From: Escherichia coli
GTDB lineage: Bacteria > Pseudomonadota > Gammaproteobacteria > Enterobacterales > Enterobacteriaceae
Assembly (NCBI RefSeq): GCF_003019035.1
Contig: NZ_CP027447.1
DNA length: 64,000 nucleotides
Reading direction: 5' to 3' (one strand)
Shown: in pieces, positions 1 to 64,000 of the stretch
Layout of the letters: every line of letters starts with the position of its first letter
How positions within the stretch are numbered: position 1 is the stretch's first letter
Notes under the pieces: generated by a model
Seen by the model: the letters and a program-made list of their open reading frames with translations, nothing else
The model's database searches: none
What the model was told of the DNA's origin: nothing
Position numbers and translations under genes: made by a program

Positions 1-636
1 TCTGTTAGCCTCAATCTCTACGTCTGTTTCTGTGTCAATGTCTAAATCATCGAGGATTGGCGTATCTAATTTATCATAGTGCAGAGCAATGTGGGATAAT
101 TCATGCATTAATGTAAACCAAAAGTAATCATATCTCGAATATCTTAAACTTAGACCTATGACTGGTGTTTTATTTGGTAAACAAAAGGTACAGCCATCTA
201 ACTTCATACCTTTGAATGATTTTTCAATTATTAGAATAATACCATATTCTTCTTTAAGGATTCTTGAAATATAATGAATAGATTGTACATCCCTGCTCAA
301 ACTTGCAATTATTCCGAGGTTTTCAAAATCCAGATCTGTGAAGACCTTTGTATTTCCTTTTAAATAGGTGTTTAATGACTTTTTTTCTATTAATGATAAC
401 CATAAATTTATGAGTTCAGAATTAGCATCATCTCTTTTTCTAAATAGTTTATTTTTGTTAAATGTTAAATTTTTTGCTACATCAAGTAGGAATTGATTTT
501 CGTTTTCCATTTCTGGTTTACGGGAAATAATATCTTTTATTTTTTTGCTGTTTTTTATCTTTTGGAAATTTAGTAAAATTTCCAAATCAGACTCACTAAA
601 CTGATTTGATACAAAGAAATCTTTCTCATGCGGCAT
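1..636 (-). CDS. ImmA/IrrE-like HEXXH zinc metallopeptidase domain protein, partial (3' end runs off the window)
   Basis: Absent from the ORF track because it is truncated. Manual minus-strand translation from ATG 636..634 gives about 210 codons with no stop, including ...IGLSLRYSRYDYFWFTLMHELSHIALHYDKLDTPILDD... (HELSH at about 105..91). The start overlaps the stop of the upstream ORF by 11 nt. Confidence 0.5.
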   Translation of the reverse strand, partial: MPHEKDFFVSNQFSESDLEILLNFQKIKNSKKIKDIISRKPEMENENQFLLDVAKNLTFNKNKLFRKRDDANSELINLWLSLIEKKSLNTYLKGNTKVFTDLDFENLGIIASLSRDVQSIHYISRILKEEYGIILIIEKSFKGMKLDGCTFCLPNKTPVIGLSLRYSRYDYFWFTLMHELSHIALHYDKLDTPILDDLDIDTETDVEIEANR

Positions 637-1273
637 TTGAAATTCCTCCGAGAGTTGATGCGACAACCTGTGATGCCTCATAAAATCGGAGATTTTCTTT
701 TTCATGGTCGACGCCAAAATCAGTCATGCCAAGATGGTTATAGAAACCCTCTGCACTTGGGAGTGCATGTAGGCAAAAACCAGGTCTATACCCCCAGTTT
801 GAACAGGCATAATTAATTGTATGTTGGATAAGCTCTTTGCCTACTCCACTATATTTAGGGGTAAAGTTAGGACGAGGACGATTCCAGTATGCTGTTGCAA
901 TATAATCCACGTAGAAAATTTTATTATTATCAAATCGACTTTCTTTTGGATGGTAAAGAACACAAACACCTTGAACTGCGTCGTTTATTTGCAGAAAAAA
1001 CCACTGATAATCATCACCATTACATTGCAAAAGCTTGCGGCACCAGTCCCAATGCCAATCAGAAAGGCTGTTATCTGCCAGAATTTTCCTTGCTAACTCG
1101 TTATCAGTGGCCATACCGGGGTTAGCAGTAATTAGAGCTGACAATAAATCAGCACGATAGGCACCCCATTTGCTCTGCAAGTCAACCACTTTAGCATAGT
1201 CAATCCCTACGTGAATTTGGTAATCAACTGATTTTCCTGAACAATTTTCAACGACCATAAGCTCCCTTTCCAT
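626..1273 (-). CDS. GNAT-family acetyltransferase-like protein (215 aa)
   Basis: ORF track. The segment ...KYSGVGKELIQHTINYACS...GFCLHALPSAEGFYNHLGM resembles GNAT motifs A/B (R/K-x-x-G-x-G, then A..FY...G). Its stop overlaps the start of the downstream peptidase-like ORF. Confidence 0.45.
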   Translation of the reverse strand: MERELMVVENCSGKSVDYQIHVGIDYAKVVDLQSKWGAYRADLLSALITANPGMATDNELARKILADNSLSDWHWDWCRKLLQCNGDDYQWFFLQINDAVQGVCVLYHPKESRFDNNKIFYVDYIATAYWNRPRPNFTPKYSGVGKELIQHTINYACSNWGYRPGFCLHALPSAEGFYNHLGMTDFGVDHEKENLRFYEASQVVASTLGGISNAA

Positions 1274-1505
1274 TGTGTCGGCTCATTTTGACTAATAATA
1301 CAACTTTATAGTCTTTAAGAATGCTCTGCTGGTCAAATTTCTTATTTGATCTATAGAAGGCTATGTTTTGAAGCTGGTTGTTAATCTGGTTATGATGTGG
1401 TCATATTAGAATTGGTAAATCAAACCAATTTTGTTGGTATGAATGATGGTATCTTCGCTAATGTAATATGCTTTATTCACTAAAAATCATAAGGATAGTT
1501 GCGAT

Positions 1506-1528
1506 GTTCGAGTCCGGCATCCGCACCA
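1506..1528 (+). other. tRNA 3'-end-like fragment (T-loop GTTCGAGTCC ... ACCA), not a complete tRNA
   Basis: GTTCGAGTCCGGCATCCGCACCA resembles the T-arm/acceptor 3' end of a tRNA (similar to the 3' end of tRNA-Leu leuX as I recall it). The upstream sequence does not form a cloverleaf. A small hairpin plus T-tract follows at about 1546..1568. Confidence 0.3.
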
Positions 1529-2203
1529 CACTGTATGCAAATCGAGTCGCTCAAGAGCGGCTTTTTTTGTGTCTGAAATCACCCATATCCGTGCAGTATA
1601 TAGGCCTGCCAGAAAAGCAATTCAGTATTCTTCATTTTGTAGTCGATGGTCCCAAGTTTGCTCTGGCTGGAAGCTGCATCGTCCACATTACGTGGGCAGG
1701 GTGGTTTCGCTATGCTACTTGAACGTTTTGACCATGTGGCTCAGGTAGCATATCAAAAGACGTCATTTTGTCTCCACGCCCACCTTGGTGAACATTCAAT
1801 AAATAGTTTCGGTCGAGAGCAGTTATGTAGGGCTAGCAGACGAAATGCGCAGACATCTTGTTGAAGACAATTTTACTGACCACCTGAGAACGCTATTCTA
1901 CCGAATAATATTTATTATCTTGGTGAATAATGATGATTACCTGTGTAACTATGGTTTTATGCTGATGGGACCGGCAGTACAATTTCTGTAGTGTACTCGC
2001 AATTTCAGGTCTCTGGCGTTTATTCTGGTGCAAAGGATGTATGTGATGAAAACTTTGCTACCATGCCATTAAATGCGACCAATATCGGATTATCCATCAG
2101 TTGCTTGTTGTAGATTTCATTGGTTATAAAAATGCAAGGTGTAAAAGATGAAATTTATAATTATTAGTTAAGTGGCTAGTTTTATAGTAATTTAGACAAT
2201 AGG

Positions 2204-4252
2204 ATGTATGGAAAAATGGAAAAAGTTTATGATACCACTAGAATTAGTAATCTTGCTAACGACCCGAAACAGTTTTGTTCTTTTTTTTGTGAGTACATAA
2301 AAAGAGATGATATTAGTATAGATATCGCCTTGGATGTGCTGAGAATATCTTCCATCTATTATAATAGATTTTCAGTTCAGACTGAAGTTGAGTATAACAA
2401 TACATTCAAAAAATGTATTAATGAGCTAGTAAACTCATTTCCTGATAACATTGAACTAATCTCTGAGTTCGAGAGTCAATGTAAAATTATGCATGATATA
2501 AATAATTCTTTCTTTGCGGCTACAAAATGTGCTGGTATTTGGCGTAAAAATACAAAAAAATCACATGCATTAATACTTAATCTCATCATGTTTTGTGAGA
2601 TGTTTTTATCATTATTATCATCCTTGGTTGTGGTCAATGATCCTAAAAAAATGAAGAGGATTTTTCCATTGTTTATCGTTTCTGAAAATATTAATATTCA
2701 TGCTGAACCTGATATCGAATATTTTCGAGTTATCGATAGGGCATTTGATGAGGTAGCCAATTACACCGGAAGAATATTTTCTTATTTACGGACTCATGGG
2801 CCATTGAAACTAACTTCTTGTGTGAATAAACAAACCTTGCTTTCAATGGGAGGGTACCTTAATGAGTGGAATGTTTTTGACTCATTAAGCAGAGTAAGAG
2901 ACTTTTTCAGACTAAGTAGTGCAGTATTTACAAAATTGGATAATAACATTTACTCTCTTGAGGTTGATAGTTTTTGTTTATACCGAGATTATGAGATTGC
3001 AAGAAATAGACTAATGATGAGAGCGTCACATCTATATAGCGAAGTTCATGAATTTAGTAACAAACATTTTCATCTAAATAGTTGGGTAAAGGATCATATG
3101 CCATCTTACTTAAATTCTGATGGCGTTTTTAGCTCATTTCATCTAAGCGAGTTGGAAAATATGTCTCCTGATGACCTTCATGAAGAATATGGGAATATAT
3201 CATTATTTAATTGGGTGCACGCTTATCAATGTTTAGTCGAGTTATCTAAAGAAGAAATGAGCAAAAGATTTTCATCGACAAAACCTATACCCCTACAGTT
3301 GGATCGCTGGCTGATCATAAAAAGCCGTGAGAGTTGGTTATCATTCTTTCAACGTAAGGGGATTGCAGTAGATGCAGCAAAAAAACTGATAGATTATTTT
3401 ACCTTCAATTCAAAATCACATGATCTTAATGATTGCCCATTTATTCCCTGTATGGACGGTTTATGCTTAATGCCTGCATTAATAGCAAATAGCTCAGTGA
3501 CTCGCTCTCTAATGTCATTATTTGGTTCCAAAAAAATTTCTCAAGCAAGTAAAGGGCGATTTCATGAGCAACAATTTATAAAACAAGTTCGTGATGCGGG
3601 GATTAAAGCTTCTCCAATTGATGCTCATGCTAATTATCAGTGCGATTGCGTGATTCTCCTGGATGATTGTTTGATTTTTACAGAACTAAAATCAAATGGT
3701 CAACCAATATATTATGGTAAGTACTATCAGCAAGTGTGTAACATCGTTGGAGATAGCTCATTAATACATGATCATAATAATAAATTTATGCGTTCTTATT
3801 TTCAACAAATAAATCGAATTTCTGAACATTATCTTAATCATCTTAATGTGATCATTAAAGAATTCGAACTACCATCAACATGGCAACCCAAAGGTGTGTA
3901 TAAGCTTATTGTTACTACAACTATGCTCGGTGGGAAATATCATGTGGATGATACATATGTAGCGGACAAATATGCATTATCTAGTTTTTTTCAACGAATA
4001 CCTGGAGTGATATATCAAACAAATGAAAATGGAAAAATGGCGAAAAATATCATTGATGGGTTTGAGTGTTGCGAAGGGGAAATCACTATCGATAAGTTTA
4101 TAGATTATCTTTCCTCTTTGCCCAGTATTAATGCTGTACGTAAAAATATAAAAAAATTAACTTATAGTGTTCGATTTAATGAAAAATTAGTCCATCACCC
4201 TTATTATGATTCTTGGGCTTTTGGCCCATATATTCGTAAGGGAAATGATTAG
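2204..4252 (+). CDS. Hypothetical protein, 682 aa, very AT-rich; possible PD-(D/E)XK-type nuclease motif in the C-terminal third
   Basis: Long uninterrupted ORF in the track. N/K/I/F/Y-rich composition, no recognisable Walker motif. The segment ...CDCVILLDDCLIFTELK... fits a hhhD...ExK nuclease-like pattern. A hairpin plus T-tract follows immediately downstream. Confidence 0.6.
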   Translation: MYGKMEKVYDTTRISNLANDPKQFCSFFCEYIKRDDISIDIALDVLRISSIYYNRFSVQTEVEYNNTFKKCINELVNSFPDNIELISEFESQCKIMHDINNSFFAATKCAGIWRKNTKKSHALILNLIMFCEMFLSLLSSLVVVNDPKKMKRIFPLFIVSENINIHAEPDIEYFRVIDRAFDEVANYTGRIFSYLRTHGPLKLTSCVNKQTLLSMGGYLNEWNVFDSLSRVRDFFRLSSAVFTKLDNNIYSLEVDSFCLYRDYEIARNRLMMRASHLYSEVHEFSNKHFHLNSWVKDHMPSYLNSDGVFSSFHLSELENMSPDDLHEEYGNISLFNWVHAYQCLVELSKEEMSKRFSSTKPIPLQLDRWLIIKSRESWLSFFQRKGIAVDAAKKLIDYFTFNSKSHDLNDCPFIPCMDGLCLMPALIANSSVTRSLMSLFGSKKISQASKGRFHEQQFIKQVRDAGIKASPIDAHANYQCDCVILLDDCLIFTELKSNGQPIYYGKYYQQVCNIVGDSSLIHDHNNKFMRSYFQQINRISEHYLNHLNVIIKEFELPSTWQPKGVYKLIVTTTMLGGKYHVDDTYVADKYALSSFFQRIPGVIYQTNENGKMAKNIIDGFECCEGEITIDKFIDYLSSLPSINAVRKNIKKLTYSVRFNEKLVHHPYYDSWAFGPYIRKGND

Positions 4253-4274
4253 AGCAATTTATTATATAGTCCAT

Positions 4275-4331
4275 GTTATTCACTGATTATATTATTGATA
4301 ATATAATCAGTGAATAACTCTAATTTTTTTA
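4275..4331 (+). terminator. Putative intrinsic terminator after the 682-aa ORF
   Basis: 44-nt near-perfect inverted repeat (gttattcactgattatattatt / gataatataatcagtgaataac) followed by T-tract ttttttt at 4325..4331. Confidence 0.45.
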
Positions 4332-4640
4332 ATGTTGGGGTTTAGCCTGAAGTTGAAATTGGTACTACGGAACGGTATGATCATATCGCATCAAAATATC
4401 AAGGTAGTGATGATTTTCTACGCACCGATCCAGAAATGTGGATTTTATCATCACCATAAGCAATGGCAGCGACAACACCATCAATTTCTATATCAAAGGT
4501 GGTAAAATAAATTAGAAAATTGTTTATTTAATCCATTAGCGATAAGTTTTATTGTTATTTAGCCGAGATATATTCCATTGAAAAAAGTAAATTGGCACTG
4601 ATATTATATCAAATGGGAATAATCCTTTTGTAAATAAGCT

Positions 4641-4830
4641 GAGGAATGTGTTAATTCACATCCAGCGCCTTATAAACCGCATCAACCGGTTCTGAGTAAA
4701 AACTTACCTGAAACTTGGTAAACAACTCTGCCGGAACTGTTGGAATATCCATAGCCGAGGATATCGGCAACAGAACTCGTTTTGCGCCGCTATCGAAGGC
4801 GAGTTGTAAACTAGCGGCAAGATCCTGCAC
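4641..4830 (-). pseudogene. Lon-protease-like C-terminal fragment (gene remnant)
   Basis: Minus-strand translation (V)QDLAASLQLAFDSGAKRVLLPISSAMDIPTVPAELFTKFQVSFYSEPVDAVYKALDVN* resembles the extreme C-terminus of Lon/S16 peptidase domains (compare E. coli Lon ...AAHRGGIKTVLIPFENKRDLEEIPDNVIADLDIHPV...EEVLTLAL). Only about 60 codons, with an in-frame stop immediately upstream. Confidence 0.35.
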
Positions 4831-4874
4831 TGATTATGTCAGCAATATTGAACATACTGCGATAGTTATCAACC

Positions 4875-5804
4875 TCACCCCCTAAAAACCTCTTTCCGAT
4901 GCCACTCCACAAATCCCTCATAAGGGTAATTTTTACGTACCTGCGGCAACGCAATAGTTTTCCCGTCAAAATCCCAGAATAGTTTCTCAACGATCCCTCC
5001 GCCGTTTACCGCATCTGATACCAGTACCCGCATATTTTCATCCAGGCCAATCGATCCTTTATCAAAGGCTTTATGGTGTATTGCACAAAGCGCCAGACCA
5101 TTAGGAATTTCACAAGGACCGCCGTGCTGTTTCCATTTTATATGCGCCGCTTCCAGCGCGACGGTGGTGTCGTCGTGGCGCATATTAAAGCCACATATCG
5201 CGCACTGGTAGTTATAAGCGCGTAATACATTTTTGCGAAATAACGGGTCGCGCTGTTTACGGATTTGCTGGAGATCAAAACCCAGTTCGTCAGCAATTTC
5301 TTCCTGAATACTCTCGGTGAAGTGCGCTTCGAGTATCTGTTGCGCCAGAGTATTGATGAGTTTTTTATTGCCAGTTACCAGGGCGTAGTGCTGTTCATCG
5401 AAACCGCCTGCAACGTGGTATTCAGTCAGTTCCTTCACTGGTGGTTGTCGGCTGCTCCCTGCTGTTGAGCAAAGCCCGGCATTGTGTAATTGCCAGAATC
5501 CGTCGCCTTGTAATCGCCAGAACGGCATATCAGGTCGGTACTGTGAACGCTGTGGCCCAAAACGTTCCAGTAAATTGTGCAGAGGTTCGTAGATTTCCGA
5601 TCCATAATCGAAAAGGCGCGGATGCCCATTCAGGTATCCCGCTAATACGTATAGCAGTAACAATGGTTTATGCGGCGCGCGCTGTTCACCCTTGTGCCAG
5701 ATTTTTATATTGGCAATTGCCTGCTGTAGCGATTTACTGGAAGCCATTGATATCCCTGGCAGTGAAATAATTGCGATCATGCTCGCAAATTTTCTGCTGT
5801 TCAA
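4875..5804 (-). CDS. HNH endonuclease domain protein with uncharacterised N-terminal domain (McrA-like architecture)
   Basis: ORF track. C-terminal ...YQCAICGFNMRHDDTTVALEAAHIKWKQHGGPCEIPNGLALCAIHHKAFD... is an HNH signature (C-x2-C ... H ... N ... C-x2-H). The true start may be the internal Met near 5747. Confidence 0.6.
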   Translation of the reverse strand: MNSRKFASMIAIISLPGISMASSKSLQQAIANIKIWHKGEQRAPHKPLLLLYVLAGYLNGHPRLFDYGSEIYEPLHNLLERFGPQRSQYRPDMPFWRLQGDGFWQLHNAGLCSTAGSSRQPPVKELTEYHVAGGFDEQHYALVTGNKKLINTLAQQILEAHFTESIQEEIADELGFDLQQIRKQRDPLFRKNVLRAYNYQCAICGFNMRHDDTTVALEAAHIKWKQHGGPCEIPNGLALCAIHHKAFDKGSIGLDENMRVLVSDAVNGGGIVEKLFWDFDGKTIALPQVRKNYPYEGFVEWHRKEVFRG

Positions 5805-5958
5805 GCCTGCAAGTGAAGATATATTACCTTGATCTCATTTGTTTTTTTGCTGCCTGTGTACCCTAATTGCCATGCGATGTTGCACCGACGCAAACCACCG
5901 TTTACGCCGGAGGAGTTAAAAGCGCTGATGGATGCAAATAAATCAAATTAATGAACGC

Positions 5959-6939
5959 TCACCTTTCGCGCCAAAACCGCAAAATTGCTTCTACAAACCT
6001 GTCAGAAATAATCCCCCGACGGGCTGCCGCGCTGAAATGACTGCTTCGCAGTGCCGTCGTCCAGTTCTCCGGTGACCGGTACGCTGAACCGTAATATCCC
6101 GTGCTTAAATCGTCCGGGTCTTCAACAGGCGCGTTCGTCAGTCCTCTTTCACCTTGTTGCTGGAAGTCGACGAAAATAATATTGGCTAAAACATTATTTT
6201 GATAATTGCCATAAATAGCTTCATACGCATGAGGGAAATTTTCTTTCCAGTACCAGGTGGTATCGCCGCAAAACCACGGCGCGTCAGTAATATTATTAAG
6301 CTGAGAATGGTATTGTTTTAGATCCCTACGAAAGGCTTCAACCATATGATTAAAGTGTTGAGGGTGTGACGCGTAGTCACTGGTCATTAAGTCAAATTCG
6401 CCTTGCATCCAGCATACGCCGAGGAATTTGTTCTGCGGATTTTTTGCCAGTGCGGCTCGCGTTCTGCTGACTAAATCCTGGTATAGCGGAGTATCCGTTC
6501 CCCAACGACAAGCATCATGGCTGGCTCCGTGCCGTTCTGAATATGTCCCTTCGCTGCCCGCGGTAAAAGCCGATCCGCCACGGCAACACGGAACGATGAG
6601 AACCCCTGCATTATCAGGAATGAAGGGCAGTAATTTCCGTGCAATATGCAGTGCCTGGCCAACGGTGCCGTACTGTGTTTGATGATTCGTTGCCAGAGGA
6701 TGGTGATAACCCTGCATATCCTGAACATCGTGTGGGCAGTGAGTCAGTGGAATAATGTCGTTAAAGTGACATGACGGGCCTCCGGGATGCGTATGCGCAA
6801 ATCTCGCTAATTGTTTAATTCTGGGATGAGGCGCATCTTCCCCGTCCGGTAATGGCAGTCCTTCGCCATACGCCATGGCATTAGACTGACCAGCAACGGT
6901 AAGAACATAGTAATAATCGGGCGATATTATCGCGTTCAT
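5959..6939 (-). CDS. nanS: Sialate O-acetylesterase NanS (YjhS)
   Basis: 326-aa ORF matching E. coli NanS in length and remembered sequence; synteny nanS-nanM-nanC. Confidence 0.85.
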   Translation of the reverse strand: MNAIISPDYYYVLTVAGQSNAMAYGEGLPLPDGEDAPHPRIKQLARFAHTHPGGPSCHFNDIIPLTHCPHDVQDMQGYHHPLATNHQTQYGTVGQALHIARKLLPFIPDNAGVLIVPCCRGGSAFTAGSEGTYSERHGASHDACRWGTDTPLYQDLVSRTRAALAKNPQNKFLGVCWMQGEFDLMTSDYASHPQHFNHMVEAFRRDLKQYHSQLNNITDAPWFCGDTTWYWKENFPHAYEAIYGNYQNNVLANIIFVDFQQQGERGLTNAPVEDPDDLSTGYYGSAYRSPENWTTALRSSHFSAAARRGIISDRFVEAILRFWRER

Positions 6940-7003
6940 ATAATTTTCGCGTAATTGAAATGATAAATTGATAGCAGGGCCCCTTTACCGGGGCCCTGAA
7001 GCG

Positions 7004-8110
7004 TTAGTTTTGTACTGTGACTTTATTATCCTTCACAGAAATTAAAACTGAATCCGTCACCGCTTTGCCGCCTGCAGTTTCACCGCCAATAATTAATAAA
7101 CTATTATTCCAGGGCAATGATACTCCGTAGGCCCGACCTTGCGATAATTCACCCGATTTATCCCATTTCCCGTTATGCCAAAGATGAATATCAGTGCTAT
7201 ATGATTTTTTCAGGCCTTCATGCGCATAGTTCTTACCGTTCTGGTAATTTTCTCGTGAACCTTTGAATCCGGCCCCCCCGGCAAATATAAGAGAATCATT
7301 GCTTATCCCCGCAAAACCGCCAGCGACGCCATCTGGTGATGAGACGGGAGCAAGCTTATTCCATTTTAAATTATTACCGGTGAAATCAAGTTCAAATACG
7401 GCATCCGTTCGCAATCCTGGTTTGGCTTCGCCATTAATAAGCCAGGTTTTATCACCTTTATTCACAACCGCCGCACCAGCCGTTCCGTACCAGGGAGATT
7501 CGCCAGCGTAACTCCATTGCTGTGTTGAGGGATCAAAAGACAACAGAAACTTATTGAAGAAATAATCTTCTGCTTTTTTGTCAAAATAGTGGGCGTTGAT
7601 TTTATCTATAGCGGTTGAATCTTTTCCAGCCTCGTTGAGATCTTCAAAATAGCCATTGAAGATATTCTGGTTAACACCGCCAGTAACATAAGCCTTGCCG
7701 TTGTGTACAAAAGTCACATGACCCGCCATGCCCATCGGCGCGTGCGACATCAATTTAACCCAGCTATTGGTTTTGGGGTTGTATTTGTGTACGTCATTAA
7801 ATACCTGAGTCAAGCCCTCGCTGTTTTTGCCAATGCCGCCAAACACATACAGATTGCCATCAATAAATGCCGAGGTTGCTTGATCTCTTGGTCCGCCAGG
7901 GAATGCAGCTAACGCTGTCCATTTTTTATCTTTGGCCTGTGTATCCAGCTTGTACCATGCCGTACCTGCGCTACCTAAACCAATGTAGACAGTGTCGTTA
8001 TCAATTGCTCCGGTACCACTTTTAAATGCCACAGGAGTTTCCGGTAATACAGACGCGTTTGCGGCAAATGAAGCCATCATGATAGCAAGCGCCGTTATTG
8101 TTTTATTCAT
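7004..8110 (-). CDS. nanM: N-acetylneuraminate mutarotase NanM (YjhT)
   Basis: ORF track 7004..8218; start trimmed to the internal Met MNKTITALAIMM... (signal peptide), giving 368 aa as in K-12. Confidence 0.85.
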   Translation of the reverse strand: MNKTITALAIMMASFAANASVLPETPVAFKSGTGAIDNDTVYIGLGSAGTAWYKLDTQAKDKKWTALAAFPGGPRDQATSAFIDGNLYVFGGIGKNSEGLTQVFNDVHKYNPKTNSWVKLMSHAPMGMAGHVTFVHNGKAYVTGGVNQNIFNGYFEDLNEAGKDSTAIDKINAHYFDKKAEDYFFNKFLLSFDPSTQQWSYAGESPWYGTAGAAVVNKGDKTWLINGEAKPGLRTDAVFELDFTGNNLKWNKLAPVSSPDGVAGGFAGISNDSLIFAGGAGFKGSRENYQNGKNYAHEGLKKSYSTDIHLWHNGKWDKSGELSQGRAYGVSLPWNNSLLIIGGETAGGKAVTDSVLISVKDNKVTVQN

Positions 8111-8129
8111 TGTGACTGTCTCCTGTCTA

Positions 8130-8855
8130 CTACAGTTTAAATGACACACCAATGCGATAACTGTTTTCCGATAAATTATCTCTGCCGTTGTAAACACCCT
8201 GACGGTCCAGGTAGTCATATTCTATGTATGGCGTAATATCGGGCGTCATATGGTATTGTAGAACAAATGCATTTTCCGTCGCCCATTTCTTGTGGTTTGC
8301 ATAGCGATAATCGTTCTGTTTGCTGTATAGCGTCGTTTGCCATGCGAAGGTGAAATCACTATTAATATGGTAAGTGACATATCCATCCCAACGATGAACG
8401 TTATCACGAGACATATCACCGGATAAGTCTTGTTGTCGGTAAGCTTTCCAGTCGTAACGATAGCGAATGCCAAAATTAAGATCTTTTGTCGCGTCCCAGG
8501 ACAGTTTTACGTAGGGTCCGTAGCGTGTGCCGTTGCTGCTAAAATGCGTTAACATTCCCGGGCGCACCGTCCATTGATCATCAAGTTTAATCGCGTAATT
8601 AACTTCAACCTGAACATCATTGAGTGCGGCATTTTCCTTTTTATTATCATGAATGGTATTCCAGGTATTACTTTCCATGCTTGCCCACCATCCATTTTGC
8701 CATCCCTCACTGACTTTGAGTCGAGTCTCATAGGCGTGGCTTCCACTACGATATCCACCACGTACGTCCAGTGTCGCAGCCTGAGAAATTAATGGTGACG
8801 AAAAGCACAGTAATAATACGCCAGAAAGTATTTTAGCCTTTTTCATAAATTTCAC
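8130..8855 (-). CDS. nanC: N-acetylneuraminic acid outer-membrane channel NanC (YjhA)
   Basis: ORF track; signal peptide, beta-barrel-like alternating pattern, C-terminal F-K-L. The true start may be 9 nt downstream (MKKAKILSG...). Confidence 0.8.
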   Translation of the reverse strand: MKFMKKAKILSGVLLLCFSSPLISQAATLDVRGGYRSGSHAYETRLKVSEGWQNGWWASMESNTWNTIHDNKKENAALNDVQVEVNYAIKLDDQWTVRPGMLTHFSSNGTRYGPYVKLSWDATKDLNFGIRYRYDWKAYRQQDLSGDMSRDNVHRWDGYVTYHINSDFTFAWQTTLYSKQNDYRYANHKKWATENAFVLQYHMTPDITPYIEYDYLDRQGVYNGRDNLSENSYRIGVSFKL

Positions 8856-9267
8856 TCATTTGTAGGATACAGAAAGCAATACAAAGCCCGCATAAACAAT
8901 TAGCATTTATGTTGTGTAATATTTTTTTGCCAGGCTTATAGTGTCTTTGGCAACGGGTAACTGTATTTTATATTTTTTGTATAAGGTCTCCTGTGAAAAT
9001 TCTCTTTTCACATTATTTAAATAAACAGAGATCCAGATTAAATACCTGAGTATAAAATCTCTTCTGATGTTTAATTGATTTGAATGTTCGTAAGCTATAT
9101 CACTTACTCAATCCATTTTACCCAGAGTCATAAAATAGAGTGTCTGTTGATCTCATTTTCATATTCCTTTCAGACTGAAGTGCATTTTCATCACCCGATG
9201 TGAAAGAACTGAAGTGATGTTTGCCATAGATTACGAGATGCCCAGTCTCATTGACTATCGTGGTGCA

Positions 9268-9290
9268 CCTTTATACCTGTTATACCAGAT
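9268..9290 (-). promoter_or_regulatory. NanR-operator-like GGTATA repeats in the nanC-fimB intergenic region
   Basis: Minus-strand reading atctGGTATAacaGGTATAaag (plus-strand TATACC repeats at 9272..9286) matches the NanR GGTATA-repeat operator type known for nan promoters. Confidence 0.45.
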
Positions 9291-10299
9291 CAAAAATCAC
9301 GCAATCCATACAACAAAACCAGATTTGCAATTCGTGTCACAAAATATGTCGATCTTTTTCTAAGAGGCAGATGCCATGTGAAGCCAGACGAACACTTGCA
9401 GTGGTCTTCAAAAACTAAAAATTTTCTTTTAAATATATGTTTTATAAATAATTTATTTAGAATCTAAACAAAGAAAGCTTTGCAAGCTAACTCAGTGAGC
9501 TTGGTGAAAATAAGTGTTTACCCGCCATCAGGCTGAGCATAATTCTCACCATGAAATATGTTTCTTGGTTTGTGGCTTGTAACTGGTCACTCCTGATGTC
9601 GATCTGGAGAGGCTTGTTGATGTTGGTGTTTTCAGGATGATGTTTCACTTAGTTTGTTTGCCGTATCGTCCGGCGAATAGCTGTGATTGAGGAAGGTTTA
9701 AGTCGTAGTGACCAAAGCCATATTTACCAACGGATGTAGATGAAAAAGCGTCGCCTGCGTTCCCCCATATCTCCAGGATAAAAAGGAATGTAACAATCTC
9801 GTGGCGTAAGCTGATGAACCAGGCAGGAATAATCGCTAGGGACCTAAGAATTAGCATGATAATAGCCACTAAGAAATAACTGCGTTCCATGAAATAGCCA
9901 TTTTGTGGCAAATGCAGTTGACTAATAATGTCATATGTGAGACGGCTAGTTGAACGAATATTAAATTTTGCTGAATTTTTTATGTTGATTTTACTTGTTA
10001 CAGAACATATCACATGATATATAGATAAGATTAGTTGCATTAATGATGAGGGTTATTATTAGATTCGTATCCGATTGATAAATATATAAAGGTACATAGC
10101 ATGCAAGAGCATGGCGTTTGTATGGCAACGTTATTATAATTAACTGTTGCTACTCTATTTAAGTTCACTCAGAAGAACTGGTCCACTTACGTTAGTTATT
10201 AAGCAAACGTTCGCTTTTATAAACATAATCAGGATTAAAATGTTGGATTATTGCTAACCCAGCACAGCTAGTGCGCGTCTGTAATTATAAGGGAAAACG

Positions 10300-10902
10300 A
10301 TGAAGAATAAGGCTGATAACAAAAAAAGGAACTTCCTGACCCATAGTGAAATCGAATCACTCCTTAAAGCAGCAAATACCGGGCCTCATGCAGCACGTAA
10401 TTATTGTCTGACTTTGCTTTGTTTTATTCATGGTTTCCGGGCGAGTGAAATTTGTCGATTGAGGATTTCGGATATTGATCTTAAGGCAAAGTGTATATAT
10501 ATCCATCGATTAAAAAAAGGCTTTTCAACAACGCACCCGCTATTGAACAAAGAAGTTCAGGCTTTAAAAAACTGGTTGAGTATCCGTACTTCTTATCCGC
10601 ATGCTGAGAGCGAGTGGGTATTTTTATCACGTAAGGGGAATCCGCTTTCTCGGCAACAGTTTTACCATATTATCTCGACTTCTGGTGGTAATGCCGGGTT
10701 GTCACTGGAGATTCATCCGCACATGTTACGCCATTCGTGTGGTTTTGCTTTGGCGAATATGGGAATAGATACGCGACTTATCCAGGATTATCTTGGGCAT
10801 CGCAATATTCGTCATACTGTCTGGTATACCGCCAGCAATGCAGGGCGTTTTTACGGCATCTGGGATAGAGCCAGAGGGAGACAGCGTCACGCTGTTTTAT
10901 AG
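10300..10902 (+). CDS. fimB: Type 1 fimbriae recombinase FimB
   Basis: 200-aa tyrosine-recombinase ORF (…HPHMLRHSCGFALANMGIDTRLIQDYLGHRNIRHTVWYT…); position upstream of fimE. Confidence 0.9.
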   Translation: MKNKADNKKRNFLTHSEIESLLKAANTGPHAARNYCLTLLCFIHGFRASEICRLRISDIDLKAKCIYIHRLKKGFSTTHPLLNKEVQALKNWLSIRTSYPHAESEWVFLSRKGNPLSRQQFYHIISTSGGNAGLSLEIHPHMLRHSCGFALANMGIDTRLIQDYLGHRNIRHTVWYTASNAGRFYGIWDRARGRQRHAVL

Positions 10903-11379
10903 AGATAGTTGAGATACCATGGATGGTGTTAAAAACTACATTATTCTTACGATATATCAAAAATGATTAACCATTTATTAATTGATGTTATTGTAAGTGT
11001 GATTCTTAATTATCATAATAAACATTAAGTTAACCATATCCATACAAAATACAATGGTTTATGTTCTTCAAAATAAATAAACAAAATCATTCATAAATTT
11101 ACACATCACTTAAATCCTCCTGTTTCCACACTTTTTTCTTTATTTTTTAAGCAACTGGAAGTTAATCTTCTGCAATCTATTGTTATATTGAATCAAATCA
11201 ATGAAAATAGATGTTGTCACATCGGTGATATTTTATTTTTGTATGATATTTAATGTAATTGACTGATAGCCACATCACTTCGTGTGTGGTTATCTTTTTA
11301 TCTATTGGGCTAATTTTGACCGATTGAGGTTTCCTATAGGTATTCATTCAAATATATCTCAGTCAGGAGTACTACTATT

Positions 11380-11976
11380 GTGAGTAAACGTCGTTATCTT
11401 ACCGGTAAAGAAGTTCAGGCCATGATGCAGGCGGTTTGTTACGGGGCAACGGGAGCCAGAGATTATTGTCTTATTCTGTTGGCATATCGGCATGGGATGC
11501 GTATTAGTGAACTGCTTGATCTGCATTATCAGGATCTTGACCTTAATGAAGGTCGAATAAATATTCGCCGACTGAAGAACGGATTTTCTACCGTTCACCC
11601 GTTACGTTATGATGAGCGTGAAGCCGTGGAACGCTGGACCCAGGAACGTGCTAACTGGAAAGGCGCTGACCGGACCGACGCTATATTTATTTCTCGCCGT
11701 GGGAGTCGGCTTTCTCGCCAGCAGGCCTATCGCATTATTCGCGATGCCGGTATTGAAGCTGGAACCGTAACGCAGACTCATCCTCATATGTTAAGGCATG
11801 CTTGCGGTTATGAACTGGCAGAGCGTGGTGCAGATACCCGTTTAATTCAGGATTATCTCGGGCATCGAAATATTCGCCATACTGTGCGTTATACCGCCAG
11901 TAATGCTGCTCGTTTTGCCGGATTATGGGAAAGAAATAATCTCATAAACGAAAAATTAAAAAGAGAAGAGGTTTGA
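11380..11976 (+). CDS. fimE: Type 1 fimbriae recombinase FimE
   Basis: 198-aa tyrosine recombinase paralogous to FimB; synteny. Confidence 0.9.
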   Translation: MSKRRYLTGKEVQAMMQAVCYGATGARDYCLILLAYRHGMRISELLDLHYQDLDLNEGRINIRRLKNGFSTVHPLRYDEREAVERWTQERANWKGADRTDAIFISRRGSRLSRQQAYRIIRDAGIEAGTVTQTHPHMLRHACGYELAERGADTRLIQDYLGHRNIRHTVRYTASNAARFAGLWERNNLINEKLKREEV

Positions 11977-12023
11977 TTTAACTTATTGATAATAAAGTTA
12001 AAAAACAAATAAATACAAGACAA

Positions 12024-12337
12024 TTGGGGCCAAACTGTCCATATCATAAATAAGTTACGTATTTTTTCTCAAGCATAAAAATATCAAAAAACGACAAAAA
12101 GCATCTAACTGTTTGATATGTAAATTATTTCTCTTGTAAATTAATTTCACATCACCTCCGCTATATGTAAAGCTAACGTTTCTGTGGCTCGATGCATCTT
12201 CCTCATTCTTCTCTCCAAAAACCACCTCATGCAATATAAAAATCTATAAATAAAGATAACAATAGAATATTAAGCCAACAAATAAACTGAAAAAGTTTGT
12301 GCGCGATGCTTTCCTCTATGAGTCAAAATGGCCCCAA
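12024..12337. promoter_or_regulatory. fimS: fimS invertible promoter element (fim switch), apparently in OFF orientation
   Basis: 9-bp inverted repeats TTGGGGCCA (12024..12032) and TGGCCCCAA (12329..12337) bound a 314-bp element. A sigma70-like promoter (-35 TTGAGA at 12072..12067, 18-nt spacer, -10 TATGAT at 12048..12043) lies on the minus strand, reading toward fimE rather than fimA. Confidence 0.7.
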
Positions 12338-12456
12338 ATGTTTCATCTTTTGGGGGGAAACTGTGCAGTGTTGGCAGTCAAACTCGTTGACAAAACAAAG
12401 CGTACAGAACGACTGCCCATGTCGATTTAGAAATAGTTTTTTTAAAGGAAAGCAGC

Positions 12457-13005
12457 ATGAAAATTAAAACTCTGGCAATCGTTGTTCTGTCGGCTCTGTC
12501 CCTCAGTTCCGCAGCGGCTCTGGCTGATACTACGACGGTAAATGGTGGGACCGTTCACTTTAAAGGGGAAGTTGTTAACGCCGCTTGCGCAGTTGATGCA
12601 GGCTCTGTTGATCAAACCGTTCAGTTAGGACAGGTTCGTACCGCATCGCTGGCACAAGAAGGAGCAACCAGTTCTGCTGTCGGTTTTAACATTCAACTGA
12701 ACGATTGTGACACTACTGTTGCAGACAAAGCTGCTATTGCCTTCCTTGGTACCGCAATTGATGGAACTCATCCTAACGTATTAGCTTTGCAGAGTTCAGC
12801 TGCGGGTAGCGCAACAAAAGTTGGTGTGCAGATCCTGGACAGAACGGGTGCTGTGCTGGCGCTGGACGGTGCGACATTCAGTGAGCAAACAACCCTGAAT
12901 AACGGTACTAACACCATTCCGTTCCAGGCGCGTTATTATGCAACCGGTGTCGCAACCCCGGGTGCTGCTAATGCGGATGCGACCTTCAAGGTTCAGTATC
13001 AATAA
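12457..13005 (+). CDS. fimA: Type 1 fimbrial major subunit FimA
   Basis: 182-aa pilin with signal peptide and C-terminal ...KVQYQ. Confidence 0.9.
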
Positions 13006-13069
13006 CCTACCCAGGATCAGGGACGTCATTACGGGCAGGGATGCCCACCCTTGTGCGATAAAAATAACG

Positions 13070-13609
13070 ATGAAAAGGAAGAGATTATTTCTGTTAGCGT
13101 CGTTGCTGCCGGTGTTTGCTCTGGCCGGAAATAAATGGAATACCACGCTGCCCGGCGGAAATATGCAATTTCAGGGCGTCATTATTGCGGAAGCTTGCCG
13201 GATTGAAGCCGGTGATAAACAAATGACGGTCAATATGGGGCAAATCAGCAGTAACCGGTTTCATGCGGTAGGGGAAGATAGCGCACCGGTGCCTTTTGTT
13301 ATTCATTTACGGGAATGTAGCACGGTGGTGAGTGAACGTGTGGGTGTGGCGTTTCACGGTGTCGCGGATGGTAAAAATCCGGATGTGCTTTCCGTGGGAG
13401 AGGGGCCAGGGATAGCCACCAATATTGGCGTAGCGTTATTTGATGATGAAGGAAACCTCGTACCGATTAATCGTCCTCCAGCAAACTGGAAACGGCTTTA
13501 CTCAGGCTCTACTTCGCTACATTTCATCGCCAAATATCGTGCTACCGGGCGTCGGGTTACTGGCGGCATCGCCAATGCCCAGGCCTGGTTCTCTTTAACC
13601 TATCAGTAA
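13070..13609 (+). CDS. fimI: Fimbrial protein FimI
   Basis: ORF track 12938..13609, trimmed to Met at 13070 ([19 protein letters not shown] signal peptide), 179 aa. Confidence 0.85.
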
Positions 13610-13645
13610 TTGTTCAGCAGATAATGTGATAACAGGAACAGGACA

Positions 13646-14371
13646 GTGAGTAATAAAAACGTCAATGTAAGGAAATCGCAGGAAATAACATTCTGCTTGC
13701 TGGCAGGTATCCTGATGTTCATGGCAATGGTGGTTGCCGGACGCGCTGAAGCGGGAGTGGCCTTAGGTGCGACCCGCGTAATTTATCCGGCAGGGCAAAA
13801 ACAAGTGCAACTTGCCGTGACAAATAATGATGAAAATAGCACCTATTTAATTCAATCATGGGTGGAAAATGCCGATGGTGTTAAGGATGGTCGTTTTATC
13901 GTGACGCCACCTCTGTTTGCGATGAAGGGAAAAAGAGAGAATACCTTGCGTATTCTTGATGCAACAAATAACCAATTGCCACAGGATCGGGAAAGTTTAT
14001 TCTGGATGAACGTTAAAGCGATTCCGTCAATGGATAAATCAAAATTGACTGAGAATACGCTACAGCTCGCAATTATCAGCCGCATTAAACTGTACTATCG
14101 CCCGGCTAAATTAGCGTTGCCACCCGATCAGGCCGCAGAAAAATTAAGATTTCGTCGTAGCGCGAATTCTCTGACGCTGATCAACCCGACACCCTATTAC
14201 CTGACGGTAACAGAGTTGAATGCCGGAACCCGGGTTCTTGAAAATGCATTGGTGCCTCCAATGGGCGAAAGCACGGTTAAATTGCCTTCTGATGCAGGAA
14301 GCAATATTACTTACCGAACAATAAATGATTATGGCGCACTTACCCCCAAAATGACGGGCGTAATGGAATAA
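13646..14371 (+). CDS. fimC: Periplasmic pilus chaperone FimC
   Basis: 241-aa PapD-like chaperone ORF; synteny. Confidence 0.9.
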   Translation: MSNKNVNVRKSQEITFCLLAGILMFMAMVVAGRAEAGVALGATRVIYPAGQKQVQLAVTNNDENSTYLIQSWVENADGVKDGRFIVTPPLFAMKGKRENTLRILDATNNQLPQDRESLFWMNVKAIPSMDKSKLTENTLQLAIISRIKLYYRPAKLALPPDQAAEKLRFRRSANSLTLINPTPYYLTVTELNAGTRVLENALVPPMGESTVKLPSDAGSNITYRTINDYGALTPKMTGVME

Positions 14372-14437
14372 CGCAGGGGGATTTTTTCGCCTGAATAAAA
14401 AGAATTGACTGCCGGGTGATTTTAAACCGGAGGAATA

Positions 14438-17074
14438 ATGTCATATCTGAATTTAAGACTTTACCAGCGAAACACACAATGCTTGCATATTCGTAAGCAT
14501 CGTTTGGCTGGTTTTTTTGTCCGGCTCTTTGTCGCCTGTGCTTTTGCCGCACAGGCACCTTTGTCATCTGCCGAACTCTATTTTAACCCGCGTTTTTTAG
14601 CGGATGATCCCCAGGCTGTGGCCGATTTATCGCGTTTTGAAAATGGGCAAGAATTACCGCCAGGGACGTATCGCGTCGATATCTATTTGAATAATGGTTA
14701 TATGGCAACGCGTGATGTCACATTTAATACGGGCGACAGTGAACAAGGGATTGTTCCCTGCCTGACACGCGCGCAACTTGCCAGTATGGAGCTGAATACG
14801 GCTTCTGTCTCCGGTATGAATCTGCTGGCGGATGATGCCTGCGTGCCATTAACCTCAATGATCCATGACGCTACTGCGCATTTAGATGTTGGTCAGCAGC
14901 GACTCAACCTGACGATCCCTCAGGCATTTATGAGTAATCGCGCGCGTGGATATATTCCTCCTGAGTTGTGGGATCCCGGTATTAATGCCGGATTGCTCAA
15001 TTATAATTTCAGCGGAAATAGTGTACAGAATCGGATTGGGGGTAACAGCCATTATGCATATTTAAACCTACAGAGTGGGTTAAATATTGGTGCGTGGCGT
15101 TTACGCGACAATACCACCTGGAGTTATAACAGTAGCGACAGATCATCAGGTAGCAAAAATAAATGGCAGCATATCAATACCTGGCTTGAGCGAGACATAA
15201 TACCGTTACGTTCCCGGCTGACGCTGGGTGATGGTTATACTCAGGGCGATATTTTCGATGGTATTAACTTTCGCGGCGCACAATTGGCCTCAGATGACAA
15301 TATGTTACCCGATAGCCAAAGAGGATTTGCCCCGGTGATCCACGGTATTGCTCGTGGTACTGCACAGGTCACTATTAAACAAAATGGGTATGACATTTAT
15401 AATAGTACGGTGCCACCGGGGCCTTTTACCATCAACGATATCTATGCCGCAGGTAATAGTGGTGACTTGCAGGTAACGATTAAAGAGGCTGACGGCAGTA
15501 CGCAGATTTTTACCGTACCCTATTCGTCAGTCCCGCTTTTGCAACGTGAAGGGCATACACGTTATTCCATTACGGCAGGAGAATACCGTAGTGGAAATGC
15601 GCAACAGGAAAAACCCCGCTTTTTCCAGAGTACATTACTCCACGGCCTTCCGGCTGGCTGGACAATATATGGTGGAACGCAACTGGCGGATCGTTATCGT
15701 GCGTTTAATTTCGGTATCGGGAAAAATATGGGGGCACTGGGCGCTCTGTCTGTGGATATGACGCAGGCTAATTCCACACTTCCCGATGACAGTCAGCATG
15801 ACGGAAAATCGGTGCGTTTTCTTTATAACAAATCGCTCAATGAGTCAGGCACGAATATTCAGTTAGTGGGTTACCGTTATTCGACCAGTGGGTATTTTAA
15901 TTTCGCTGATACAACATACAGTCGAATGAATGGCTACAACATCGAAACACAGGATGGTGTTATTCAGGTTAAGCCGAAATTCACCGACTATTACAATCTC
16001 GCTTATAACAAACGCGGGAAATTACAACTCACCGTTACTCAGCAACTCGGGCGCACATCAACACTGTATTTGAGTGGTAGCCATCAAACTTATTGGGGAA
16101 CGAGTAATGTCGATGAGCAATTCCAGGCTGGATTAAATACTGCGTTCGAAGATATTAACTGGACGCTCAGCTATAGCCTGACGAAAAACGCCTGGCAAAA
16201 AGGACGGGATCAGATGTTAGCTCTTAACGTCAATATTCCTTTCAGCCACTGGCTGCGTTCTGACAGTAAATCTCAGTGGCGACATGCCAGTGCCAGCTAC
16301 AGCATGTCACACGATCTCAACGGTCGGATGACCAATCTGGCCGGTGTATACGGTACGTTGCTGGCAGACAACAACCTCAGCTATAGCGTGCAAACCGGCT
16401 ATGCCGGGGGAGGCGATGGTAATAGCGGAAGTACAGGCTACGCCACGCTGAATTATCGCGGTGGCTACGGCAATGCCAACATCGGTTACAGCCATAGCGA
16501 TGATATTAAGCAGCTCTATTACGGAGTCAGCGGTGGGGTACTGGCTCATGCCAATGGCGTAACGCTGGGGCAGCCGTTAAACGATACGGTGGTGCTTGTT
16601 AAAGCGCCTGGCGCAAAAGATGCAAAAGTCGAAAACCAGACAGGAGTGCGTACCGACTGGCGGGGTTATGCCGTGCTGCCTTATGCCACTGAATATCGGG
16701 AAAACAGAGTGGCGCTGGATACCAATACCCTGGCTGATAACGTCGATTTAGATAATGCGGTCGCTAACGTTGTTCCCACCCGTGGGGCGATCGTGCGAGC
16801 AGAGTTTAAAGCGCGCGTTGGGATAAAACTGCTCATGACGCTGACCCACAATAATAAGCCGCTGCCGTTTGGGGCGATGGTGACATCAGAGAGTAGCCAG
16901 AGTAGCGGCATTGTTGCGGATAATGGTCAGGTTTACCTCAGCGGAATGCCTTTAGCGGGAAAAGTTCAGGTGAAATGGGGAGAAGAGGAAAATGCTCACT
17001 GTGTCGCCAATTATCAACTGCCACCAGAGAGTCAGCAGCAGTTATTAACCCAGCTATCAGCTGAATGTCGTTAA
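14438..17074 (+). CDS. fimD: Outer-membrane usher FimD
   Basis: 878-aa usher ORF; synteny. Confidence 0.9.
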   Translation: MSYLNLRLYQRNTQCLHIRKHRLAGFFVRLFVACAFAAQAPLSSAELYFNPRFLADDPQAVADLSRFENGQELPPGTYRVDIYLNNGYMATRDVTFNTGDSEQGIVPCLTRAQLASMELNTASVSGMNLLADDACVPLTSMIHDATAHLDVGQQRLNLTIPQAFMSNRARGYIPPELWDPGINAGLLNYNFSGNSVQNRIGGNSHYAYLNLQSGLNIGAWRLRDNTTWSYNSSDRSSGSKNKWQHINTWLERDIIPLRSRLTLGDGYTQGDIFDGINFRGAQLASDDNMLPDSQRGFAPVIHGIARGTAQVTIKQNGYDIYNSTVPPGPFTINDIYAAGNSGDLQVTIKEADGSTQIFTVPYSSVPLLQREGHTRYSITAGEYRSGNAQQEKPRFFQSTLLHGLPAGWTIYGGTQLADRYRAFNFGIGKNMGALGALSVDMTQANSTLPDDSQHDGKSVRFLYNKSLNESGTNIQLVGYRYSTSGYFNFADTTYSRMNGYNIETQDGVIQVKPKFTDYYNLAYNKRGKLQLTVTQQLGRTSTLYLSGSHQTYWGTSNVDEQFQAGLNTAFEDINWTLSYSLTKNAWQKGRDQMLALNVNIPFSHWLRSDSKSQWRHASASYSMSHDLNGRMTNLAGVYGTLLADNNLSYSVQTGYAGGGDGNSGSTGYATLNYRGGYGNANIGYSHSDDIKQLYYGVSGGVLAHANGVTLGQPLNDTVVLVKAPGAKDAKVENQTGVRTDWRGYAVLPYATEYRENRVALDTNTLADNVDLDNAVANVVPTRGAIVRAEFKARVGIKLLMTLTHNNKPLPFGAMVTSESSQSSGIVADNGQVYLSGMPLAGKVQVKWGEEENAHCVANYQLPPESQQQLLTQLSAECR

Positions 17075-17083
17075 GGGGGCGTG

Positions 17084-17614
17084 ATGAGAAACAAACCTTT
17101 TTATCTTCTGTGCGCTTTTTTGTGGCTGGCGGTGAGTCACGCTTTGGCTGCGGATAGCACGATTACTATCCGCGGCTATGTCAGAGATAACGGCTGTAGT
17201 GTGGCTGCTGAATCAACCAATTTTACTGTTGATCTGATGGAAAACGCGGCGAAGCAATTTAACAACATTGGCGCGACGACTCCTGTCGTTCCATTTCGTA
17301 TTTTGCTGTCACCCTGTGGTAATGCCGTTTCTGCCGTAAAAGTTGGGTTTACCGGTGTTGCAGATAGCCACAATGCCAACCTGCTTGCACTTGAAAATAC
17401 GGTGTCAGCGGCTTCGGGACTGGGAATACAGCTTCTGAATGAGCAGCAAAATCAAATACCCCTTAATGCTCCATCGTCCGCGATTTCGTGGACGACCCTG
17501 ACGCCAGGTAAACCAAATACGCTGAATTTTTACGCCCGGCTAATGGCGACACAGGTGCCTGTCACTGCAGGGCATATCAATGCCACGGCTACCTTCACTC
17601 TTGAATATCAGTAA
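17084..17614 (+). CDS. fimF: Fimbrial minor subunit FimF
   Basis: Pilin-like ORF with signal peptide; synteny. Confidence 0.85.
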
Positions 17615-17626
17615 CTGGAGATGCTC

Positions 17627-18130
17627 ATGAAATGGCGCAAACGTGGGTATTTATTGGCGGCAATATTGGCGCTCGCAAGTGCGACGATACAGGCAGCCGA
17701 TGTCACCATCACGGTGAACGGTAAGGTCGTCGCCAAACCGTGCACGGTTTCCACCACCAATGCCACGGTTGATCTCGGCGATCTTTATTCTTTCAGTCTT
17801 ATGTCTGCCGGGGCGGCATCGGCCTGGCATGATGTTGCGCTTGAGTTGACTAATTGTCCGGTGGGAACGTCGAGGGTCACTGCCAGCTTCAGCGGGGCAG
17901 CCGACAGTACCGGATATTATAAAAACCAGGGGACCGCGCAAAACATCCAGTTAGAGCTACAGGATGACAGTGGCAACACATTGAATACTGGCGCAACCAA
18001 AACAGTTCAGGTGGATGATTCCTCACAATCAGCGCACTTCCCGTTACAGGTCAGAGCATTGACCGTAAATGGTGGAGCCACTCAGGGAACCATTCAGGCA
18101 GTGATTAGCATCACCTATACCTACAGCTGA
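17627..18130 (+). CDS. fimG: Fimbrial minor subunit FimG
   Basis: Pilin-like ORF (MKWRKRGYLLAAILALASA...); synteny. Confidence 0.85.
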   Translation: MKWRKRGYLLAAILALASATIQAADVTITVNGKVVAKPCTVSTTNATVDLGDLYSFSLMSAGAASAWHDVALELTNCPVGTSRVTASFSGAADSTGYYKNQGTAQNIQLELQDDSGNTLNTGATKTVQVDDSSQSAHFPLQVRALTVNGGATQGTIQAVISITYTYS

Positions 18131-18149
18131 ACCCGAAGAGATGATTGTA

Positions 18150-19052
18150 ATGAAACGAGTTATTACCCTGTTTGCTGTACTGCTGATGGGCTGGTCGGTA
18201 AATGCCTGGTCATTCGCCTGTAAAACCGCCAATGGTACCGCAATCCCTATTGGCGGTGGCAGCGCCAATGTTTATGTAAACCTTGCGCCTGCCGTGAATG
18301 TGGGGCAAAACCTGGTCGTAGATCTTTCGACGCAAATCTTTTGCCATAACGATTACCCGGAAACCATTACAGACTATGTCACACTGCAACGAGGTTCGGC
18401 TTATGGCGGCGTGTTATCTAATTTTTCCGGGACCGTAAAATATAGTGGCAGTAGCTATCCATTTCCGACCACCAGTGAAACGCCGCGCGTTGTTTATAAT
18501 TCGAGAACGGATAAGCCGTGGCCGGTGGCGCTTTATTTGACGCCGGTGAGCAGTGCGGGGGGAGTGGCGATTAAAGCTGGCTCATTAATTGCCGTGCTTA
18601 TTTTGCGACAGACCAACAACTATAACAGCGATGATTTCCAGTTTGTGTGGAATATTTACGCCAATAATGATGTGGTGGTGCCCACTGGCGGCTGTGATGT
18701 TTCTGCTCGTGATGTCACCGTTACTCTGCCGGACTACCCTGGTTCAGTGCCGATTCCTCTTACCGTTTATTGTGCGAAAAGCCAAAACCTGGGGTATTAC
18801 CTATCCGGCACAACCGCAGATGCGGGCAACTCGATTTTCACCAATACCGCGTCGTTTTCACCCGCGCAGGGCGTCGGCGTACAGTTGACGCGCAACGGTA
18901 CGATTATTCCAGCGAATAACACGGTATCGTTAGGAGCAGTAGGGACTTCGGCGGTAAGTCTGGGATTAACGGCAAATTACGCACGTACAGGAGGGCAGGT
19001 GACTGCAGGGAATGTGCAATCGATTATTGGCGTGACTTTTGTTTATCAATAA
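18150..19052 (+). CDS. fimH: Mannose-binding adhesin FimH
   Basis: ORF track 18141..19052, trimmed to MKRVITLFAVLLMGWSVNAWSFACKTANGTAIPIGGGSANVYVNLAP... Confidence 0.9.
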   Translation: MKRVITLFAVLLMGWSVNAWSFACKTANGTAIPIGGGSANVYVNLAPAVNVGQNLVVDLSTQIFCHNDYPETITDYVTLQRGSAYGGVLSNFSGTVKYSGSSYPFPTTSETPRVVYNSRTDKPWPVALYLTPVSSAGGVAIKAGSLIAVLILRQTNNYNSDDFQFVWNIYANNDVVVPTGGCDVSARDVTVTLPDYPGSVPIPLTVYCAKSQNLGYYLSGTTADAGNSIFTNTASFSPAQGVGVQLTRNGTIIPANNTVSLGAVGTSAVSLGLTANYARTGGQVTAGNVQSIIGVTFVYQ

Positions 19053-19118
19053 AGAAATCACAGGACATTGCTAATGCTGGTACGCAATATTACCTGAAGC
19101 TAAAAACCTGCACGTTAG

Positions 19119-19230
19119 CCCTTTGTAGGCCAGATAAGACGCGTCAGCGTCGCATCTGGCATAAACAAAGCGCACTTTGCTGGTCTGTTCCCCTCACCCT
19201 AACCCTCTCCCCGGAGGGGCGAGGGGACTG
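19119..19230. repeat. Intergenic palindromic repeats (REP-like unit plus a CCCTC...GAGGG palindromic unit)
   Basis: gtaggccagataagacgcgtcagcgtcgcatctggcat is REP-like. cccctcaccctaaccctctccccggaggggcgaggggactg (19189..19230) recurs with two mismatches at 23935..23975. Confidence 0.5.
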
Positions 19231-19294
19231 GCCGGGCACATTTTTAGACTTTGTCATCAGTCTGAGCCTGCCATTGGCAGGCTCCGGTGTTCTT

Positions 19295-20638
19295 TTACGC
19301 TACCATGCTAATAATCAACACAATAATCAGCCCAACCACGGAGTTGACCAGCTCCAGCAGTCCCCAGGTTTTCAACGTGTCTTTTACCGACAGGTCAAAG
19401 TAACCTTTGAACAGCCAGAATGAGGCATCATTAATGTGGGTGAGGGTGTTGGAACCCGCAGCCGTCGCCAGTACCAGCAGCGCCGGATTCACGCCAACCA
19501 GCTGACCGGTTGCTGGATCAAGGATTGCAGCACTGATAATCCCGGCGGCGGTCATCGCCGAAACGACACCCTGACCCGTCGCCAGACGAATTAGCACAGT
19601 GATCAGCCATGCCATGATGTAGGGCGAGATATTGCCGTGGGACATCAACATGCCGATGGTGTCGCCAATGCCGGTGTCGATGATGGTCTGCTTCAGCACG
19701 CCACCCGCACCGATGATCAGAATCACCATTGCAATACTCTTCACCGCGCTTTCAAAAGCGTTCATCACCCACTGCATGTCATGACCACGCGCGGTGCCAA
19801 AGAGTACGAATGCAACCACCATCGCAATAAACATTGCAATCGGCGAGGAACCGATAAAGTTAACCACTTCCCAGGCAGGGGTATCTTTTACCAGCCAGAT
19901 ATTGGCGATGGTGGTGGAGATCATAATGATCGCTGGGATCAGCGGCACCAGAATCGAAACGCCGAAAGAGGGCAGATTATTCATATCTACCGGTTGATCT
20001 GCTTTCAGGAATGATGGCGTTGGGCGCTCAAGATTGCCGAGGAACTTCGGCAGGATCAGACCTGCGCAGATGACACTTGGGATCGTCACCAGTACGCCAT
20101 AGATATAAACCATCCCCATATCCGCGCCATAAGCATTCACCAGCGCCACCGGACCCGGCTGCGGTGGGAACAGTGAATGTGCGGTAGTGGCAGCTGCTAC
20201 TGCCGGGATCGCCAGTTTCAGGAACGGAATTTTAGCTTCGGCGGCAATAACAATAACCAGCGGCGCTAACATGATAAAGGCCACTTCATAAAACATCGCC
20301 AGACCGAAAATCAGGCCGATGATAATCACCGACAGCTGTACATAGCGCAGACCGAGACGCGCCAGCAGCGTATGTGCTATCTGGTGAGCCGCGCCGGAGT
20401 CGACCATCAATTTACCGATGACCGCACCGAACACCACGATGATAGCCAGTTCCCCCAGCGTGTTGCCGAAGCCCGCTTTCATGGTGTGCAGCAGCGACAT
20501 CAAATCCATGCCCGCCAGCATCCCGACGGACAGCGCCGCCACCAACAAAGCCACCATTGAATTGATTTTGAACTTCAAATTCAGTACCAGCATCAGACCA
20601 ATGCCGAATACCACCCAGAGAATGTTAAGCACATGCAT
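19295..20638 (-). CDS. gntP: Gluconate/fructuronate transporter GntP
   Basis: 447-aa polytopic membrane ORF; synteny fimH-gntP-uxuA. Confidence 0.85.
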
Positions 20639-20978
20639 AACGTTTTTACCTTACCTGGTTGAACCGTTGTTATTTTGGGCGACATGTTATGTAAATTGGT
20701 CAACCATTGTTGCGATGAATGTCACATCCTCTGATCAATAACCATCGATTACCCTTTGCTGCAATTTGCAGCAACAACCATGAGAGTGAAATTCTTGTGA
20801 TGTGGTTAACCAATTTTAGAATTCGGGTTGACATGTCTTACCAAAAGGTAGAACTTATACGCCATCTCATCCGATGCAACGCCACGGCTGCGGTCTGGTT
20901 GTTCATCCGGATACCTAAACAACTCCGGGGCTCCACGTCTCTTTGCTGTGGAACCCACTATGTGAAAGAGGAAAAATC

Positions 20979-22163
20979 ATGGAACAGACCTGGCGCTGGT
21001 ACGGCCCAAACGATCCGGTTTCTTTAGCTGATGTCCGTCAGGCGGGCGCAACTGGCGTGGTTACCGCGCTGCACCATATCCCGAACGGCGAAGTATGGTC
21101 CGTAGAAGAGATCCTCAAACGCAAGGCGATCGTTGAAGACGCAGGCCTGGTGTGGTCTGTCGTTGAAAGCGTACCAATTCACGAAGATATCAAAACCCAC
21201 ACTGGCAACTATGAGCAGTGGATCGCTAACTATCAGCAGACCCTGCGCAACCTGGCGCAGTGCGGCATTCGCACCGTGTGCTACAACTTCATGCCGGTGC
21301 TCGACTGGACCCGTACTGACCTCGAATACGTGCTGCCAGACGGCTCCAAAGCTCTGCGCTTCGACCAGATCGAATTCGCTGCATTCGAAATGCATATCCT
21401 GAAGCGTCCAGGCGCGGAAGCGGATTACACCGAAGAAGAAATTGCTCAGGCCGCTGAACGCTTCGCCACTATGAGCGACGAAGACAAAGCGCGTCTGACC
21501 CGTAACATCATTGCCGGTCTGCCAGGTGCGGAAGAAGGGTATACCCTCGACCAGTTCCGTAAGCACCTGGAGCTGTACAAAGATATCGACAAAGCCAAAC
21601 TGCGCGAAAACTTTGCTGTCTTCCTGAAAGCGATTATTCCAGTTGCTGAAGAAGTTGGCGTGCGTATGGCGGTTCACCCGGACGATCCGCCGCGCCCGAT
21701 CCTCGGCCTGCCGCGCATTGTTTCCACCATTGAAGATATGCAGTGGATGGTTGATACCGTAAACAGCATGGCGAATGGTTTCACCATGTGCACCGGTTCC
21801 TACGGCGTGCGTGCTGACAACGATCTGGTTGATATGATCAAGCAGTTCGGTCCGCGTATTTACTTCACCCATCTGCGCTCCACCATGCGTGAAGATAACC
21901 CGAAAACCTTCCACGAAGCGGCGCACCTGAACGGTGACGTTGATATGTACGAAGTGGTGAAAGCGATTGTTGAAGAAGAACACCGTCGTAAAGCGGAAGG
22001 CAAAGAAGACCTGATCCCGATGCGTCCGGACCACGGTCATCAGATGCTGGACGACCTGAAGAAGAAAACCAACCCAGGTTACTCCGCAATTGGTCGTCTG
22101 AAAGGCCTGGCCGAAGTTCGCGGTGTCGAACTGGCGATCCAGCGCGCTTTCTTTAGCCGTTAA
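20979..22163 (+). CDS. uxuA: Mannonate dehydratase UxuA
   Basis: ORF track 20943..22163, trimmed to [16 protein letters not shown]... (394 aa). Confidence 0.9.
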
Positions 22164-22243
22164 TATCCACCGGCATGGCTGCGCGCCGTGCCGGTTCCTT
22201 CTTCCTTGCCGTCACTCTCTGAAGACGGATTCTGGAGTTTACG

Positions 22244-23704
22244 ATGACTACTATTGTTGACAGCAATCTGCCGGTTGCCCGCCCGTCATGGGATCATTCT
22301 CGTCTGGAATCACGCATTGTGCATCTCGGTTGCGGGGCGTTTCACCGCGCGCACCAGGCGCTGTACACCCATCATCTGCTGGAAAGCACCGACAGCGACT
22401 GGGGTATCTGCGAAGTTAACCTGATGCCAGGCAACGACCGCGTGCTGATCGAAAACCTGAAAAAACAGCAACTGCTGTACACCGTGGCGGAAAAAGGCGC
22501 AGAAAGCACCGAGCTGAAAATTATCGGTTCGATGAAAGAAGCCCTGCACCCGGAAATCGACGGTTGTGAAGATATTCTCAACGCGATGGCGCGTCCGCAG
22601 ACGGCGATTGTCTCCCTGACGGTCACAGAGAAAGGTTATTGCGCCGATGCGGCAAGCGGTCAGCTGGATCTCAATAATCCGCTGATTAAGCACGATCTGG
22701 AAAACCCGACTGCGCCGAAGTCCGCGATTGGTTACATCGTAGAAGCCCTGCGTCTGCGTCGTGAAAAAGGGCTGAAAGCGTTTACGGTGATGTCCTGCGA
22801 CAACGTGCGTGAAAACGGTCATGTGGCGAAGGTCGCGGTTCTGGGGCTGGCTCAGGCGCGTGATCCACAGCTGGCGGCATGGATTGAAGAAAACGTCACC
22901 TTCCCGTGCACCATGGTTGACCGCATCGTTCCGGCGGCGACGCCAGAAACCTTACAGGAAATTGCTGACCAGCTGGGTGTTTACGACCCGTGCGCCATTG
23001 CCTGCGAACCGTTCCGTCAGTGGGTGATTGAAGATAACTTCGTTAATGGTCGCCCGGACTGGGATAAAGTCGGCGCGCAGTTTGTTGCGGATGTTGTACC
23101 GTTCGAAATGATGAAGCTGCGTATGCTGAACGGTAGCCACTCTTTCCTGGCGTACCTCGGTTACCTCGGCGGCTATGAAACTATTGCCGACACCATGACT
23201 AACCCGGATTATCGCAAAGCGGCCTTTGCCCTGATGATGCAGGAACAAGCGCCAACGCTGTCGATGCCGGAAGGTACGGACCTGAACGCCTATGCGACGC
23301 TGCTGATCGAGCGTTTCAGCAACCCGTCTCTGCGTCACCGTACCTGGCAGATTGCAATGGACGGCAGCCAGAAGTTACCGCAGCGTCTGCTGGATCCGGT
23401 GCGTCTGCACCTGCAAAACGGCGGCAGCTGGCGTCACCTGGCGCTGGGCGTGGCTGGCTGGATGCGTTACACCCAGGGCGTGGATGAGCAGGGTAATGCC
23501 ATTGACGTGGTCGACCCGATGCTGGCGGAGTTCCAGAAGATCAACGCGCAGTATCAGGGCGTAGACCGCGTGAAAGCGCTGCTGGGCCTGAGCGGTATTT
23601 TTGCCGATGATCTGCCGCAGAATGCCGACTTTGTTGGCGCGGTGACGGCGGCATATCAGCAGCTGTGCGAACGCGGTGCGCGCGAGTGTGTGGCTGCGCT
23701 GTAA
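22244..23704 (+). CDS. uxuB: D-mannonate oxidoreductase UxuB
   Basis: 486-aa ORF; synteny. Confidence 0.9.
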   Translation: MTTIVDSNLPVARPSWDHSRLESRIVHLGCGAFHRAHQALYTHHLLESTDSDWGICEVNLMPGNDRVLIENLKKQQLLYTVAEKGAESTELKIIGSMKEALHPEIDGCEDILNAMARPQTAIVSLTVTEKGYCADAASGQLDLNNPLIKHDLENPTAPKSAIGYIVEALRLRREKGLKAFTVMSCDNVRENGHVAKVAVLGLAQARDPQLAAWIEENVTFPCTMVDRIVPAATPETLQEIADQLGVYDPCAIACEPFRQWVIEDNFVNGRPDWDKVGAQFVADVVPFEMMKLRMLNGSHSFLAYLGYLGGYETIADTMTNPDYRKAAFALMMQEQAPTLSMPEGTDLNAYATLLIERFSNPSLRHRTWQIAMDGSQKLPQRLLDPVRLHLQNGGSWRHLALGVAGWMRYTQGVDEQGNAIDVVDPMLAEFQKINAQYQGVDRVKALLGLSGIFADDLPQNADFVGAVTAAYQQLCERGARECVAAL

Positions 23705-23934
23705 CTAACTGATTACCCTACAGACTTACTGGTCAATCAAACGCATATTTGGTTGACCAGTTTTCGTTTTTTTGCCCACCTGTACGTGCCAACTTCCAGT
23801 GCTAATGGTATAGTTTGAAAATAAATAACCGCATCTAACCAGATTGCTGACAAACCTGTTTATGAGCGATTCAGTCACTGTTTTTCTCCCCAGTCCAGGA
23901 AGGCAATAGGGCGGGGTAATGGCTACAGTCATTT

Positions 23935-23975
23935 CCCCTCACCCTAACCCTCTCCCCAAAGGGGCGAGGGGACTG
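23935..23975. repeat. Second copy of the CCCTCACCCTAACCCTCTCCCC..GGGGCGAGGGGACTG palindromic repeat
   Basis: Near-identical to 19189..19230. It lies inside the spurious N-terminal extension of the uxuR ORF in the track. Confidence 0.5.
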
Positions 23976-24026
23976 AACGTGCCCTTTACAGGATTTGTTA
24001 CCAGTCTCATCAAATGGATATTACTT

Positions 24027-24800
24027 ATGAAATCTGTCACCTCTGCGCAAAGACCTTACCAGGAAGTCGGGGCGATGATCCGCGATCTGATCATAAAGAC
24101 GCCGTACAATCCTGGCGAACGGCTGCCGCCGGAGCGTGAAATTGCAGAAATGCTTGATGTCACGCGGACGGTGGTACGTGAAGCGCTGATCATGCTGGAG
24201 ATCAAAGGGCTGGTGGAAGTGCGCCGGGGTGCCGGTATTTATGTTCTTGATAGCTCAGACAGCCAGAACACAGACAGTCCGGATGCCAACGTCTGTAATG
24301 ATGCCGGTCCTTTTGAGCTGTTACAGGCGCGTCAGTTACTGGAAAGTAACATCGCCGAGTTTGCCGCCCTGCAGGCTACCCGCGAAGATATCGTCAAAAT
24401 GCGTCAGGCATTGCAACTGGAAGAGCGTGAACTGGCTTCCAGCGCGCCGGGCAGCAGCGAAAGCGGTGATATGCAGTTCCATCTCGCCATTGCCGAAGCA
24501 ACGCATAACAGCATGCTGGTGGAGTTATTCCGTCAGTCCTGGCAGTGGCGGGAAAACAATCCAATGTGGATCCAATTGCACAGCCATCTGGATGACAGCC
24601 TGTATCGCAAAGAGTGGTTGGGCGATCACAAACAGATCCTCGCCGCGTTAATCAAAAAAGATGCCCGAGCGGCGAAGCTGGCAATGTGGCAGCATCTGGA
24701 AAACGTTAAGCAACGTCTGCTGGAATTCTCGAACGTTGACGATATTTATTTTGACGGCTATCTGTTTGATTCATGGCCGCTGGATAAAGTCGACGCCTGA
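24027..24800 (+). CDS. uxuR: GntR-family repressor UxuR
   Basis: ORF track 23919..24800, trimmed to MKSVTSAQRPYQEVGAMIRDLIIK... (257 aa). Confidence 0.85.
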   Translation: MKSVTSAQRPYQEVGAMIRDLIIKTPYNPGERLPPEREIAEMLDVTRTVVREALIMLEIKGLVEVRRGAGIYVLDSSDSQNTDSPDANVCNDAGPFELLQARQLLESNIAEFAALQATREDIVKMRQALQLEERELASSAPGSSESGDMQFHLAIAEATHNSMLVELFRQSWQWRENNPMWIQLHSHLDDSLYRKEWLGDHKQILAALIKKDARAAKLAMWQHLENVKQRLLEFSNVDDIYFDGYLFDSWPLDKVDA

Positions 24801-24813
24801 CTTATTATGATAA

Positions 24814-24845
24814 GCGCAAGGGTAAACGTTCCTTGCGCTTTCTTA
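24814..24845 (+). terminator. Putative intrinsic terminator after uxuR
   Basis: Hairpin agcgcaagg-gtaaacgtt-ccttgcgct followed by ttctt. Confidence 0.45.
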
Positions 24846-24940
24846 AATTAAGAAGTCGCAATGAGTATTACTTTGTAAATTGCAGGGTATTGTTTAACTA
24901 TCTGTATAACCTGAATGTTAGTACTCATTCTTCTCAGTAG

Positions 24941-25771
24941 TCATTTACCAATATAATTCCATTCACCATTTTTTAATTCAAACAGTTCTGGAAGAGATGA
25001 CGGTTGCAGAGTCATGCGTTTGAGTGGCGCATCTTCATCACCGGGGATAACTTTATATCCCATTTTTGCATGGATCTCCGCGGTACCGGGATAGGCTTCT
25101 ATACCAATTATTGGGTCATTTCCCATCTCAATATTAGCATTAAGTAATGCGGCAACGGCGAATCCGGAAGAATTTGCTACCCCTGTTACCGTCATTATCT
25201 GATCAATATAGATATCAATCCTTGGCTGTTCATTGGTCCATCTTTTTGCCTGAGAAGCTGGAAGGGTTGAAATATATCCTATCGTGGTTCCGGCATAACC
25301 AGGAACATTGCAGCCAGGGCCTAATGTTATTTCATGCACAGTATAGTCCTCTACAGGATCGGAGGGGCTCTTCATAAATAAATTTAGTTGTAATCCTTCC
25401 GCTAACTCTGTGGCAGCATGCGCCTTTTTACATATACCACCATATATTTCGTCTAAAGCTGAGGTGATTTTCAAGTTTCGATAGAGCATACGTCCTGTTG
25501 TTGTAATACCATTGAATTCTCTGCATGTTTCTGTCACATAATTAAATGGCCAGGACTGTTTGCTAATATTAAGTTTTCTAATTTCGACAACACTTTTTCC
25601 ATCGTAATTATGGTTATTGCCACGAGCAAGAGGCAGAAGATAGATATTTTCCGTATCCATGCGTGCATATTCATATTCACGTGTTAACTTATTGTCGACT
25701 CTTGGGTGATGAAGGAAGTGATTATTTGTATTGAATTGGTTAATAGCGGCATTGCTTAATGGCATAGACAT
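24941..25771 (-). CDS. yjiC: Uncharacterised protein YjiC
   Basis: 276-aa ORF in the K-12 yjiC position between uxuR and iraD; identity is from synteny and length only. Confidence 0.6.
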   Translation of the reverse strand: MSMPLSNAAINQFNTNNHFLHHPRVDNKLTREYEYARMDTENIYLLPLARGNNHNYDGKSVVEIRKLNISKQSWPFNYVTETCREFNGITTTGRMLYRNLKITSALDEIYGGICKKAHAATELAEGLQLNLFMKSPSDPVEDYTVHEITLGPGCNVPGYAGTTIGYISTLPASQAKRWTNEQPRIDIYIDQIMTVTGVANSSGFAVAALLNANIEMGNDPIIGIEAYPGTAEIHAKMGYKVIPGDEDAPLKRMTLQPSSLPELFELKNGEWNYIGK

Positions 25772-26433
25772 AATAGTTACCTTTTATGAGTATTTCACTG
25801 ATGTTTAGAAAAATAGATAAATTTTTCTGTAGTAAAAAAGAAGTAAAAAAATGACATGCATGTTTCTGTTGTAGTGATATCAACTCTACACGGTGATATT
25901 AAAGGGTAGGAAACACTCTAAAGTATCAAAAAACGCTCATTTGAAATTATTTTCATGCAATTAAAAAGCATATCTTATTACTAATTGGAATTTGATGTTG
26001 CTATATTTATGTCTATATTAATAATGCCTATGAATGGTATTTTTGATGTATTTGATATGTTATCAATTTATATTATTTACAAACTAATTGTTTCAAGTAA
26101 TACATGGCTGATTATGCGGAAATAAATAATTTCCCACCGGAATTAAGTAGCGGCGGTGACAAGTATTTTCATCTACATAACTATTCGGAATATTCAGAAT
26201 ATACTAGCAGTTTTTTTTTGAGTTTGATGATTTTTATCAAATCATGACTTTTTTCCTGAAAAGTCAGTAGATATTCATAGGCAAGTAAGGTTTTATACTT
26301 TGCTGACAGGATTCAGGCCTGTCTCAGACTGACATGGATGTAATGAACAAAAGGGAATGGCTATGGAAAATGAGCATCAATACAGTGGTGCCCGGTGTTC
26401 AGGGCAAGCCGCATATGTTGCTAAACGTCAGGA

Positions 26434-26826
26434 GTGCGCAAAATGATGCGCCAATCACTTCAGGCTGTTTTACCTGAAATTTCAGGCAATAAAACGTCAT
26501 CGCTGCGTAAATCGGTATGCAGCGATCTCCTCACACTTTTTAATTCTCCTCATTCGGCATTACCGTCATTACTTGTTTCAGGCATGCCCGAGTGGCAAGT
26601 GCATAACCAGAGCGACAAACATCTTCAGAGCTGGTATTGCCGTCAGCTGCGTTCTGCACTGTTATTTCATGAGCCACGGATTGCGGCGTTGCAGGTCAAT
26701 TTGAAAGAAGCGTACTGCCACACGCTGGCGATCAGCCTTGAGATAATGCTGTACCACGACGATGAACCGCTAACGTTTGATCTGGTCTGGCAGAAGGGGA
26801 GTTGGCATCGCACGATGCCGCAGTAA
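26434..26826 (+). CDS. iraD: Anti-adaptor protein IraD (YjiD)
   Basis: 130-aa ORF; synteny and remembered sequence. Confidence 0.75.
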
Positions 26827-26873
26827 ATGACGGGAAACGCGATACGCGCAAGACGTATCGCGTTAGGTCACAA

Positions 26874-29255
26874 TTAGTGGGAGGTTCTGATTGCTGCTTT
26901 CAAGGCCGGAAGCCGGGACGGACTGGCACTGAGCTTATCAATCCCCATGGTGAGCAGTCGTGCTGTTTGCTGGGTATCTCCAGCCATTTCGCCGCACATA
27001 CTGACCGGAATTTCATTATTACGTCCGGCCTGACACACCATAGCAATAGCGTTAATCACCGCGTCATTACGATAATCGACCAGTTCCGCGACGGTGCTAT
27101 TTCCTCTGTCTGCCGCCATAATATATTGCGTCAGATCGTTGGTGCCGATGGAAAAGAAATCGACTTCACTGGCTAATTTTTCTGCAATCATGACTGCAGC
27201 AGGAACCTCAATCATAATTCCCAGCGCCGGAAGATTTTCTGCAGTAAGTCCCAGCAGTTTTGCCTGCGTTTGTATCAGCGTTTTGACGGCGTTGACCTCC
27301 TCGAGCGTTGAAACCATCGGCAGCATAATTTGCAGCGTTGGGTATTCTTTCCCGGCCCGGAGAAGTGCGCGTAATTGCGGAATAAATATTTGCGGATGCG
27401 CCAGGCACAACCGGATACCGCGAAGTCCCAGGAACGGGTTGTCCTCTGCGGGTAAAGGGTACGAAGGTAATGGCTTGTCACCGCCAATATCCAGAGTGCG
27501 GATGGTGACTGGTTTATCGCCAAAAGCCTGAGCAACAGAACAATACACGCGAAACTGCTCTTCTTCATCGGGTAATGTTGCAGACTCATGGAATAAAAAC
27601 TCTGTGCGCAGTAAACCCACGCCCTCAGCCCCGTGAGATAGCGCAGCCTCAATATCTTGCAGGTCACCAATATTCGCCAGCACGCTGATTTTTCGCCCAC
27701 CTTGCGTGACAGCGGGCAGCATGGCATCAGCTAACTGACGATCCCTTTGTTGCCGCCATGCTTCGGCGCGTTGCAGTAAATCCAGGCGGGTGACCTCATC
27801 CGGCTGTAGCCACAAACGGCCTGTTTCACCATCAAGAATGACTGTGTCGTTATCGCGGACGTTTTGCGGGGTAATAGCTGCCTTCACAATGGCAGGAATA
27901 CCCATTGCTCTGGCAAGGATCGCTGTATGTGAAGTTGTTCCGCCATTATGAAGACAAATGCCAAGAATGTGTGCTTTATTCAGGCTGGTTATCTGTGATG
28001 GCAACAGATCGTTGGCTAACAAAATGCAGGGCGCGGTAGTAATAAAGTGTTGTTCACTTACCCCGCAAAGCTGGTTCAGTACCTGACGTGTAAGGTCACG
28101 GATATCTGCCTCGCGTTCACGTAAATACAGTGTTTCCGCCTGACAATATTGCTCTGCTAATGCCTGCATGACTTCTAACCATGCGAATTCCGCCTGTTTG
28201 CCCTTTGCCAGACGTTGCTGTAATTGCCGGTTAATCTTTGGATCTTCAAGCATCATTTTATGGGCGGCAAAAATATCGCCTTCAGGGCCTGCCGCTTTAT
28301 CGGCAAGTTCACAAACAACAATGTCGATAGCAGACTCGATTCGCGACAGCTCTTCTTGCGGAGAATCGACGGTGCGCTGCGTAATTTCTGGTCGTTCGCA
28401 GGTAAACCATTTAACAGGACCAATAGCGATACCATTTTGTACTGACAAGCCTGATATTGCGCCATCAACAGGGGCGCTGACCACCGGCGTTTCCGTTAGC
28501 GGAATCTCTGAAGAAGCGAGCAGGTGAGCTTCACCAAAATGATTTTTCGCCAACGTTTCAATTGCCTTGAGAGCGTCACTGGCATCGGTGCCTTCGGCCT
28601 GGAAGATGATTTCATCGCCACAGCGGACGCCCAGCATTGCCAGTTCGTTGAGACTGCGGGTGCTGGCGCGTTTATCGCCTTTGATGACGATAATGTTTGC
28701 CGAAAATTGTGCGGATACTTTCAGGATGCTGGCTGCCGGACGAGCATGAATGCCGTGGGGATTACGTATCGTCCAGCAAAAAGTTTGCCATTCATCGCAA
28801 TGATTGATTGGTGATATTGCTGGAATAACCTCGCCTGCAGTTGAGGATGGCGTGAGTTGCTGCTGTTTAGCACACAGCGCAAGATCCACTTCAGCGATAA
28901 TCTCCGTCACCGAAAGCCCCGCTGCGGCAGACGTTACCGCTGACATGGCACCTTCCACTACAGGGGCGGCGAGCAGATAAATTGCACTTCTTTGCTCTTC
29001 AGAAAGCAGCTCCAGCGCCATCTCGGTACTAAGCAGCGCACTGCCCATATCCATGAGTACCAGAACGCCATCCGGTGACCAGACCGATTCAATCGCAGAC
29101 ATAATGGCAATAGCATCAGTGCCAATCGGATTTTGCGGATCATCAATACCTGCAGCAATGGCCAGAGGAACGTCCCCTCCAGACATCTGTAGTGCTAATT
29201 CCTCAACCCCCTGGGCGAGACGTAGACTATGAGAAACAATAACAATGGCAACCAT
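26874..29255 (-). CDS. DhaM-like PTS multiphosphoryl transfer protein (EIIA-Man-like, HPr-like and full Enzyme I domains)
   Basis: N-terminus MVAIVIVSHSLRLAQGVEEL...IAAGIDDPQNPIGTDA closely resembles DhaM. HPr-like HGIHARPAA. EI-like GGTTSHTAILARAMGIPAIV and PEP-utilising C-terminal region. 793 aa. Confidence 0.75.
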   Translation of the reverse strand: MVAIVIVSHSLRLAQGVEELALQMSGGDVPLAIAAGIDDPQNPIGTDAIAIMSAIESVWSPDGVLVLMDMGSALLSTEMALELLSEEQRSAIYLLAAPVVEGAMSAVTSAAAGLSVTEIIAEVDLALCAKQQQLTPSSTAGEVIPAISPINHCDEWQTFCWTIRNPHGIHARPAASILKVSAQFSANIIVIKGDKRASTRSLNELAMLGVRCGDEIIFQAEGTDASDALKAIETLAKNHFGEAHLLASSEIPLTETPVVSAPVDGAISGLSVQNGIAIGPVKWFTCERPEITQRTVDSPQEELSRIESAIDIVVCELADKAAGPEGDIFAAHKMMLEDPKINRQLQQRLAKGKQAEFAWLEVMQALAEQYCQAETLYLREREADIRDLTRQVLNQLCGVSEQHFITTAPCILLANDLLPSQITSLNKAHILGICLHNGGTTSHTAILARAMGIPAIVKAAITPQNVRDNDTVILDGETGRLWLQPDEVTRLDLLQRAEAWRQQRDRQLADAMLPAVTQGGRKISVLANIGDLQDIEAALSHGAEGVGLLRTEFLFHESATLPDEEEQFRVYCSVAQAFGDKPVTIRTLDIGGDKPLPSYPLPAEDNPFLGLRGIRLCLAHPQIFIPQLRALLRAGKEYPTLQIMLPMVSTLEEVNAVKTLIQTQAKLLGLTAENLPALGIMIEVPAAVMIAEKLASEVDFFSIGTNDLTQYIMAADRGNSTVAELVDYRNDAVINAIAMVCQAGRNNEIPVSMCGEMAGDTQQTARLLTMGIDKLSASPSRLPALKAAIRTSH

Positions 29256-29258
29256 AAT

Positions 29259-29891
29259 TTATCCCGCGAATCCTTCCTGCATAGCCTTAATCATCAGCCA
29301 GGAGGAGGTCGCGCCTGGATCCTGATGGCCCACACTGCGAGCGCCGAGATAACTGGCACGTCCTTTTTTCGCCTGCATATTGATGGTGTTATCGACGGCT
29401 GTTGCCGCATCTTGCACCATCGTATTCAGCAGAAGGGAAGGCGACATTCCGGCTTGCAGGTTCTTTTTGGCTTCGTGGAGAACTGGAACCCAGACATCAC
29501 ACAGAGTTTTATCCCTTTGTTCTGCTTTTCCTCGTGCGATAACGCCTGCAATCCCTTCTTCCAGACACGCCAGCCACTCTTCCAGAGTTAATTCTGTTCT
29601 GGCTCCCACTGCCGCAGAAGCGCGAATAAATAATGTGCCGTAAAGAGGACCACTGGCACCGCCAACGCTGGAAAGTAGTTTCATGCCAGTATTTTTAAGA
29701 ATATTGCCAATATGCTGACGTTCAATGTCGGGCAACGTCGCTTTCACTGCACTGAAACCACGATTCATATTGAGGCCGTGGTCGGCATCACCAATATCTC
29801 TGTCAAGTGCGGTTAGAAAATCTTGTTGTTCAGTGAGATGTGCAGCACAACTCTCCAGCCAGGCAATAACATGTTTGTTTTGAATTTTCAT
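29259..29891 (-). CDS. Dihydroxyacetone kinase ADP-binding subunit DhaL-like
   Basis: 210-aa ORF with ...DRDIGDADHGLNMNRGF... DhaL signature; sits between the DhaK-like and DhaM-like genes. Confidence 0.8.
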   Translation of the reverse strand: MKIQNKHVIAWLESCAAHLTEQQDFLTALDRDIGDADHGLNMNRGFSAVKATLPDIERQHIGNILKNTGMKLLSSVGGASGPLYGTLFIRASAAVGARTELTLEEWLACLEEGIAGVIARGKAEQRDKTLCDVWVPVLHEAKKNLQAGMSPSLLLNTMVQDAATAVDNTINMQAKKGRASYLGARSVGHQDPGATSSWLMIKAMQEGFAG

Positions 29892-29903
29892 ATAATGTCC
29901 TTA

Positions 29904-30974
29904 TTAACATCCCCAACGAAGCGCTGGCGTATTGACCGGGGCATCCCAAAGTTGCAAAAACTCTGGGGTACATTTCAGCAGGCTGATGGAAAATCCGGCC
30001 ATATCTAATGATGTACAATAATTACCGACCAACTGGCGGCTAATTTTAATTCCCTGGCGCTGTGCGGCGCACATAAATACCCTGGCTACACCATATAACT
30101 CTGATTCAGGCGTGCTGCCAAGTCCGTTAATTAACACAATATATTCGGCATTTTGATCGAATGACTCATTCATTGATGATGCGTCAATCCATCCCCCCGC
30201 ATGGCGATCCCAATGGCGTAATGTGCGTCGCCAGGGGGTATTATCCAGTAATTGCGCTATCACGCTGTCGATTAAAGTGTTCAGATCTTGCAAAGTGCGG
30301 CGTTCAATGCCGGGTTCACCGTGGATCCCGACACCAAATTCGATTTCATTATCAGCCAGTTCAAATGAGGGTTTTCCCGCGGCGGGAACCGTACAGGCTG
30401 ACAGTGCGATGCCAAAAGAACGGGTGGCATTGTTAACATTTTTGCCAAGTTGCTCGCACTGCCCCAGGTTATATCCCTGAAGTGCAGCCGCACCGACAAT
30501 CTTTTCAACAAAAACTGTACCCGCAACACCGCGACGTCCGGCTGTATACAGGCTATCTTTTACCGCTACATCATCATCAATAATGACGGTCCCAACGGCG
30601 ATGCCTTCTTCGTGTAACATCTCGACTGCCGTTTCGAAATTCAGAATATCGCCTGTGTAATTTTTGATGAAAAACAGAACGCCAGAACCATTATCAACCG
30701 CTTTGGCACATTCGATCATTTGATCTGGCGTGGGCGATGTGAAGATTTCACCAGGACATGCACCGGTTAACATTCCCATACCGACAAAACCTGCATGCAG
30801 TGGTTCATGGCCTGAGCCGCCGCCTGAAATCAGCGCCACTGCATTATCGGTTTGTTTGCACCACACATATCGGGGCGCGTAATTTGCCTGCAGGTGTGGC
30901 CAGGTGGCGATGAGTCCTTCCATTTGTTCTGTGACAACAGAATCAATCTGGTTAATTAATTTCTTCATAGTCAT
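29904..30974 (-). CDS. Dihydroxyacetone kinase substrate-binding subunit DhaK-like
   Basis: 356-aa ORF with ...ISGGGSGHEPLHAGFVGMGMLTGACPGEIFTSP... DhaK signature. Confidence 0.8.
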   Translation of the reverse strand: MTMKKLINQIDSVVTEQMEGLIATWPHLQANYAPRYVWCKQTDNAVALISGGGSGHEPLHAGFVGMGMLTGACPGEIFTSPTPDQMIECAKAVDNGSGVLFFIKNYTGDILNFETAVEMLHEEGIAVGTVIIDDDVAVKDSLYTAGRRGVAGTVFVEKIVGAAALQGYNLGQCEQLGKNVNNATRSFGIALSACTVPAAGKPSFELADNEIEFGVGIHGEPGIERRTLQDLNTLIDSVIAQLLDNTPWRRTLRHWDRHAGGWIDASSMNESFDQNAEYIVLINGLGSTPESELYGVARVFMCAAQRQGIKISRQLVGNYCTSLDMAGFSISLLKCTPEFLQLWDAPVNTPALRWGC

Positions 30975-31293
30975 TCCTGTTCTGATAAATTACGTAAATC
31001 GCGCTAAATATGTTTGCGAGATTAATTCTCCAGCCGCAATAAAACAAATCGCACGATAATAAGATTCATAATGAAACAGTTAATTCATGGTGTTGTTTCA
31101 AAATGAAAAGGGACCAGTATGGATATTGATATATTGTGATTAAGGCATGAAAAGTGTTTTTTATTATCATCTGCAGATGATGTTTTTTACAGCGCGATCA
31201 TAAAACATAATTTTTCGCGAATGAAATGTTTGCCGCCACTGGATGCAACGAGTAGGTTAACAGTGAAGCAAAACAAGTTACGCGAGGAATGAT

Positions 31294-32376
31294 ATGGATA
31301 AGATTATTATAAGTCCGGCTAAATATATCCAGGGAAATGGTTCTCTGGATAATATTGCTACATATGCGGCGAGTTTGGGAACAGAACCATTAATTATTGC
31401 AGATGAATTTGTGACCGGTCTGGTTGGTGACAGAGTAAGCCAGAGCTTTGCAAGAGAAAACATTATTGCGGATCTTGATGTTTTTTGCGGTGAATGCTCG
31501 CAAAATGAAATTTCTCGAATTCGTGAGAAATTTAATCAGCGTAAATATAATGTCGTTATTGGTATTGGCGGCGGTAAAACGTTGGATACGGCAAAAGCCG
31601 TAGCGTATTACCAAAAAATTCCGGTGGTGGTGGTGCCGACAATTGCTTCCACAGATGCGCCAACCAGTTCTCTGGCAGTAATTTACACCCCGGAAGGCCA
31701 GTTTAGCGAATATCTGTTTTTCCCGAAAAACCCGGATATGGTGATTATGGATACTGGCGTCATTTCAGCCGCGCCAGTGCGTCTGCTGGTGGCCGGTATG
31801 GGAGATGCATTGTCAACCTGGTTTGAGGCGAGAGCCAATCAGGCGTCAGGAAAAGCCACAATGGCAGGTGGGGCGTCGACACTGGCGGCACTGGCTATTG
31901 CCCGACTCTGTTATACCACGCTACTGGAAGATGGCTATAAGGCAAAAGTCGCGGTTGAACAAGGTGTTAGCACCAAAGCGGTAGAGAATATTATCGAAGC
32001 TAATACCTATCTTAGCGGCATTGGATTTGAAAGTAGCGGCCTGGCGGCAGCTCATGCCATTCATAACGGCATGACGCAACTGGAGGAATGCCATCATTGC
32101 TACCACGGTGAAAAAGTGGCATTTGGCGTCCTGGTACAGCTCGTACTGGAAAACGCACCACAGGAGGAAATTGAAACCGTACTCAATTTCTGCCATAGCG
32201 TTGGTCTGCCGACAAATCTTCATATGTTAGGCGTGAAGGAAATTAATAAAGATAAATTACGGGCAGTGGCTGAAGCAGCGACTGCTGAAGGGGAAACTAT
32301 CCATAATATGCCATTCGTAGTAACAGCGCAGGACGTTCTTTGCGCAATTTTAACTGCACATCATTTGGGACTTTAA
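31294..32376 (+). CDS. Glycerol dehydrogenase-like iron-containing alcohol dehydrogenase (GldA paralogue)
   Basis: 360-aa ORF, MDKIIISPAKYIQGNGSL... similar to the GldA N-terminus; divergent from the dhaKLM-like operon. Confidence 0.75.
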   Translation: MDKIIISPAKYIQGNGSLDNIATYAASLGTEPLIIADEFVTGLVGDRVSQSFARENIIADLDVFCGECSQNEISRIREKFNQRKYNVVIGIGGGKTLDTAKAVAYYQKIPVVVVPTIASTDAPTSSLAVIYTPEGQFSEYLFFPKNPDMVIMDTGVISAAPVRLLVAGMGDALSTWFEARANQASGKATMAGGASTLAALAIARLCYTTLLEDGYKAKVAVEQGVSTKAVENIIEANTYLSGIGFESSGLAAAHAIHNGMTQLEECHHCYHGEKVAFGVLVQLVLENAPQEEIETVLNFCHSVGLPTNLHMLGVKEINKDKLRAVAEAATAEGETIHNMPFVVTAQDVLCAILTAHHLGL

Positions 32377-32386
32377 AAAAATAATA

Positions 32387-32409
32387 CGGCCTGTGCAAAG
32401 CAGGCCGTT
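32387..32409 (+). terminator. Possible terminator hairpin after the gldA-like gene
   Basis: acggcctg-tgcaaag-caggccgt hairpin followed by a weak T-rich run. Confidence 0.3.
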
Positions 32410-32443
32410 GGTGTCATTTTAAATACTTCATTCGGGAATAAAT

Positions 32444-33712
32444 ATGACCAGTAACTGGAAACGTTGGATCACGCTGGCGTTATGTGGTATTGCCGGAAGT
32501 GCAATATATAAATTGCCTTATTTACGGGAAACCTATTACGACGCGATGCAGCAGGCTACAGGAGCGACTAATGCTGAACTTGGTTTTCTAATGACAGCCT
32601 ATGGTCTGGTGAACTTTTTATTATATCTACCTGGCGGTTGGGCTGCCGATAGATTTTCTGCACGTAAATTAATGACCTTTTCATTAATTTCCACCGGGAT
32701 AAGTGGTTTTTATTATGCGACCTTCCCCTCGTATACTATGATCTGTTTGTTACATGCACTTTGGGCTGTTACAACCGTATTTACGTTTTGGGCCGTGTGT
32801 GTGCGAATTATTCGTACCCTGGGAACCAGCGAAGAACAAGGTCGCTTATACGGTTACTGGTTTCTGGGTAAGGGATTAACCTCCATTGTACTGGGATTTC
32901 TTTCCGTGCCGGTATTTGCCAAATTTGGCGAAGGTGTTGATGGTTTACGGGCGACAATTATTTTTTATTCCGTAGTGACTATTCTGGCCGGTGTTTTAGC
33001 TTGGTTTGTTTGTCAGGATGAAACGCACAGCGAAGATAAAGCGAATTTCCGTCTGGCAGATATGGCATTCGTGCTGAAAATGCCGACGGTTTGGCTGGCA
33101 GGTGTTGTGACCTTTTGTATGTGGTCAATTTATATCGGCTTTGGCATGGTCACGCCGTATCTCACGCAGATCCTGCATATGGGCGAATCGGAAGTGGCAG
33201 TTGCCAGTATTCTTCGCGCCTATGTGTTATTTGCGATGGGGGGATTAATTGGCGGACAACTGGCCGACCGCTGTGCGTCACGCACGCGTTTTATGATTTA
33301 CGCCTTTATCGGCATGATTGTCTTTACTACCGTTTATTTCTTCCTGCCCGGTGAGTCGCGCTACGTCACTATTGCGCTGGCGAATATGGTTGCGTTGGGC
33401 GTGTTTATTTACTCTGCGAATGCCGTGTTCTTCTCAATTATTGATGAGGTTCGGATCCCGGCAAAAGTCACAGGGACTGCTGCGGGTCTGATCTCTTTAC
33501 TGACTTATTTCCCGGAAATCTACTGCTACACGATGGTGGGCAATATGGTCGACCGCAAACCGGGTATTGCCGGTTATCAGGATGTTTTCCTGTTCATGTT
33601 GGTTTGCGCATTCATCGGCCTTATCGCCGCACTGGTCCTCCAGCGTGTGAATCGTAAAAGTAAAAATCAAGTCAATGAAATCACTGAAAACAATGCGGAT
33701 TGCGCATCCTGA
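32444..33712 (+). CDS. MFS-type transporter
   Basis: 422-aa polytopic hydrophobic ORF. Confidence 0.65.
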   Translation: MTSNWKRWITLALCGIAGSAIYKLPYLRETYYDAMQQATGATNAELGFLMTAYGLVNFLLYLPGGWAADRFSARKLMTFSLISTGISGFYYATFPSYTMICLLHALWAVTTVFTFWAVCVRIIRTLGTSEEQGRLYGYWFLGKGLTSIVLGFLSVPVFAKFGEGVDGLRATIIFYSVVTILAGVLAWFVCQDETHSEDKANFRLADMAFVLKMPTVWLAGVVTFCMWSIYIGFGMVTPYLTQILHMGESEVAVASILRAYVLFAMGGLIGGQLADRCASRTRFMIYAFIGMIVFTTVYFFLPGESRYVTIALANMVALGVFIYSANAVFFSIIDEVRIPAKVTGTAAGLISLLTYFPEIYCYTMVGNMVDRKPGIAGYQDVFLFMLVCAFIGLIAALVLQRVNRKSKNQVNEITENNADCAS

Positions 33713-35094
33713 GTCTGACGGGGGAACCAATGGTGGACATGATTAATGAAAGTGCACGGCAAACGCCAGTCATTGCACAAACGGACGTTCTGGTTATCGG
33801 GGGCGGTCCGGCAGGATTAACGGCGGCGATAGCGGCGGGGCGGCTAGGTGCCAGAACCATGATTGTTGAGCGTTACGGCTCACTAGGCGGCGTATTGACG
33901 CAGGTTGGTGTGGAAAGTTTTGCCTGGTATCGCCATCCGGGGACGGAAGATTGTGAAGGGATTTGTCGTGAATATGAAGGCCGCGCGCGAGCATTGGGCT
34001 TCACGCGACCAGAACCTCAGTCAATTAGCGAAGTTATAGATACTGAAGGATTTAAAGTTGTTGCCGATCAGATGATAACGGAAGCTGGCGTTGAGCCGTT
34101 ATATCACTCCTGGGTTGTGGATGTGATCAAGGAAGGGGATACGTTATGCGGTGTTATTGTCGAGAACAAATCAGGACGAGGGGCAATTCTGGCGAAAAGA
34201 ATCGTCGATTGCACGGGGGATGCTGATATTGCTGCTCGTGCAGGCGCGCCCTGGACGAAACGGGGAAAGGACCAACTGATGGGCGTCACCGTGATGTTCA
34301 GTTGCGCAGGTGTCGATGTGGCGCGCTTTAACCGTTTTGTTGCGGAAGAACTTAAGCCGACCTACGCGGATTGGGGAAAAAACTGGACGATTCAAACCAC
34401 GGGCAAAGAAGACCAGATGTTTAGCCCTTATATGGAGGATATTTTTACCCGGGCGCAGCAGGATGGTGTGATTCCAGGCGACGCCCAGGCGATTGCCGGA
34501 ACCTGGTCAACCTTTTCTGAAAGCGGCGAAGCGTTTCAGATGAATATGGTGTACGCCTTTGGTTTTGACTGTACCGATGTCTTCGATTTAACCAAAGCAG
34601 AAATCGCCGGAAGGCAGCAAGCATTATGGGCAATTGACGCTCTACGCCATTATGTTCCGGGCTTTGAAAATGTACGGTTACGCAATTTTGGCGCCACGCT
34701 GGGTACACGTGAATCACGGCTTATTGAGGGGGAAATACGTATTGCTGATGATTACGTCCTTAATCAGGGGCGTTGTTCGGACAGTGTAGGGATTTTCCCG
34801 GAATTTATTGATGGTTCCGGTTATCTCATTTTGCCAACGACCGGGCGTTTCTTTCAGATCCCCTATGGCTGTCTGGTGCCACAAAAAGTGGAGAACCTTT
34901 TGGTCGCCGGTCGCTGTATTTCCGCAGGCGTAGTTGCACATACTTCTATGCGCAACATGATGTGTTGTGCCGTTACCGGTGAGGCCGCAGGCACTGCCGC
35001 CGTGGTTTCGCTACAGCAACATTGCACCGTGCGTCAGGTTGCTATCCCTGATTTGCAAAACACGCTGCAACAGCAGGGCGCACGTCTGGCATAA
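33700..35094 (+). CDS. FAD-dependent oxidoreductase (paralogue 1)
   Basis: N-terminal dinucleotide-binding motif DVLVIGGGPAGLTAAIAA; about 460 aa; paralogous to 44263..45633. Confidence 0.7.
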   Translation: MRILSLTGEPMVDMINESARQTPVIAQTDVLVIGGGPAGLTAAIAAGRLGARTMIVERYGSLGGVLTQVGVESFAWYRHPGTEDCEGICREYEGRARALGFTRPEPQSISEVIDTEGFKVVADQMITEAGVEPLYHSWVVDVIKEGDTLCGVIVENKSGRGAILAKRIVDCTGDADIAARAGAPWTKRGKDQLMGVTVMFSCAGVDVARFNRFVAEELKPTYADWGKNWTIQTTGKEDQMFSPYMEDIFTRAQQDGVIPGDAQAIAGTWSTFSESGEAFQMNMVYAFGFDCTDVFDLTKAEIAGRQQALWAIDALRHYVPGFENVRLRNFGATLGTRESRLIEGEIRIADDYVLNQGRCSDSVGIFPEFIDGSGYLILPTTGRFFQIPYGCLVPQKVENLLVAGRCISAGVVAHTSMRNMMCCAVTGEAAGTAAVVSLQQHCTVRQVAIPDLQNTLQQQGARLA

Positions 35095-35146
35095 CAACAA
35101 GGCGCAGAGAGCTGAAAACCTGTCTGCGCCTTGCAGGAGAAAGACC

Positions 35147-35371
35147 ATGAGGGATGATGACCTTGAGCACTTAAGTGCCAATTACTGGATAACCACAGTT
35201 CTCTGCGGCCTCTTTTTGGGGATATTCCTGTTCATGCTGCAACAGCATCAGTGTGGTTTAGCTCTGTATTGTATTGCGGTACTTTCACTTATTTGCGCCT
35301 TTTTTTCTTTACGCCTTTCCCGACAATTGCAACACATGAAAAAGGAACGGCGAAATATTCGTCCTCATTGA
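35147..35371 (+). CDS. Small putative membrane protein
   Basis: 74 codons from an ATG preceded by aggaga; one or two hydrophobic helices. Weak support. Confidence 0.3.
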   Translation: MRDDDLEHLSANYWITTVLCGLFLGIFLFMLQQHQCGLALYCIAVLSLICAFFSLRLSRQLQHMKKERRNIRPH

Positions 35372-35394
35372 ATGAAAACATTCAGGAGACTGAA

Positions 35395-36936
35395 ATGCAA
35401 TATTTAAAAAAACGCTTTTCTTTGATTGAACTGAATGTGTTTATCCCAGCAATATTATTTATTGCGGTAATCATTCTGTGTTTGACGATATATCCACAAG
35501 ATACCAGCCGGTATATAAATAAAATACATCATTTTTTAACCTGGGAAATGGGCGGGATTTTTCTGGTCATGACTTTTCTGGTTGTACTTTGTTGTCTGTG
35601 GCTGGCCTTCTCACGTTATGGCGATATCTTGTTAGGTCAGTCGGGAGAAAAGCCTGACTTCAGCTTGTTAACCTGGCTTGGACTTATTTTTACTTCTGGA
35701 ACGGGGGGCAGCTTGTTATATCTGGCCTCTGTAGAGTGGATTTGGATCATTCAGCAACCGCCTTTTGGCGCGGCAGCAGGAAGCGCTCAGGCTGCTCGTT
35801 GGGCCTCTGCTTATGGCATGTTCCATTGGGGGCCGTCCGCATGGGCATGGTATCTGATTTGTGCCGTTCCCATTGGTTGGTTTATGCATGTTAAGAAAAC
35901 GAACTCATTAAAGGTCAGTGATTTATGCCGTGGGTGTCTGGGGGCACGTGCTGATGGTTTTTGCGGGCATTGTGTGAATTTTTTCTACATGTTTGGTTTG
36001 CTCGGCGGCGCGGTAACGTCTCTGGCGCTGGGAACGCCGATGATTTCTGCCGTATTTTGCCATGTGTTCCATCTGGATCCTGCCGGGCAGTTTATCAATG
36101 TCATGGTTATTTTTATCTGGACGCTAGTGCCATTATTAATTCTCTTTTTTGGACTTAAAAAAGGTGTGGCATGGGCCAGTAACTGGAATATTCGTGCCGA
36201 TATTTTTATGCTACTGGCAATACTGATTTGTGGACCGACAGCTTTTATACTTAACCAATCAATTGATGGTTTCGGCCTGATGCTGCAAAATTTTGTAGCG
36301 ATGAGTTTAAGTACCGATGCTATTGGTCGTAGCGGATTTCCACAGATGTGGACCGTATTTTATTTTTCATGGTGGGTCGTGTATGCCATCCCATTCGGTT
36401 TATTTATCGCCCGTATTTCAAAAGGAAGGACGATCCGGCAATTGATTGTATGTGGAACTCTGGCAGGTTCATTGGGATGCATGGTTTTTTACATGGTACT
36501 GGCTAATTTCGGCTTATCGTTGCAGACAACTCATGTCATCGATTTTGTTCCCATACTTAACGAACAAGGGCGAGGCGTTGTCGTTTCTCGTTTACTGGAG
36601 CAGCTACCCGCAAGTCAGGTGTTTTTGGTTGCTTTTGGGGCTATAGCATTAATTTCATATATTACCGGACACTGTACTGTGGGTTATGCCCTCGGTTTTG
36701 CGACGCAAAAACGGGCAGATAGTGAGAGTGAACCGGCATTCTGGAACGTGGCATTTTGGTTGATTATGACCGGAATCGTCGCCATCACACTCTATCTTCT
36801 TGATGCGCAAAGTCTGCAACCGCTACAAACGGTCTCTATACTGGCCGGACTACCGCTTTGCGGCGTAGTGTTTATTTTATTGAAGAGTTTTTTGACACAG
36901 TTTGCGGCTGAAGAGAAAACCGCGAGAGATGAATAA
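35395..36936 (+). CDS. BCCT-family transporter
   Basis: ORF track 35251..36936, trimmed to the Met at 35395 (aggaga SD upstream). BCCT-like signature ...FYFSWWVVYAIPFGLFIARISKGRTIRQL... Confidence 0.7.
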   Translation: MQYLKKRFSLIELNVFIPAILFIAVIILCLTIYPQDTSRYINKIHHFLTWEMGGIFLVMTFLVVLCCLWLAFSRYGDILLGQSGEKPDFSLLTWLGLIFTSGTGGSLLYLASVEWIWIIQQPPFGAAAGSAQAARWASAYGMFHWGPSAWAWYLICAVPIGWFMHVKKTNSLKVSDLCRGCLGARADGFCGHCVNFFYMFGLLGGAVTSLALGTPMISAVFCHVFHLDPAGQFINVMVIFIWTLVPLLILFFGLKKGVAWASNWNIRADIFMLLAILICGPTAFILNQSIDGFGLMLQNFVAMSLSTDAIGRSGFPQMWTVFYFSWWVVYAIPFGLFIARISKGRTIRQLIVCGTLAGSLGCMVFYMVLANFGLSLQTTHVIDFVPILNEQGRGVVVSRLLEQLPASQVFLVAFGAIALISYITGHCTVGYALGFATQKRADSESEPAFWNVAFWLIMTGIVAITLYLLDAQSLQPLQTVSILAGLPLCGVVFILLKSFLTQFAAEEKTARDE

Positions 36937-36991
36937 TGATGTTCAGGAATGCCCGGTAATTTGCATTATCGGGCATTTTACCGAACGGGAA

Positions 36992-38134
36992 TTAACTCAG
37001 GACTGCATGAAAATACCCTGCCAAATTTTCTCCGAGACGAATTAAATTATTTTCCCCCTGACTCAGCGCGGTGGGTAAATCACAAGGACCATTGACGACG
37101 GAAAAACAGGCTTCGATTCCACACTGGCGTAACTCATTCAAATCAAGTTGATCATCGATATACCCGGCAATTGCGATAACCGGAACGCCCATCATCTGGG
37201 CGATTTTGGCCGCCCCCACAGGTGCTTTGCCATTCAGGCTTTGACGGTCTAATTTACCTTCACCGACAATCGCCAATGCTGCATATTTTAAATGTTGGGT
37301 ATATTGAATCGCTTCCAGCACGAGCGAAATACCCGGTTGTAAGCGAGCATCGAGAAAAGCCATCAAGGCCGCGCCAACGCCGCCAGCCGCCCCAGAACCG
37401 GGTATCGTATCGACTTCTTTACCACAACAACGGTAGATGCAACGGGCATAGTTTTTCATTCCCTGTTCCAGTTGCTCAAGGTTGTCAGCACTGGCCCCTT
37501 TTTGTTGAGCAAAAACCCGAGTCGCGCCGTTATCGCCGGTTAGTGGGTTGGTGACATCACAGGCTGCAATAAATTTCACATTTTTCAATCGTGGATCGAG
37601 GTGCTGTAAGTCAATGTGGTGAATTGCCGCCAGCCCCATCCCATTAACGGAGACTGATTGCCCTTCGGCGTCTGTAAACGATGCGCCAAGTGCCGACATC
37701 AACCCAATACCGCCATCATTTGTAGCACTGCCACCCAGGCATAGAATAACGGTATCAATATTGTGTTCCAGGGCGGCGAGAATAAGTTCGCCAGTGCCAA
37801 ACGACGTCGTATAAAGGGGAGAACGCTGGACAGGAGAAACCAGTTCCAGCCCTGAAGCTTGTGCCAGTTCTATCACTGCGGTGGTTTGGTTGCCTAAAAT
37901 ACCGTATTGCGCATGTATTGATTCTCCAAGCGGTCCGGTGACTTTTTTAGTGTAAAACGTACCGTCAGTCGCATGAATGAGTGTTTCGAGCGTGCCTTCG
38001 CCGCCGTCAGCCACGGGCAAACACACCAGTTGGCTGCCAGGCAGGACCTTGCGCCAGCCGGTTGCCAGCGCTTCGGCGACTTTCCATGCGGGAAGGCATT
38101 CTTTAAAGGAGTCGGGGGAGATAACTATCTTCAT
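36992..38134 (-). CDS. Glycerate kinase (GlxK/GarK family)
   Basis: 380-aa ORF, MKIVISPDSFKECL... typical glycerate kinase N-terminus. Confidence 0.8.
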   Translation of the reverse strand: MKIVISPDSFKECLPAWKVAEALATGWRKVLPGSQLVCLPVADGGEGTLETLIHATDGTFYTKKVTGPLGESIHAQYGILGNQTTAVIELAQASGLELVSPVQRSPLYTTSFGTGELILAALEHNIDTVILCLGGSATNDGGIGLMSALGASFTDAEGQSVSVNGMGLAAIHHIDLQHLDPRLKNVKFIAACDVTNPLTGDNGATRVFAQQKGASADNLEQLEQGMKNYARCIYRCCGKEVDTIPGSGAAGGVGAALMAFLDARLQPGISLVLEAIQYTQHLKYAALAIVGEGKLDRQSLNGKAPVGAAKIAQMMGVPVIAIAGYIDDQLDLNELRQCGIEACFSVVNGPCDLPTALSQGENNLIRLGENLAGYFHAVLS

Positions 38135-38208
38135 AGCAGGTCTCTCAAAATAGGGGAATGGGGCAGGGCAACGAGTGAACGAAGGGAACCGGTGGTTCCC
38201 TTAATTCA

Positions 38209-39096
38209 TTATTTACGGATAGTGAAATTGGCTTGTGTTTCAAGCGCCCGAATTAGCGCAGAATGATCCCACTCTTTACCACCAAGCGCGGCGCAGGCGC
38301 TAAATAATTGTTGCGTCATAGCCGTGTTAGGAAGCGGGGTATTCAACAGGCGAGCATTCTCCAGTGCCAGATTCAGATCTTTTTGATGCAGGCTAATTCG
38401 AAAACCAGGGGCGAATGTCCCTTTGATCATCCGTTCGCCATGAACTTCCAATACACGAGAGGAAGCAAAACCCCCCATCAGAGCTTCACGTACGCGGGCG
38501 GGATCGGCACCTGATTTACTGGCAAAAAGCAGGGCTTCAGCCACCGCTTCAATATTCAGTGCAACAATAATTTGGTTAGCGACTTTGCACGTTTGACCAT
38601 CACCGATGTTACCGACCAGAGTGATATTTTTACCCATCAATTCCAGAATCGGTTTGATCTGTAAATAAACCTCTTCACATCCGCCAACCATAATGGAAAG
38701 CGTCCCGGCTTTCGCGCCAACTTCACCGCCAGAGACGGGCGCATCGATATATTCCGCGCCTCCCGCGATAATACGTTGTGCAAATGCTTTGGTGGCAACC
38801 GGGGAAATTGAACTCATATCAATGACAATTTTCCCGTGGCTTAAACCGTGTATTACGCCATAGTTGGGATGAAAAAGAACATCCTCAACATGTGGGGTAT
38901 CAGGGAGCATGGTGATGATGACCTCACACTCCTGCGCGACTTCACGCGGTGTAGAGCAAACAATGCCACGTTCACCAATAAGCTCTTGCGGTGCAGGTTC
39001 AAAATGCGCTGAAAAATAAAGAGTATGTCCGGCTTGTTGTAAATTATAAGCCATCGGCTTACCCATTATGCCGGTGCCGATAAATCCAATATTCAT
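38209..39096 (-). CDS. Tartronate semialdehyde reductase-like (GlxR/GarR family)
   Basis: 295-aa ORF, MNIGFIGTGIMGKPMAYNL... NAD-binding motif. Confidence 0.75.
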   Translation of the reverse strand: MNIGFIGTGIMGKPMAYNLQQAGHTLYFSAHFEPAPQELIGERGIVCSTPREVAQECEVIITMLPDTPHVEDVLFHPNYGVIHGLSHGKIVIDMSSISPVATKAFAQRIIAGGAEYIDAPVSGGEVGAKAGTLSIMVGGCEEVYLQIKPILELMGKNITLVGNIGDGQTCKVANQIIVALNIEAVAEALLFASKSGADPARVREALMGGFASSRVLEVHGERMIKGTFAPGFRISLHQKDLNLALENARLLNTPLPNTAMTQQLFSACAALGGKEWDHSALIRALETQANFTIRK

Positions 39097-39113
39097 GATA
39101 AATACCTCAGGGA

Positions 39114-39896
39114 TTAAAATTGAGTCTCGTTTTTTAGCCAGCGTAGACTTTCAGTCGTTGTCGTAGATGGAATATATTCGCAACCAATCCATCCCTGATA
39201 ACCAATCTGGTCTATATAATTTAACAACCACGGGTAATTAATTTCTCCCGTCCCTGGTTCATGACGCCCAGGGTTATCGGCTAATTGAATATGTCCAATG
39301 TTATTCAGGTTGTTTTTGATTGTTGTAGCAATATTCCCTTCCATGATTTGCATATGATAAATATCGTATTGGTAGCGCAAATCAGGATGTTTTACATCAT
39401 GAATAATATTGAGAGCTTGTCTGGTATTGTTAACAAAAAAACCGGGAATATCTTTTGTATTAATGGCTTCCAGAACTAACTTTATCCCATGAGAAGCCAA
39501 TTTATCTACCGCATAGCGCAAATTTTCGACCAGTGTTTCATGACATTGTTCATGCGAATAACCACCTGGATGTTTTCCTGCAAGGCAATTAACTTGTGAA
39601 CAATTAAGGGCCAATGCATACTCTATTGCCCTGGAAACGCCCTCCTGAAATTCTTTTGCCCGACCAGGATGACATGCAATACCCCGTTCACCCTCTTGCC
39701 AGTTACCCGCAGGAAGATTAAACAGAACCTGCGTCAGATTATGTTGATGCAGTTGCGAAACTAACTCATCTGCAGAAAAGTCATAGGGGAAAAGATACTC
39801 AACGCCGTGGAATCCTGCGTGACTTGCCTGTGCAAAACGTTCAATAAATGGATACTCGGTAAAGAGCATAGATAAATTTGCTGCAAACTTTGCCAT
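39114..39896 (-). CDS. Hydroxypyruvate isomerase-like (Hyi family)
   Basis: 260-aa ORF; TIM-barrel isomerase-like; positioned between the gcl-like and glxR-like genes as in the K-12 gcl operon. Confidence 0.7.
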   Translation of the reverse strand: MAKFAANLSMLFTEYPFIERFAQASHAGFHGVEYLFPYDFSADELVSQLHQHNLTQVLFNLPAGNWQEGERGIACHPGRAKEFQEGVSRAIEYALALNCSQVNCLAGKHPGGYSHEQCHETLVENLRYAVDKLASHGIKLVLEAINTKDIPGFFVNNTRQALNIIHDVKHPDLRYQYDIYHMQIMEGNIATTIKNNLNNIGHIQLADNPGRHEPGTGEINYPWLLNYIDQIGYQGWIGCEYIPSTTTTESLRWLKNETQF

Positions 39897-39908
39897 AATC
39901 CTGTTTCC

Positions 39909-41648
39909 TTATAAATCGAGAATTTCTTCAAATTCTGTGACTTTATTAATGTCAGGTCCCATAGCGATATTAGTCACGCGTTCAGTAATAATTTCCACAA
40001 CAACAGGTACGTGAAATTCGTCACGCAAACGCTGGGCTTCTTGCAGTGCAGGCGCAATATCCTGTGATGCGAATACGCGAATCGCTTTACATCCTAATCC
40101 TTCAACCACAGCTTTATGATCAACGCCATAACCATTAATTTCTGGAGCATTAATATTTTCAAATGACAGTTGAACGCAATAATCAATATCAAATGCACGT
40201 TGTGATTGACGAATCAAACCAAGATAAGCGTTGTTAAGTAAAATATGGATATACGGAAGATTAAATTGTGCGCCGACGGCTAATTCTTCAATCAAGAATT
40301 GAAAATCGTAATCACCGGATATTGCCACAACGGGAACAGATGGATCAGCTTTTACCGCGCCCAGTGCTGCGGGCATTGTCCAGCCTAGCGGCCCAGCCTG
40401 ACAGGCATTAATCCAGTGGCGTGGGCGGTAAACATGTAAAAATTGGTTTGCGGCGATTTGCGCCAGACCAATTGTCGAAATATAGCGTGTCTCCGGTCCG
40501 AAAACCTTATTCATTTCGTGATACACGCGCTGCGGTTTAATTGGATTGCAGTCAAAGTCTGAACGACGAAGCATTGTGCGTTTACGCTCGGCACATTCGG
40601 CAATCCAGCGACTGCGGTCTTTCAGTTCTCCACGTGACTTCATATCACGGGCGACCTGAATAAATAGCGTTAAGGCGCTTTCAGCATCAGAAACAATGCC
40701 CAGATCCGGCGCAAATATCCGGCCAATTTGTGCAGGTTCGATATCAACATGAATGAATTTGCGGCCTTCGGTGTAGGTCTCAATGGCTCCGGTATGACGG
40801 TTTGCCCAACGGTTACCGATACCAAAAACAAAATCGGAGGCCAGATAACTGGCGTTACCATAGCGATGACCCGCCTGACATCCCATGCGACCAATCATTA
40901 GGGGATGATCATCTGATAATGCGCCCCAACCGCGTAAGGTTTGAATGACGGGAACGCCAGTTAACTCGACAAACTCACGCAACAATTCACTCGCTTCGGC
41001 GTTAATAATGCCACCGCCAGCGATGATGACGGGCTTTTCGGCGCCATTTAGCATTTCTAATGCGCGTACGGCCTGGGCCCGTGTTGCCTGAGGTTGCCAG
41101 GGGGTTAGTGGCTGATAGAGATCGATATCAAACTCAATTTCGGTCATCTGAACATCAAAAGGGAGATCTAAAAGAACCGGGCCAGGGCGGCCTGAACGCA
41201 TTTCCCAGAAGGCTTTCTGGAATATCCCCGGCAACTGACCCGCTTCGAGAATTGTGCGAGCCATTTTGGTTACTGGCGTGGCGATAGCCTCAATATCGAC
41301 GGCCTGGAAATCTTCTTTATGAAGTTTTCCTACGGGAGCTTGACCAGTAATGCAGAGAATAGGAATGGAATCCGCGGAGGCGGAATAAAGCCCCGTAATC
41401 ATATCAGTGCCCGCAGGGCCTGATGTGCCAATACACACGCCAATATTGCCATTCTGACTGCGGGTGTAACCTTCAGCCATATGCGAGGCGCCCTCAACAT
41501 GACGGGCCAGAATATGATCAATACCGCCTGATTTTTTCATCGCGGCATAGAGTGGGTTGATTGCTGCGCCGGGTACACCAAAAGCAACGCTAATGCCTTC
41601 TTTTTTCAGTATTTCTACTGCAGCTTCGATTGCACGCATCCTCGCCAT
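39909..41648 (-). CDS. Glyoxylate carboligase-like ThDP enzyme (Gcl paralogue)
   Basis: 579-aa ORF; N-terminus [64 protein letters not shown] parallels E. coli Gcl, including Val51 where other ThDP enzymes have the catalytic Glu. Confidence 0.75.
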
Positions 41649-42026
41649 ACATTATTTCTCCTGATATTTACGCTGAGTTGAATAGTCAGTCAATTTTGGA
41701 ATTTAACGACGAAATATCTTTGAGGAAATAAAAGGGCAGAACAAATTTCGCTGCACTGTTTCACAGTGAAACAACTCGTATGCCTGTGTTGTTTCAGTTT
41801 GAATAATGATAAATATCAAACGCAAAGATTTCAGATGTTGTTGGCAGTTTTAAAATTTATCTAATGTATTATTCGTTTTTTATTGCTTTAACGGTTATTC
41901 TTTCTAATGTATGTATGGTTACATTGTTGATAAGGTCTGTTTTTGTAATGATCCAGACTAGATATTATTGCGTTTGATCAAGCTTACTGGCATAGCATTC
42001 TGATACAAGTTCTGAAAATGACTTGA

Positions 42027-43976
42027 ATGGATATTATTATAATGAATAAAGAGTCGTATCATAATGATCTAAAAAATAAATGGAAAATGTTTGTTAAGCA
42101 TGGTTGGGTCGCGACAAATTCGACTAATCATGTGATGCTGAGGTCATGGCAAAAATGTCTCAAGCATTGTGACCCTCGCCACTGGAACACGCCTGTCAAA
42201 GCTTCCGGGCAAACATTGCAGACGATTTTTTCTCGTAACGAAGAGTTTATTAGAATTTCACAAAGAGTTGTTGAAGACCATTTCACTCTGGCTGGTGACG
42301 ACCGGTTGGCATTTTTGATCATTGACCCACACGGCTGGGTTCTATCGTTGAATGCAGCAGGCGATTATTCCAGTCAATTGCGAGAGTTAGGAATTGAATC
42401 TGGTATGTCATGGGCCGAAGATGGCATTGGAACCAATGTATATAGTCTTTGTCGGGAAACAAATTTATATACACAACTGGAAGGAGCAGAACATTTTAGT
42501 GAACAGCTACATTGTTATGCGATGAGCGCTGCTCCGGTCATTGATTATTATGGTAATATCCATGGATACATTGTATGTATAATTGAAACTACCGCCGAGC
42601 TTGTTAAATTAAAAACATCATATTCATGTGCAACAGAAATCGCTAATTATATCTATATTGAGAATGAACAAAAGTTAATAAACAAAGTACTTTGCCAGCA
42701 TAATGCTGTGATTGAATGCATGGATGACGGTTTTATTTGTTGGAATAGTCATTCTTTAATTACGATGGTTAATTCTCAAGCACAAACACTACTGAATATT
42801 GATAAAGAAAGTTTAATTGGTCAGAACATCCGAAAAGGATTCGTATTTCCGCCGATTTTGAATGAGGCAATTACACAACGGAACAAACTATCGCAAAAGC
42901 AAATTGTCCTCGAATGCCGTGGCGAATTTATTGAACTTATGGTTACCCTTCGCCCGTTAAGCGATGGTTCGTTTTTACTTTTTCTTCATCCATTAGACAA
43001 AATCAGGAAAATAGCCCAACAGCAAATAAGCACTAATGCAAATTTTACCTTTGACAGTTTACATGCGGCTTCAGGTGGTATGAAGCAGGTATTACTTATC
43101 GCTCGCCGGGCAATTAAATCCATCTCTCCGATTTTGATCAATGGCGAAGAAGGTGTGGGAAAATTGAGTTTGGCGATGGCAATACATAATGAGAGCGAGC
43201 AACGTGATGGGCCATTTATTTCTGTAGATTGTCAGATGCTATCACCAGAAAATATCTTACACGAACTTCTTGGCTCTGATGTTGGCCCTTCGCCATCGAA
43301 ATTTGAACTGGCTCATAATGGCACCTTATATCTGGATAAAGTCGAATATCTATCAGGGGAAGTTCAGAGTGTTTTATTGAAAGTATTGAAAACGGGGCTT
43401 GTTACTCGCTCAGACAGCCATCGTTTGATCCCCGTACGCTTTCGCCTGATTACATGTACCAGTAGTTCGTTACGTGAGTACGTGCAACAAGGGGCTTTTA
43501 GCCGACAGCTATATTATGAGATCTCCATGAATGAAATTGAAATTCCGCCATTGCGCAAACGTCGTGAAGATCTCAAGCAAATGATTGACGATATTATTGA
43601 TAAGTATCAGGAGCGCACTCGAAAAAAAATGACAATCACGCCTGACGCAAATTCAGTTCTGCTTGAGTACCGTTGGCCTGGAAACATCTCCGAGTTCAAA
43701 AATCGAATGGAGAAGGTATTTATTAACTGCAATCGGCTTGTCCTCGGATTAGAGAATATTCCTCTGGATATCCGACAAAATAACAGTAGTGGCGACGATG
43801 ATATCCCTCATCTTACTTCACTGGCAGAATTGGAGATGCAAGCTATTGAGCATACATGTCGTGTCTGCGAATGGAATCTAACTAAAGCAGCTGAAGTATT
43901 AAAAATTGGTCGTACAACATTATGGCGCAAGCTTAAAATCTATAATCTCTATCCAAATGTTGAGCATGCAGATTGA
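42027..43976 (+). CDS. AAA+ bacterial enhancer-binding-protein-like regulator lacking a GAFTGA motif (DhaR/TyrR-like)
   Basis: 649-aa ORF; central AAA+ domain (GEEGVGKL Walker A-like, NGTLYLDKV Walker B-like) and C-terminal Fis-type HTH (...GRTTLWRKLKIY). No GAFTGA is seen in the translation. Confidence 0.65.
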   Translation: MDIIIMNKESYHNDLKNKWKMFVKHGWVATNSTNHVMLRSWQKCLKHCDPRHWNTPVKASGQTLQTIFSRNEEFIRISQRVVEDHFTLAGDDRLAFLIIDPHGWVLSLNAAGDYSSQLRELGIESGMSWAEDGIGTNVYSLCRETNLYTQLEGAEHFSEQLHCYAMSAAPVIDYYGNIHGYIVCIIETTAELVKLKTSYSCATEIANYIYIENEQKLINKVLCQHNAVIECMDDGFICWNSHSLITMVNSQAQTLLNIDKESLIGQNIRKGFVFPPILNEAITQRNKLSQKQIVLECRGEFIELMVTLRPLSDGSFLLFLHPLDKIRKIAQQQISTNANFTFDSLHAASGGMKQVLLIARRAIKSISPILINGEEGVGKLSLAMAIHNESEQRDGPFISVDCQMLSPENILHELLGSDVGPSPSKFELAHNGTLYLDKVEYLSGEVQSVLLKVLKTGLVTRSDSHRLIPVRFRLITCTSSSLREYVQQGAFSRQLYYEISMNEIEIPPLRKRREDLKQMIDDIIDKYQERTRKKMTITPDANSVLLEYRWPGNISEFKNRMEKVFINCNRLVLGLENIPLDIRQNNSSGDDDIPHLTSLAELEMQAIEHTCRVCEWNLTKAAEVLKIGRTTLWRKLKIYNLYPNVEHAD

Positions 43977-44262
43977 TGCTTTTCAAATTGAAAGAATTTT
44001 AATATCGCAGTGTTTCATTTTGATGCAGTGCTTTAATGGTATTGAAATATTGTGATGTGCTCCATAAATGCCAATGTGGTTATTAGCCAGGGAGACGGAA
44101 AATGTGTTTACACTCCTGAAATAATAAAAAATAGGCAAAGAGAGATGATCTCCTTGTATGTCTGTATTAGCATGATGTTGCTTGTTAATAATTAAAAATA
44201 TCAACGCGCTTATATAAGCGCGGGGGATTGTTTTACTCAATTATTGAATACGGAGATAAAGT

Positions 44263-45633
44263 ATGGAATTTTATCTGGAACCCGCTCGTAATATACCTGT
44301 ACTGGCAACCACGGAAGTGTTAGTTGTTGGTGGTGGTCCATCGGGTATTGCCGCAGCAATGAGTGCCGCTCGTGAAGGCGCAGCTACTATGCTGATTGAA
44401 CGTTTCGGTTGTTTTGGCGGAATGATGACAACGGCTGGCGTCGAGTCAATTGCCTGGTGGCGTCATGAAAATACGGTAGAGTCAGGTGGACTGGCACGCG
44501 AAATAGAAGAAACGGCAAAATCAATGGGGGCGTCCAGCCCTGAGCCGCAATCGAATAGTCAGGCTATTAACGCCGAGCGTTTCAAACTGGTTGCGGATGC
44601 AATGCTTGAACAGGCAGGTGTGCGCCGCGTACTACACATTACCGCCGTTGATGTTATTAAGCAGGGCAATAATTTACTCGGCGTAATAACAGAGAGTAAA
44701 TCTGGTCGTCAGGCTATTTTGGCGAATGTCATTATTGACTGTACTGGCGATGCCGATATTGCATGGTTTGCCGGAGCACCATTTATTAAGCGTGAACGTG
44801 AAGACCTGATGTGTATGACAACCGTTTTTAGTTGCGCAAATGTCAATAAAAACGCGTTCATGCAAAATATTAAGAGCACGGAACCTAAATATGGAGACTG
44901 GGGGGCGGATGAAGAAAATAAAAACTGGTCTTATGATGTTCATGAATCTTGTCGCGATATGTTTAGCCCTTATCTGGGTAAAGTCTTTGCGAAAGGAAAG
45001 TCGGCAGGAATTATTCCAAAAGATGTGACGTTAGGCGGTTCCTGGAGTACGGTCACCGAGTATGGTGATGCGAATTACTTGAACGTTGTCAGCATCCCTG
45101 CCGTCGATTGTACGGATGTTTTTGACCTGACGCGTGCAGAAATAGAAGGCCGCAAGCAAGCCATGCAGGCGATTGAAGCGTTGCGTCAATTCCAGCCAGG
45201 ATTTGAACAGGCACAATTAAAAAATTTCGGTATGACGGTGGGAACAAGAGAATCAAGACATATTATTGGGCGAGTCCAGCTTACGGAAAATGATATTTGT
45301 AATGAGGGACGTCATGCGGATTCAATAGGGGTATTCCCTGAGTTTATAGATGGAAATGGTCATCTTAAATTACCTCTTGAAGCGAACTATTTTCAAATCC
45401 CTTATGGCGTAATGATTCCGCAGCAAGTTGAAAACCTGTTGGTTTGCGGACGGGCAATCGATGCAGATAATTTCGCCTATGCGACAATCCGTAATATGGG
45501 GTGTTGTATTGTCACTGGAGAAGGTGCAGGGACTGCCGCTGCTATTGCCATTAAAAATAACACTACCGTTTCACAGGTAGATATTCAGACGGTACAGGAA
45601 CGCTTACAGCAAAATGGCGTAAAAGTCTTTTAA
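44263..45633 (+). CDS. FAD-dependent oxidoreductase (paralogue 2)
   Basis: 456-aa ORF, EVLVVGGGPSGIAAAMSAA...; clearly paralogous to 33700..35094 along the whole length. Confidence 0.7.
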   Translation: MEFYLEPARNIPVLATTEVLVVGGGPSGIAAAMSAAREGAATMLIERFGCFGGMMTTAGVESIAWWRHENTVESGGLAREIEETAKSMGASSPEPQSNSQAINAERFKLVADAMLEQAGVRRVLHITAVDVIKQGNNLLGVITESKSGRQAILANVIIDCTGDADIAWFAGAPFIKREREDLMCMTTVFSCANVNKNAFMQNIKSTEPKYGDWGADEENKNWSYDVHESCRDMFSPYLGKVFAKGKSAGIIPKDVTLGGSWSTVTEYGDANYLNVVSIPAVDCTDVFDLTRAEIEGRKQAMQAIEALRQFQPGFEQAQLKNFGMTVGTRESRHIIGRVQLTENDICNEGRHADSIGVFPEFIDGNGHLKLPLEANYFQIPYGVMIPQQVENLLVCGRAIDADNFAYATIRNMGCCIVTGEGAGTAAAIAIKNNTTVSQVDIQTVQERLQQNGVKVF

Positions 45634-45647
45634 CAGGGAATAAAGTT

Positions 45648-47051
45648 ATGAGAGAAAAACCCAGTTTTTATGTCGCGCTTACACCGATCATTTTTATGAT
45701 GATCGTGTTGGTTGTTGGCATCGGTGTTATGGGCTGGCCTGCCAGCGTCTGTTTATTAATTTCAGCGGCGTTTTCCTGCATTATTGCAATGGCTAAGCTG
45801 AAATATACCTGGGATGAAATCCAGGGGTTTATTATCGATAAGATTTCGGCGGTGATGGCACCGGTACTTATCGTTATTTTCGTTGGCTTTATGGTCGCGA
45901 CATGGAGCTATGCAGGTACACTGCCGATGCTGGTTTATTACGGTATGTTACTGGTTGCGCCCGCATGGCTTTATGCCATAGCGTTTTTTCTGAACGCAAT
46001 ATTGTCCTATGTTTCCGGGGCATCATGGGGATCTGTCGCTTCTATTGGTGTTGCATTAATGGGCATCGGTTCCGGCTTACATGCCGATCTTCCAATTCTG
46101 GCGGCAGCCATTGTTACCGGGGCTTATTTTGGCGACAAACTTTCACCGTTAAGTGATACCACTAACCTGACTTCAGCGGTAACCAAAACTAAACTTTATG
46201 ATCTGATTAAATATCTACTCTGGACGACCATCCCATCAACGATTATTAGCCTGCTGTTTTTTACCTGGCTGGGAATGATTCATACTTCTACGGGCTCTAT
46301 TTCACCAGAAAGCATGCAGATGCTGGTACAGCTCAAAGAGTTATATAAGTTTGGTCTGTTACCGCTACTGCCTATGCTTATTGTTCTGTGCTTTACCTTT
46401 TTGCGTTTGCCTACAGTACCGGCATTATTAAGCAGTGCGTTCGTGGCCGTATTGGTTGGATGGCTGTATCAAGGTTTCCCGCTGGCCGAAGGTATTAAGG
46501 CCACAATGAGTGGTTTCCGTCTGACGATGATCACTGATTCAACGACGCTGTTACCTTCTGTGAAAGAACTGCTTGAACAAGGCGGCCTGAATAATCAGGG
46601 CGGATTCCTGTCATTTATTATCTGCGCCATGATGTTTGCTGGCATCCTGACGGGAACAGGAATGATGGATGTCACATTACAAAGTGCGGCAAACAAAATA
46701 AAAAGTGCTTTTGGCGCTATTCTGGCAAGCGGTGTTTTAGCGATCATCATTAACTTACTTACCGGTTCTGATGGTTTGAATAAGATTGTTATATCTGAAT
46801 TGATGATGAAGAAATTCGAAGATCTTAATTTATCACCGTTAGTCTTAGCCCGAACGCTGGAAGATTTTGGCACCATGAGCGCGCCAATTATTCCGTGGTC
46901 AGCTGCCGGATTGTATATGGCGACAACACTAGGCGTGCCGACGTTTAGTTACTTGCCGTACTGTGTATTCTGTTTCTGCTCGATGATATTTGCGTTGATC
47001 TATGCTTCTACAGGTTTCCGTTTACTGCGCTTCAACGAAGCAAAGGCCTGA
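45648..47051 (+). CDS. Polytopic membrane transporter (NhaC-like family)
   Basis: 467-aa highly hydrophobic ORF immediately downstream of oxidoreductase paralogue 2. Family assignment is tentative. Confidence 0.55.
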   Translation: MREKPSFYVALTPIIFMMIVLVVGIGVMGWPASVCLLISAAFSCIIAMAKLKYTWDEIQGFIIDKISAVMAPVLIVIFVGFMVATWSYAGTLPMLVYYGMLLVAPAWLYAIAFFLNAILSYVSGASWGSVASIGVALMGIGSGLHADLPILAAAIVTGAYFGDKLSPLSDTTNLTSAVTKTKLYDLIKYLLWTTIPSTIISLLFFTWLGMIHTSTGSISPESMQMLVQLKELYKFGLLPLLPMLIVLCFTFLRLPTVPALLSSAFVAVLVGWLYQGFPLAEGIKATMSGFRLTMITDSTTLLPSVKELLEQGGLNNQGGFLSFIICAMMFAGILTGTGMMDVTLQSAANKIKSAFGAILASGVLAIIINLLTGSDGLNKIVISELMMKKFEDLNLSPLVLARTLEDFGTMSAPIIPWSAAGLYMATTLGVPTFSYLPYCVFCFCSMIFALIYASTGFRLLRFNEAKA

Positions 47052-47137
47052 GTTATTCAAGATAATAAATGCGTTTGCCGGATGGATTAATCTCCATCCG
47101 GCGTTAATGTCAAAATTCCATGTTCTGCAGAATAATG

Positions 47138-48049
47138 TCAGCTAAGCACAATCTCCAGCTCGCGCAGTTCACGCCAGAAGCGTTCGGCAACGGGATTCAT
47201 GCGGGTATTCATCCGGTATGCGTAGGCCTGAATCGGGATCACCAGTTCGTCCCGATTCAGCACAACGAGCTGCCCGCTGCGAATTTCTTGTTGGATAGCG
47301 TACTCCGGCAGCCAGGCAATCCCACAGCCGTCGAGGGCAACCTGCTTTAAAAGCTCGCTCATCGAAGAGACAAAAAAGGTGCTGAAACTTAACTCACTGT
47401 GGCGCGTCAGGGTGCGATTAATCAATCGCCCCATGTAGGAGTTGCGGCTGTAATTCAGTAACGGAAAGTGTGGCTGCGCGAGGTTAAAAAGTGCTTCTCC
47501 GTGTTCGTCACTGGCGCAGACGGGGAACAATTGAGATTCAAATAAGCGAATGTGGTCAAATGGTGCTTCCAGCAAATCTTCGTCGTGAAAGGAAAAAATA
47601 CAGTCACTTTGCCCTTCACGCAGTTTATCGACCGCTTCATCGACATCAATGGCTTCAATCGCCCAGGTAAAGAGCGGCGGCATCTGGCTGATAATGGACG
47701 GTAACAGACCGAGGGAAAGAGAGTGTGCAGCGGCTATCTTGATTTTACGTTGCGCGTAATCGCTGCCGCCACGCAGCTCTGCCAGATTGCTTTCTAACTG
47801 TTGCAACAGATGGCGGATCTGCGAATGAAAGATTTTCCCTTGTTCCGAGAGTTGCAGCGGCGTCACCTGGCGGTTAAACAATTCAACGCCAATCGCCTGT
47901 TCCAGTGCACGGATGCGGCGGCTGAATGCCGGTTGCGAGACGTTGCGACTGACTGCCGCCTGGGAAAAGTTGCGGCATTTTTCCAAGGTCAGAAAATCAT
48001 AAAGCCATTTTGTTTCAATATTATGCAAAACCGCACCACAGCCATCCAT
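47138..48049 (-). CDS. hypT: LysR-type regulator HypT (YjiE)
   Basis: 303-aa LysR-family ORF; synteny with iadA. Confidence 0.8.
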   Translation of the reverse strand: MDGCGAVLHNIETKWLYDFLTLEKCRNFSQAAVSRNVSQPAFSRRIRALEQAIGVELFNRQVTPLQLSEQGKIFHSQIRHLLQQLESNLAELRGGSDYAQRKIKIAAAHSLSLGLLPSIISQMPPLFTWAIEAIDVDEAVDKLREGQSDCIFSFHDEDLLEAPFDHIRLFESQLFPVCASDEHGEALFNLAQPHFPLLNYSRNSYMGRLINRTLTRHSELSFSTFFVSSMSELLKQVALDGCGIAWLPEYAIQQEIRSGQLVVLNRDELVIPIQAYAYRMNTRMNPVAERFWRELRELEIVLS

Positions 48050-48113
48050 TACGTTTTACTCTGTCAGCCGCCCTTGCGGGCATTCTACGTCCATTCGGGC
48101 GGCTGACAACCGT

Positions 48114-49286
48114 TTAAGCCGTTTCAAACGTTCCTTTCACGCAGGCTTTGCCGTCTTTGACCATCAGTTTGCCGCGAGCGTATACCTGCTCAATGCGCAA
48201 TTCTGGCGTCATGACCAGTAAGTCTGCGTCATTGCCTGGCAGAATTTCGCCTTTCCCGCTCAGGTTAAGGAAACCGGCTACGCTACTGGTGAGCGGGCGC
48301 AGGGCATCGCTGATACTGAAATCATAATCTTTGACCAGCACCTGCACGGTTTCCAGCAACGTTTCAAAACCGGCAACACCGATATGGGTTAAATTCCCTT
48401 CGTCATCGAAGAACGGCTGGCTACCGTTGCCGTCGGAGCTGAGGGTGACGCGTGCCAGCGGAATACCCGCCTGAACGGCGCGGGCAATACCTTCGGCAGG
48501 GGCGACCGGTTCGTCAATGCTGCTGGTGATGTCGATGGTGCCGCCTTTGCGCGCGAACTCCAGCGCCTGCTCAAACAACGGAACGTTGCGGTTAACGTGG
48601 GTCGGCAGCAGCTTGCTGATCGGCACATCGCAGTTTTCCAGCAGGTCATAGACAGGCTGTAACGCCTTTTTACTGTCGCCCATGTGGAACACGGTGACGC
48701 CAGGTTTACCGCCAAGCAAACCGCCAACGCGGGATTCCGCCGCCATATTAGCCAGGTGATAAACGTCCGGTGCGGCAGAACGGTGATCAGAGATGGCGCA
48801 TTTCACACCAATCACGCGATCGATAATCGCCACGTCTTTTTCCACGGAACCCGTAATAGTGCGGGAAGGGACATGATAAGCGCCGGTCAGCATCCAGGCG
48901 CTGATGCCTTCTTCATTGAGCGCACGGGTCTTGGCGAGCAGGGATTCCGGGTGGCGAGAGATAGAGTCGGTGCCCAGCAGACCAACCACTGACGTGACGC
49001 CCGCTTCCGTCAGGCGACTTAACGCCACTTCCGGCGTGCGCGTCGTGGGACCTGCTTCACCGCCACCGCCAATCAAATGAACGTGTTGATCAATAAAACC
49101 TGGGCAGAGGATCTGCCCGCGGAGATCGACAACCGTGCAGTCCGGTACAATGTCAGAAGGGATATTACTGGCAACGGCGATAATTTTGCCGTTAGCGACG
49201 AGGACATCGCAAACTCCCCGATCTTCCGGCGCATACAAATGCGCTCCCTGCAGCAGGGTAAAACCGGCTGCGGTATAATCAATCAT
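48114..49286 (-). CDS. iadA: Isoaspartyl dipeptidase IadA
   Basis: 390-aa amidohydrolase ORF, MIDYTAAGFTLLQGAHLYAPEDRG... Confidence 0.85.
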   Translation of the reverse strand: MIDYTAAGFTLLQGAHLYAPEDRGVCDVLVANGKIIAVASNIPSDIVPDCTVVDLRGQILCPGFIDQHVHLIGGGGEAGPTTRTPEVALSRLTEAGVTSVVGLLGTDSISRHPESLLAKTRALNEEGISAWMLTGAYHVPSRTITGSVEKDVAIIDRVIGVKCAISDHRSAAPDVYHLANMAAESRVGGLLGGKPGVTVFHMGDSKKALQPVYDLLENCDVPISKLLPTHVNRNVPLFEQALEFARKGGTIDITSSIDEPVAPAEGIARAVQAGIPLARVTLSSDGNGSQPFFDDEGNLTHIGVAGFETLLETVQVLVKDYDFSISDALRPLTSSVAGFLNLSGKGEILPGNDADLLVMTPELRIEQVYARGKLMVKDGKACVKGTFETA

Positions 49287-49298
49287 GGTAACTCCTTG

Positions 49299-49760
49299 TT
49301 AAACAATAAGCTGCATAACCCAGATCGACAGCAATGCGTTAATCACGCAGACCGTAATGATATGCGGGTAATATTTGGCATTCACTTCGGCTGTCCCCAG
49401 GCAGCGACCGACATTTTGCACCGGGTTGCCCATTAAATACATCGCGGGCAGTAAAACGGTGACATCGTGACCGGTTAATGCGCCAGCGGTTGCCAGACTG
49501 GCGGCAACACCGACTGCGCCGCCCATACTCATTAATGCGGCTAAAAGGACGGTTGCCGCTTCACCGGGTAATCCCCACAGCGCCATTACGGGTTCACAGA
49601 TATGCCCCACCCAGTCGAGCAGGCCGGTAATTTTCAGCGCCTGAATGATGACAAACGCCATCACCACGTTTGGCAGCAGGTTGGTCGTGGCGATAGTAAA
49701 GCCACGGCGCGCGCCATCGATAAACATATCCATGACGTTTTTGCGGACCTGAGTTGTCAT
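49299..49760 (-). CDS. yjiG: Inner-membrane protein YjiG
   Basis: 153-aa membrane ORF; its start overlaps the upstream yjiH stop; synteny. Confidence 0.75.
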   Translation of the reverse strand: MTTQVRKNVMDMFIDGARRGFTIATTNLLPNVVMAFVIIQALKITGLLDWVGHICEPVMALWGLPGEAATVLLAALMSMGGAVGVAASLATAGALTGHDVTVLLPAMYLMGNPVQNVGRCLGTAEVNAKYYPHIITVCVINALLSIWVMQLIV

Positions 49761-50452
49761 GCTTGCGCTCCTTGCGTTGGGTTGCGACGTTCTTCGAAGT
49801 TAAGCCAGACGCGCAAAATGTTGGCTCCGACAAATTTAAACACCAGGATGACGGCTAAAGGTACGATTACGGACGTGCCCAGAAAGGCAAACACCGCGAC
49901 GCCGGAAGAGAAGTAGTTGGTGATGATGGCGCTACCGCTGGTTTGATATGCGGCGAATATCACTTTATCACGTTCGGTAATTTCCCCTTCCTGCGCCAGT
50001 TCTTTGGTCATACCTGCGGCGGCATCGGTGTTTTGCAGGTTAGCAATCAGCGCTAGTGAACAGATGCCTGGAATGCCCAACAACGGTTTTAGCACGGGCG
50101 TCATTAACTGCTGCGCGGCGCGCAATCCGCCAAGACCATCGGTAATCGAGATAATTCCCAGAGAGAGAATGACTGACGGTGCCAGCTCCAGCGCAAAGAG
50201 AAAGCCATCTTTAGCCCCCGCGCCACCCGCCCCGCGAAACGAGGTGGTGGCTCCGTTCGCACCAGGCAGTTGCCCAAACGATCCGTTCAGAACGGAAAAA
50301 TCAAAAACGCGCCACCAGCTGTCTGTTCCGGAAAAAACACCGGAAAAAAAGATTATGGTGAGAAAAAAAGCCAGATACCCTTTAATGCCCACTTTTTCTG
50401 TCGCCAGCTCCCCGGCTACAGCATCCCCTTGTTGTGTCATAACAATCCCCAT
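49757..50452 (-). CDS. yjiH: Inner-membrane protein YjiH
   Basis: 231-aa membrane ORF (the true start may be the internal Met, MTQQGD...). Confidence 0.75.
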   Translation of the reverse strand: MGIVMTQQGDAVAGELATEKVGIKGYLAFFLTIIFFSGVFSGTDSWWRVFDFSVLNGSFGQLPGANGATTSFRGAGGAGAKDGFLFALELAPSVILSLGIISITDGLGGLRAAQQLMTPVLKPLLGIPGICSLALIANLQNTDAAAGMTKELAQEGEITERDKVIFAAYQTSGSAIITNYFSSGVAVFAFLGTSVIVPLAVILVFKFVGANILRVWLNFEERRNPTQGAQA

Positions 50453-50689
50453 TGTTTTTTTGTGTTTGTGTGTTGCTTGAGCCAGGAAAATTCCTGGAGC
50501 TGAAAAACCTTATCAGCCATGTGGGTATGGGGAAAATGCAAGTATGTTTCTGGCTATGCGTTTTTTGCATAGCGGAAAAATTACGCTATAGGGAAAAGGT
50601 TCTGCGCTGGATTGAGTTGCAGTAAATTCATAAACCCAGTGACAATGACATAAGTAAATAAAAACAGAAAATCCAGGGACGAAAACGAG

Positions 50690-51274
50690 ATGGCAAAGTA
50701 CAACGAAAAAGAGCTGGCGGATACGAGCAAGTTTTTAAGTTTTGTCCTCCGACACAAACCGGAGGCGATTGGTATCGTACTGGACCGTGAAGGATGGGCG
50801 GATATCGATAAGCTCATACTTTGTGCCCAAAAAGCGGGCAAGCGGTTAACCCGTGCATTGCTGGATACCGTTGTCGCCACCAGCGATAAAAAGCGTTTTA
50901 GTTATTCCAGTGATGGTAGGTGCATCCGCGCGGTTCAGGGGCATTCGACTTCGCAGGTCGCTATTTCCTTTGCCGAAAAAACACCGCCACAGTTTCTCTA
51001 CCACGGTACGGCAAGCCGTTTCCTTGACGAGATAAAAAAACAGGGGCTGATTGCAGGTGAGCGTCACTACGTACATCTCTCTGCTGATGAAGCAACGGCA
51101 CGCAAAGTGGGAGCAAGACACGGATCGCCGGTTATTTTAACCGTCAAAGCACAGGAAATGGCGAAACGAGGCCTCCCTTTCTGGCAAGCGGAAAACGGGG
51201 TCTGGCTGACATCAACGGTTGCTGTTGAGTTTCTTGAGTGGCCGTTCATGCCGGCTGGGTTACAAAAACAATAA
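50690..51274 (+). CDS. kptA: RNA 2'-phosphotransferase KptA
   Basis: 194-aa [45 protein letters not shown]... (Tpt1/KptA family). Confidence 0.85.
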
Positions 51275-51352
51275 ATTCAAGATATTGCAGGGGTTATATA
51301 GGACTGATAAGCGCAGCGGATCAGGCAATGTAGCGTTTGTTATCAGTCTGAA

Positions 51353-51378
51353 AGGATACCCTCGCACAAGGGTATCCT
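51353..51378. terminator. Hairpin between convergent kptA and the adhesin gene
   Basis: aggatacc-ctcgcacaa-gggtatcct inverted repeat; a REP-like ctgataagcgcagcggatcag lies just upstream. Confidence 0.35.
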
Positions 51379-51394
51379 TAATAACCTGCTGAAA

Positions 51395-64000: not shown

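Follow-up and report, generated by a model that had tools for sequence, protein, structure and literature searches.

Two validated anti-phage systems, PD-λ-2 and the gop-β-cII system of phage P4, are the nearest characterised relatives of the locus described here, and both are poorly understood. PD-λ-2, from E. coli ECOR42, provides abortive-infection (Abi) defence against λvir and was described as toxin-antitoxin (TA)-like by its discoverers (Vassallo et al. 2022); it comprises a HigB-like protein A, an Xre-peptidase B whose over-expression alone is toxic unless A rescues it, and a protein C that is required for defence, not for neutralisation. The P4 system (Ghisotti 1990; Rousset 2022, 'Rst_gop_beta_cll') is also TA-like, with gop being toxic in the absence of β; it travels as cargo of mobile genetic elements and defends against λ and P1, the reported trigger being a phage accessory gene, orf184. 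The gene order in P4 is gop → beta ← cII.

We have examined the left edge of a 64,000-nucleotide stretch of E. coli DNA (the window), which combines features of both systems. By comparison with related loci, a cassette of four genes has its promoter-proximal half at positions 1–1273; its structure is A (GNAT) → B (M78 peptidase) → C (Beta, PF14350) ← D (cII/sce7726-like), an architecture that our literature search did not find described. The cassette is likely to be a variant within the PD-λ-2 / P4 gop-β-cII family, whose members are TA-like anti-phage systems acting by abortive infection, and it is carried on a mobilizable island integrated at leuX.

The two genes within the window lie on the minus strand. 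Gene A, taken from the ORF list, has a longest ORF of 215 aa (626–1273), and gene B (1–636) starts inside it: the last base of A's stop codon is 626 and B has its ATG at 636–634, giving an 11-nt overlap (626–636). A GGAGG Shine-Dalgarno sequence for gene B can be read at 645–649, 8 nt before the ATG and within the 3′ end of gene A. Translation from 636 to 1 yields 212 sense codons with zero stops, beginning MPHEKDFF and remaining open to window position 1; these are the first 212 of 282 codons, and the last 70 lie beyond position 1. A first-pass annotation had reported this arrangement, with a 215-aa ORF overlapping by 11 nt a downstream ORF that carries HELSH and runs off the window, and the ORF list and translation confirm it. 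Its suggestion that the overlap implies co-transcription and coupling also gains support, in that 40 of 52 related loci have an overlapping A/B junction and the gap is at most 7 nt; we interpret the 11-nt overlap as translational coupling, with its conservation supporting both co-transcription and coupling. Because more than 50 independent loci have both ORFs intact and in synteny, the pair is not a product of chance. A scan for σ70 promoters and terminators found no convincing promoter upstream of gene A, promoter-like sites being fewer than in shuffled sequence, and an Rfam search of window positions 1–2300 gave no match.

The true start of gene A is probably the second ATG, at 1258, giving a product of 210 aa, since the homologues begin there (MIVFN, MIVCK or MLLCN), as does the RefSeq annotation in one of the E. 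coli genomes examined. At the sequence level its GNAT character is weakly visible: Pfam reports Acetyltransf_10 at 6.5e-5, confined to the C-terminal 56 residues, and there is no match in NCBIfam, PADLOC v2 (E ≤ 1) or PHROGs, with no defence model being matched. Comparison of a GNAT-like profile with PDB chains returned no true sequence match, and the ceruloplasmin matches that did appear were rejected as spurious. The GNAT fold that had been proposed for this protein is established by structure prediction and fold search, the predicted structure following the order β1-α1-α2-β2-β3-β4-α3-β5-α4-β6-β7 expected of the GNAT superfamily. GNAT toxins of TA systems are among its best structural matches, yet they score no better than RimI or Ard1, and a toxin role is therefore not discriminated by the fold.

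Two segments of gene A, both on the minus strand, stand out by their conservation. The motif-B region, A174-E-G-F-Y178-N-H-L-G182 (728–754), contains A174 and Y178, neither of which varies among 13 sequences and both of which are at least 95% conserved across 54 loci. The motif-B tyrosine acts as the general acid in many GNATs, including the TacT and AtaT toxins, and Y178 is a candidate catalytic general acid. The second segment, delimited by alignment, secondary structure and conservation, is the β4-α3 loop W130-N-R-P-R-P…K-Y-S-G-V-G145 (839–886), which carries a family-specific insertion with an invariant W130-N-R and, after it, a relaxed Q/R-x-x-G-x-G/A putative acetyl-CoA pyrophosphate-binding motif; the latter reads [KQR]-[YF]-x-G-x-G in most members and is looser in some (QFSQVGS and EVFGAAR, for example). 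An exhaustive profile search recovered 1013 relatives of gene A (about 1000 cluster representatives), superseding a word-index protein search that returned only 10 and understated the family. As judged by these comparisons the family is unannotated, being without a Pfam, NCBIfam, PADLOC or PHROGs model.

Gene B was proposed in the first-pass annotation to be an ImmA/IrrE-like peptidase, and this identification is well founded. In near-identical E. coli loci it is an uninterrupted gene of 282 aa (L001 11788–12636), and it matches Pfam Peptidase_M78 (PF06114) at 6.2e-6 with the window fragment and at 2.6e-10 at full length, as do 29 of 29 homologues. The HELSH zinc-binding and catalytic motif (H178 E179 L S H182) is encoded at 91–105 on the minus strand; H186 and E207 follow downstream and are still within the window, the E207 codon (16–18, minus strand) lying in an E-x-E-A-N motif and specifying, by analogy with the ImmA/IrrE family, the probable third zinc ligand of the M78 site. 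None of H178, E179, H182, H186 and E207 varies among 29 homologues, and each is at least 95% conserved across 54 loci. The AF2 model (pLDDT 87.8) has as its top Foldseek matches PprI (8sln), IrrE (3dti and 3dte) and CapP (7t5t), with probability 1.00. The profile, the HEXXH with its downstream glutamate, and the IrrE-like fold are thus those of an ImmA/IrrE metallopeptidase (MEROPS M78, COG2856). The first-pass annotation had named two results that would count against it, an interrupted or non-M78-type downstream ORF and a 215-aa protein without a GNAT fold; neither was seen. Among defence models, PADLOC PD-Lambda-2_B is matched at 2.4e-47 over profile positions 175–396 of 402 only, and there are weak matches to capP and RmrA (8.7e-9 for RmrA).

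Extension beyond window position 1, as suggested at the outset, could be made through the near-identical E. coli loci, in which the complete 282-aa peptidase gene is followed by a gene for a 362-aa 'beta family protein' (gene C) and then by a convergent gene for a 187-aa 'sce7726 family protein' (gene D); in L001, genes B to D span 10161–12636. These are the same RefSeq family names as are carried by the corresponding P4 genes. In these loci, outside the window, gene C matches PADLOC PD-Lambda-2_C at 1.8e-47 and carries PF14350, and a search with the Beta protein returned members of the GNAT-type cassette only. Gene D matches PADLOC 'cll' of gop_beta_cll at 1.3e-22 and NCBIfam sce7726 with 149.6 bits (cutoff 70). 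Pfam-A as installed contains no model that matches gene D, and sequence profile searches of the PDB lent no support to a PD-(D/E)xK assignment; with its E…D…ExK signature as the sole basis, gene D may encode such a protein. Among PDB sequences the Beta and cII-like profiles found nothing beyond chance matches, RSV F and RagA being examples.

The four genes form a unit that is conserved well outside E. coli. The order A → B → C ← D is present in 44 of the 44 genome loci with enough contig to judge, which are distributed among the Proteobacteria, Verrucomicrobia, Planctomycetota, Spirochaetes, Riflebacteria and Bdellovibrionia. The same cassette was seen in seven loci found independently by peptidase-first or GNAT-first look-ups, and in four viral contigs (IMG/VR). 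The convergent arrangement of C and D occurs in all 52 complete loci, one of which (L059) has an inserted segment; the B/C junction is overlapping in 50 of the 52, and C and D overlap at their 3′ ends in 47. Pairwise identities of the A, B, C and D proteins are correlated with one another at r = 0.89–0.91. Within E. coli the cassette is rare (4 of 5426 complete genomes). The neighbouring genes change completely from locus to locus while the four genes stay together, so that the cassette is self-contained and not a regulator of any particular neighbour. The first-pass annotation had regarded a GNAT partner for an ImmA-type peptidase as unusual; on the evidence of this synteny, the GNAT protein is instead the invariant partner of an HTH-less peptidase subfamily and no oddity of the E. 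coli locus.

In the window the cassette lies next to a remnant of the 3′ end of a tRNA-Leu gene (leuX) at 1506–1528 on the plus strand, recognised by alignment with loci L001, L002 and L014. This attR-like repeat, GTTCGAGTCCGGCATCCGCACCA, as we read the alignment, marks the right end of an integrative mobilizable element of roughly 11.8 kb that carries the cassette, and is thus a boundary of the carrier lying outside the cassette itself. The left end of the element, seen in L001, has leuX and an integrase; no intact tRNA was found in the window by ARAGORN. The island at leuX contains integrase, replication protein and relaxase genes, and is adjoined by other restriction-type genes. In this reading of the flanking sequences, the leuX-integrated mobilizable island carries the cassette as cargo at its right end.

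The likeness to PD-λ-2 is considerable. In each, a small gene comes first, the M78 peptidase gene second and a gene for a P4-Beta-like protein third; B and C are clear homologues, and both systems have overlapping or tightly packed genes and are carried by mobile elements. A P4 Beta-like component C is thus present downstream of B, whereas a HigB-like component A is not: the first slot, occupied by a HigB-like toxin in PD-λ-2, holds the 210-aa GNAT-fold protein with no PADLOC match. Cassette B is about 120 aa shorter than PD-λ-2B and is without its Xre/HigA-like HTH. Pfam detects no HTH in any of the 29 members, the PADLOC alignments begin after the HTH part of the profile, and the N-terminal 130 aa of gene B are predicted to form long helices with no HTH fold match. 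The cassette also includes a strictly conserved, convergent cII/sce7726-like fourth gene, while three genes were described for the validated PD-λ-2 clone. An Agrobacterium plasmid presents a further version, with a PDC-M63A-like protein → Xre-peptidase (PD-Lambda-2_B at 9e-74) → beta ← sce7726, in which B covers PD-Lambda-2_B profile positions 71–397 and has an HTH at residues 76–133. When compared by hhalign, the Agrobacterium slot-A protein and the GNAT-like family show no relationship, and the presence of a PDC-M63A-like protein in this position indicates that slot A is swappable.

With P4 gop-β-cII the cassette shares a Beta protein (PF14350) followed by a convergent cII/sce7726-family gene. 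The region preceding Beta differs, as P4 has gop there and the cassette has two genes, those for the GNAT protein and the M78 peptidase; the PADLOC 'gop' model, which finds P4 gop at 4.8e-70, matches no cassette protein. The cassette Beta resembles PD-λ-2C more closely than it does P4 β, and the cassette D protein is about 187 aa compared with 264 aa for P4 cII.

Other TA systems are more distantly similar. RosmerTA (RmrT/RmrA) and the NetFlax 'ImmA antitoxin hub' likewise combine an ImmA-type peptidase with interchangeable upstream toxin-like genes, the toxin gene often being first; RosmerTA, however, has two genes and an RmrA with an N-terminal HTH, whereas the cassette has no HTH and an obligate Beta and cII-like gene, and the similarity is confined to the peptidase domain. 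The GNAT/RHH type II systems (TacAT, AtaRT, KacAT, ItaRT) share the GNAT fold, the conserved motif-B tyrosine and a small mobile operon with overlapping genes. Their antitoxin, however, is an adjacent RHH or Xre protein, usually encoded upstream, and the cassette has neither gene and a peptidase as the partner; gene A is also about 40–50 aa longer than GNAT TA toxins, contains the WNR-bearing β4-α3 insertion, and has no detectable sequence similarity to them. An RHH gene upstream of the GNAT gene was found only in a distant GNAT-like subfamily, in operons of the form RHH → GNAT → HTH → capP-like peptidase → caspase-helicase. When gene B was compared by hhalign with the capP-like peptidase of one such distant locus (L012), there was a local match in the HEXXH region only.

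The first-pass annotation had supposed a regulatory or TA-like module of two genes. The TA-like or defence part of this proposal is favoured by the homology to PD-λ-2, with function inferred from homology only, and the 'pair' gives way to a four-gene cassette. The analysis shows how its genes are arranged, the folds, the intact active-site motifs, the strict synteny, the co-evolution and the homology to validated systems; we infer a defence activity from the homology of B, C and D only, and likewise the toxic component, the trigger and the substrates. In the mechanism that we propose, A and B would be made in a fixed ratio by translational coupling and would form a complex that keeps both inactive. 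Phage infection would be sensed via C, and sensing would free a growth-arresting activity, which could be either GNAT acetylation of a translation component, as with the TacT, AtaT and KacT toxins, or proteolysis by B. The acetylation option would fit the position of A, which takes the place that the HigB-like translation toxin has in PD-λ-2, and the proteolysis option would fit the toxicity of PD-λ-2B over-expressed by itself. D, with its E…D…ExK signature, might be a nuclease effector or an accessory factor. Because the slot-A protein of PD-λ-2 behaves as a neutraliser and not as a toxin, either A or B may be the toxic partner in the cassette.

An alternative explanation is that the cassette is purely an addiction module, stabilising the island by post-segregational killing and having no role in phage defence. 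Its location on an integrative mobilizable element is what such a module would have, its overlapping genes are TA-like, and TA systems classically employ GNAT toxins and ImmA-type antitoxins. We nevertheless think this unlikely, as both PD-λ-2 and gop-β-cII came to light, or were validated, as phage defences, the cassette also occurs in chromosomal settings of Burkholderia, Herbaspirillum and Pseudomonas without an integrase beside it, and four strictly conserved genes exceed what addiction needs. Addiction and defence roles of the cassette are not mutually exclusive.

A regulatory switch of the CapH/CapP or ImmR/ImmA type seems likewise unlikely. In such a switch a signal, DNA damage for instance, would lead the peptidase that senses it to cleave a repressor and thereby activate neighbours (for island excision and transfer, or for nearby defence), with the GNAT protein as a modifier. 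This reading draws on the ImmA/IrrE nature of B, its weak capP and RmrA matches and its PprI/IrrE and CapP fold matches, and on the HTH partner present in the distant capP-like operons. ImmA/ImmR (ICEBs1), IrrE/DdrO and CapP/CapH all resemble the cassette in their M78 fold, HEXXH…E site and mobile-element or defence-locus setting. Those systems have an HTH repressor as the substrate, however, and the cassette encodes none within it or beside it: no HTH was detected in any of its genes, and the alignment of B to the PADLOC profile starts at position 175, past the HTH. The classical ImmA role of a protease acting on a partner regulator, which the first-pass annotation had given as the usual one, finds no HTH partner here, and the substrate of the peptidase must be something else. 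The independence of the cassette from its changing neighbours also argues against the switch. Least probable by far is that gene A is an ordinary metabolic or resistance acetyltransferase merely adjoining an unrelated peptidase gene, given the synteny at 44 of 44 loci, the overlapping junction, the co-evolution of A with B, C and D at r of about 0.9, and the presence of the same cassette at all seven peptidase-first or GNAT-first loci.

We therefore return to the cassette as a likely member of the PD-λ-2 / gop-β-cII family, in which it links the two systems by joining PD-λ-2-type B and C genes to the convergent cII of P4. More speculatively, and with considerable doubt, the GNAT-like family may be an obligate M78 partner in at least two operon types, forming an unrecognised acetyltransferase-protease switch. 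If so, the protease could process or license the acetyltransferase, or acetylation could gate the protease or Beta; this would be a new abortive-infection effector chemistry, distinct from those of the HigB-type PD-λ-2 and the classical GNAT/RHH toxins, and could explain the action of the long-enigmatic P4 Beta and cII. The GNAT proteins constitute a sizeable unannotated family that would escape current defence-finder models, by which such loci would be called incomplete or not at all. The first-gene slot is swappable between HigB-like, PDC-M63A-like and GNAT-like proteins, with the GNAT version having lost the peptidase HTH. This exchange amounts to a natural experiment. If a translation-toxin-like GNAT can replace HigB, then slot A is probably the effector or a decoy for it; the peptidase would then probably act on protein partners and not as a transcriptional repressor.

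The gene pair at the window edge consists of two open frames on the minus strand. Gene A, a GNAT-like ORF of 215 aa in the ORF list (626-1273), has a stop codon that ends at 626, and translation reveals a second frame, gene B, which begins with the ATG at 636-634, stays open for 212 codons and exits the window at position 1. The overlap between the two is 11 nt, and on the same strand a GGAGG precedes the gene B ATG by 8 nt. The overlapping pair described in the first-pass annotation is real; the sole adjustment is that gene A probably starts at the second ATG, at 1258, to give 210 aa, since homologues start there, as does the RefSeq annotation in one examined E. coli genome. Gene B contains HELSH at residues 178-182 (window 105-91, minus strand), followed by H186 and E207 (window 18-16), so that every putative metal-binding residue falls within the window.

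Among 5426 complete E. coli genomes, window positions 1-1500 are present in only four, at 98.2-99.8% identity. Extension upstream of position 1, which the first-pass annotation had proposed as a check, gives a complete peptidase of 282 aa in the two genomes examined in detail. There, the end of gene B overlaps by 8 nt the start of gene C, which encodes a 'beta family protein' of 362 aa. Next comes gene D, which encodes a 'sce7726 family protein' of 187 aa and converges on C, the 3′ ends of the two overlapping; in L001, a near-identical E. coli locus, gene D lies at 10161-10724, outside the window. The PADLOC models matched are PD-Lambda-2_B for gene B (2.4e-47, profile positions 175-396 of 402 only), PD-Lambda-2_C for gene C (1.8e-47) and the 'cll' model of gop_beta_cll for gene D (1.3e-22), and gene D also belongs to the NCBIfam sce7726 family (149.6 bits, cutoff 70). 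The interpretation of the pair as a possible regulatory or toxin-antitoxin-like module was right in kind but covered only half of this four-gene unit.

Phage P4 is annotated with gop followed by a beta family gene and a convergent sce7726 family gene (cII). In phage Rac-SA53, a lambdoid prophage, the convergent beta and cII pair (L003, 3989-5624) adjoins hok/mok, and a gap of ~500 bp without annotation upstream of the pair could contain a gop-like ORF. Residues E28, D39 and E51-x-K53 are invariant across P4 cII, Rac-SA53 and all cassette members, a pattern that resembles the PD-(D/E)xK nuclease signature; gene D may be a nuclease, but because Pfam and PDB sequence searches lend this reading no support, it is a role that we only infer.

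Gene B encodes an ImmA/IrrE M78 peptidase with intact catalytic motifs. It matches Pfam Peptidase_M78 at 6.2e-6 as the window fragment and at 2.6e-10 at full length, as do 29 of 29 homologues; H178, E179, H182 and E207 are invariant in the homologue alignment; and the best fold matches of the predicted model (pLDDT 87.8) are PprI/IrrE, CapP and the M. tuberculosis transcriptional regulator 6cyy, all of which bears out the first reading of this ORF. A Pfam HTH was never found in this peptidase subfamily of about 274-300 aa.

The gene A product is barely recognizable by sequence. Its Pfam match to Acetyltransf_10 (6.5e-5) spans residues 142-197 only, there is no match in NCBIfam, PADLOC or PHROGs, and its profile yields only noise against PDB sequences. 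The GNAT-like nature first proposed for it is nonetheless supported by Foldseek, with the toxins KacT (5zgn) and AtaT (6gtr) among the top six matches. Because the generic enzymes RimI (12.5) and Ard1 (12.3) score the same as these toxins, modelling establishes the GNAT fold and not the toxin subtype. Alignment shows motif-B residues A174 and Y178 to be invariant, and the β4-α3 loop carries a family-specific invariant W130-N-R insertion followed by a relaxed Q/R-x-x-G-x-G motif. This large family, for which an exhaustive profile search recovers 1013 representatives at E<=1e-3 (527 of them at E<=1e-10), is a component absent from current defence catalogues.

Look-ups starting from the GNAT-like gene in Pantoea, Burkholderia and Herbaspirillum all show GNAT-like, Peptidase_M78 and Beta_protein genes followed by a convergent Phage_P4_cII gene, and independent look-ups starting from the peptidase (Erwinia, Yersinia, Pseudomonas and a metagenome) show the identical order. 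Scanning one genome per species and annotating with our own HMMs gave 48 loci, and the four genes keep their order and orientation in all 44 with sufficient contig, spanning Gamma-, Beta-, Alpha- and Delta-proteobacteria, Verrucomicrobia, Planctomycetota, Treponema, Riflebacteria and Bdellovibrionia; of the other four, three are cut by contig ends and one is a GNAT fragment. The whole cassette is also present on four IMG/VR contigs. Across 52 loci, for which start calls are approximate, A and B overlap in 40 (the largest gap is 7 nt), B and C in 50, and the 3′ ends of C and D in 47 (median 24 nt; 10707-10724 in L001). A and B are translationally coupled, and their linkage to Beta and the cII-like protein is obligate. 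Across the four proteins, pairwise identities are correlated (r = 0.89-0.91), and the cassette is therefore inherited as one unit. The convergent, overlapping ends may provide antisense or transcriptional-interference control; P4 beta and cII, unlike these, have a terminator between them.

The L001 copy of the cassette is the final cargo of an ~11.8-kb element, which has an integrase at its tRNA-Leu (leuX) start and also encodes a replication initiator and a relaxase. The right end of this mobilizable island is matched by a degenerate leuX 3′-end copy, GTTCGAGTCCGGCATCCGCACCA, at window 1506-1528; ARAGORN finds no intact tRNA in the window. The window sequence from ~1431 onward belongs to a leuX-region island that is common, occurring in about 1879 E. 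coli genomes, and with this second island beyond the 3′-end copy the two are in tandem at leuX. Its 682-aa ORF (2204-4252, plus strand) matches no PADLOC model and, up to E<=10, no Pfam model, and is a conserved 'hypothetical protein' in matching E. coli, with at least 330 genomes holding most of the region; as the neighbour of a restriction-type gene within the leuX hotspot, it may be an uncharacterised defence gene. That neighbour, a 309-aa SBD/HNH-type 'phosphorothioated DNA-binding restriction endonuclease' (4875-5804, minus strand; PADLOC HNH 3e-25, weak type IV mREase match), is a modification-dependent nuclease adjoining the cassette-bearing island. Pseudocitrobacter faecalis has a GNAT protein with 98% identity and Klebsiella quasipneumoniae a Beta protein with 99% identity, so the element moves among Enterobacteriaceae.

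By profile matches, three of the four components are homologous to validated Abi systems. In PD-λ-2, a TA-like Abi system, the first gene is HigB-like and the second encodes an Xre-HTH-peptidase whose toxicity when alone is relieved by the first; the third gene, P4-antitoxin-like, is needed for defence against λvir and not for neutralisation (Vassallo et al. 2022, PMC9519451). The validated clone (ECOR42 QOYB01000002 228989-232396, Vassallo 2022 supplement) has only ~390 bp of flank beyond the three genes; if ECOR42 has a convergent cII-like gene (~560 bp), the clone would truncate it, implying that anti-λ defence there can do without D. Rousset et al. 2022 (PMC9122126) demonstrated protection by gop-β-cII against λ and P1 and noted the known toxicity of gop without β; toxicity of the system is triggered by the phage accessory gene orf184 (Silas et al., bioRxiv 2023.04.06.535777). 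Three-component TA systems centred on Xre-COG2856 fusions, with RelE or PIN as the toxins, were predicted (Makarova et al. 2009), and ImmA-type antitoxins are a hub with swappable toxins (Ernits et al. 2023).

The first slot, HigB-like in PD-λ-2, is GNAT-like here, and this version coincides with loss from gene B of the HTH of the PD-λ-2 Xre-HTH-peptidase. In two plasmids, one from Agrobacterium and one from Acinetobacter, the slot is PDC-M63A-like and B is a 414-418-aa PD-Lambda-2_B homologue; the Agrobacterium B has an HTH (residues 76-133), with Beta and then sce7726 downstream. Comparison by hhalign found no kinship between the Agrobacterium slot-A protein and the GNAT-like family. The present four-gene architecture is not described in the literature searched.

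We consider it likely that the cassette is a TA-like defence system of the PD-λ-2/gop-β-cII type. A and B would form a mutually inhibited complex, Beta would link phage sensing to its release, and growth arrest might follow from GNAT-catalysed acetylation, as with TacT/AtaT and given that A occupies the translation-toxin slot, or from proteolysis by B, as suggested by PD-λ-2B toxicity; D could add a nuclease activity. The proposal that A is the toxin is doubtful and the proposal that B is the toxin roughly equally so, both ranking below the defence reading. In Pseudomonas sp. QTF5 (L032), one of the 44 loci, the Beta gene (3115-4185) has an in-frame stop, with its three partner genes (GNAT-like, peptidase and cII-like) intact. 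Loss of Beta would thus seem to be tolerated, and this fits the finding that the third PD-λ-2 gene is not needed for neutralisation, although it is a single case in which a sequencing error is possible.

A pure addiction module is a possible alternative, and is compatible with a role in defence. A repressor switch of the CapH/CapP or ImmA/ImmR type is weakened by the lack of an HTH partner and by the independence of the cassette from its neighbours, and synteny excludes a housekeeping acetyltransferase.

More distant GNAT-like proteins, a subfamily that matches the profile at E about 1e-20 (L012, 4784-10117, also L013 and L065), belong to operons that encode, in order, RHH, GNAT-like, ~160-aa HTH and capP-like M78 peptidase proteins and then a caspase and a HamB-like helicase. 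The link between GNAT and M78 genes thus recurs in combination with another effector and with explicit DNA-binding partners, suggesting that this coupling is older and broader than the present cassette. The kind of system, PD-λ-2/gop-β-cII, is known; what is new is a variant with a GNAT-like component, and the finding would gain in importance should acetyltransferase and protease together turn out to form a new switch.

Follow-up and report, generated by a model that had tools for sequence, protein, structure and literature searches.

A layered nanS-side end of the tRNA-leuX defence hotspot in Escherichia coli, with a BREX-1 scar and two candidate anti-phage modules

The 5,958 nucleotides upstream of nanS in the Escherichia coli window analysed here (GCF_003019035.1, NZ_CP027447.1; a stretch of 64,000 nt, with positions counted from its first letter) are the end nearest to nanS of hotspot #37, the published integration and defence site at tRNA-leuX. 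The best explanation of the region as a whole, to which we give a probability of about 85%, is a layered hotspot end in which the right end of an integrative mobilizable element (IME), an AT-rich block, the scar of a BREX-1 system and an EcoWI-type restriction enzyme acting as anchor follow one another, with candidate anti-phage modules among them (Table 1).

Table 1 Features of the variable region and of the first gene of its right flank.
Feature	Position	Strand	Basis
ImmA/IrrE (Peptidase_M78) gene, cassette gene 2, 5' 636 nt with ~212 N-terminal codons of 282; continues beyond the window start	1–636	-	DNA identity and profiles
GNAT-type acetyltransferase, 215 aa (210 aa from the second Met), cassette gene 1	626–1273	-	ORF; Pfam Acetyltransf_10
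AT-rich non-coding right end of the IME, upstream of the GNAT operon	1274–1504	.	31.6% GC
attR, imperfect copy of the tRNA-Leu leuX 3' end (ATGTTCGAGTCCGGCATCCGCACCA)	1505–1533	+	Sequence comparison with leuX
leuX-type intrinsic terminator, chromosomal flank	1534–1580	+	Terminator scan; hairpin 1544–1563, then T run
Stretch of 635 nt without annotated gene, always travelling with the 678-aa gene	1581–2215	.	332 genomes, as for the gene
Solitary NERD-like PD-(D/E)XK nuclease gene, 678 aa, candidate single-gene defence effector	2216–4252	+	
Perfect palindrome with 21-bp arms and T run, 23 nt downstream of the 678-aa gene's stop codon	4275–4318	+	Terminator scan
'Anti-phage END nuclease' remnant, first ~62 codons, frameshifted and with a stop	~4367–4553	-	~85% DNA identity to the TW10828 gene downstream of brxL
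C-terminal 59 codons of BrxL, scar of a deleted BREX-1	4651–4830	-	TIGR02653 and PADLOC
Predicted phosphorothioate-DNA-dependent restriction endonuclease, N-terminal SBD and C-terminal HNH, EcoWI type, intact, 290 aa, 33.1 kDa	4875–5747	-	NF045808
Last 34 codons (C-terminal) left from an older HNH endonuclease gene, immediately beside nanS	5847–5951	+	ORF; annotation
nanS, 326-aa ORF, opening the conserved right flank, outside the variable region	5959–6939	-	ORF and synteny

Hotspot #37 is occupied in 97.3% of genomes, holds 31 types of defence system, and is one of only two E. coli hotspots at which BREX is held (Hochhauser et al. 2023, PMC10121019; PMC12707154). The same site holds KpLE2 of K-12 and PAI II-536. 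The right flank, nanS-nanM-nanC-fimB, was common to all comparison genomes, and nanS-nanM-nanC run from position 5,959 onward in the window; leuX itself lies outside the window and was found 10–20 kb to the left of the nan flank in five comparison genomes. The region thus shares with the published hotspot its position between leuX and the nan/fim genes, as well as a turnover in which integrase elements, P4-like satellites, IMEs, BREX, RM and PT-related genes supplant one another: in other strains the place is taken by a full BREX-1, a sizeable island that includes type I RM and McrBC, AbiE, a P4-like satellite or PAI II. It differs in that an IME with a GNAT cassette joined to a '536-type' flank is a combination seen in none of 5426 complete genomes, and in that its two modules are not among the named defence systems. 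The sequence-only reading had proposed a variable hotspot that serves as a home for defence systems, which agrees with this picture. The elements that it listed (GNAT/peptidase pair, 682-aa ORF, HNH gene and gene fragments) are all present, and it rightly judged the gene content to be unlike that of K-12, where the order is yjhP-yjhQ-topAI-yjhR(pseudo)-fragment of the same HNH gene-ythB-nanS.

The largest gene of the region lies in an ORF of 682 aa (2204–4252, plus strand), for which the RefSeq start gives 678 aa. Earlier called an orphan, the protein is in fact a member of a family that comprises at least 360 clusters. Among 111 members with 14–55% identity, D477, E490 and K492 are invariant and E451 is kept in at least 90%. 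The protein has a restriction-endonuclease-like fold, and its confident predicted model matches the nuclease folds of Upx, FokI, NucS, McrC, Shedu and Can2; full-length structural relatives in AFDB, from Firmicutes and Proteobacteria, bear the UniProt label 'NERD domain-containing protein'. Pfam NERD (PF08378) was detected in 11 of the 111 relatives at E ≤ 0.001 and in 26 at E ≤ 0.1, while the query itself gave no match to this profile even at E = 10. Its sole PADLOC 2.0 match was a marginal one to PDC-M29B (E = 0.0012, over 50 residues), and no NCBIfam 20.0 family was matched. Similarity to Upx, FokI-like type IIS enzymes, Shedu SduA and Can2/Card1 is limited to ~110–210 residues at 9–15% identity, and the protein differs from them in having no PADLOC match to these systems and no CARF, helicase or methylase partner here. 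Another likeness, drawn by motif and description, is to ZwsA (Zowangsin) of P. aeruginosa, a multidomain RNA endonuclease with a NERD domain that works alone against ssRNA phages (bioRxiv 10.64898/2026.04.06.716636). Both are single large genes (~700 aa) in genomic islands, with a helical N-terminal region before a NERD-type centre and an E...D-x12-E-x-K arrangement (E535/D567/E580/K582 in ZwsA against E451/D477/E490/K492); in a motif-position scan, the motif at the ZwsA positions occurred in none of the top 150 representatives of the 678-aa family. The 635 nt upstream of the gene are annotated 'none' in all listed genomes, gave no Rfam match and are not retained ahead of homologues from other genera. 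The palindrome downstream is likely a bidirectional terminator.

Distant relatives of the 678-aa protein often reside in defence islands or at prophage ends, as judged from about a dozen loci with no statistical background. Their neighbours include type I RM with a Cap4 nuclease; Tn7-like cargo with OLD-TOPRIM, UvrD, SLFN and WYL genes; pPIWI-RE at the ends of prophage lysis cassettes; HEPN_AbiU2/Abi_C; and type I RM with Mrr and HNH_2/CTD11. No conserved partner gene was found in the contexts examined. The protein most likely acts as a stand-alone defence nuclease, in which the helical N-terminal region and a winged-helix-like module may select or sense foreign nucleic acid, and the NERD-like PD-(D/E)XK centre (E451, D477, E490, K492) would cleave it. 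An alternative that we regard as unlikely, while granting it an appreciable chance, is that the gene has no immune role and encodes a selfish or addictive nuclease, an inter-bacterial toxin, or a nuclease of DNA repair or recombination. Repair enzymes, among them NucS and Hjc, have the PD-(D/E)XK fold as well, two homologues stand alone among housekeeping genes, one lies beside T6SS genes, and the Priestia homologue overlaps a small ORF upstream of it, a possible partner. This has to be set against the gene's low GC content and patchy, island-like distribution (6% of E. coli genomes), the recurrence of RM, Abi or Gabija-like neighbours or prophage ends around its homologues, and the lack of any conserved immunity-like gene beside it.

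To the right of the 678-aa gene lie the remains of older defence loci. The BrxL remnant matched the last positions of TIGR02653 (617–675 of 675; 3.8e-24) as well as the PADLOC BrxL profile (1.7e-19), and upon translation the peptide matching the END nuclease was found in two different frames. Strains TW10828 and 1506D011 carry a full BREX-1 plus a PDDEXK nuclease between the BrxL point and the PT-dependent enzyme, with ~14.6 kb in TW10828 in place of 4833–4874. The BrxL C-terminus and its downstream flank are 85–94% identical to the intact loci at the same site. Unlike those loci, the window lacks a type 1 set (brxA, brxB, brxC, pglX, pglZ, brxL): most of brxL and all of the other five genes have been deleted, none of them being present at 4833–4874, and therefore no BREX function is possible. 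The DNA beyond attR carries no integrase and changes by replacement and deletion. An AT-rich block of 2.8 kb (1581–4366) with its solitary nuclease replaced most of the END-nuclease gene, and a deletion of ~14.6 kb took the PDDEXK nuclease gene and brxA-brxL, sparing only the BrxL tail; the two events may have happened in either order.

This setting raises the question of whether the 678-aa protein once served BREX as an accessory effector, survived the loss of that system and is now functionless. The gene lies a short way past the 3' end of what is left of brxL, in a slot that variable nuclease-type genes fill in other strains, and its position recalls that of the END nuclease or PLD genes downstream of brxL. 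We consider such an origin improbable, as the gene is convergent to brxL rather than co-oriented with it, and it took the place of the END gene without sharing sequence similarity with it, so that the two are not paralogous. BREX genes were found in 0 of ~12 homologue contexts examined, and the ORF is intact and at least 99% conserved in 331 genomes, with its active site preserved.

The left limit of the block is sharply defined. Three genomes whose unrelated elements (the IME of the window, PAI II of UPEC 536 and a P4-like satellite) end at the leuX 3'-end copy part from one another precisely at that copy and have the sequence to its right in common, and this attR is the right boundary of whatever element sits at leuX. 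Elements with a tyrosine integrase enter at the leuX 3' end, which is duplicated in the process, and the right end of one such element fills positions 1–1533. The terminator and the block of 32.8% GC that follow (1534–4366) lie outside the mobile element; the block is present in 332 of 5426 complete genomes, and the first ~40–47 nt of the terminator segment are common to 1767 genomes. The suggestion of a mosaic stands as a layered one, in which a mobile element with present-day boundaries accounts for only the stretch left of 1533. That the 678-aa gene is cargo of the element now at leuX, be it an IME, a P4-like satellite or a PAI, and moves with it, is less probable still than a BREX origin. 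The gene does lie ~1.2 kb after a P4-like primase gene in O158:H23 and at the end of PAI II in strain 536; however, it is right of attR in all three genomes with unrelated elements, its block is 99% identical across them, and in 332 genomes it always co-occurs with the BREX/END scar and not with any one element, with which the coverage counts are consistent.

The layers also differ in their population frequency and base composition. None of the 5426 complete genomes searched covers at least 80% of positions 1–5958; segment 1–1500 was found in four, segment 1581–4400 in 332, and the HNH gene at 80% or more of its length in 1706, with traces in 4858. GC content, which had been described as alternating between AT-rich and ~50% GC blocks, indeed ranges from 29.2% (1–636) through 41.2% (GNAT gene), 43.2% (1581–1990), 32.8% (678-aa gene) and 48.5% (HNH gene) to 49.2% (nanS), compared with 46.1% for the whole window. 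Chance variation within conserved core DNA is refuted as the source of this mosaic by these counts, by sharp homology breakpoints between blocks and by a GC3 of 25.9% in the 678-aa gene versus 46–48% in neighbouring genes, and nothing was found in its favour beyond the somewhat AT-rich nan genes to the right (43–49% GC).

The first layer, positions 1–1533, is the right end of an IME that measures ~12 kb in the closest proxy genome. In S19-651, which is 99.8% identical, the order is int...relaxase...sce7726, beta, ImmA, GNAT and then attR, and the non-coding right end is common to S19-651 and XJW9B277 up to attR. The GNAT ORF overlaps the ImmA/IrrE gene by 11 nt. The DNA of the latter is 98–99.8% identical in these two genomes, where it is annotated as an ImmA/IrrE metallo-endopeptidase, and the full-length proxy matched Pfam Peptidase_M78 (2.6e-10) and PADLOC PD-Lambda-2_B (2.4e-47, only over profile positions 175–396 of 402). 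The GNAT protein matched Pfam Acetyltransf_10 (6.5e-5) and no PADLOC or NCBIfam profile, and its family is rare (10 clusters). The beta gene, the cII gene, a quarter of the peptidase and leuX fall outside the window, and their presence is read from proxy genomes: in S19-651, beta matched PADLOC PD-Lambda-2_C (1.8e-47) and sce7726 matched PADLOC cII (1.3e-22). Burkholderia diffusa has all four cassette genes in the same order as here, with a GNAT protein 45% identical followed by M78 and beta (Pfam Beta_protein) and a convergent Phage_P4_cII gene.

By their profile matches and gene order, the GNAT/M78 pair thus appears to be the first half of a conserved four-gene cassette, the terminal cargo of the IME, in which GNAT, peptidase and P4-beta-like genes would form an operon facing a convergent P4-cII-like gene. 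The cassette is apparently related to gop-beta-cII of P4 and to PD-lambda-2, for which experiments have demonstrated defence through abortive infection (Vassallo et al. 2022, PMC9519451). It shares with PD-lambda-2 an M78 peptidase and a P4 beta-related component C, the latter found in the S19-651 proxy, both matching at near 1e-47. The two systems differ at component A, which is HigB-like in PD-lambda-2 and a GNAT acetyltransferase in the cassette. Of component B, a HigA-like HTH joined to ImmA/IrrE, the cassette peptidase matches only the C-terminal 222 of 402 positions; the HigA-like part is unmatched, and the Pfam search returned no HTH. PD-lambda-2 also lacks the cII that the cassette has. 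With gop-beta-cII it shares the beta and cII homologues seen in the proxies, but there is no gop match, and GNAT and M78 take the place of gop. The GNAT gene has no counterpart in either system. The cassette is most likely a toxin/antitoxin-style abortive-infection module of this kind, a candidate function.

At the other end, the HNH ORF (4875–5804, minus strand), whose real start is at 5747, matched NF045808 with 437.1 bits against a cut-off of 180, its residues 25–308 aligning to profile positions 2–284 of 284. Residues 5–142 of the enzyme match the ScoMcrA SBD structures 5zmo (E = 4.6e-6), 5zmn and 5zmm, residues 170–249 match the TagI HNH, and the H...N...H residues are visible in the sequence. 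It is likened to EcoWI/SprMcrA-type enzymes by family, by its SBD and HNH motif, and by size (33.1 kDa versus 33.4 kDa for EcoWI; PMC7461809), not by sequence identity, and the GpsAAC/GpsTTC, N7/N6 specificity of EcoWI is assumed here. As PT-dependent cleavage is known biochemically for EcoWI and relatives (PMC7461809), the enzyme would by analogy cut incoming phosphorothioate-modified DNA. The HNH fragment abutting nanS has equivalents in five genomes, annotated there as 'HNH endonuclease, incomplete, missing N-terminus'. The proposal that the region gathered independently acquired cargo is supported for the hotspot cargo, but not for the HNH gene, which is the long-standing anchor on the right-hand side of the hotspot, shared by many genomes and still present as a fragment in K-12.

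Overall, the nanS-side end of this hotspot contains one known restriction enzyme, the wreckage of older defence systems and two candidate anti-phage modules. Such a mosaic at leuX has already been described in the literature and is ordinary for the locus; what is new is only the GNAT cassette and the 678-aa gene, both of which, as far as their sequences indicate, may be anti-phage modules.

Between the left edge of the window and nanS, positions 1–5958 hold complete genes, short gene remnants and blocks of clearly different base composition, and both the ORF list and the composition profiles bore out the description that the sequence-only reading had given of this region. Chance variation as the source of the mosaic was ruled out by the population frequencies of its segments. 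Across 5426 complete E. coli genomes, segment 1–1500 was present in four and segment 1581–4400 in 332, the HNH-type gene left some trace in 4858 but retained at least 80% of its length in only 1706, and the whole of 1–5958 was held by none. A scan for sigma-70 promoters returned 19 candidates, no excess over the 19.3 expected from shuffled sequence, and an Rfam scan of 1–7000 gave chance-level matches only.

Features of the nanS-proximal end of the leuX site (window coordinates)
Feature	Position	Strand	GC (%)	Remark
Peptidase gene	1–636	-	29.2	continues beyond left window edge
GNAT gene	626–1273	-	41.2	11-nt overlap with peptidase gene
attR repeat	1505–1533			
Terminator hairpin	1544–1563			
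Part of AT-rich block	1581–1990		43.2	
Long ORF	2204–4252	+	32.8 (678-aa gene; GC3 25.9)	RefSeq start 2216, giving 678 aa
Perfect palindrome	4275–4318			behind 678-aa gene
BrxL tail	4651–4830	-		last 59 BrxL residues
20-nt match with second copy of palindrome 10-mer	4828–4847			right breakpoint of BrxL scar
HNH-type gene	4875–5747	-	48.5	
Older HNH gene, C-terminus	5847–5951	+		abuts nanS
nanS	5959–6939		49.2	intact 326-aa ORF

Every inspected genome shared the right flank nanS-nanM-nanC-fimB and the tRNA-Leu gene leuX as left anchor. In K-12 the order is yjhP-yjhQ-topAI-yjhR (a pseudogene), a fragment of the same HNH gene as in the window, ythB and nanS, so that the sequence-only reading was correct in that the K-12 arrangement differs. 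The proposal that the region is a variable hotspot was likewise supported by the population comparison, and the hotspot itself has already been published: as defence hotspot #37, the locus is filled in 97.3% of E. coli genomes, harbours 31 defence-system types as well as P4-like satellites, and is one of just two hotspots with BREX (PMC10121019; PMC12707154). The authors of the survey considered its mode of mobilisation or turnover not readily determinable (PMC10121019; PMC12707154). The mosaic alone adds nothing new, since among E. coli defence hotspots leuX is already on record as the one with the highest occupancy and diversity; what is new here is the exact anatomy of this hotspot instance and two candidate modules. 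At its right border, the nanS equivalents of all comparison genomes, that of K-12 among them, carry the PGAP label 'sialate O-acetylesterase, incomplete', and a 90-nt 'hypothetical protein' is called across from them on the other strand; this labelling looks like an annotation artefact and not a pseudogene.

The limit of the mobile element is marked by an imperfect copy of the leuX 3′ end (ATGTTCGAGTCCGGCATCCGCACCA). We aligned genomes carrying three unrelated leuX elements, namely the integrative mobilizable element (IME) seen here, PAI II of UPEC 536, and a P4-like satellite in an O158:H23 strain. The repeat formed an exact divide: to its left the alignments lost similarity, to its right they were nearly identical, which places 1–1533 in an att-bounded element and 1534–5958 outside it. 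The gene for the 678-aa protein as cargo of a P4-like satellite or PAI was ruled out by this position of attR. The adjacent hairpin with its T run is a leuX-type terminator, the first ~40–47 nt being common to 1767 genomes. Two adjacent positions of attR read GGCATCCG, as against GGCCTTCG in genomic leuX and in the attR of the S19-651 IME, which suggests decay or exchange at the crossover region. In the O158:H23 satellite (L001 5295–7329), the interval from int to psu, which is where P4 elements classically carry defence cargo, is occupied by a hypothetical gene and one for a 'nucleotide-binding protein'.

To the right of attR, the BrxL tail lies in an 85%-identical region that continues leftwards across the spacer downstream of brxL and into a now frameshifted remnant, the initial ~62 codons of a gene for an 'anti-phage END nuclease'. 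At the same site, TW10828 and 1506D011 carry the PT-dependent enzyme (the HNH-type gene), a PDDEXK nuclease, brxA-brxB-brxC-pglX-pglZ-brxL and then a variable gene; given this intact BREX, the window lineage has lost ~14.6 kb between 4832 and 4859–4874. At least 80% of the brxL/END scar query was covered in 456 genomes, consistent with the 332 carriers of the AT-rich block (1581–4366) plus roughly 124 intact-BREX genomes matching at ~85% identity, the figure of 124 being a subtraction and not a record-by-record count. On that reading, scar and block always occur together, which points to a single ancestral arrangement. No similarity was found between the 678-aa protein encoded by the block and the END nuclease it displaced. 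The palindrome behind the gene for this protein includes CACTGATTAT, a 10-mer that recurs, inside a 20-nt match with 85% complementarity, precisely where the BrxL scar breaks off on its right; it may represent microhomology used in the deletion, or chance.

Over its full length the HNH-type gene matches NF045808, the family of phosphorothioated-DNA-binding restriction endonucleases, scoring 437 bits where the cut-off is 180. Its product (290 aa, 33.1 kDa) resembles ScoMcrA sulfur-binding domain structures at the N-terminus and the HNH of TagI at the C-terminus. Its size fits that of E. coli EcoWI (33.4 kDa), which cuts GpsAAC/GpsTTC at N7/N6 and blocks dnd+ plasmids (PMC7461809), the likeness being one of family and size. 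This gene is an old anchor of the hotspot, of which most genomes keep just the nanS-proximal part. In UC4224 (L005 1080–19841) and S19-651 (L006 16727–31500) it is directly adjoined, at this same hotspot, by a ~19 kb integrase island with a Ser/Thr kinase, a HerA-type helicase, HsdM/HsdS, McrBC and large hypothetical proteins, one of them 1428 aa long; several of these large genes lack annotation. The entire gene is also found in H7 (NZ_CM135829.1, 4.83 Mb, 'DH5alpha'), at 96.9% identity to query 4865–5958; other K-12 derivatives inspected or listed (DH1, TG1) have only a ~250 bp fragment, and the record may be mislabelled. That the DNA beyond the att-bounded element turns over by replacement and deletion is shown by attR together with the BREX deletion scar, the truncation of the END nuclease and the erosion of the PT-dependent enzyme. 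This detailed map of the nanS-side, integrase-less stretch of the hotspot is one of three results in which the value of the region lies, next to the two candidate modules.

The first candidate module lies within the att-bounded element. The left segment is 99.8% identical to S19-651, where a ~12 kb element at leuX, ending in the same attR, carries integrase, replication protein and relaxase genes, followed by sce7726, beta-family, ImmA/IrrE and GNAT genes; of these genes, just GNAT and three quarters of the peptidase gene fall within the window. With PADLOC, the beta-family protein matched PD-Lambda-2_C (1.8e-47), the peptidase PD-Lambda-2_B (2.4e-47, limited to profile positions 175–396 of 402), and sce7726 P4 cII (1.3e-22). 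The GNAT matched no PADLOC defence model; its Pfam match is weak (Acetyltransf_10, 6.5e-5) and its family small (10 clusters). Burkholderia diffusa has a 45%-identical GNAT, then Peptidase_M78 and Beta_protein genes, with a Phage_P4_cII gene facing them, and the four-gene cassette is thus conserved. PD-lambda-2, an abortive-infection system by experiment, consists of a HigB-like gene, an HTH-peptidase fusion and a P4-beta-like gene (PMC9519451), whereas the cassette begins with a GNAT and keeps cII. Judged by these profile matches, the cassette is a putative PD-lambda-2 variant with GNAT in first position, from which we infer its function: it would be a new four-gene abortive-infection system, with an acetyltransferase in place of the HigB or gop toxin. 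As a conserved unit it connects PD-lambda-2 to gop-beta-cII, the classical locus of P4, and suggests an exchangeable toxin module. In XJW9B277 (L002 4586–9526), the cassette adjoins a 1646-aa DEAD/DEAH helicase and is part of a larger element with a relaxase; behind the cassette come a decayed integrase and IS elements.

The second candidate module, the 678-aa protein, had no sequence match in Pfam, NCBIfam, PHROG or PDB, and is named in neither of the two naming libraries checked (NCBIfam 20.0 and PADLOC 2.0). Its gene occurs in 6% of complete E. coli genomes, UPEC 536 included, and close relatives are confined to Enterobacterales. A profile search of 1.84 billion representatives revealed a wider family of at least 360 clusters (50% identity), mostly of 600–700 aa. 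A word-indexed profile search with a 111-sequence alignment returned the same 91 close matches, with no named relatives and no ZwsA (discussed below), and a genome-collection scan with a 7-sequence alignment found only Izhakiella and an E. coli-like contig in a Lachnospiraceae MAG. The latter (L023, SFGN01000178.1, 4.2 kb) bears a 99%-identical copy of the gene and is probably a binning contaminant. Viral homologues were detected neither by tblastn in 50,697 phage records nor in BFVD at E ≤ 0.001.

Among 111 full-length members (14–55% identity to the query), P408, G447, D477, E490 and K492 are invariant and D403, D406, E451, Q531 and D584 nearly so, a PD-(D/E)XK signature; Pfam NERD was detected in 11 of the 111. 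AlphaFold with the 111-sequence alignment gave pLDDT 92.2 and pTM 0.92, and this run alone was used (a 7-sequence AF2 run, at pLDDT 55.9, was unusable). In the model, the N-terminal region is long and helical; it is followed by a module of helices and strands at ~360–440 that looks like a winged helix, by the nuclease core and by a beta-rich C-terminal part. The 635-nt leader is not conserved upstream of homologues in other genera.

No conserved partner gene was seen in the contexts inspected. Distant members neighbour a type I RM system and Cap4 nuclease; Tn7-like cargo with an SLFN gene, OLD-TOPRIM and UvrD genes and a WYL gene; HEPN_AbiU2 and Abi_C; type I RM, Mrr and HNH_2/CTD11; and a HigBA-like pair. 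Others lie at the ends of prophage lysis cassettes, with pPIWI-RE adjoining once. On a Priestia filamentosa plasmid (L013 7480–8010), a 176-aa hypothetical ORF precedes the homologue and overlaps its start by 13 nt; it may be a lineage-specific partner gene without an E. coli equivalent. Based on these neighbours, on the low GC content, on presence in 6% of E. coli genomes and on the position within hotspot #37, the best reading of the 678-aa protein is a putative stand-alone defence nuclease (probability about 0.5–0.6).

A functional lead, offered by analogy, is ZwsA of Pseudomonas, reported to protect its host from ssRNA phages as a solitary RNA endonuclease with several domains, one of them NERD, and with the catalytic residues E535/D567/E580/K582 (2026 preprint). 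Compared by published residues alone, its D-x12-E-x-K spacing is the same as that of the 678-aa protein, and none of the family representatives scanned has D567/E580/K582 at the ZwsA positions. The joint reading, in which the 678-aa family are stand-alone immune nucleases and, separately, the cassette is a new abortive-infection system, stands at roughly even odds. The 678-aa protein would then be the founding representative in E. coli of a widespread and uncharacterised family in which a helical region serves as sensor, a winged-helix-like module carries an invariant D-x-x-D-x-P motif and the PD-(D/E)XK centre is of the NERD type, and it would act alone against phages or plasmids, possibly with RNA as the target, as for ZwsA. 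With a good structural model and conserved catalytic residues, this solitary nuclease lends itself directly to testing as a defence gene.

Follow-up and report, generated by a model that had tools for sequence, protein, structure and literature searches.

A displaced leuX 3′ end marks the probable distal attachment site of an integrative mobilizable element in an Escherichia coli chromosome

The tRNA gene leuX is a major hotspot for genomic islands in E. coli (PMC7545054) and is also a hypervariable site in Salmonella (PMC4042001). In one of its occupants, PAI II536, an 18-bp repeat at either end serves as attL and attR (PMC9686529). A P4-like integrase inserts this island only at leuX, and its re-insertion into the deletion mutant 536-21 restores a complete tRNA gene; integrase-dependent excision and integration at leuX have been experimentally demonstrated for PAI II536 only (PMC3202238). 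A regenerated tRNA gene together with a displaced fragment marks the ends of such islands, which is the basis of Islander (PMC4383910).

We analyzed a 64,000-nt stretch of an E. coli chromosome (referred to here as the window), in which a 23-mer, GTTCGAGTCCGGCATCCGCACCA, occurs a single time, at exactly positions 1506 to 1528 of the plus strand. This segment comprises a T-loop, the 3′ half of a T-stem, the 3′ strand of an acceptor stem, and CCA. When aligned with the 24 nt at the 3′ end of leuX, the only tRNA-Leu(CAA) gene in E. coli, it shows 21 matches, 2 substitutions, and a 1-nt deletion; base by base, the leuX 3′ end reads GTTCGAGTCCGGCCTTCGGCACCA and its counterpart in the window reads GTTCGAGTCCGGCATCCG-CACCA. 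With up to 3 mismatches permitted, no second copy of the fragment was found within the window and none of 100 dinucleotide shuffles produced a chance match. The original prediction, which had recognized a T-loop and an acceptor 3′ end here and supposed that an intact tRNA gene shares them, is borne out by leuX. It had also stated that the 5′ side cannot form a cloverleaf, and indeed ARAGORN returned 0 tRNA genes across the whole 64-kb window, Rfam reported nothing at gathering thresholds and no tRNA match at an E value of ≤10 within positions 1250 to 2250, and what precedes 1506 belongs to the island instead of the leuX body. What lies at 1506 to 1528 is not a functional tRNA gene with a full cloverleaf and anticodon arm; its homology to leuX begins abruptly at the T-loop, as in P4 attP. 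We interpret this diverged leuX 3′-end copy, with a probability of about 0.93, as an attR core, i.e., the distal attachment site of a genomic island in leuX. The feature belongs to a type already known and is real but ordinary, a textbook case at a textbook locus.

Copies of the fragment in related elements match leuX at 23 of 24 positions, compared to 21 of 24 for the copy in the window. The additional differences are two substitutions, at 1519 and 1521, that are lineage specific and absent from all other compared copies (core allele GGCATCCG in the window and GGCCTTCG as the common allele). The exact allele of the window, including a T at position 1532 of the flank, was found in two independent assemblies, one from a metagenome (L012) and one under accession GCA_012647285.1 (L014), indicating that the substitutions represent a real lineage allele and not sequencing errors. 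As a result of these two substitutions, the core may no longer be competent for recombination.

On the right-hand side of the fragment, alignment with strains in which the site is empty supports the junction that the original prediction had placed here. In ExPEC XM, whose site is unoccupied, an intact tRNA-Leu(CAA) gene leuX ends exactly where the fragment ends in the window, and it is directly followed by the sequence found in the window from 1529 onward and then by a 682-aa open reading frame (ORF), a phosphorothioate-dependent endonuclease gene, nanS, and nanM. Strain 13P477T has the same unoccupied arrangement, with an intact leuX abutting an identical flank. The hairpin with a T-run that had been noted after the fragment was recovered by a terminator scan, which found an 8-bp stem with a 4-nt loop at 1544 to 1563 followed by seven T's (1564 to 1570), and folding gave −15.7 kcal/mol (z = −2.97). 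Because ExPEC XM and 13P477T have this sequence immediately behind an intact leuX, the hairpin and T-run are the native leuX terminator, which is separated from its gene and located outside the island; the whole trailer with its orphaned intrinsic terminator spans 1529 to 1580 on the plus strand. An Rfam match to AaHKsRNA82 over the terminator was rejected as a mere match to a hairpin and U-run (20.6 bits versus a gathering score of 51.4, E = 2.8). A sigma-70-like site at 1368 to 1396 (plus strand) might in principle start a short transcript that would end at the orphan terminator, but promoter-like matches numbered 2 compared to 3.4 expected from shuffles, and we dropped a small-RNA reading.

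The chromosomal flank downstream of leuX continues from 1581 to 2203, is collinear with the empty-site strain ExPEC XM, and is without a convincing gene. Primer M805c, which was designated as flanking leuX in work on PAI II536 (PMC3202238), anneals within it at 1776 to 1796 (minus strand) with 1 mismatch. The GC-richer patch between AT-rich sides, described in the original prediction, is found at 1501 to 1900 (44 to 50% GC) because this is native leuX flank, as opposed to 24 to 35% over most of the island end (∼43% at 601 to 900) and 28 to 38% in 2100 to 4600. Further downstream, the window is E. coli chromosome, with nanS, nanM, and nanC at 5959 to 8855, fimB at 10300, and fimE at 11380. The gene order downstream of leuX is the same as in K-12, and identity to SMS-3-5-like strains is ∼99.2% over 50 kb.

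To the left of 1506 lies the end of an island. Its last gene, at 626 to 1273 on the minus strand, encodes a GNAT acetyltransferase (Pfam Acetyltransf_10, 3.7e-05, just above the cut-off); the GNAT annotation is present in 4 of 4 complete genomes carrying the gene, and the exact protein occurs in 175 collection blocks. The window start cuts the adjacent gene, of which the N-terminal part is visible at 1 to 636 (minus strand) and which encodes an ImmA/IrrE (M78) peptidase resembling component B of PD-lambda-2 (Pfam Peptidase_M78, 1.7e-10; PADLOC PD-Lambda-2_B, 2.4e-47). Between the GNAT gene and the fragment, the noncoding segment at 1274 to 1505 (plus strand) corresponds to the island-derived arm of attR (P arm) and is conserved among element copies. 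Positions 1400 to 1518 are identical in every fetched copy of the element regardless of its right-hand neighbor, bar one base in two loci (L015 and L016), and the last ∼75 nt of the arm are common to a different leuX island in FDAARGOS_144, with ∼22 nt common to PAI II536-type islands. The arm also contains, at 1432 to 1452 (plus strand), two tandem repeats with a 12-nt spacing, TGTTGGTAT and TGATGGTAT, which are candidate arm-type sites for integrase binding. The same motif pair is located between leuX and int in JNEC-KY179 (L004, positions 10314 and 10326) and in XJW9B277 (L005, positions 2004 and 2016), with a further copy inside int, and PAI II536 and the FDAARGOS_144 island each carry the motif at their right end, against a background of ∼0.45 per kb. 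The occurrence of TGATGGTAT pairs on both arms, at P4-like positions, suggests that they are arm-type Int sites. The right boundary of the island is defined by an element that extends up to about 1505 to 1518 and a chromosome that resumes at 1529, and the segment from 1274 to 1528 appears to constitute a complete attR, more than a 23-nt relic.

Of 5,426 complete E. coli genomes, only 4 contain the island end at 1 to 1505 of the window, with 98.2 to 99.8% identity; it is 99.8% identical to JNEC-KY179, and its visible ORFs are intact. In JNEC-KY179, the genes run from ahr and an intact leuX through those for a tyrosine integrase, DUF6387, an HTH protein (AlpA family), Rep, a relaxase, sce7726, a beta-family protein, ImmA/IrrE, and GNAT to the repeat. 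An exact 18-nt repeat, GTTCGAGTCCGGCCTTCG, is present at both ends of the element, 11,339 bp apart in this strain and 19,649 bp apart in XJW9B277, which carries a 19.6-kb relative with the same ends and an intact leuX followed by the integrase gene. The island is probably an ∼11.3-kb integrative mobilizable element. Its integrase, as seen in the relatives' copy, contains the Pfam domains Arm-DNA-bind_3, Phage_int_M, and Phage_integrase and shares 57% identity with phage P4 Int along its entire length, i.e., it is a tyrosine integrase with an N-terminal arm-binding domain and homology to P4 Int, as in the P4 family. An identical integrase sequence occurs in 2,155 public collection blocks. In 9 of 10 further loci, tRNA-Leu(CAA) ends 189 nt before the integrase gene, the tenth (L021) having another island between the two, and attL is intact in all compared copies. 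This additional island in L021 (2413 to 11248) carries a DUF6538-type integrase and lies in a tandem array between leuX and the element; the leuX copy displaced by that island is undamaged and starts at an identical base (GTTCGAG...), although the integrase families are unrelated.

When the exact GNAT protein of the window was looked up, two assemblies emerged, L012 and L014, which share the layout of the window from fimB to GNAT and additionally carry the element gene set up to the integrase gene, the fetched loci ending inside int. The exact junction of the window is absent from the 5,426 complete E. coli genomes (best match, 96.5%), and PLSDB gave no match for an excised or plasmid form of the element from which attP could be read. 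Since both identical-junction assemblies have the element genes all the way from the distal cargo to int, the most likely reading is a complete resident element with the fragment as its attR, rather than a leftover scar. For the source genome, in which the window start lies 1,505 nt inside the island, the intact leuX and integrase gene upstream are deduced from relatives, and completeness from L012 and L014, whose fetched loci end before leuX. The checks suggested with the original prediction all turned out in its favor, and the partial direct repeat that it proposed, generated by a tRNA-targeting island at the junction between segments, is also supported by DNA on the left that is the distal end of an island starting, in relatives, at an intact leuX and a P4-type integrase gene. 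It had further described the fragment as a possible integration scar (att remnant); the attachment site is retained, but a mere scar is improbable.

Comparison with PAI II536 shows that its published 18-bp direct repeat occupies the same site as the fragment in the window. Its right junction aligns with the window as ...CATGTTCGAGTCCGGCCTTCG--ACCA followed by the same flank, and the two share the integration site, downstream flank, terminator, and M805c primer site. They also share the repeat block GTTCGAGTCCGGCCTTCG with a lesion just after it, an arm-repeat pair to the left, and, as judged from relatives of the element, a leuX-specific P4-like integrase. However, the lesion is a 2-nt deletion in strain 536 as opposed to a 1-nt deletion and 2 substitutions in the window, the left arm differs except for ∼22 nt beside the core and the arm repeats, and PAI II536 is an ∼102-kb virulence island whereas the element is ∼11 kb and mobilizable, with defense-type cargo. 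Islander-type islands likewise have a same-orientation 3′ tDNA fragment, an integrase gene beside the tRNA gene, and tandem arrays at one tDNA, without any substantive difference from the element.

The resemblance to P4 concerns the integration machinery. The annotated attP core of P4, GAGTCCGGCCTTCGGCACCA, agrees with the window in 17 of 20 positions, and GATGTT precedes the core in both, whereas leuX has GCCGGTT at this place. P4 carries tandem 12-nt arm repeats ∼77 nt to the left of the core, with another pair immediately upstream of int and a single copy within int; the layout in the element is similar, with tandem repeats ∼77 to 79 nt to the left of the core, a second pair ahead of int, and a further copy inside it, although the repeat sequence itself differs (TGATGGTAT in the element versus the GGGGGCA type in P4). 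Homologues of P4 cII and beta are also present in the element. In contrast, its Pfam gene lists are without P4 alpha primase, sid, psu, delta, or cos and instead contain a plasmid-type Rep (PF03090), a relaxase, AlpA, and DUF6387. Because they show Rep and a relaxase and no such P4 genes, we classify the element as a mobilizable island and not as a P4-like satellite.

The KpLE2/intB element of K-12 occupies the same integration site. Its int-proximal arm (AAAGTATGTAAATAGACC...) follows the distal repeat of the element in JNEC-KY179 and STEC17-183, in which the two islands lie in tandem. In K-12, no distal copy of the leuX 3′ end was detected for KpLE2, and its integrase gene is a pseudogene, whereas the window has the distal copy and not the proximal end. 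The int-proximal arm of KpLE2/intB-type islands contains its own, diverged version of the native leuX trailer and terminator, in which the stem differs and the T-run and the TGAAATC after it are the same (1491 to 1545 of L006 in K-12 and 21529 to 21580 of L004, versus 1529 to 1580 of the window). Judging from this sequence, a KpLE2-type island seems to bring its own terminator, which would replace the native one behind the regenerated tRNA gene. Matches across the trailer and terminator region were obtained in about 2,749 genomes, with many of the sampled matches at ∼89% identity.

The visible part of the island is just 1.5 kb, and the core has extra substitutions relative to all other copies. 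Such features would also be expected from a relic, in which the island was lost or underwent a major deletion that stranded the GNAT and peptidase genes without an upstream integrase gene or a functional element. Degraded islands without a distal repeat do occur at leuX, for instance, KpLE2 of K-12 and the second island of JNEC-KY179, for which a search for a distal repeat found none. However, both assemblies with the identical allele, L012 and L014, hold the element gene set from GNAT to the integrase gene, and the 1,505 nt visible here, with intact ORFs, are 99.8% identical to complete copies. We therefore consider a relic improbable. Even further from the data is a decayed tRNA pseudogene that arose by in-place duplication of leuX, unrelated to site-specific integration: the fragment is tRNA derived and nonfunctional, but the sequence on its left is not leuX-like and is instead a conserved mobile-element arm found in at least five different right-hand contexts, the homology to leuX starts as sharply at the T-loop as it does in P4 attP, and in relatives an integrase-bearing element spans both leuX copies, which makes this origin very hard to sustain.

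We can also dismiss, as having next to no chance of being correct, the idea that a small protein-coding gene begins with the fragment, because although an ATG at 1504 opens a 72-codon frame that gene callers annotate in public assemblies, its 72-aa product has no Pfam family on record and no NCBIfam match, the frame would cross the terminator hairpin and T-run, its first codons exist only through the joining of element DNA to the flank at the att site, and in empty-site strains the same flank is preceded by a tRNA instead. The ORF in question spans 1504 to 1722 on the plus strand (84 codons when read from 1468), is called as a gene in L012 and L014, and appears as a hypothetical protein in some RefSeq genomes. 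An ORF across the junction is probably a gene-caller artifact.

With the fragment read as an attR core, the junction could have formed as follows. A P4-family tyrosine integrase would have recombined the attP site of the element with the 3′ end of leuX, and element sequence would have rebuilt a complete leuX at the proximal attL, upstream of the window, as is seen in relatives. The second, nonfunctional copy of the tRNA 3′ end would thereby have been left at the distal junction, where it is observed fused between the element arm, with its arm-type repeats, to the left and the original trailer and terminator of leuX to the right. Since the distal copy is dispensable for tRNA function, it would have been free to decay, giving the 1-nt deletion and, in the lineage of the window, two further substitutions. 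If the core were still usable, Int and an AlpA/Vis-like factor would recombine attL with attR and excise the element.

The position of the crossover within the repeat was considered from the alleles found at the distal end of the element. The left arm and GTTCGAGTCCGGC are invariant across element copies, and the sequence that follows varies by context. It reads ATCCG-CACCA at the native flank (window, L012, and L014) and CTTCG-CACCA next to a KpLE2-type arm (L003 and L004), in XJW9B277, and in L015 and L016; L011 and L013 have CTTCGAACCC. If the crossover took place inside the 18-nt block, the right part would be the displaced host fragment. This placement fits the PAI II536 experiments, implies an attP of the form ...CCTTCGGCACCA with an attB of ...CCTTCG-CACCA, and requires that the same 1-nt deletion recur or pre-exist in several targets. 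The predicted empty site with the 1-nt deletion had no 100% match in the 5,426 genomes, and the best match was the intact allele, at 99.4%. Alternatively, the 1-nt deletion (CTTCG-CACCA) could be borne by the element, with strand exchange in the last ∼6 nt, GCACCA, and an attP of ...CCTTCG-CACCA recombining with an intact attB. This second placement is based on the same deletion following the element arm in four different right-hand contexts and on the absence of a deletion-bearing empty leuX in the 5,426 genomes. While it explains the recurrence of the deletion, it fits the data from strain 536 badly, and we regard it as a rather unlikely possibility. If it were true, the long-cited 18-bp direct repeat would not mark the crossover and would instead mimic the T-arm as a binding site for the integrase.

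The cargo at the distal end forms an operon encoding GNAT, the M78 peptidase, and a P4 beta-like protein, adjoining a P4 cII-like (sce7726) gene (1 to 1273 of the window on the minus strand, continuing at 18161 to 21258 of L004). PD-lambda-2 is described as having three components, namely, a HigB-like A, an Xre-peptidase B, and a P4 beta-like C (PMC9519451). PADLOC assigned components B (2.4e-47) and C (1.8e-47), the match to B covering the peptidase part only (positions 175 to 396 of the 402 in the profile) and being without the N-terminal part, which by the published description holds the Xre domain. The position of the HigB-like component A is held by GNAT, which has no PADLOC match. Based on these profile matches, the cargo operon may be a variant of the PD-lambda-2 abortive-infection system.

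An AT-rich accessory block is present at 2204 to 5804, between the leuX flank and nanS. It includes the 682-aa ORF, which has no Pfam or NCBIfam family, a 59-aa gene fragment (4651 to 4830), and a gene for a phosphorothioated-DNA-binding HNH restriction endonuclease (NF045808, 2e-131). Only 236 of the 5,426 genomes cover at least 80% of positions 1 to 12000 of the window. In SMS-3-5, which among complete genomes is most closely related to the rest of the window, the leuX-nanS content is wholly different (4905000 to 4942000 of L010, corresponding to about 1 to 5900 of the window) and includes Wadjet JetD, a type II Zorya system, and several helicase and methylase genes of 5 to 6 kb. The leuX-nanS interval is a fast-turnover defense hotspot. 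As in K-12, nanS (5959 to 6939, minus strand) is a full-length 326-aa ORF in the window; the annotations of ExPEC XM, FDAARGOS_144, SMS-3-5, and JNEC-KY179 describe it as a truncated pseudogene. A second variable region extends from 39001 to 64000, where at least 80% of the 25-kb stretch is covered in only 20 of the 5,426 genomes and most genomes match at 90 to 95%; its genes include those for the inverse autotransporter iatD and a pentapeptide-repeat protein as well as dhaR, gcl, nhaC, and others.

Our results leave the current understanding of tRNA-targeted integration unchanged, and their main value is in annotation, since they provide the right boundary of a leuX island at base-level resolution and explain an orphan terminator by the displaced leuX flank. 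For E. coli, they depict a small, widespread mobilizable element with P4-type integration machinery that carries a PD-lambda-2-like module into the leuX-nanS hotspot.

Follow-up and report, generated by a model that had tools for sequence, protein, structure and literature searches.

In BrxL of the type 1 BREX system, the C-terminal Lon-like domain lacks a conserved protease catalytic motif, and this domain mediates the tail-to-tail dimerization of BrxL rings (PMC10164562). The full-length E. coli protein, at 694 residues, contains the Pfam domains BrxL_N (PF20442) and BrxL AAA+ ATPase (PF13337), followed by Lon_C at residues 515–689; it matches the solved structures 8EMC, 8EMH and 8EIL, with true Lon proteases matching more weakly. 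BREX has been reported at only two E. coli defense hotspots, #1 and #37 (PMC10121019). Hotspot #37 is defined by nanS, yjgB/ahr and a tRNA-Leu gene (Hochhauser et al, 2023, supplement, PMC10121019); it is occupied in 97% of E. coli and holds 31 types of defense system, and how its cargo is mobilized was reported as not established. We found no mention of remnants, pseudogenes or decay in the main text of that study. A brxL fragment that survived the loss of its 5′ part is known from Salmonella StySA, where the laboratory allele ΔbrxL::cat left a ′brxL remnant of 707–807 nt with the whole Lon_C-like domain, a strong promoter and global transcriptional effects (PMC9009780).

We analyzed a 64-kb stretch of E. 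coli contig NZ_CP027447.1 (64,000 nucleotides, "the window"), in which 622 bases without an intact gene separate a 682-aa open reading frame from an HNH endonuclease gene (Table 1). These two flanking genes are convergent, as an earlier, sequence-only reading of this DNA had stated. On the right, the HNH gene is followed by nanS (5959–6939), nanM, nanC and then fimB. On the left, positions 1505–1580 repeat the 3′ end of tRNA-Leu (leuX) in degenerate form, along with the terminator that natively follows that gene, at 79% identity to the corresponding DNA in locus L013, described below; this repeat looks like an att-type sequence marking the end of an element integrated at leuX. In homologous loci the order runs from ahr and tRNA-Leu on one side to HNH and nanS on the other. 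The copy of the leuX 3′ end together with the nanS flank thus identifies the locus as the leuX–nanS island, which is defense hotspot #37, the best known of such sites in E. coli. We read positions 4368–4865 as a scar without function, left by deletion of a type 1 BREX island from this hotspot, a reading to which we assign a probability of about 93%.

Table 1. Coordinates and main properties of the BREX scar and its neighbors in the window.
Feature	Position	Strand	Properties
682-aa orphan gene	2204–4252	+	convergent with the scar; occupies the place of the remaining PLD-like gene and everything left of it
Perfect 20-bp hairpin with T-run	4275–4318	+	probably terminates the 682-aa gene, whose module ends here on the right
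PLD-like nuclease gene, 5′ remnant (codons 1–62)	4368–4553	−	~85% identity to L001 and L013; tblastn matches in three frames
Remnant of the brxL to PLD-like intergenic spacer	4554–4650	−	19 nt shorter than in L001 (alignment)
brxL 3′ remnant, part B	4651–4830	−	BrxL codons 636–694 and stop; callable as a 59-codon GTG ORF
Internal deletion site	4823–4830	−	in-frame loss of 57 nt (19 codons) between 8-nt direct repeats
brxL remnant, part A	4831–4865	−	BrxL codons ~605–616; 83–86% nucleotide identity, more diverged; premature TAA at Lys-614 (AAA>TAA)
Deletion junction	4859–4866		brxL codon ~605 joined to DNA 9–16 nt downstream of the HNH stop
HNH endonuclease gene, intact, 290 aa	4875–5747	−	longest ORF extends to 5804; NF045808, 437 bits against a cut-off of 180

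The 59-codon ORF of part B translates to VQDLAASLQLAFDSGAKRVLLPISSAMDIPTVPAELFTKFQVSFYSEPVDAVYKALDVN. The NCBIfam profile for BrxL (TIGR02653) matches this peptide over positions 617–675 of 675 (E = 3.8e-24), and the PADLOC BrxL model matches it over positions 623–680 of 680 (E = 1.7e-19). The match is BrxL-specific and far beyond chance. The remnant is 94–95% identical in nucleotides and 95% identical in amino acids to the 3′ end of intact E. coli brxL, with part B differing from the intact genes of loci L001, L002 and L004 at 9–11 of 180 nucleotides; three of the changes are nonsynonymous (M>I, D>E, G>D). The sequence-only reading had translated this ORF exactly while placing its lower boundary at 4641, 10 nt off, and had likened it to the extreme C-terminus of a Lon/S16 domain, perhaps left from an older defense gene. 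The stretch does form the end of Pfam Lon_C in full-length BrxL, and the older gene was, specifically, the BrxL gene of BREX-1.

What survives is a small part of that protein. Against TIGR02653 the remnant scores 85 bits, while the curated NCBIfam cut-off is 628 bits; the BrxL_N and AAA+ ATPase domains are absent, and tblastn of full-length BrxL against the window matches at residues 606–694 only (window 4863–4654). The remnant comprises the last 60–70 residues of the 175-residue Lon_C-like region, or roughly the last third of the 182-residue C-terminal domain, and it lacks the complete proteolytic domain and Ser–Lys dyad of a Lon/S16 serine protease. The S16 domain of Lon (Pfam PF05362) is itself a distant homolog of the parent BrxL domain (E = 2e-13 against residues 515–689), of which the fragment is only the last part. 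Its homology to BrxL (TIGR02653; 8EMC, 8EMH, 8EIL; PMC10164562) covers residues ~605–616 and 636–694; unlike BrxL, it lacks a proper start and partner BREX genes in the window, and it carries an internal stop and has lost 19 codons.

Comparison with the same locus in other E. coli genomes, a check that the sequence-only reading had proposed, revealed intact brxL in strains SCU-106 (locus L004) and O111:H8 7-54 11A (L013). The left part of L013 contains ahr, tRNA-Leu, an integrase remnant and AbiEi/Eii; these are followed by a PLD-like gene, brxL, pglZ, pglX, brxC, brxB, brxA and the PDC-S11 gene, and the right part holds the gene for the phosphorothioated-DNA-binding HNH endonuclease, a second HNH remnant, nanS′, nanM and nanC. 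The right half of L004 is the same, reading nanC, nanM, nanS′, HNH, PDC-S11 and then brxA through brxL. In loci of this order, the seven genes from the PLD-like gene to brxA lie, together with the HNH gene, on the strand equivalent to the minus strand of the window, and the PDC-S11 gene lies on the opposite strand. The latter gene, located between HNH and brxA (20383–21381 in L004; 33045–34041 in L013, where it is frameshifted), encodes a 332-aa PD-(D/E)xK/membrane protein (PADLOC PDC-S11, E = 7e-114). The trio of phosphorothioate-dependent HNH, PDC-S11 and BREX recurs, with HNH, PDC-S11 and brxA in continuity in 462 of 5426 complete E. coli genomes.

Aligned to the intact loci, window positions 4368–4830 and 4823–4864 correspond to the region spanning the start of the PLD-like gene and the end of brxL, and from position 4859 onward the window corresponds to DNA just past the HNH stop. 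The two points brought together at the junction lie 14,567 nt apart in L013, 14,571 nt apart in L004 and 14,510 nt apart in L002. The missing ~14.57 kb contains brxL codons 1 to ~604, pglZ, pglX, brxC, brxB, brxA and the PDC-S11 gene. A comparison of the window with L002 and L004 revealed an imperfect 6-nt microhomology at the junction, GCGRTA on the plus strand, which reads GCGATA in brxL and GCGGTA in the flank. The operon context of pglZ, pglX, brxC, brxB and brxA, present in L002, L004 and L013, is absent from the window, and tblastn with all BREX proteins detected no other BREX fragments anywhere in its 64 kb.

BREX has also decayed elsewhere. Locus L001 (20305–27551) carries an IS3 element inside brxL, and a separate deletion there has left a fusion between the 3′ part of pglX and 5′ sequence of the HNH gene. 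In another island (L014, 9002–9331), a 330-nt brxL stump is truncated by IS3 and adjoins a 141-nt fragment annotated as "alkaline phosphatase" that is probably pglZ. Both are decay events independent of the scar in the window.

Within the stump, codon-level alignment to the brxL of L004 places the internal deletion between 8-nt direct repeats, GT(A/G)CAGGA on the coding strand, at brxL codons 617 and 636; the 57-nt loss is a typical slippage event. The stump shows 9 shared differences over 180 positions from the three intact alleles of L001, L002 and L004, which differ from one another at 2–3 synonymous sites only. The M>I, D>E and G>D changes fall on residues identical in all three intact alleles, and every scar copy shares them. 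Individual scar copies have acquired further, scattered nonsynonymous changes (A>T, G>D, S>W, G>C, Q>E/L, P>T) and a stop-loss, a pattern that fits relaxed constraint. In this tiny sample, six of nine scar-specific substitutions are synonymous, a share above the expectation for pure neutral decay. We found no Shine–Dalgarno-like sequence upstream of the GTG of the 59-codon ORF. In RefSeq the fragment is already annotated as a pseudogene, incomplete and named "peptidase; missing N-terminus", and with intact relatives at the same locus, 1.8 kb missing from its 5′ end, the TAA codon, the 57-nt deletion and variable copies, it is a gene remnant, a pseudogene formed by deletion.

None of the sampled alleles is an intact brxL with the scar-specific residues I23, E47 and D57. 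Nearly all matches of a protein search with the 59-residue peptide were short ORFs called in copies of this scar or in other brxL stumps. We also scanned 100,044 species representatives for a donor allele with a degenerate DNA pattern for the scar-specific C-terminus (EPVDAVYKALDVN), and the only match was a single contig, itself the same scar. Since no intact allele carries these residues, either the donor allele is unsampled or the changes postdate inactivation. That contig, SFGN01000178.1 (L010), was deposited under the name of a "Lachnospiraceae bacterium" MAG, but with 99.2% identity to window positions 1512–5139 it is E. coli DNA, a case of mis-binning or contamination in the public record.

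To the left of the brxL stump lies the start of the gene that directly follows brxL in L001 and L013. The sequence-only reading had described short coding-like fragments with internal stops in this region, and these prove to be the decayed start of the PLD-like gene. Its lesions include a start codon changed from ATG to ATA, three 1-nt indels and several stops. The intact protein shows Pfam PLDc_2 at residues 71–142 and a DrmC/ZacB-like PLD region at residues 87–128; the HKD motif, within residues 87–128, is missing from the remnant.

Beyond the PLD remnant is the module of the 682-aa gene. Of 340 cases among the complete E. coli genomes, 336 have the 3′ end of this gene joined to the PLD remnant. 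An Rfam search of positions 4100–6000 at a permissive threshold returned chance matches on the 20-bp hairpin only. The 682-aa protein has no Pfam, NCBIfam or PHROG match, and its only match is a weak one to PADLOC PDC-M29B (E = 1.2e-3), over a PD-(D/E)xK-like motif whose residues D481, D487, E494 and K496 are invariant in 7 homologs. Its relatives occur only in Escherichia, Salmonella, Izhakiella, Xenorhabdus, Pectobacterium and Pantoea, and UniRef names the Izhakiella relative "NERD domain". In the two contexts that we examined, Izhakiella (L011) and Pectobacterium (L012), these relatives have no recognizable partner gene. AlphaFold, run with a 7-sequence alignment, yielded a poor model (mean pLDDT 54). 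The 682-aa gene is a candidate single-gene defense nuclease of hotspot #37.

Farther left, window positions 1–1484 are not common to UTI89 or strain WEC, which in their place hold other elements, a CP4-like island and a P4-like satellite. This window-specific segment includes a 215-aa ORF (626–1273, minus strand) with a weak acetyltransferase (GNAT-like) PHROG match (E = 3.7e-3) and no PADLOC or NCBIfam match.

The scar is shared by many strains. Using a 121-nt probe across the junction and requiring at least 80% coverage, we found the identical junction in 360 of 5426 complete E. coli genomes; carriers include UTI89-like uropathogens, O145:H28, O169:H41 and STEC005. In 336–339 of the 360, the PLD remnant is also joined to the 682-aa gene. 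In STEC005 (L006), similarity to the window begins exactly at the brxL stop (4650), with different cargo to the left of it, and both the junction and the 57-nt deletion are identical to those of the window. Both events must therefore predate the replacement of the left side in this strain.

On the right, the scar abuts an HNH gene assigned to NF045808, the phosphorothioated-DNA-binding restriction endonucleases, and the encoded protein is 97.6% identical in amino acids to the copy that adjoins intact BREX in L004. The 3′ end of this gene occurs with some cargo in 2204 of the 5426 complete genomes. To its left, other genomes carry McrBC with a type I restriction–modification (R-M) system, in two arrangements, or a cytosine methyltransferase. 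On its right side is the nanS flank in the seven annotated loci examined; in L009, an O157-type locus, that side instead holds a nanM fragment and Zorya II. The HNH gene is thus the stable edge of the variable region and the resident right-hand neighbor of the lost BREX operon. At the position of the scar, other genomes thus hold BREX, McrBC with type I R-M, a cytosine methyltransferase, or Zorya nearby, and the proposal that this is a defense hotspot undergoing turnover is borne out: the site is hotspot #37, and several alternative defense cargos occupy it. The flanking genes are those described by Hochhauser et al for hotspot #37 (PMC10121019), and the cargos found here (BREX, McrBC with type I R-M, AbiE and Zorya) fit their account, to which the scar left by BREX deletion in many genomes, with its breakpoints, adds a small detail.

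Homology between the window and different cargos stops at closely spaced points next to the HNH gene: at 4859–4866 for the BREX type, 4865 for L007 and 4872 for L008. The L004-type and L007-type flanks diverge from each other at TTATCAACC, and the departure from the conserved flank falls within ~13 nt of the HNH stop for BREX with PDC-S11, for either McrBC arrangement and for the scar. Four cargo types, compared on their own side of the junction with the HNH flank, showed no motif or site in common; in two cargo types, a G-run pairs with a C-run at the HNH stop, a possible hairpin. Bacterial genomes have a deletion bias, and for this reason we favor, as an explanation for the clustering, successive deletions ratcheting up to the stop codon of a selected gene over a single random deletion; a single random 14.6-kb deletion ending at the clustered breakpoint would be a coincidence, and a preferred breakpoint would be the less favored alternative. 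On the other side of the HNH gene, window positions 5846–5951 (plus strand) hold a second gene remnant, the last ~105 nt of a gene for a 216-aa HNH endonuclease that is intact in STEC005 (L006, 10026–10676) and TUM2330; the window lacks 583 nt of it, with the junction in a 12-nt overlap (5846–5857).

Different origins for the fragment and for the break can be weighed against these comparisons. Derivation from a true Lon/S16 protease, or from a Lon-domain defense protein other than the BrxL of BREX, would account for the PGAP names "peptidase" or "S16 family serine protease" on some copies, and the region does lie within Pfam Lon_C in full-length BrxL. The alignment nevertheless takes in all of the last 59 positions of the BrxL-specific equivalog profile, sequence identity to brxL is as high as given above, the adjoining downstream DNA is the brxL–PLD spacer of BREX islands, and true Lon chains reach only E = 1e-11 to 1e-4 against the BrxL C-terminal domain; we regard such a source as having a negligible chance of being right. 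The sequence-only reading further suggested that the older gene was disrupted when the HNH gene arrived; on this model, brxL was broken apart by a later HNH insertion. Genes of the HNH type are often mobile, and here the HNH stop is only 9–16 nt from the broken end of brxL. An insertion predicts the 5′ half of brxL beyond the HNH gene, but no such sequence is present there or elsewhere in the 64-kb window. Moreover, the gene already stands beside the intact brxA–brxL operon in the 462 genomes and beside many other cargos among the 2204, its other side is the nanS flank in the seven annotated loci (L009 excepted), and the segment missing from the window is exactly the DNA between brxL and HNH in intact loci. 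An HNH insertion as the cause is thus extremely unlikely. Because the HNH gene is resident beside intact BREX and the missing DNA matches the intact interval, we conclude that BREX was lost by deletion. The BrxL identity and the hotspot turnover proposed for this locus hold, and the arrival of the HNH gene as the cause does not.

A separate question is whether the stump is retained for a function, either as a micro-protein carrying BrxL contact residues that acts against incoming BrxL or as a 3′ UTR or stabilizer of the HNH mRNA. The HNH gene, on the same strand, stops 45 nt upstream of the stump, with no terminator-like site found between the two, and the scar persists in 360 genomes. The stump also keeps an LFTKFQ stretch aligned with BrxL T658 and Q661, residues said to mediate dimerization between BrxL hexamers (PMC10164562), and in Salmonella an overexpressed, far longer ′brxL fragment perturbs global transcription (PMC9009780). 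In contrast to the laboratory remnant of StySA, the natural scar keeps ~215 nt, in decayed form. Only about one third of the domain remains, so that folding is unlikely; the GTG start lacks a Shine–Dalgarno sequence; radical substitutions (S>W, G>C, Q>L/E, P>T) and a stop-loss occur among the copies; and three changes affect positions that the intact BrxL proteins of L001, L002 and L004 share. Linkage to the HNH gene, which is under selection, accounts for the persistence of the scar. In genomes of the STEC005 type, all DNA as far as the stop codon of the stump has been exchanged, which shows that its boundaries were set by chance events. Retention for a function is accordingly very doubtful, and that the stump does nothing is the best-supported reading. 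Nor do we give more than a slim chance to a related pair of ideas: that the stump peptide, co-transcribed with HNH, might act as a dominant negative against incoming BrxL, or else that the cluster of junctions might be a preferred recombination site. The second of these, if true, would help to explain the exchange of integrase-less cargo at hotspot #37.

Overall, our comparisons support a model in which BREX was lost from this site by deletion and its remains then decayed; the order and number of the deletion events are what we infer from them. The ancestral locus would have resembled that of O111:H8 (L013), with the PLD-like gene, brxL, pglZ, pglX, brxC, brxB, brxA, PDC-S11, HNH and nanS in this order. 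One or more illegitimate deletions would then have removed ~14.57 kb, from brxL codon ~605 to a point 9–16 nt past the HNH stop, with the final junction formed at the imperfect 6-nt microhomology. This would have eliminated all six BREX genes save the last ~90 codons of brxL, along with the PDC-S11 gene. The stump would subsequently have shed 19 codons by slippage between the 8-nt direct repeats, gained its stop codon and drifted. The PLD-like gene would have been cut at codon 62, losing its start codon and reading frame, and everything to the left of its remnant would have been replaced by the module with the 682-aa orphan gene.

As a feature the scar is ordinary and, through the RefSeq pseudogene flag and the published hotspot, essentially already known; it reveals no new mechanism. 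It is a clean, datable case of defense-system loss with defined breakpoints, showing microhomology at the main junction and repeat slippage in the stump. The scar could be useful for marking lineages, and tools that call defense systems from fragments could take it as a control case. For E. coli, it means that a widespread group of strains once held type 1 BREX at the leuX–nanS hotspot and then lost it, and that these genomes kept the phosphorothioate-dependent HNH nuclease and gained the 682-aa gene alongside it.

Follow-up and report, generated by a model that had tools for sequence, protein, structure and literature searches.

Identity of a predicted NanR operator between nanC and fimB in an Escherichia coli strain other than K-12

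Do the GGTATA repeats that lie between nanC and fimB in this Escherichia coli genome represent O_NR, the NanR operator described for the same intergenic region in K-12, and has anything within the operator changed? The window, which is the whole stretch of 64,000 nucleotides (64 kb) that was analyzed, contains this intergenic region together with the flanking sialic-acid and fimbrial genes, and an earlier note had assigned the repeats to the NanR operator type. The site is identified here, with a probability of about 93%, as O_NR, the operator assigned to NanR between nanC and fimB in E. coli, and NanR binding is predicted at this position on the basis of sequence; four lines of evidence bear on the identity, namely orthology, paralogy, position and literature. 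The operator has already been described in K-12, its sequence is unchanged here and it represents no new biology. Through such an operator, host-derived free sialic acid, which is released in inflammation, would be tied to phase switching of the type 1 fimbriae, which serve E. coli as a major adhesin and virulence factor, and the link with sialic acid has been known in K-12 for two decades; the value of the present check lies in the correct annotation of the window and in the confirmed conservation of the site.

Organization of the locus and of the operator

The features observed in the window are listed in Table 1. The translations of NanC and FimB and the gene order agree with those of the annotated MG1655 and of strain LR-28. 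The hexamers are separated by 418–440 bp from the nanC ATG (8846) and by 1014–1036 bp from the fimB ATG (10300). The sialic-acid operon downstream of the operator comprises nanC, nanM and nanS on the minus strand, running from 8846 down to 5959, and the downstream targets on the other side, which include fimB, fimE and the fimS element, are intact in the window. The nanR gene is located outside the 64-kb window; of the 5426 complete E. coli genomes, 5408 contain it, and the genome of the present strain very likely carries it. An ATG open reading frame of 131 codons was also observed on the minus strand at 9645-10040, wholly within the nanC-fimB intergenic region and overlapping the SlyA and H-NS sites; neither MG1655 nor LR-28 has this frame annotated, and in DNA so rich in AT it is probably spurious.

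Table 1. Coordinates of the genes and sequence elements observed in the window.
Feature	Position	Strand	Basis or remark
nanS	5959-6939	-	ORF and annotated orthologues
nanM	within ORF 7004-8218	-	ORF and annotated orthologues
nanC, first gene of nanCMS	8130-8846	-	ORF; translation MKKAKILSG...; orthologue annotation
nanC-fimB intergenic region	8847-10299		1453 bp
Third hexamer GGTGCA, non-canonical	9264-9269	-	AA (9271-9270, 2 nt) after hexamer 2
Predicted NanR operator hexamer 2, GGTATA	9272-9277	-	ACA (9280-9278, 3 nt) after hexamer 1
Predicted NanR operator hexamer 1, GGTATA	9281-9286	-	exact pattern match; same in K-12 nanC, nanA and nanX operators
Dam site GATC	9288-9291		one base (T 9287) from hexamer 1
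CRP-like TGTGA-N6-TTGCA, putative	9326-9341	-	alignment; same register as AGTGA-N6-TCGCA upstream of nanA operators
Second GATC	9351-9354		
SlyA operator O_SA2, CTAGGGACCTAA	9836-9847	+	exact match
SlyA operator O_SA1, TTAGCATGATAA	9851-9862	+	exact match
fimB, recombinase gene	10300-10902	+	ORF, 200 aa intact; orthologue annotation
fimE	11380-11976	+	ORF, 198 aa intact
fimS invertible element	12024-12337		314 bp
fimA	12457-13005	+	ORF and annotated orthologues

Read on the minus strand, the window from 9291 to 9264 is composed of GATC-T-GGTATA-ACA-GGTATA-AA-GGTGCA, and the plus strand at 9260-9299 reads gtggtgcacctttatacctgttataccagatcaaaaatca. Two direct repeats with a spacing of 2–3 nt, the arrangement that defines a NanR operator, are present as GGTATA-ACA-GGTATA (9286-9272, minus strand), and a third hexamer that begins with GGT is found 2 nt after the second repeat, where GGTGCA keeps the GGT and agrees with GGTATA at 4 of 6 bases. 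NanR reportedly blocks methylation of the GATC that abuts the operator, in work said to be that of Sohanpal in 2004. The 18-mer GGTATAACAGGTATAAAG is matched on the minus strand at 9269-9286 with 0 mismatches, and no other match occurs in the 64-kb window at a tolerance of up to 3 mismatches, with 0.03 matches expected from shuffled sequences. On the other hand, single GGTATA hexamers occur 27 times on both strands of the 64 kb, which equals the chance frequency, and the loose two-repeat pattern (≤2 mismatches) was found twice with 3.1 occurrences expected, again at chance level; the weight of the identification therefore rests on the exact tandem arrangement together with orthology and homology. 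The earlier note had located the operator at 9268-9290, which is right to within 1–2 bases, and its distances (about 420 bp to nanC and about 1 kb to fimB, in a region of about 1.4 kb) and its naming of nanC and fimB agree with the values and translations given above, while its description of the operator held for the GGTATA repeats and left the third hexamer GGTGCA and the abutting GATC undescribed.

Comparison with K-12 and with the nanA and nanX operators

The whole intergenic region and its counterpart in K-12 MG1655 are colinear in the alignment, and window positions 9262-9346 (85 bp) are identical between the two. The window is from an E. coli other than K-12, and across the nanC-fimB intergenic region it shows 99.9% identity to LR-28 and 95–99% identity to most other complete genomes. 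About 2–3% of the positions of the region differ from K-12 overall, with the differences clustered at 9421-9476, whereas the nearest mismatch to MG1655 is a single base at window position 9261, 3 nt past GGTGCA. The O_NR of K-12 occupies the same locus as the window site, with the same flanking genes and the same position relative to the fimB landmarks, and both GGTATA hexamers, the GGTGCA and the adjacent GATC are identical, so that no difference is observed inside the operator.

The position relative to fimB was likewise compared with that published for K-12. The SlyA operators have been placed at -194 to -167 (McVicker et al. 2011, PMC3173223), and the exact matches to them at 9836-9862 set the fimB transcription start near 10030 (about 10029-10030), from which the three hexamers lie at -766 to -744. 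O_NR has been published at about -760 from the fimB transcription start, as given in PMC3173223, citing Sohanpal et al. 2004, and the hexamers fall where the distal fimB control region of K-12 is located. In addition, nanCMS is one of three operons with a GGTATA-repeat operator (Horne et al. 2021, PMC8012715), and the nanC/fimB spacer was recovered as the NanR target by genomic SELEX (Shimada et al. 2018, PMC5934670).

The K-12 nanA and nanX (yjhB) operators each contain GGTATANNNGGTATA, and the alignment of nanA, nanX, K-12 nanC and the window revealed an invariant block of 27 nt, TTGATCTGGTATAACAGGTATAAAGGT, with 27/27 bases shared, as well as further similarity among the nanA, nanX and nanC operators over about 60 nt upstream of the block. 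The K-12 nanA (nanATEK-yhcH) operator, whose (GGTATA)3 sequence is the site of the cryo-EM and binding work on NanR (Horne et al. 2021, PMC8012715), has the same 27-nt block, the same placement of the GATC and a CRP-like site upstream in the same register as the window site; however, its third hexamer is GGTATA whereas that of the window is GGTGCA, it lies about 39 bp from the start codon whereas the window site lies about 420 bp from nanC, and no second, distant target gene has been reported for it. The K-12 nanX-nanY (yjhBC) operator carries the same block, which three further T's on its upstream side bring to 30 nt, has the GATC in the same place, and resembles the window operator in its untranslated distance of about 400 bp from the gene, whereas its third hexamer is the canonical GGTATA and it is located in the KpLE2 region next to IS4, not in a divergent region shared with a fimbrial recombinase gene. 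AGTGA-N6-TCGCA is conserved upstream of the nanA operators in the anchored consensus of 85 nanA promoters, and a CRP-like half-palindrome precedes each of the three K-12 NanR operators, as well as the nanA operators of about 25 genera, at a constant distance. This suggests that nanA, nanX and nanC share a promoter-operator module of about 75 nt, which may have been copied to the three operons.

Distribution, conservation and the third hexamer

An exact scan of species-representative genomes detected the 20-mer core GGTATAACAGGTATAAAGGT at 90 loci. Of these, 86 occupy the nanR-nanA intergenic region, with the core about 39 bp upstream of the start of nanA; they represent about 25 genera, among them Citrobacter, Enterobacter, Kluyvera, Raoultella, Rahnella, Buttiauxella, Salmonella and Hafnia, and tie the core tightly to NanR-regulated promoters. 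The remaining core loci comprise two nanC-fimB-type Escherichia sites, one nanX-type fragment and one nanR-adjacent locus, the last with no nanA match within the DNA examined. A position weight matrix was derived from 42 unique nanA-type 31-mers of other genera, with nanC-type sites excluded, and the matrix is strict since its training sites were picked by exact core match. The window site scores 42.2 bits and the weakest training site 43.3 bits, while the next best position on either strand of the 64 kb reaches -2.8 bits, 45 bits lower than the window site. The assignment to the NanR operator type proposed in the earlier note is borne out by the exact 18-mer and by the 27-nt block shared with the K-12 nanA and nanX operators; a location off the mapped K-12 site and a poor score with a NanR matrix had been named there as what would speak against it, and the site aligns with the published position and obtains the score given above.

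Three public assemblies with non-enterobacterial labels (L015, L081, L084) were also observed to carry enterobacterial NanR-operator DNA, and they probably represent contamination or mis-binning. In a contig of a 'Bacteroides' MAG, FimB of E. coli is matched at 100%; a contig of 265 bp labelled 'Methylobacterium mesophilicum' matches the E. coli nanX operator; and a contig of 'Chryseobacterium sp. 18061' has a nanR-nanA region much like that of a Citrobacter sp. 18056 contig.

Within E. coli, the 81-bp region around the site was found in 5097 of the 5426 complete genomes, and 4868 of them contain 28 nt or more of the nanC-specific 32-mer TTGATCTGGTATAACAGGTATAAAGGTGCACC as an exact match. Judged from these matches, about 90% of complete E. 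coli genomes have kept the operator. In the alignment of six diverse strains, the stretch from about 9365, with the CRP-like site included, down to GGTGCACC is invariant apart from a single T>C, which an O157-like strain carries just ahead of the GATC, and substitutions set in directly downstream of the operator. An equally sharp conservation boundary at the operator was observed for a divergent Escherichia representative (L090).

Differential patterns were observed for the third hexamer among the 90 core occurrences (86 at nanR-nanA), which is GGTATA in 45, GGTATG in 21, GGTACA in 16 and another sequence in 8; because the third hexamers vary in this way, the GGTGCA at nanC is no bar to membership. 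Two GGTATA repeats are bound with a Kd of about 25 nM and form only two complexes, which is enough for nanomolar cooperative NanR binding, whereas one repeat binds poorly and falls short of this (PMC8012715). In the nanA operator of E. coli PEC41, 28 nt of the nanC-type 32-mer are matched and the third hexamer begins with GGTG, not GGTA, indicating that E. coli strains differ in the third hexamer at nanA as well. At nanC, the non-canonical hexamer GGTGCA with its flank (GGTGCACC) may possibly be functional, as the exact 32-mer that contains it is kept in about 4800 E. coli genomes and the bases just downstream vary, but we consider it rather unlikely that they are functional rather than decayed. 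The nanC-type operator might then differ from the nanA and nanX sites in NanR stoichiometry or in sensitivity to the inducer. NanR has been reported to remain bound in vitro to the nanC/fimB spacer when Neu5Ac is present (Shimada 2018, PMC5934670), which does not fit a simple release on induction; a variant operator, if functional, could explain this persistence in the SELEX, and fimB and nanC would in that case answer at another sialic-acid threshold than the catabolic operon.

Predicted regulation and the DNA between the operator and fimB

For this strain, we infer NanR occupancy, nanC repression, fimB activation and a sialic-acid response by analogy with the K-12 literature. NanR dimers without sialic acid would bind cooperatively to the direct repeats, which comprise two GGTATA and a GGTGCA in the third position; bound NanR would repress the adjacent nanCMS promoter and, jointly with NagC, would raise fimB expression from about 750 bp away, and more fimB expression would favor FimB-mediated OFF-to-ON inversion of fimS. 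Neu5Ac would reduce the affinity of NanR, leading to induction of nanCMS and to lower fimB expression and type 1 fimbriation. NanR and NagC activate fimB in K-12 (PMC3173223), sialic acid lowers fimB expression and FimB-mediated switching (PMC3173223; PMC8777976), Neu5Ac weakens NanR binding to the three-repeat operator about 28-fold (PMC8012715), and NanR binding affects Dam methylation at the operator GATC (review, PMC11316696).

A scan of the intergenic region for the sigma-70 consensus gave 3 sites with 5.9 expected, none of them at or near the operator; repression of nanC may act by occlusion or as a roadblock. If the CRP-like site acts at a spacing of -61.5, the nanC start might tentatively be set near 9272, with TATAAC as the -10 element. 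The Rfam scan of 8700-10400 (E-value ≤1) returned no RNA family in the stretch of about 420 nt between the operator and nanC.

In the distal fimB control region of K-12, an IHF site and the NagC operators O_NC1 and O_NC2 are reported to occupy the stretch from O_NR to about -470. In the same interval of the window, a crude scan with the NagC-like pattern TTTW-N9-WAAA yielded one candidate at 9452-9468, and a search for the exact IHF consensus WATCAANNNNTTR found no match; from these crude searches, neither the two NagC operators O_NC1 and O_NC2 nor the IHF site could be mapped convincingly. The second GATC (about -679 from the fimB start) lies in the block 9339-9368, which is invariant in six E. 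coli strains, and it reads TATC in two other Escherichia sequences (L015, L090); this may be the place of the NagC operator O_NC1 and of its methylation-protected GATC.

A polymorphism hotspot was observed at 9395-9500, 130–200 bp from the operator towards fimB, within well-conserved surroundings. The hotspot is densest at 9421-9476, where about 14 substitutions in about 56 bp separate the window from MG1655, as against about 2% elsewhere, and one GATC of K-12 is lost. The 106-bp segment 9395-9500 has a megablast match in 1390 of 5426 E. coli genomes and is identical only in LR-28, whereas the operator segment, 130 bp from the hotspot, is matched in 5097. Relative to the start of fimB transcription, the hotspot lies at about -609 to -554 and falls between the reported NagC operator positions, and divergence at 9395-9500 could alter the long-range effect on fimB.

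These differences bear on a narrower reading, according to which the NanR operator would work for nanCMS only and would have no influence on fimB in this lineage, the intervening DNA having diverged from K-12. The substitutions and the lost GATC at 9421-9476, together with the small share of genomes in which 9395-9500 is matched, would be in keeping with it, as would the NagC and IHF architecture that this intervening DNA is reported to house and the description of fimB control as multiple independent factors (McVicker 2011, PMC3173223). However, K-12 and four other diverse strains have exactly the window's sequence over the block that extends from the second GATC (9351) across the operator, K-12 also shares with the window an identical fimB, identical SlyA sites and an identical stretch of about 200 bp surrounding the estimated start of fimB transcription, and the segment 9395-9500 is variable across E. 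coli generally and is not special to this strain; a loss of the influence on fimB is regarded as improbable. Far less credible still, to the point of being negligible, is the explanation of the GGTATA repeats as a chance AT-rich match or as promoter -10-like elements with no repressor bound. Single GGTATA hexamers and loose two-repeat matches are indeed at chance level in the window, and TATAAC and TATAAA look like -10 hexamers, but a site that overlaps promoter elements can still be an operator, and such an overlap is no alternative to operator function, the identity over 27 nt with two experimentally studied operators cannot be chance, the core is located at nanR-nanA in nearly all of its occurrences across genera, and the nanC/fimB spacer is a NanR SELEX target (PMC5934670). 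A chance origin of the repeats was rejected on the 0.03 expected matches of the exact 18-mer and on the gap of 45 bits between the matrix score of the site and that of its runner-up.

The fimS element (Table 1) is bounded by 9-bp inverted repeats at 12024 and 12329, which read TTGGGGCCA and TGGCCCCAA, and its orientation is that of the MG1655 reference, with 98.4% identity as it stands and 31% when inverted. The TTGAGA...TATGAT sequence, which we take to be the fimA promoter, points towards fimE, which presumably corresponds to phase OFF.

Follow-up and report, generated by a model that had tools for sequence, protein, structure and literature searches.

The 314-bp segment at positions 12024–12337 of the window, the 64-kb stretch of E. 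coli DNA analysed here, is almost certainly the canonical phase switch of E. coli type 1 fimbriae, fimS, in its phase-OFF orientation. The features that define fimS and its OFF state, in so far as they can be tested on sequence, were all found in the window, and the assignment draws on alignment with the MG1655 element, two in-silico switch assays and a census of complete genomes. The finding itself is already known: this is a long-studied, textbook DNA-inversion switch in its usual state, OFF being the orientation found in the K-12 reference and in roughly 95% of the complete genomes of E. coli. In the orientation recorded in the window, fimA is cut off from its promoter. The fim operon here should not, however, be annotated as promoterless or defective, since the promoter is present and simply inverted.

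The fimS element and its flanking genes

The element is delimited by two perfect 9-bp inverted repeats: a left repeat (IRL, TTGGGGCCA, 12024–12032, plus strand), a recombination site identical to that of MG1655, and a right repeat (IRR, TGGCCCCAA, 12329–12337, plus strand), which is the reverse complement of TTGGGGCCA. Between them lies a 296-bp core, giving 314 bp overall, and this arrangement is the one described for fimS in the literature, an element of approximately 314 bp with 9-bp inverted repeats (PMC2647292, PMC9993118). Just two copies of the 9-mer are present within the 64-kb window. As two or more matches to it were also seen in 14 of 100 shuffles, the repeat pair is unremarkable alone, and repeat statistics were dropped as stand-alone evidence for fimS. 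Instead, we regard the element as real because of its context, between fimE and fimA, and because of its homology to MG1655 fimS.

The genes fimB, fimE and fimA all lie on the plus strand. The gene for the tyrosine recombinase FimB (10300–10902) is a 200-aa ORF whose syntenic counterparts in MG1655 and E. coli TCM3e1 are annotated fimB, and its predicted product has the same amino-acid sequence as MG1655 FimB. It is followed by fimE (11380–11976), a second tyrosine recombinase gene, which is a 198-aa ORF with a GTG start, is matched by genes annotated fimE, and differs in its product from MG1655 FimE by a single substitution, F77Y. On the other side of fimS, a 182-aa ORF (12457–13005) that corresponds to fimA in the matching genomes encodes the major type 1 fimbrial subunit, and is the first gene of fimAICDFGH. 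Chaperone-usher genes lie downstream of fimA, and the full flanking set comprises fimB, fimE, fimA, fimI, fimC and fimD. Compared with K-12 FimA, the predicted FimA carries 16 substitutions and represents a divergent allele, a degree of change in keeping with antigenic variation in this major subunit.

A homologue of the small RNA FimR2 is found between fimA and fimI, at 13016–13050 on the plus strand, where 34 of 35 bases are as in MG1655 b4838. Scans of the whole window for tRNAs and for Rfam families, the latter at the gathering threshold, returned no matches, and the region of the FimR2 homologue was likewise assigned to no family by the Rfam scan.

Orientation of the switch in in-silico assays

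The orientation of the element was tested by running in silico two published PCR/restriction assays that had been calibrated on phase-ON and phase-OFF bacteria, using the window with its 296-bp core inverted in silico as the ON control. One of these relies on a BstUI site (CGCG), which is unique in the fim switch and lies between LRP-2 and IRR (PMC9993118). In-silico digestion located the sole BstUI site inside the window's fimS at 12302–12305; a second CGCG, at 11740, lies in fimE on the upstream side of OL20 and so belongs neither to the element nor to the amplicon. The assay primers OL20 and OL4 (PMC9993118) find exact matches at 11765 and 12472–12491, respectively. The published pattern for this primer pair after BstUI digestion is 539 + 187 bp in phase OFF and 433 + 293 bp in phase ON (PMC9993118). 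The window yielded fragments of 539 + 188 bp, and the inverted core yielded 293 + 434 bp. The 1-bp departure from the published K-12 sizes (727 versus 726 bp for the product and 188 versus 187 bp for the smaller OFF fragment) is trivial.

The HinfI assay also gave the OFF pattern. Its orientation marker inside fimS is a HinfI site (GAGTC) at 12320–12324, again located by in-silico digestion. Here, the published pattern on the 650-bp product of primers CMD1258 and CMD1259 is 411 + 239 bp in phase OFF and 128 + 522 bp in phase ON (PMC6727828). In the window, the amplicon of these primers spans 11910–12559 (650 bp), and HinfI cut it into 411 + 239 bp in the recorded orientation and into 128 + 522 bp after inversion of the core. 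Two further primers, CMD1247 and CMD1248, which belong to another assay described in the PMC6727828 supplement, have no site in the window within three mismatches.

A third line of evidence comes from the primers used to generate a Fis EMSA probe (PMC9993118), which map to 12222–12356 and delimit 135 bp, the published probe length. This promoter-distal probe falls at the IRR end of the window's fimS, which implies that the promoter-bearing end is the IRL end and that the promoter faces outward, toward fimE. The BstUI assay, the HinfI assay and the position of the Fis probe all agree, supporting the assignment of the window to phase OFF on the basis of its sequence.

These results bear out most of the original prediction. 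It had described an intact 314-bp element bounded by 9-bp inverted repeats, which are those at 12024–12032 and 12329–12337, and had called it OFF, a call with which the BstUI and HinfI patterns, the Fis probe and the orientation of MG1655 all concur. Its claim that fimA would not be served by the switch promoter is likewise supported by the OFF patterns in both in-silico assays. It had also proposed orientation-specific PCR and comparison with a reference as checks: the two PCR/restriction assays run in silico gave OFF fragments, and the comparison showed the same orientation as in MG1655, with a phase-ON genome, M172-1, carrying the inverted version.

Candidate regulatory signals at the switch

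The top sigma-70-like match in the interval 11900–12500 is a candidate PfimA core promoter on the minus strand (12043–12072), which matches the consensus at 10 of 12 positions and consists of a −35 hexamer TTGAGA (12072–12067), an 18-nt spacer and a −10 hexamer TATGAT (12048–12043). The candidate adjoins IRL and reads outward across it toward the 3' end of fimE, exactly as the original prediction had described. That prediction had also called this the only good promoter inside the element, and here only part of the claim stood: the site is the top match but not the sole one, as there are two further 9/12 matches inside fimS, one on the plus strand at 12113–12142 (TTGATA-18-TAAATT), facing fimA, and one on the minus strand at 12262–12233. 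With three sigma-70-like matches in the 600 bp between 11900 and 12500, against 1.9 ± 1.5 in shuffles, the number of matches is not above chance. A consensus match is therefore unable to decide the orientation by itself, and promoter scanning was rejected as sole evidence. Full-text literature searches for the published −35/−10 hexamers and start site of PfimA did not find them, so the orientation was settled by the calibration of the restriction assays; a bioRxiv paper on pilus assembly and the FimR2 paper go no further than locating the promoter within the element. Olsen and Klemm (1994) reportedly ascribed the TTGAGA and TATGAT hexamers to PfimA.

Two exact matches to the IHF consensus WATCAANNNNTTR are present at the switch, both on the minus strand, out of four in the 64-kb window. 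The first (11979–11991) lies just outside IRL, at the position of IHF-1, and the second (12106–12118) lies inside fimS, at the position of IHF-2, approximately 35–45 bp upstream of the −35 hexamer on the promoter strand. In the published switch, IHF-1 adjoins IRL, and IHF-2 is located inside fimS, where it boosts the fimA promoter (PMC9993118); both of our predicted sites agree in position with IHF-1 and IHF-2 of that study. A scan for intrinsic terminators in 11900–12500 found none, which fits the terminator in this region being Rho-dependent.

We also observed an imperfect 16-nt inverted repeat, 88% complementary, between 11979–11994 and 12042–12057. In the OFF orientation, one arm falls in the IHF-1 region on the left-hand side of IRL and the other in the −10 region of the switch promoter, and the pairing may be a chance product of AT-rich DNA.

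Comparison with other E. coli genomes

In K-12 MG1655 (NC_000913.3), fimS lies between fimE (b4313) and fimA (b4314) and is like the window's element in locus, 314-bp length, 9-bp repeats and orientation. The two elements align without gaps and are identical at 309 of 314 bases. The five substitutions, at 12085, 12133, 12193, 12241 and 12301, spare the repeats and the promoter hexamers; two of them lie under the promoter-distal Fis probe, and one of these two is the base immediately before the BstUI site. In addition, the run of A residues to the left of IRL is one A shorter in the window than in MG1655. Closer matches are found among natural isolates. E. coli SMS-3-5 (NC_010498.1), TCM3e1 and others are 100% identical to the window over a 614-bp span made up of the fimE 3' end, fimS and the fimA 5' end, are also OFF, and show 99.2–99.8% identity across a 1,626-bp stretch running from fimE to fimA. 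While isolates of this type carry a switch without differences from that of the window, they differ in the accessory content of the wider region.

We then surveyed 5,426 complete RefSeq E. coli genomes with a 614-bp query consisting of fimS and 150 bp of flank on either side, presented both as it stands in the window and with an in-silico inversion of the core, and counted the genomes in which at least 80% of the query was covered. These queries replaced a 1,626-bp query that was blind to orientation, as its flanks alone make up more than 80% of its length. The query in the window (OFF) orientation was covered to at least 80% in 4,457 genomes and the core-inverted (ON) query in 248; both 614-bp queries matched 4,719 genomes. 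About 94.7% of the 4,705 classifiable genomes were OFF and 5.3% were ON. This excess of OFF agrees with published reports that FimE activity predominates and that most cells are non-piliated, as well as with an evolution study in which the ancestral state is described as OFF, and the counts provide a useful baseline in line with published biology.

One of the ON genomes, E. coli M172-1 (NZ_CP058714.1), carries the same allele and flanks as the window, with the 296-bp core inverted and the promoter facing fimA. It is 100% identical to the window allele inverted in silico, which indicates that this allele has undergone natural inversion at exactly these repeats.

Proposed operation of the switch

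According to the literature, FimB inverts fimS in both directions and FimE acts mainly from ON to OFF. Inversion proceeds through cleavage and religation within the 9-bp repeats, with IHF and Lrp as accessory factors, and determines whether PfimA drives fimAICDFGH (ON) or is disconnected from fimA (OFF) (PMC2647292, PMC9993118). In phase OFF, fimS also contains a Rho-dependent terminator that cuts the fimE mRNA short and makes it unstable (PMC2647292).

Applied to the window, this model would place the fimA promoter near one end of fimS, in this case the end abutting IRL. Transcription from the switch promoter would be expected to start on the minus strand around position 12036 and to run through IRL into the 3' end of fimE, in antisense, and in this orientation fimAICDFGH would lack a switch-borne promoter. 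Recombination within the repeats by FimB (both directions) and FimE (ON to OFF), aided by IHF and Lrp, would invert the 296-bp core and rejoin the promoter to fimA. In the OFF orientation, the fimE transcript would meet the Rho-dependent terminator of the element and be shortened and destabilised as a result. As the repeats, both recombinase ORFs and the IHF consensus sites are intact and the element has kept its length, we infer that the window's switch is live and probably invertible, rather than locked.

Alternative interpretations of the recorded phase

Could the element instead be in the ON orientation, with fimA served by the plus-strand site at 12113–12142 or by another plus-strand site? 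A 9/12 sigma-70-like match that faces fimA does exist inside fimS, but it is weaker than the minus-strand candidate, and matches of this kind are expected by chance in AT-rich DNA. Moreover, two independent published assays, each calibrated to a fimbriation or reporter phenotype, give OFF, and the literature places the promoter-distal end of the element on the IRR side in phase OFF. The BstUI and HinfI assays run in silico effectively refute the ON orientation, and we consider it next to impossible. A different proposal accepts that the switch is OFF but holds that it is locked, so that the orientation reflects a fixed genotype and not a captured phase. Precedent exists in the enteropathogenic strain EPEC E2348/69, which is reported to be locked OFF despite having fimS, and the window does differ from K-12 by five fimS substitutions as well as by F77Y in FimE. 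Against this, the element is exactly 314 bp and free of indels, with intact repeats, IHF consensus sites and recombinase ORFs, and M172-1 holds the exact reverse orientation of the same 614-bp allele at 100% identity; a locked switch is thus very improbable.

It is also conceivable that the recorded orientation is an assembly artefact, an arbitrary choice made from a mixed ON/OFF population that would reveal little about the culture. While mixed orientations within a culture are inherent to fimS, the majority arrangement is what consensus assemblers normally report, and the roughly 95:5 ratio in favour of OFF among complete genomes matches the published predominance of FimE and of non-piliated cells, which leaves an artefact of this type highly unlikely. 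It is reasonable to see in the assembly the OFF phase, or the state of most cells, in the culture that was sequenced, and the orientation should be taken only as a snapshot of the majority state of that one culture. Finally, given the five fimS substitutions and FimE F77Y, the kinetics or bias of switching may be altered in this allele relative to K-12; alternatively, the weak plus-strand site at 12113–12142 might support low-level transcription of fimA in the OFF state. We see only a slim chance of either, and, if true, altered switching or weak OFF-state transcription would be no more than a modest quantitative variant of a textbook system. The preferred reading is a canonical fimS in phase OFF.

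Other features of the window

Outside the fim region, the first 5,804 bp of the window (1–5804), upstream of nanS, form a variable region. It includes an ORF resembling HNH restriction endonucleases at 4875–5804 on the minus strand (Pfam HNH_2; PADLOC HNH, E = 3e-25). Two other ORFs within it, one of 215 aa at 626–1273 (minus strand) and one of 682 aa at 2204–4252 (plus strand), have no Pfam or PADLOC match. At the same position, TCM3e1 carries a type I restriction-modification system and a gene for a TIR-domain protein, and on this basis 1–5804 looks like a defence-island hotspot.

A block of approximately 20 kb (26874–47051) is missing from the syntenic stretch of TCM3e1, the closest match to the window in the fim region. 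The block encodes a DhaM-like EIIA-HPr-EI fusion, a Dak1 dihydroxyacetone kinase subunit, a BCCT transporter, a TPP enzyme and a sigma-54 activator with a PAS domain and, judging from these predicted products, looks like an accessory metabolic island. Further downstream, a 1,746-aa ORF on the minus strand (51395–56635), flanked by kptA-like and yjiJ-like ORFs, combines an inverse-autotransporter beta domain with eight Big_1 and seven Invasin_D3 repeats, and its predicted product is an intimin/invasin-like adhesin.

Follow-up and report, generated by a model that had tools for sequence, protein, structure and literature searches.

The BoxC element of Escherichia coli received its name in the 1990s; Maher's group described it anew as PIT in 2000, and Holder et al. 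treated it as the TMECO triplex motif in 2015 (PMC4666352). The TMECO consensus is CCCTCNCCC-N3-6-GGGNGAGGG-N3-GGGNGAGGG; Table 1 of that paper lists 23 copies in strain MG1655, its survey of 56 strains has 63 loci, and the motif is reported from 262 genomes of Proteobacteria, Azospirillum and Klebsiella among them. In vitro, the isolated G-rich strand folds into a stable intrastrand triplex, as observed by CD and NMR on type A oligonucleotides with one mismatched triplet; in duplex DNA, and by in vivo DMS footprinting, no such stable triplex was seen (PMC4666352). The motif blocks DNA polymerase in vitro, and loci bearing it are more variable between strains than control intergenic regions. 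Tests summarized in the same paper found no promoter or terminator activity of BoxC and no effect on RNA polymerase, and the orientation of the K-12 copies and their distance to genes follow no pattern (PMC4666352).

The window analysed here, a stretch of 64,000 nt from an E. coli chromosome, contains a 41-nt unit twice on the plus strand, at 19190-19230 (0 mismatches) and at 23935-23975 (2 mismatches, GG/AA in the central loop). A sequence-only reading had reported this duplication with its two mismatches, which stands, but had started the first copy at 19189, one position ahead of the exact match. None of 100 dinucleotide-preserving shuffles of the window yields a match to the unit. The two copies have the same orientation and lie 4745 nt apart, and their similarity outlasts the 41 nt, extending over 60 nt at 85% without gaps and over 76 nt at 83% identity in a gapped alignment (19188-19263 versus 23933-24007). 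The 41-nt unit is only part of the element, and a flanking extension of about 37 nt is common to both copies.

Both copies are certainly type A members of the E. coli BoxC family. The strict consensus of PMC4666352, applied as a regular expression to the whole 64-kb window, matches at 19191-19225 and 23936-23970, both on the minus strand, and nowhere else. Copy 1 is entry no. 23 of the published Table 1, with 36/36 identical nucleotides at the same locus and coordinates: the entry, CCCTCGCCCCTCCGGGGAGAGGGTTAGGGTGAGGGG at MG1655 4,549,848-4,549,883, is the exact reverse complement of window positions 19190-19225. The core of copy 2 equals entries 7, 11, and 15 (36/36 nt each), and its site between uxuB and uxuR is absent from the 23 MG1655 entries. 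Both belong to the commonest class, type A with a TTA second loop and one mismatched triplet. A scan of the whole window with the Rfam covariance models gave no match at the gathering score. Further genomic copies, on which the earlier reading had made a family assignment depend, exist, and the family is BoxC; the repeat is a genuine dispersed intergenic repeat, but a member of a family that was already named and catalogued.

For comparison, we fetched 18 MG1655 loci and aligned the two window copies with 14 type A members of K-12. Across these 16 sequences the core is all but invariant and the flanks decay. A GYGCNC...CRGTC flank ahead of the core is moderately conserved in most type A members, and a CTGATGACAAA motif further out is common to a subset; both window copies have the two. 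The conserved flanks around the core fit the BoxC length of 56 bp that is quoted, with a count of 32 copies, in PMC2267715. Both window copies and all 18 fetched K-12 loci lie between annotated genes.

The core spans about 36 nt, is G/C-rich and consists of three blocks of 9-10 nt, which read CCCTCGCCCC, GGGGAGAGGG, and GGGTGAGGGG on the minus strand. On the plus strand the order is a C-block (CCCCTCACCC), TAA, a second C-block (CCCTCTCCCC), a loop and a G-block (GGGGCGAGGGG). Calling the unit palindromic is thus right for two of the three blocks and wrong for the third. The lone G-block can pair with either C-block, and blocks 2 and 3 (GGGGAGAGGG / GGGTGAGGGG) can be seen from the sequence to be mirror images. 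This combination of an inverted repeat with a mirror repeat is the defining intrastrand-triplex layout of BoxC/TMECO. In single-stranded DNA, blocks 1 and 2 would pair as a hairpin with one conserved G.A mismatch, and the third block, the mirror copy, would fold back on it as a G.G:C purine-motif triplex. In ViennaRNA predictions, which cover hairpins and not triplexes, single 57-nt units folded as DNA and as RNA on both strands give hairpin energies no better than those of dinucleotide shuffles (z from +0.6 to -1.8), for which reason the description of the unit as a stable palindrome was rejected.

Copy 1 lies between the convergent genes fimH (stop at 19052) and gntP (19295-20638, minus strand), and the catalogue places it 137 nt from fimH and 70 nt from gntP (PMC4666352). 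The MG1655 fimH-gntP spacer differs from the window at three positions only, all outside the identical core, and about 98% of complete E. coli genomes have the region at nearly full length. In E. albertii and Escherichia sp. MOD1-EC7003 the spacer is collinear, with 12 nt (CAACAATCCGAA / CGACAATCCGAA) instead of the 81 nt at 19181-19261, and in this outgroup alignment ACTTTGC and ACTTTGT bracket the copy. Since the outgroup spacers are without the 81-nt element, copy 1 appears to have been gained, or to have replaced other sequence, in the E. coli lineage. The terminator-like hairpin between the repeat and gntP is conserved in E. albertii and lies outside the repeat. The sequence-only reading was also correct in seeing a REP-like palindrome next to copy 1, as a REP is found 29 nt away; it was called with the Z-type palindromic-unit consensus. 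Allowing up to 3 mismatches, the REP consensus (an imperfect palindrome ending in GGCCTAC) matches at that position only and at neither BoxC copy.

Copy 2 lies between uxuB (stop at 23704) and uxuR (ATG at 24027). To its left is a segment made up of an extension (23840-23887), a decayed core (23888-23922), and a spacer (23923-23934). Compared with the type B member and extension at K-12 ygfF-gcvP, this left arm aligns over 83 nt with a local score of 20, against 7.9 +/- 1.5 and a maximum of 14 for shuffles, and in a five-way alignment 23840-24007 matches the K-12 inverted pairs end to end. Because the left arm and the whole segment both align with K-12 pairs, copy 2 is the type A half, still intact, of a B/A inverted pair of 168 nt whose type B half has decayed. 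Only the comparison with type B members of K-12 revealed what the left flank of copy 2 is: its 109 nt are present once in each of the 37 genomes that carry the pair and nowhere else among 5426, and no source for them was found in the uxuR loci of 80 other species or elsewhere in E. coli. The coordinates of these features are collected in Table 1.

Table 1. Repeat elements and neighbouring features at the fimH-gntP and uxuB-uxuR loci of the window
Feature	Position	Strand	Basis
REP (palindromic unit) adjoining copy 1	19125..19160	-	3 mismatches to GCCTGATGCGACGCTGGCGCGTCTTATCAGGCCTAC; shuffles expect 0
Full copy 1 element, core plus extension GACTGGCCGGGCACATTTTTAGACTTTGTCATCAGT	19181..19261	-	outgroup alignment; extension common to other members
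BoxC/TMECO core, copy 1, type A, one mismatched triplet, TTA loop	19190..19225	-	regular expression; Table 1 no. 23 of PMC4666352; MG1655 identity
Terminator-like hairpin GAGCCTGCCATTGGCAGGCTC, between BoxC and gntP stop codon	19264..19284	+	consensus scan
uxuR promoter-like site GTGCCA-17-TATAGT, upstream of variable segment	23786..23814	+	consensus scan
Composite BoxC pair (B on +, A on -), 168 nt, uxuR leader, rare allele	23840..24007	.	present in 37/5426 genomes
Degenerate type B BoxC, opposite orientation, left arm	23840..23934	+	aligns with K-12 ygfF-gcvP type B
Spurious in-frame 36-codon uxuR extension through BoxC copy 2	23919..24026	+	ORF list
BoxC/TMECO core, copy 2, type A, one mismatched triplet	23935..23970	-	identical to MG1655 TMECO nos. 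7, 11, 15
Copy 2 flanking extension GACTGAACGTGCCCTTTACAGGATTTGTTACCAGTCT, right arm of composite	23971..24007	-	aligns with copy 1 and K-12 extensions

The BoxC-pair allele is rare, being present in 37 of 5426 complete E. coli genomes (<1%, 0.7%) and always at the uxuR site; its carriers include SMS-3-5, ST2747 isolates, and an O7:H15 ST70 strain. The remaining E. coli, MG1655 among them, have a REP-containing segment of about 93 nt at this site, and a REP is likewise found there in E. albertii and other non-coli Escherichia (two labelled Escherichia sp., and two labelled E. coli but serving as separate GTDB species representatives). As most E. coli, E. albertii, and the further Escherichia all carry the REP, the REP state of the uxuR leader is ancestral and the BoxC allele derived.

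Aligned with MG1655, window positions 23826-24026 resolve into two unrelated alleles, REP in >99% of genomes versus the BoxC pair in 37/5426. The REP-containing stretch of MG1655 is bracketed by GATTAA direct repeats; the REP and the second GATTAA are both missing from the window.

The hexamers of the promoter-like site ahead of the variable segment are the same as those given for the K-12 uxuB>uxuR spacer in a catalogue of RpoD constitutive promoters (PMC3946193). Lying downstream of this site, the BoxC pair very probably belongs to the uxuR 5' leader; its end is 20 nt from the start codon. For the predicted leader RNA, which consists mostly of the pair, folding gives a single long, branched hairpin (-76.8 kcal/mol, z -5.1), and 0 of 200 shuffles fold as well. 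The sequence-only reading had warned that naive ORF calling extends uxuR through copy 2, and this is confirmed: the ORF 23919-24800 encodes 293 amino acids, against 257 for the real uxuR at 24027-24800, as in K-12. The sequence upstream of the ATG at 24027 is not conserved between alleles or species, and the RefSeq annotation of SMS-3-5, a carrier of the same allele, uses the short start. For annotation, BoxC should be masked as a repeat, as it otherwise produces false N-terminal extensions, as in uxuR, or spurious small ORFs.

At the other end of the same spacer, a terminator-like hairpin after uxuB (23728-23761) includes ATATTTGGTTGACCAGTTT, which resembles the UxuR operator AAATTGGTATACCAATTT quoted in PMC8092373. 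The post-uxuB terminator and an operator for uxuR autoregulation may overlap here.

Of 5426 complete E. coli genomes, 5418 contain the 57-nt unit, with a median of 16 places each (range, 1 to 26); the family is dispersed over about 15-25 intergenic places in a genome. Within the plasmid collection, the 57-nt unit turns up on large replicons of E. coli, Enterobacter, and Klebsiella and also on replicons of Rhizobium, Sinorhizobium, and Azospirillum. One copy from plasmid p02 of Azospirillum sp. TSH58 and one from pK101a of Sinorhizobium sp. K101, when aligned, show the same core, CCCCTCACCCTAACCCTCTCCCC...GGGG(A/C)GAGGG, including the TAA loop; such alphaproteobacterial replicons have many copies of the element, one of 1.9 Mb having it at 25 places. 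Over about 40 nt, TAA loop included, the core is identical between E. coli and both Azospirillum and Sinorhizobium. The phage collection contains the 57-nt unit in 3 of 50,697 records.

Two phage records, MG065686.1 and MG065691.1 (Campylobacter phages A18a and A11a), match BoxC at 92%, and the 155-kb E. coli plasmid NZ_CP074792.1 holds a 40-nt BoxC match at 100% (1625-1664). These matches may be contamination or captured chromosomal DNA.

Taken as a whole, the two copies are very likely BoxC family members without a dedicated local gene role, neutral or selfish in nature and sitting at loci prone to instability. The copies would serve no dedicated role for fimH, gntP, or uxuR, and BoxC would most likely persist as a neutral or selfish dispersed repeat. 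A transient non-B structure, arising in replication or repair, probably leads to small intergenic replacements at BoxC loci, and the uxuR-leader allele, with a BoxC pair in place of the REP, has the appearance of one such event. In our comparison, the uxuR, hrpB-mrcB, tauD-hemB, and ygfF-gcvP loci all differ between strains; the two alleles at uxuR, the replacements at hrpB-mrcB and tauD-hemB, and the ygfF indel fit the locus-variability reading. The suggestion that the repeat is a recombination element is, in the same vein, loosely consistent with the published association of the motif with local genomic variability.

Terminator and promoter scans scored neither BoxC copy and flagged instead the hairpins at 19264-19284 and 23728-23761, and neither copy is followed by a T-run, unlike an intrinsic terminator. 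The transcript-stabilizing role that had been suggested for the repeat finds no support for BoxC, for which the published tests saw neither promoter nor terminator activity (PMC4666352).

Some observations sit less comfortably with the neutral reading. The statement that BoxC has no function is one that rests on absence of evidence, and a core of about 40 nt that is identical in distantly related bacteria is difficult to reconcile with an element that is purely neutral; this cross-class conservation, together with the conserved G.A mismatch in most copies, might reflect a sequence-specific partner. The published association with instability is correlative, and an insertion can pass for a deletion. 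Both window copies, furthermore, look like gains, which points to some active means of spread that the instability model does not supply.

Because both window copies look like gains, the mobility of BoxC was tested. In the mobile-element reading, BoxC, and especially the B/A pair with its extensions, would be a non-autonomous MITE moved by some enzyme, and the uxuR copy a discrete insertion with a target-site duplication. We consider this rather unlikely. At uxuR, the whole of the lineage-specific 168-nt insert consists of BoxC-family DNA, and its termini are imperfect inverted repeats of each other (AGATTGCTGACAAACCTG / CAGGATTTGTTACCAGTCT). On either side of it stand CATCTAAC (23832-23839) and CATCAAAT (24008-24015), where the REP allele has a single CACCTAAC, and copy 1 has its own pair of flanking heptamers. 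The absence of BoxC from the outgroups at both window loci, by which both are gains, would suit an insertion too, as would the variable number of places per E. coli genome and the near-identical core in distant Proteobacteria. The direct repeats, however, are short and imperfect, with an estimated chance of roughly 1 in 10 when offsets are allowed. The uxuR alleles also differ in 12 nt beside the start codon and in REP content, so that the change is a replacement and not a clean insertion, and none of the 5426 genomes has the left flank of copy 2 a second time. No transposase is associated with the element, which is nearly absent from phage records. Holder et al. report no association with phages or plasmids (PMC4666352), although the unit is present on large replicons of the plasmid collection. 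Our literature search for BoxC as a MITE or for newer functional work found nothing relevant, and no paper it returned treats E. coli BoxC as a MITE.

A clean empty site, sought at three K-12 loci (ygfF-gcvP, hrpB-mrcB, and tauD-hemB), was found at none of them. At ygfF-gcvP, the BoxC pair lies at the edge of an indel of about 1 kb that includes ygfF: about 2400 of the 5426 genomes match the K-12 query only from position 383-385, the outer end of the type A extension, and in NU14 and O157:H7 ygfF and the adjacent BoxC pair are missing, with bglA abutting gcvP. Genomes lacking BoxC at the other two loci show segment replacement or remnants, the "empty" hrpB-mrcB allele retaining a remnant of the extension and the BoxC-less tauD-hemB allele having unrelated sequence. 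In strain 07_3636, the B/A pair at hrpB-mrcB (about 255-275 of that locus sequence) has collapsed to a single perfect hairpin, CCCTCTCCCTGTGGGAGAGGG, a change that Holder et al. call the "palindrome effect" (PMC4666352). The results at the three loci match the "intergenic change" and "region missing" patterns tabulated by the same authors (PMC4666352) and do not show clean transposition.

A bolder form of the mobile-element reading makes the 168-nt pair the family's mobile unit, and its arrival at uxuR in one sub-lineage of E. coli a discrete insertion with the flanking octamers as an 8-bp target duplication; this we regard as improbable. If it were true, the stretch from the uxuR promoter to the start codon would have acquired a very stable structure that re-tunes the hexuronate (UxuR/ExuR) regulon in the carriers, and the base-for-base identity of the core in E. 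coli, Azospirillum, and Sinorhizobium would come from its being recognized by a conserved enzyme.

An RNA-level role is, in our view, very improbable. Hairpins would here protect the 3' ends of fimH and gntP as a REP does, and the 168-nt structure would modulate the stability or translation of uxuR mRNA. Such a role could draw on the position of copy 2, which follows the uxuR promoter and precedes the start codon by 20-92 nt, on a predicted leader that folds far better than shuffles, and on the location of copy 1 next to a REP, 3' of two convergent genes. Single units, though, fold no better than shuffles, no T-run or terminator-scan flag accompanies them, the published tests gave no promoter, terminator, or RNA polymerase effect and the K-12 copies no orientation or distance pattern (PMC4666352), and >99% of E. 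coli express uxuR without the 168-nt insert.

A local duplication, by segmental copying or gene conversion over 4.7 kb, would account for the common orientation, the spacing, and the 83% identity of the two copies, but it was rejected and is almost certainly wrong: copy 2 is no closer to copy 1 than to distant K-12 members, several of which are as close or closer (37/37 core positions with fepB-entC, ygfF-gcvP, and frlR-yhfS against 35/37 with copy 1, and an alx-sstT member nearer in the extension), a type B partner stands at copy 2 and none at copy 1, and the copy 1 locus is near-universal in E. coli whereas copy 2 occurs in 0.7% of genomes. As copy 2 is not specially related to copy 1, the two are independent members of the family.

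The window contains two further repeats of other kinds. A perfect inverted repeat of 21+21 nt with a 2-nt spacer (GTTATTCACTGATTATATTAT / ATAATATAATCAGTGAATAAC) lies in an A+T-rich stretch at 4275-4318, and a 161-nt direct repeat with 74% identity occupies 10709-10869 and 11774-11934, spaced 1065 nt. The latter presumably represents the paralogous fimB and fimE recombinase genes upstream of the fim operon.

The repeat family and copy 1 are already described, and the present additions are minor, namely, the rare BoxC-pair allele at uxuR and the outgroup empty site for copy 1. They concern an element that is highly conserved, widespread in Proteobacteria, and prone to structure, without a demonstrated function. 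Both window loci are gains relative to other Escherichia species, and the rare, well-delimited uxuR allele, with a BoxC pair in place of a REP, provides a natural, isogenic-style contrast for effects on expression or local mutation.

Among known repeats, REP/BIME sequences resemble BoxC in being short, G/C-rich, intergenic, multi-copy, and capable of forming hairpins, and they often lie beside it. The REP is unrelated to BoxC in sequence and forms a plain imperfect palindrome, without the third, mirror-repeat block of BoxC. REP sequences have known partners in gyrase, in IHF within BIMEs, and in the RAYT transposases, and they stabilize mRNA; we know of no documentation of any of these partners, or of mRNA stabilization, for BoxC. 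The bacterial MITEs ERIC/IRU, Correia/NEMIS, and RUP are likewise small, non-coding, dispersed, and strain-polymorphic, with terminal inverted repeats and long hairpins, and the 168-nt uxuR pair has the same overall shape. BoxC differs from them in lacking a parent insertion sequence and a consistent target duplication, and two other loci that were compared gave no clean empty site. The closest match remains BoxC/TMECO itself, with which the window copies agree in the consensus, in identity to catalogued members, in their intergenic sites, in the type A form with a TTA loop, and in the strain variability of the locus. Copy 2 in addition stands in a B/A inverted pair, as at five K-12 loci, from which it differs in a decayed type B partner and a shorter spacer.
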